From: a virus
Lineage: Duplodnaviria > Heunggongvirae > Uroviricota > Caudoviricetes
Reading direction: 5' to 3' (one strand)
IMG/VR virus record: IMGVR_UViG_2728369553_000009
Location: 1 to 4,406 of that record
DNA length: 4,406 nt
Position 1 is the stretch's first letter, and each line of letters opens with the position of its first letter. The notes beneath the pieces were generated by a model that was not told the origin of the DNA, made no database searches, and saw only the letters and a program-made list of their open reading frames with translations. The position numbers and the translations under genes are program-made. Below are positions 1 through 4,406 of the stretch, piece after piece.

Positions 1-106
1 AATATTAATCTTTAATCAATTTTTCACGACAATACTACTTTTATTGATAAAATTGCAACAAGTTGCTGTTGTTTTACTTTCTTTTGTACACAAAGTGTCT
101 TTAACT

Positions 107-707
107 TTATTTATCCCCTGCAGGAAACCTCTTATACAAAGTCGATACACCAATATCATAGATGATCGCTACCTTCTGGCGAGGAATTCCTGCTGCAATT
201 AATCGTCCGGCCTGCTCCCATTGTTCTGGTGTAAGTTTGGGGCGACGTCCACCAATTCGTCCCTGTGCGCGAGCAGCTTCCAGTCCAGCTTTTGTTCGTT
301 CAACAATCAGTTCACGCTCCATTTCAGCCAGGGCACCCATCACATGAAAGAAAAAGCGTCCCATTGGTGTGCTGGTATCAATTGAATCCGTCAGACTACG
401 AAAGTTGATGCCTCGTTCGCGCAACTCCTCCACCAGCACGACAAGATGCCGCATACTACGCCCCAGCCGATCCAGCTTCCAGACAACCAGAGTGTCACCT
501 GCCGATANNNNNNNNNNNNNNNNNNNNNNNNNNNNNNNNNNNNNNNNNNNNNNATGTCCTGAGCAGTTTTTTCAGTCCCGGCCTTTCGGACTTTGTGCCG
601 CTTATCTTGTCTTCAAAAATCAGCTCGCATCCTGCACAGTTCAGCGCATTACGTTGTAGATCTGTGTTCTGGTCATTTGTTGATACGCGTACATAGCCAA
701 TAAGCAT
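107..707 (-). CDS. pin: Serine-recombinase DNA invertase (Pin/Gin/Cin/Hin family); reading frame interrupted by the N-run at 508..553
   Basis: N-terminal translation from ATG (rc of 705..707) reads MLIGYVRVSTNDQNTDLQRNAL...RPGLKKLLRT, the catalytic N-terminus typical of Gin/Cin/Pin invertases. The C-terminal part reads (L)SAGDTLVVWKLDRLGRSMRHLVVLVEELRERGINFRSLTDSIDTSTPMGRFFFHVMGALAEMERE... with a helix-turn-helix tail ending at TAA (rc of 107..109). SD-like AAGGGGA sits 6 nt upstream of the ATG. If the N-run is ignored the two flanks abut in frame and give 184 aa, the length I recall for Pin. Symbol chosen from family plus e14-like neighbourhood; Gin/Cin cannot be excluded without alignment. 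Confidence 0.9.
508..553. other. Run of 46 N (assembly gap or masked bases) inside the invertase gene
   Basis: Contiguous N characters seen directly. The coding flanks on either side are in different frames relative to each other, so the run length is not a faithful placeholder. Confidence 0.95.
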
Positions 708-761
708 GTTAAATCCCCTTGGTAAAAGCAGGAATGATGCCATTTGCTTGTTATTTCTTCA
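708..761 (-). promoter_or_regulatory. Putative invertase promoter / 5' UTR region between the pin start and the left crossover site
   Basis: 54-bp AT-rich spacer immediately upstream of the pin ATG, containing the SD (rc of 713..719). No convincing -35/-10 hexamers could be assigned by eye; placement is inferred from the known arrangement in Gin/Cin systems where the invertase promoter lies at or next to the adjacent crossover site. Confidence 0.3.
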
Positions 762-787
762 TTTTCATAAACGTTGGTTTGGGAGAA
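762..787. repeat. Left crossover site (pix/gix/hix-like, 26 bp)
   Basis: TTTTCATAAACG-TT-GGTTTGGGAGAA: two 12-bp half-sites around a 2-bp core with the AAAC(C)-NN-GGTTT centre typical of Hin-family sites (about 9/12 match per half-site to the hix consensus as I recall it). Bases 774..788 are a perfect reverse complement of 2634..2648. Confidence 0.75.
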
Positions 788-1132
788 GCGGCAAGAAGGA
801 ATGTGGGGACAGGGGAAAATCAGATACCGGATATGGGAGCATTCGCTTCTGGCTCGGGATGGTTCAGGCTACCAGGTGGATATATTGTTCAGTTTGGCAC
901 TTTTTCAGGAAACACGACTCGCTTTATCAGTGGACACTTCCCTATACCATTCCCTAATCGGCCGATGGTTTCAGTCAGTGTTATGTCTGATGCCGTTCAG
1001 TCAGACCCGTCGAATCCTGCCCCGCAGGTTTTGTCTGTAAATTTTGAACATATCAGTAATTCAGCGTGGCGTGTGGCAACCAGTGATATCTCACAGCAAT
1101 ACAGATTCAGTTATATTTCGATAGGATGGTAG
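776..1132 (+). CDS. Alternative tail-fibre C-terminal cassette (no own start; silent in this orientation, fused to the fibre N-terminus after inversion)
   Basis: Reading from inside the left crossover site the frame is GGT TTG GGA GAA = G L G E, the same residues (..ENLGLGE..) encoded across the right site in the fibre gene. It then continues open for 114 codons (AARRNVGTGENQIPDMGAFASGSGWFRLPGGYIVQFGTF...SYISIGW) to TAG at 1130..1132. The in-frame ATG at 719 has no SD and lies upstream of the site. Confidence 0.7.
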   Translation, partial: GLGEAARRNVGTGENQIPDMGAFASGSGWFRLPGGYIVQFGTFSGNTTRFISGHFPIPFPNRPMVSVSVMSDAVQSDPSNPAPQVLSVNFEHISNSAWRVATSDISQQYRFSYISIGW

Positions 1133-1134
1133 AA

Positions 1135-1575
1135 ATGCAGAAATATATTTTCAGTGCCGATAAAAATGCGTTTTTCCCTGTGGAGCTTAAAATCGCTTAT
1201 CAGGAATCCGGTGAATGGCCCGATGATGGAATCGAAATTGACGACACTGTTGCCGCCGAATTTATGAAGGAAGCACCAGAAGGAAAATACAGAGGTGTCA
1301 TCGACGGAATGCCTGCATGGATTGATATTCCACCGCCAACTCATGAGGAACAAATTGCCGCAGCCGAACTGGAAAAGCAGCAATTGATTAATCAGGTCAA
1401 CGAATACATAAACAGTAAGCAATGGCCTGGTAAAGCGGCGATTGGTCGCCTGAAAGGTGAGGAACTGGCGCAATATAATTTGTGGCTGGATTATCTGGAC
1501 ACACTGGAACTGGTCGATACTTCCGGTGCGCCAGATATTGAATGGCCTACGCCTACGGCAGTTCAGGCCAGATGA
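1135..1575 (+). CDS. Tail fibre assembly protein (Tfa / Mu U-like chaperone), cognate to the silent cassette
   Basis: Translation MQKYIFSADKNAFFPVELK... ends with the conserved Tfa C-terminal motif LDYLDTLELVDTSGAPDIEWPTP. AGGA at 1122..1125 lies 9 nt before ATG 1135. The ORF track starts at ATG 1126, which has no usable SD spacing, so 1135 is preferred; 1126 remains possible. Confidence 0.8.
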   Translation: MQKYIFSADKNAFFPVELKIAYQESGEWPDDGIEIDDTVAAEFMKEAPEGKYRGVIDGMPAWIDIPPPTHEEQIAAAELEKQQLINQVNEYINSKQWPGKAAIGRLKGEELAQYNLWLDYLDTLELVDTSGAPDIEWPTPTAVQAR

Positions 1576-2149
1576 CATCCGGCGCGGTGCTGGTATCTGT
1601 TACCGTCACCGCGTCAATGTAATCCAGCACGGCGTTAAGTCGGGTTGTTTCTGCCTGCGTCAGCTTCCGCCCGGCTCGTAATTTCAGCTGAATCAGACTG
1701 ATGGAAGCCATTGCAGCATCAATCAGCGACTGGCGCTTTACTTCTGCCGCGTCTAGTGCGGCGCTATGCTGTGCCTCGGTATCTGTCACCCATTTTTCAC
1801 CATCCCATTTATCGTATGGTGTTAACGGGGCGATAGTGGTTGTATTTTCAGGGTAATCACCCGGAGCTGTGATTTCTTTCGATTCTCCTGTTTCGGTGCT
1901 ATAGATGATTTCACCGCGATGGTCTGGCACATATTCCCATGAGTTAAAATCTGCAGAACGGCAGATTGCATAACCAGCTTTATGTGTAACTGGTGCATCT
2001 AAACAAGAACATGCCGGGATACCGACGCCAACCGCAAGATATTCAGTTGACGTGGAAATATATTCCCGTGTTTCACCATCGTAGTTATAAACGGTAACAT
2101 CCCCTGCCTTTGTTGCAATAAGCTCACTATTTAATATTGCTTTATGCAT
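1553..2149 (-). CDS. Tail fibre assembly protein (lambda Tfa-like chaperone), cognate to the currently expressed fibre end
   Basis: 198 aa ending ...RLNAVLDYIDAVTVTDTSTAPDVIWPELP, closely resembling the lambda Tfa C-terminus as I recall it (..NRVDTSTAPDIEWP..). Its ATG (rc of 2147..2149) overlaps the fibre stop as ATGA; GAGGG SD lies about 9 nt upstream. Confidence 0.85.
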   Translation of the reverse strand: MHKAILNSELIATKAGDVTVYNYDGETREYISTSTEYLAVGVGIPACSCLDAPVTHKAGYAICRSADFNSWEYVPDHRGEIIYSTETGESKEITAPGDYPENTTTIAPLTPYDKWDGEKWVTDTEAQHSAALDAAEVKRQSLIDAAMASISLIQLKLRAGRKLTQAETTRLNAVLDYIDAVTVTDTSTAPDVIWPELP

Positions 2150-2937
2150 CAGGCTGCCCTCACGATATAGTTAAATGCAATATTACGCGGACGCGTTTCT
2201 GAGGCTGCGACACCTAAACCAGCCACTGATTGTTTATATGTTTTAAAGGTTCCATAATCCGGTGCTGGTAATCCGGCATCGTTTGTGTTTCCTCTTTTGA
2301 TAATGTCAGTGCCACTATTTACCCAGCTTTCATCAAAATAGAAATTAATAGTTGCATCAGTCACAATCGTGGATCTTGACGGTAATCCATGAGCATGATC
2401 CTCCGTTGCATATCCCTGAATACTTAAAATAGAGCGACCTGTATCAATCCCACGCCCGTCATCCCAGCCACGAATAAACTCACCACGTAAATCAGGCAAT
2501 TTATTTGTCGGGTAAACTTTTGCCAGTTCCGGGTATTCTTCAGCAGAAAAAGCTGCACCATTGCATTTCAGCCAGCCTGTTGGCGGAGTGGCTGAAGGCC
2601 ACGGAACAGGGACACCAACAGGTAATGCAGAGCCTTCTCCCAAACCAAGGTTTTCGAGAGCCATTTTCACCGTGCCATCCGATTTGATATCGCCAAACGG
2701 ATTCTTGCGGCTTAATAGCAGCGCACGAAGCGCGGTAAGCAACTGGTCGTGCCGCCCTTTCTCCAGGCTGGCACCGGATGCCTCCACAACGCTGCAAAGC
2801 TCCTCCTGCAACATGTCAAAGTAGTCATCATCCAGATCGGTGGCAGGTGTGCCGGTCTGGGGGTTACCACGGGTAAAACCGTTCTTACCCGCGCCGAACT
2901 TATCCTTCTGCGCGGTTTTCGTGTCTATACGATGCAT
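2149..2937 (-). CDS. Tail fibre protein: constant N-terminus (residues 1-101) plus the currently expressed variable C-terminus containing a phage tail-collar-like region
   Basis: 262-aa ORF with GGAG SD 9 nt upstream of the ATG (rc of 2935..2937). Residues ~110-190 ([38 protein letters not shown]...[19 protein letters not shown]) look like a phage tail collar domain. The right crossover site lies inside the gene at the codons for ENLGLGE. Confidence 0.85.
2635..2660. repeat. Right crossover site (pix/gix/hix-like, 26 bp), inside the tail-fibre coding sequence
   Basis: TTCTCCCAAACC-AA-GGTTTTCGAGAG, the same half-site/core architecture as the left site and inverted relative to it (2634..2648 is the reverse complement of 774..788). 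Confidence 0.75.
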
Positions 2938-2940
2938 GAA

Positions 2941-3525
2941 TTACTCCGGATATTTAAAAATTACGTAGGTATGCGACGGGCAGAGTTTGTTAAGCACACA
3001 CTCGACAACGGTGTCGCCCCAGATACGCAGTGCGGAATCACAGGGATCGCCACATGTCATCCAGGTGGTGTTGGTGGCGGCTGGCATGTTGACCTGCCAG
3101 TAATACCGCCATTCCGGCGCATTCACAGCGTCAGTGCAGGCTGATGAGCAGGTGAACGTGCTTTTGTCGTATCGCGTGATGGTAGCGTCTGGTCTGCCCA
3201 GGGCAGCAAGCTGTGCAAGGTAAAAATCCTCATTGATGCCGCCCGCCAGGTTAACCTTCGCATCCAGTCGTTGCTGACGCTGGCGAAGGGTCTGTGTCCC
3301 TGCGGGAATACATTCATCCGGCAGGCCGCACAGACGCTCCCAGCGGTTTATCAGTTCGGTGGTGGTGCGCGGATCCAGCTCCCGCATCAGGGCATCCGCA
3401 CGCTGATGAACGCGGGTTAATGACGGTGCCGCACCGGCAATCGCCGGATCGCTGGCTGACCACGCCGGACCGGGCGGCAACAGTGCCGATAACAGGCGGA
3501 TGTAATCATCGTTTGTCACGTCCAT
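2941..3525 (-). CDS. Phage tail protein, DUF2313 family (Mu gp48 / e14 YmfQ-like)
   Basis: 194-aa [26 protein letters not shown]... sitting between the baseplate J-like gene and the tail fibre, the gpI position in a P2-type baseplate/fibre operon. GGGGA SD about 8 nt upstream of the ATG. Family call is from recalled similarity and gene order, not a search. Confidence 0.7.
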
Positions 3526-4406
3526 GAAATCGTCCCCAGAACCGCCAGCTCATTTTTCGCAATGGAGATATTGTCCGCCGGGGCAAGCAACTGATGGCTG
3601 TATTCCCCGTTCGCACCGGAAATCGCTTCACTGATACGCGACACCTTCAGTTCTCCCTGCGGATAACCATCACGCAGCAGGAACGAACGCAACTCCGCGG
3701 TGATGGCAGCCCGTATTTCCGGTGTGTCCGGCGTCACGCGGATATGAAAATCCACCGTATGTGCCACCGGCCTAAACACATACAAATCAGAGCCTGCCAC
3801 CGGGGCCAGTGGCTCGATATGTTGTCTTGCCGCCGTTTCCGTTGATTCTTCCGGAATGGGATTAATCAGGTCACTGCTGGCAATCATCACACCGACAGTT
3901 CCCGTTCCCATCCAGTGACGGTATGTCCATGCGCGGGTAATGCCGGGCACTTCTTTAGCCCAGACGACATAGTCCCCGTCAGCCCCGCCCTGCGGCGTCC
4001 AGTAATACCGCTCAATGACGCGGGCGCGCCACGTTTCCAGATCTTCAGTATCGAATCCGCCAGTCAGGGTATCTGCAACACCGGAAGACGGCAGACCATT
4101 CACCGGCGTGACCAGGATTAATGCCGTACCGTCGTCAGCGTTACCGACCGCGCCTGTAGTTGAGCAAGTGATCGGCACACGTAGGACACCACCGGAGCTG
4201 GTTGCATCGGCAGTTGCCGTGTACTGAACCAGGTCATCGCGCTGAATCACGCTCCCGGCAGTCACCTTCAGGCCATCGCTGACGCCTTCCCAGCGCATAT
4301 ACCCGCTGGCAGTCGTGGCCCCCTTGCGCGGACACCGTTTCATCGCAGCATGTCGCGCCAGCCAGGACTCATCGCACAGGTCAGGCAGCATGTTCATTGC
4401 CAGATA
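3516..4406 (-). CDS. Baseplate J-like protein (P2 gpJ / Mu gp47 family); 5' end probably beyond the window
   Basis: Long minus-strand ORF with TGA at rc of 3516..3518 overlapping the next gene's start by 10 nt. The frame stays open from the first ATG (4397) to the window edge and no SD is visible, so the true start is likely upstream. Family assigned from position upstream of the DUF2313 and fibre genes and the general look of the C-terminus. Confidence 0.65.

Follow-up and report, generated by a model that had tools for sequence, protein, structure and literature searches.

A run of 46 Ns in the pinE invertase gene of an e14-type cryptic prophage stands for no genomic bases

The P-inversion module and its interrupted invertase gene

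The stretch of DNA analysed here, 4,406 nucleotides in length and referred to as the window, is the P-inversion module of an e14-type cryptic prophage. The prophage adjoins mcrA and an icd remnant as it does in K-12. The first base of the window adjoins the mcrA start codon, and the IMG/VR contig L089 (3,026 bp) begins at that same base. The window, Ns included, is an exact substring of the GenBank whole-genome shotgun record LRXV01000005.1 (GCA_001571685.1; 25,094 bp; L158). It contains the following features, in window coordinates:

107..507, minus strand: 3' part of pinE, which begins with bases two and three of the Leu codon 52 and runs through codons 53-184 to the stop (translation, PF00239 and PF02796 HTH_7); publicly a 132-aa partial recombinase
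508..553, no strand: N-run, an assembly gap in LRXV01000005.1 that corresponds to 0 bases in the nearest closed genome
554..707, minus strand: 5' part of pinE, codons 1-51 and the first base of codon 52, including catalytic Ser9 (translation, Gin/Cin alignment, PF00239 Resolvase)
618..689, minus strand: predicted Fis-dependent recombinational enhancer, pin coding nt 19-90 (position homology with P1 cin)
769..788, no strand: left crossover site (pix), an inverted-repeat arm (20-nt arms, 95% complementary; inversion boundary in L002 and L007)
769..2653, no strand: invertible P segment, 1,885 bp with the two repeat arms counted, carrying a pair of alternative tail-fibre C-terminal parts along with two tail-fibre assembly genes
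789..1132, plus strand: alternative, currently unexpressed tail-fibre C-terminal segment (gp53-like C domain, PF21882; ORF 719-1132)
1135..1575, plus strand: alternative tail-fibre assembly gene, 146 aa, PF02413
1553..2149, minus strand: tfaE tail-fibre assembly gene, 198 aa
2149..2937, minus strand: tail-fibre gene in the expressed orientation, 262 aa, Collar domain PF07484
2634..2653, no strand: right crossover site (pix), within the tail-fibre gene (20-nt arms, 95% complementary; inversion boundary in L002 and L007)
2941..3525, minus strand: ymfQ, Mu gp48-like baseplate protein, 194 aa
3516..4406, minus strand: 3' part of the baseplate J/gp47 gene; LRXV01000005.1 ends two bases past the window end (4406), inside this gene

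The inverted-repeat arms that bound the P segment contain the core TTGGTTTGGGAGAAG published for e14, where the complete repeat is given as TTGGTTTGGGAGAAGG (PMC12529663). The segment, which occupies positions 723-2607 once the Ns are removed and the flanks joined, is present in reversed orientation in two other sequences (L002, GCA_012279315.1, and L007, GCA_964043915.1) at 99.9% identity and with collinear flanks. Comparison of the two arrangements shows, as far as deposited sequences go, a P-segment switch that operates in nature and flips in this lineage. The tail-fibre gene at 2149..2937 straddles the right crossover site, with its constant N-terminal part outside the P segment and its variable C-terminal part inside. 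Genes crossing the inversion site are inconsistently annotated: the tail-fibre ORF at 2149-2937 runs unbroken for 262 codons, 15 contigs have it called at full length, and the RefSeq annotation of E. coli ECONIH5 covers it only in part (L001 5378-5891), as 'phage tail protein, incomplete, missing C-terminus'. A side observation from three viral or metagenome contigs is a pair of inverted pin-like genes lying ~2.2 kb apart and apparently flanking a tail-fibre-assembly segment; the pairs are at 2783-2825 plus and 4970-5012 minus in L045, at 7195-7237 plus and 9382-9424 minus in L069, and at 1493-1535 plus and 3834-3876 minus in L116. An Rfam scan of the window returned no match.

The window has a single N-run, 46 N at 508-553, and this run interrupts the minus-strand serine-invertase gene pinE, which has its ATG at 707 and its stop at 107-109. 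To the right of the gap (554-707, minus strand) the pinE frame reads MLIGYVRVSTNDQ...PGLKKLLRT and leaves over a single base, T, the complement of 554. To the left (107-507, minus strand) it resumes with TA, the complements of 507 and 506, and continues as SAGDTLVVWKLDRLGRS...PAGDK followed by the stop. When the 46 Ns are retained, the ORF starting from the ATG at 707 terminates after 70 codons (...XXXXIGR, then stop); when they are removed, a continuous 184-codon pinE ORF results, in which bases 554, 507 and 506 form the join codon TTA, Leu52. Among gap lengths from 0 to 60, the frame is kept solely by multiples of three, and 46 breaks it. A preliminary description of this DNA had proposed that the flanks meet in frame and form a gene of 184 aa, and deletion of the Ns in silico bears this out. 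Recomputation likewise reproduced its coordinates, its residue strings for the gap flanks and its join codon, the exception being a Cin string given as ending in TFVV, for which the actual sequence is LRMLSRGDTLVV; the argument is unaffected.

The joined protein has the properties of a complete invertase. It aligns without gaps to Mu Gin (PDB 3UJ3), residues 1-181 to residues 1-181, with an E value of 7e-95, and its amino-acid identity is 79% to Mu Gin and 83% to P1 Cin. Alignment of the flanks to Gin and Cin, a check that the preliminary description had put forward, reveals no indel across the junction, and residues 51-53 in particular are gapless against Gin, Cin and gamma-delta resolvase. 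Leu52, the stretch Gly55-Ser69 and Ser9 are invariant in the Pin/Gin/Cin alignment. Pfam assigns PF00239 Resolvase to residues 3-135 (E 1.5e-51) and PF02796 HTH_7 to residues 138-181 (E 1.3e-14). The catalytic serine is found in the joined ORF only, the 132-aa partial product being without Ser9. Judged by these alignments and domain matches, the joined gene is an ordinary intact 184-aa pinE serine recombinase of an e14-type cryptic prophage.

The 5' coding region of the gene should also carry the recombinational enhancer. P1 annotates its enhancer at cin nt 19-90, and the DNA of pin, cin and gin aligns without gaps over nt 1-108 with a mean column identity of 89%; by position the pin enhancer should lie at about 618-689. 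The gap is 64 nt 3' of the predicted enhancer and leaves it untouched.

Adjacency of the gap flanks in related genomes

The closest complete genome, that of E. coli ECONIH5 (NZ_CP026202.1), is identical to the window at 4359 of the 4360 determined bases. There the counterparts of 507 and 554 are immediate neighbours, and RefSeq, under the name pinE, lists the gene as an intact CDS of 555 nt (WP_016239934.1). The joined protein is 100% identical to the ECONIH5 PinE and, as described above, gapless against Gin and Cin, in agreement with the earlier proposal that no residues are missing between the flanks. A comparison extended to 12.2 kb of LRXV01000005.1 (against ECONIH5 locus L173) gives the same picture, with the gap-flanking blocks at 12384 and 12385 and a total of three mismatches and one indel. 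The sole difference within the window, at 3774, is A versus G and falls in the baseplate J gene, where it is synonymous (Phe TTT/TTC); the A variant is also present in a more distant locus, L061. Beyond the window, mcrA is a pseudogene with an internal stop in ECONIH5 (L001 2167-3000) versus an intact 277-aa HNH call in the source record (L177 4409-5242), and ECONIH5 and the source strain are therefore not identical despite differing by one SNP across the window.

The adjacency extends well beyond this one relative. A junction 60-mer, made up of 30 bases from each flank, has a match covering at least 80% of it in 1,853 of the 5,426 complete E. coli genomes, and it was unbroken in all 12 of the matches listed, one of which was a half-length match. 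A search of IMG/VR, the GTDB species representatives and JGI/ENA metagenome contigs for the two flanks separated by 20 to 50 arbitrary bases found 0 matches; a local control confirmed that N in such a pattern matches a literal N. When the permitted spacing was 0 to 30 bases, the pattern was found at 2, 86 and 52 loci in the viral, species-representative and metagenome collections, respectively. In the loci fetched from the viral, metagenome and genome collections the gap length was 0 in 149 of 149 junction occurrences, and no record in IMG/VR, the GTDB representatives or the JGI/ENA metagenomes has 1-50 bases between the flanks. The Ns at 508-553 stand for no genomic bases. The preliminary description had argued that they were not 46 real bases, and the ECONIH5 sequence together with the 149 other occurrences confirms this.

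The run was not introduced when the window was cut, since the deposited LRXV01000005.1 contains the same Ns, at about 21,194-21,239 in its own coordinates; no second N-run was found in the 14.3 kb of that record examined. The gap has left its mark on the annotation of the record. Its gene calls include a 132-aa resolvase that begins at the first full codon past the gap, and the N-terminal 51 codons of pinE, with the catalytic Ser9, are left uncalled. NCBI lists the same 132-aa sequence as a 'site-specific DNA recombinase, partial' (WP_244494377.1), and LRXV01000005.1 is the one contig of the collection searched on which it occurs. A protein that starts at the gap edge and derives from a single contig indicates that the gap was present in the record that NCBI annotated. 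Two earlier expectations can be refined accordingly. The Ns had been described as a placeholder or a mask: the former term holds, and 'assembly gap' fits better than 'mask' since the Ns sit in the deposited record. Naive annotation had been expected to call a pseudogene: mis-annotation did occur, in the form of a 132-aa 'partial' product without the N-terminal 51 codons and not as a pseudogene label. A search of the literature for LRXV01 or GCA_001571685 found no mention of either.

Origin of the N-run

The most reasonable account of these observations, which we regard as very likely, is that the 46 Ns are a scaffolding placeholder in the short-read draft GCA_001571685.1, that the contigs on either side are truly adjacent and that pinE is intact. 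On this reading, a short-read E. coli draft fragmented at prophage paralogues. Read pairs would then have joined a terminal contig of 3.86 kb to the contig that truly adjoins it, with the spacing between the two written as an estimated 46 where the true value is 0. The break itself is probably due to near-exact repetition of this stretch of pin in the paralogous invertase genes of other prophages. We infer that the number 46 came from a paired-read distance estimate and that the repeat caused the break.

Several observations are consistent with a repeat at this position. The number of genomes with the junction 60-mer is about double that for either flanking 60-mer, a single genome having up to five copies of it, and ECONIH5 matches the window at eight places. 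The two close paralogues retrieved without reference to the junction, L164 and L168, have as their longest exact match to this pin a block (170 and 65 nt, respectively) that spans the junction. The gap sits in the stretch of pin most exactly conserved among paralogues, and this is probably the cause of the contig break. A k-mer size was sought from the exact-match blocks shared with paralogues and none was derived.

The record also resembles other cases of scaffold gaps of estimated length, in which an N-run likewise lies in a deposited WGS record while its flanks are adjacent in a near-identical closed genome, and in which the adjoining gene is likewise annotated as partial at the gap edge. 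The conventional N-run for a gap of unknown length is 100; here it is instead the odd number 46. A counterpoint is that exact abutment of contigs, with neither overlap nor loss, is not produced by every assembler. Moreover, no other assembly in the collection searched breaks at this base, so a break here is not something that the sequence brings about in general.

The 46 Ns could also have arisen if an adaptor, linker or primer artefact of exactly 46 bp had been assembled into the contig and then masked one for one at submission, in a genome that has no bases here. Adaptors and linkers used for libraries come in sizes that include 46, and N-masking of internal contaminants is a known submission practice. 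The adjacency of the flanks in the closed relative would also fit, as it implies that whatever stood between them was non-genomic. An artefact inserted exactly between two adjacent genomic bases, with neither loss nor duplication, would however be an unusual chimera, and nothing in the data indicates an adaptor. We consider this origin improbable; if it were true, the practical outcome would be the same, with pinE intact.

A reading with a different outcome is that pinE is truly disrupted in the source strain by a real insertion, either a short one of 46 bp or a multicopy IS whose length was underestimated. Genes of cryptic prophages are often broken, and ECONIH5 itself has an mcrA with an internal stop and a frameshifted baseplate gene. 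There is also a precedent of a kind in E. coli O157 FDAARGOS_293 (NZ_CP022050.2; L012), where an IS3-family terminal inverted repeat (TGAACCGCCCCGGG...) abuts a truncated pin paralogue between bases 2530 and 2531, the equivalent of the position between 507 and 508 of the window. This junction was found in 1 of 5,426 complete genomes, in a lambdoid prophage context and with the other side deleted. It was the weakest of the matches within the E-value limit, and any 30-nt match with its anchor at the query's left end is bound to stop at the junction; selecting matches in this way favours that exact junction position, and the agreement with 507 and 508 is probably a coincidence helped by the selection. 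If the source strain nonetheless carried an insertion, this and the O157 element together might mark a recurrent hot spot at which Pin-type invertases are silenced and the tail-fibre/StfE switch is locked, an idea to which we attach very little weight.

The evidence from the window and its relatives argues against disruption. The contigs end without IS or other foreign bases and without a target-site duplication, stopping instead at adjacent wild-type bases. ECONIH5, which differs by 1 base in 4,360, has nothing between the flanks, and no record in the collections has 1-50 bases there. An estimate of 46 bp is a poor fit to a 1.3-kb IS. The O157 junction is single, lies in another prophage and is accompanied by a deletion, and so gives no sign of a hot spot. 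Insertion of an IS was rejected on the absence of IS bases and of a target duplication at the contig ends and on the occurrence of the O157 junction in only 1 of 5,426 genomes, and a real insertion of any kind in pinE of the source strain is very unlikely.

Least likely of all is that the Ns were added after deposition by the preparers of the window or of a collection to mask real bases: the species-representative collection is described as having a few stretches masked as N runs, but a different collection has the NCBI record with these 46 Ns as well, the 'partial' protein at the gap edge would not exist at NCBI had the record had bases there, and such masking would imply 46 real bases that are absent from every related record.

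Significance and comparison with known inversion systems

The scaffolding placeholder, our preferred explanation, makes the feature an assembly artefact within a known gene of a well-known system, and there is no new biology in it. Its value lies in data quality only: it would be a mistake to score this pinE as truncated or inactive, and annotation and surveys that rely on draft genomes will wrongly count such invertases among the partial or broken ones. According to a paper from 2025, a phage-defence phenotype in which StfE2 blocks T2 adsorption is under the control of both Pin-type invertases and e14 P-segment orientation (PMC12529663). With Pin inversion tied to phage defence, surveys of intact versus broken pin in draft genomes that are biased by gaps of this kind matter somewhat.

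The e14 PinE system and its P segment (stfE/tfaE/tfaP/stfP) provide the closest comparison. The gene order is that of ECONIH5, namely icd remnant, mcrA, pinE, P segment, ymfQ and baseplate J, and K-12 e14 has 96% DNA identity to the window over 81% of its length. The P segment and the variable parts of the tail fibre are an allelic variant here, ~4% diverged from K-12 e14. Biologically there is no difference between the two; what sets the present copy apart is that its record carries an assembly gap.

The textbook features of the Gin/Cin/Hin/Pin systems, as read from this locus and its relatives, are found here as a catalytic domain with Ser9, an HTH domain, inverted sites and both orientations of the segment. 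The layout is the same as for Gin of Mu and Cin of P1, with the invertase adjoining an invertible tail-fibre segment, and the enhancer inside the 5' coding region that is annotated for P1 cin has a counterpart in pin predicted by position homology. The C-terminal tail of PinE differs in length from those of Gin and Cin. The invertible segments differ in cargo and in size, from ~4.2 kb for the C segment of P1 and ~3 kb for the G segment of Mu to ~1.9 kb for the P segment described here.

Follow-up and report, generated by a model that had tools for sequence, protein, structure and literature searches.

The reading frame at 776 to 1132 of the window, the 4,406 nt stretch of viral DNA analysed here (IMGVR_UViG_2728369553_000009:1-4406), is with high probability (about 0.92) a stored alternative C-terminal module of a tail fibre gene, carried in the PinE-inverted P segment of an e14-family prophage at the icd locus of Escherichia coli ECONIH5. 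According to the proposed mechanism, the adjacent serine invertase, PinE, would flip a segment of approximately 1.87 kb that is bounded by sites at 762-787 and 2635-2660 and contains two convergent gene sets, each predicting a fibre tip and its own Tfa chaperone. The fibre promoter and codons 1-101 would lie outside the segment, so that inversion would exchange both tip and chaperone behind a constant N-terminus. The current state would then be a 262 aa fibre with a collar, T4 gp37-type tip, served by TfaE, and the flipped state a 215 aa fibre with a gp53-like, R-pyocin-foot tip, served by a Tfa of 146 aa. Carrying two tips would give virions with two host ranges, as in the G segment of phage Mu and the C segment of P1. 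The feature is the already known Pin/P-segment tail fibre switch, and the tip allele is common and already annotated. It is a textbook programmed inversion that provides the prophage with two receptor-binding tips, and the value of the present case is mainly in correct annotation.

The window matches the ECONIH5 chromosome [GenBank accession number NZ_CP026202.1] with 100% identity from 554 to 3000 and with a single mismatch, at 3774, from 554 to 4406, in the region 539.5-543.9 kb. Neighbouring genes in ECONIH5 are pinE, a broken mcrA and a remnant of icd, which together mark the e14 attachment locus, and the region is the terminal part of a prophage with baseplate, tail tube, sheath, tape-measure and head genes. 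The features assigned in the window are as follows.

107..707, minus strand: pinE, serine DNA invertase (Pfam Resolvase and HTH_7; annotated pinE in ECONIH5).
623..685, no strand: candidate recombinational enhancer within the 5′ part of pinE (a pair of Fis-consensus matches with a spacing of 48 bp).
734..1132, plus strand: pin-proximal ORF, comprising the leader MMPFACYFFIFINV and the tip cassette (from the ORF list; counterpart of K-12 StfE2, expression putative).
762..787, no strand: predicted crossover site A (pin-proximal), TTTTCATAAACG-TT-GGTTTGGGAGAA, which aligns with Mu gix TTATCCAAAACCTCGGTTTACAGGAA and has the same sequence as the site in K-12 e14.
776..1132, plus strand: predicted stored alternative fibre C-terminus (GLGE, 114 aa and stop; PF21882, gp53-like or R-pyocin-foot type).
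1135..1575, plus strand: tail fibre assembly chaperone of the stored tip, 146 aa (Pfam Caudo_TAP, E = 1.1e-33; annotated by RefSeq in ECONIH5).
1553..2149, minus strand: tfaE, chaperone of the current tip, 198 aa (Pfam Caudo_TAP, E = 1.1e-30; annotated tfaE).
2149..2634, minus strand: current variable fibre C-terminus, residues 102-262 and stop (PF07484 Collar, E = 6.9e-15).
2635..2660, no strand: predicted crossover site B, inside the fibre gene, plus strand TTCTCCCAAACC-AA-GGTTTTCGAGAG.
2635..2937, minus strand: constant fibre N-terminus, residues 1-101, outside the invertible segment (from translation).
2941..3525, minus strand: ymfQ, Mu gp48-like baseplate wedge gene directly upstream of the fibre gene (Phage_Mu_Gp48, E = 9.4e-27; annotated ymfQ).
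3516..4406, minus strand: Baseplate J or gp47-like gene that runs out of the end of the window (Baseplate_J, E = 2.1e-54; 1059 nt in ECONIH5).

The two tfa genes are convergent and overlap by 23 bp. Their products can be aligned only over the C-terminal ∼77 aa (34% identity), with no detectable similarity between the N-terminal regions, and this divergence is consistent with each chaperone serving its own tip. The constant N-terminus of the fibre shows weak similarity to the N-terminal region of the Mu fibre protein S (5YVQ and 8JU3). In the RefSeq annotation of ECONIH5, the gene for the current fibre is called a partial pseudogene, and only a separate 99 aa protein is listed for the stored tip. 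The pseudogene call is contradicted by the 262 aa fibre ORF, which is uninterrupted and includes a full Collar domain, and the two RefSeq entries are parts of one two-state gene. One of the baseplate genes in ECONIH5 is frameshifted and mcrA contains an internal stop codon. Hence, the prophage in this strain may no longer produce particles, and host-range switching would then be without effect there.

A perfect 15 bp inverted repeat, TTGGTTTGGGAGAAG, is found at 774-788 on the plus strand and 2634-2648 on the minus strand, in both cases at the codons for GLGE. It lies within the strongest inverted repeat of the window (769-788 and 2634-2653), and no further copy is present in the window even when up to 2 mismatches are allowed. 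A multi-site shufflon was rejected on the basis of this count of two sites. The frame that opens at 776 reads GLGEAARRNVGTGENQIPDMGAF...ISIGW, i.e. GLGE followed by AARRNVGTGENQIPDMGAF and the remainder of the tip, with the stop codon at 1130-1132, and predicts 118 aa in total, 114 of them beyond GLGE. On the opposite strand, the current fibre ORF (2937..2149), which is the largest minus-strand ORF of the region, predicts 262 aa with GLGE at residues 98-101.

When 774..2648 was reverse-complemented in silico and translated from the fibre ATG, an uninterrupted ORF of 215 aa (101 + 114) was obtained, in which 161 residues of the current form are replaced. The inverted sequence was searched at the junction for a frameshift or a stop codon and contains neither, and the in-frame fusion of fibre residues 1-101 to 114 new residues, as proposed in the original prediction, is thus borne out. 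The first codon to diverge is likewise the one expected, residue 102, immediately after the perfect repeat, with G (GGC) in the current fibre and A (GCG) in the stored copy.

If the repeat and the open frame were coincidental, the two fibre-like regions would simply be independent genes, and the shortness of the repeat (15 bp) is the only point that favours this. However, the number of matches expected by chance is 0.01 and none of 200 dinucleotide-preserving shuffles, used as the null model, contained two matches, while the repeat occupies the same codons in both copies, has an invertase gene adjacent to it, and predicts a fusion that is present in other genomes (see below). Coincidence is therefore hardly credible, and was ruled out by the shuffles together with the occurrence of the fusion elsewhere and the inversion seen between sister isolates.

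The 15 bp repeats are the conserved cores of two 26 bp sites of the Gin/Hin type, at 762-787 and 2635-2660. Both sites are imperfect palindromes, and they are in inverted orientation with an identical central dinucleotide (TT, in the same sense). Read on the fibre strand, site B is CTCTCGAAAACC-TT-GGTTTGGGAGAA and encodes ALENLGLGE. The half-sites TTCTCCCAAACC, CTCTCGAAAACC and TTTTCATAAACG resemble the half-sites of Mu gix, which in the Mu genome record reads TTATCCAAAACC-TC-GGTTTACAGGAA and is found at the equivalent point of the fibre gene S. As in the homologous Gin and Hin systems, the strands would be expected to exchange at the central TT/AA dinucleotide (774-775 and 2647-2648) with the assistance of a Fis-bound enhancer. 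In the Leu/Val codon that precedes GLGE, the central TT supplies positions two and three. Thus, the proposal that the crossover falls at the GLGE codons and preserves the frame is correct for the position of both repeat copies and for the protein product, whereas the strand-exchange point itself is expected inside the preceding Leu/Val codon and not inside GLGE, which leaves the product the same.

With the run of 46 Ns at 508-553 removed, pinE is intact (555 nt, 184 aa, start MLIGYVRVSTNDQ) and its product includes the YVRVSTxxQ catalytic motif and shares 79.6% identity with Mu Gin over 181 aa. The 46 Ns are absent from the RefSeq record. Invertases of the Hin family use two 26 bp sites and a Fis-bound enhancer located ∼100 bp from one of them (PMC3798978). 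Matches to the Fis consensus were found at nt 23-37 and 71-85 of pin, the same positions as in Mu gin, and ∼97 bp separate the proximal match from the centre of site A, though the motif is degenerate and ∼2 matches per 300 nt are expected by chance. The pair fits the layout of the Hin enhancer and is a candidate at the level of the motif.

The flipped form was found in nature. The predicted 648 nt gene is present without interruption in at least 17 complete E. coli genomes, with 95-97.7% nucleotide identity, where it is nearly always annotated as a gp53-like domain-containing protein. At the protein level, the flipped forms in strain GZ2408P and in phage SKA5 are 98% and 96% identical to the prediction, respectively. 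In GZ2408P the gene order is ymfQ, a fibre gene of the 215 aa type, the gene for the 146 aa chaperone, a convergent chaperone gene, a stored tip and the invertase gene, and the isolated phage SKA5 [GenBank accession number OR670062] likewise carries a 215 aa fibre in the same ymfQ-fibre-tfa/tfa-tip-invertase layout. Wherever the expressed form was found (GZ2408P and SKA5), the gene for the 146 aa chaperone is directly 3′ of the 215 aa fibre gene. With the entire in-silico inverted region as the query, 7 genomes matched at a coverage of 80% or more, and 12 did so for the orientation of the window.

A further case is the pair CH458 and CH423, isolated in one hospital, whose genome sizes are within 13 bp of each other. 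They are identical over 5.5 kb apart from 1881 bp between the same 15 bp repeats, which is exactly reverse-complemented. CH458 has a fibre of 220 aa, with another gp53-like allele, and CH423 one of 262 aa. This flip and the uninterrupted natural genes support the central claim of the original prediction, a stored alternative fibre C-terminus that is joined in frame by site-specific inversion. For ECONIH5 itself the support is indirect, and inversion there would be expected by likeness to the flip between the sister isolates, from the presence of both orientations among genomes and from experiments in K-12.

The cassette is not confined to prophages of this type. A P2-like prophage of strain PSJ-07 includes the same 1.88 kb segment, with 96% DNA identity and an invertase gene alongside, and here the tip forms the expressed end of a 468 aa fibre. 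The fibre shaft, N-terminus and baseplate genes of this Peduovirus-like element differ from those in the window and are of the P2 gpH/gpI/gpJ type, and the sharing of one cassette between different shafts and baseplates indicates horizontal exchange between phage types at the crossover and junction motif. In addition, 19 phage records (E. coli, Salmonella and Klebsiella) contain the tip with 96-97% amino acid identity. Most members of the tip family open with the conserved motif GLGE-AAKRxVGTGxNQIPDM, and the crossover site therefore doubles as a module junction. A tip and chaperone cassette that moves between Mu-like-tailed and P2-like phages at NLGLGE, the crossover junction, would be useful for engineering the host range of phages or tailocins.

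The two C-termini were said to show no similarity, and this was confirmed, with a best BLASTP E value of 0.9 and assignment to different Pfam families, PF21882 and PF07484. The flipped 215 aa protein includes Gp53-like_C (PF21882) at residues 128-215 (E = 1.7e-8; 35.3 bits against a gathering threshold of 24.9). Pfam named this family after gp53. The gp53-like domain is related to gp53 of Acinetobacter phage AP22 (PMC12529663). A profile built from diverse members of the stored-tip family matches solved chains 4MTM, 6CXB, 6CL5, 6CT8 and 6CL6, with E values from 1.7e-9 (4MTM) to 2.4e-6 (6.3e-8 for 6CXB). The matches span the whole C-terminal domain and reach the last residue, with a common ...IAIGY/W terminus. 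4MTM was deposited as a putative tail fiber protein, and the match is to its C-terminal domain; 6CXB and 6CL5 are R1-type pyocin fibres, and 6CT8 and 6CL6 are R2-type pyocin fibres. Although the stored tip matches the R-type pyocin foot and the AP22 gp53 domain by profile, sequence identity is low, and R-type pyocin fibres do not switch by inversion.

An exhaustive protein search recovered homologues of the stored tip in 433 representative clusters at E ≤ 0.001, and in the best 150 of these, proteins of 68 to 1893 aa, the match falls at the C-terminus or close to it. For the stored tip, AlphaFold2 modelling gave a mean pLDDT of 41.5 (single sequence) or 43.8 (alignment of 26 close homologues), which is too low for a fold search, and the fold assignment is for this reason drawn from sequence profiles only. 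On these profiles, the stored tip is predicted to be a receptor-binding domain of the gp53-like, R-pyocin-foot type. For the current tip, comparison of sequences with PDB entries instead identified a short tail fibre (9CUY, 4.8e-18) and the tip of T4 gp37 (2XGF, 1.4e-17). The two tips thus fall into different receptor-binding families, which supports, though short of proof, a difference in specificity. From the unrelated folds and the precedent of Mu and P1, we infer that they would bind different receptors and confer two host ranges.

The defects noted above in ECONIH5 (the frameshifted baseplate gene and broken mcrA) raise another reading of 776..1132, as the decaying remnant of a former fibre gene in a segment that no longer inverts. 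Elements of the e14 type are often defective, and the RefSeq entries for the fibre and for the 99 aa tip fragment could be taken in the same sense. However, the ORF for the tip and the gene for its chaperone are intact, and comparison of the stored tip with three expressed copies gives a dN/dS of 0.20-0.24, although from small counts at 95-97% nucleotide identity. PinE is also intact, neither crossover core contains a mismatch, the segment has inverted between sister isolates that share these sites, and the pseudogene call does not suit an uninterrupted 262 aa ORF with a full Collar domain. A fossil segment is thus largely refuted and must be considered very improbable. For the tip itself, which the original prediction had allowed might turn out to be degraded, a Pfam match above threshold, profile matches to solved receptor-binding domains and the dN/dS of ∼0.2 together rule this out.

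Among the known systems close to the stored module is the P segment of the cryptic prophage e14 in E. coli K-12, which was reportedly described by Plasterk and van de Putte in 1985. It was studied again in 2014 and 2025 (PMC4272514, PMC12529663), and in clonal cultures derived from MG1655 both orientations of the P segment coexist (PMC4272514). PinE, PinQ and PinR invert the 1797 bp K-12 segment at TTGGTTTGGGAGAAGG to form chimeras of stfP and stfE, and 33% of 562 E. coli sequences contained the P segment in its inverted state (PMC12529663).

The K-12 e14 element is at the same chromosomal site (icd, mcrA and pinE), and the gene order in MG1655, ymfQ, stfP, tfaP, tfaE, stfE, pinE and mcrA, is that of the locus in the window. 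K-12 StfP (ycfK) has 99 of the 101 N-terminal residues of the fibre in the window, the C-terminus of StfE, the product of a so-called pseudogene, is 97% identical to the collar tip, and the crossover core, TTGGTTTGGGAGAAG(G), is the same. The pin-proximal leader and junction DNA differs by one base over the stretch that can be aligned, up to the end of the repeat. Past the junction, however, the K-12 StfP tip is only ∼26% identical to the gp53-like tip in the window and represents a different allele within a shared family and architecture. With the gp53-like tip, the fibre would be 215 aa in the window and is 209 aa in K-12, the chaperone of this tip is 146 aa in the window and 137 aa (TfaP) in K-12, and the segment spans ∼1875 bp compared with 1797 bp. 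While e14 of K-12 is a remnant, the element in ECONIH5 is a prophage of nearly full length that includes head and tail genes. The orientation in the window corresponds to the inverted state of K-12 (StfP2 and StfE2).

This configuration of the locus is the one tied to T2 resistance in K-12 by the 2025 paper (PMC12529663), and it bears on whether the stored tip is silent, as the original prediction called it. As the segment now lies, the tip belongs to an ORF of 131 or 132 aa, with ATG codons at 734 and 737, that reads MMPFACYFFIFINVGLGE and then continues into the tip, and a 132 aa MULTISPECIES gp53-like domain-containing protein at NCBI, 99% identical to the tip query, is consistent with this 734..1132 ORF. 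The label is not certain, as the ORF matches K-12 StfE2. In K-12, overexpression of StfE2 from a plasmid reportedly lowered T2 adsorption to 3-12%, and resistance to T2 was described for cells held mostly in the inverted state (PMC12529663).

By analogy, the pin-proximal copy could be translated as a protein of 131 or 132 aa, with a short hydrophobic leader and the gp53-like tip, that blocks adsorption of other phages. The switch would then toggle a host defence besides, or instead of, the host range of the virion, and this would add to the main explanation. The ORF at 734..1132 is intact, its leader DNA is one base from that of K-12 over the aligned stretch, the window has the inverted K-12 configuration with StfP2 as the fibre and a collar tip 97% identical to StfE, and the reported effects of StfE2 on T2 adsorption and resistance are in its favour (PMC12529663). 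Versions of the 131/132 aa ORF also dominate the best protein database matches, from E. coli, Salmonella, Klebsiella and Enterobacter, but many 132 aa entries are to be expected from gene callers run on stored cassettes anyway.

Scanning of 554-800 revealed no sigma-70-like promoter upstream of the pin-proximal ORF, on the plus strand, or of pinE, which is a weak negative result. The sole Shine-Dalgarno-like sequence, AGGA, is only 0-3 nt from the ATG, which is a poor spacing, and the leader overlaps site A and the region upstream of pinE, so that its conservation can be explained without a coding role. The K-12 mechanism is itself based on overexpression and docking, and, with only ∼26% identity between the stored tip and that of K-12 StfP/StfE2, the K-12 phenotype is not simply transferable. 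A translated, adsorption-blocking copy is thus unlikely on present evidence, at perhaps a fifth of the weight of certainty, and an extension of it is more doubtful still. In that extension, the stored tip would act as a free StfE2-like shield of 131/132 aa that occupies receptors, and, because the allele is only ∼26% identical to that of K-12, the phages blocked would be other than those blocked by the K-12 allele. The exchanged alleles would then form an invertase-gated defence library, and, if this were true, the tip alleles of e14-like and P2-like prophages would double as a diversifying, receptor-masking defence. Strains with this locus provide a test bed for the T2-resistance claim using a diverged allele.

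For the stored fibre module, a close parallel outside the P segment is the G segment of phage Mu (gin, S/U and S′/U′). Switching of host range by inversion is experimentally established for Mu (G segment, gin) and for P1 (C segment, cin). As in the window, the Mu segment contains two convergent tip and chaperone sets, and the gene for its invertase, Gin, the 79.6% identical counterpart of PinE, is adjacent to but outside the segment. The Mu crossover is homologous and lies inside gene S at the junction of constant and variable parts, where it encodes IQNLGLQE compared with LENLGLGE in the window. The pair of Fis-consensus matches in gin is at the same positions as in pin, and Mu gp47 and gp48 are homologues of the baseplate proteins predicted by the neighbouring genes in the window. 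The systems differ in that the Mu and P1 tips belong to families other than those of the tips in the window. The perfect repeat is 34 bp in Mu and 15 bp in the window, and Mu S is 504 aa with a constant part of 169 aa, whereas the fibres in the window are 215 and 262 aa with a constant part of 101 aa.

This locus was compared between the sister hospital E. coli isolates CH458 and CH423 (L006 and L007, 3.66 Mb). Over 5.5 kb the two are identical outside the inverted region, and the sole difference between them is an exact inversion of 1881 bp bounded by the 15-bp repeats. The gp53-like tip in these isolates is a third allele, giving a 220-aa fibre.

The cassette is also found in a different phage type. 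In E. coli PSJ-07, a P2-like prophage holds the entire invertible cassette (L002 1953-5509) at 96% nucleotide identity, including both tips and both chaperones, but there it is preceded by a 468-aa fibre with an N-terminus unlike that encoded in the window. The stored tip shares 96-97% aa identity with its counterparts in 19 phage records (H86-H104) from E. coli, Salmonella and Klebsiella. Given the cassette in the P2-like prophage and this spread of the stored tip, the NLGLGE/crossover junction is the point at which the cassette is exchanged between unrelated tail types. The two chaperone genes are convergent and their 3′-ends share 23 bp (window 1553-1575). A similar ...APD(I/V)(E/I)WP motif closes both chaperones, encoded on opposite strands.

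As window positions 1-507 and 554 onward abut directly in the ECONIH5 record (L001 12000/12001), the 46 Ns within pinE (window 508-553) are an insertion and not masked real bases. With the Ns retained, pinE appears frameshifted, with 601 nt from ATG to stop, and the 184-aa PinE frame is regained once they are taken out. One further feature was located within this gene:

623-685, pinE nt 23-85, candidate recombinational enhancer with two degenerate Fis consensus matches

The two matches are spaced 48 bp apart and lie approximately 97 bp from crossover site A, and Fis consensus matches occur at identical positions in gin of phage Mu. This pair is a candidate for the recombinational enhancer, as predicted from the motif.

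RefSeq/PGAP labels the current fibre gene (window 2149-2937) a pseudogene, partial and 'missing C-terminus', whose extent corresponds to window 2424-2937; the label is found in both ECONIH5 (L001 13871-14384) and CH423 (L007 3407-3920). Despite this, the ORF runs without interruption for 262 aa and includes a complete Collar domain. The label appears to be an annotation artefact that affects fibres with tips swapped by inversion. The current tip matches the T4 gp37 tip (2XGF) and carries a single H-x-H motif (EDHAHGL; window 2310-2340, fibre residues about 200-209). In the gp37 needle, iron is bound by repeated HxH motifs.

In the ECONIH5 genome, a stop codon interrupts mcrA and a frameshift affects one of the baseplate assembly genes (L001 10660-11493 and 16981-18061). 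The remainder of the prophage, from capsid to fibre, appears complete. This prophage may be a recently inactivated phage, in contrast to K-12 e14, which is a small remnant. Over 3853 bases, the only mismatch to the ECONIH5 RefSeq sequence is at window 3774 in the baseplate J gene, where the window has A and RefSeq has G.
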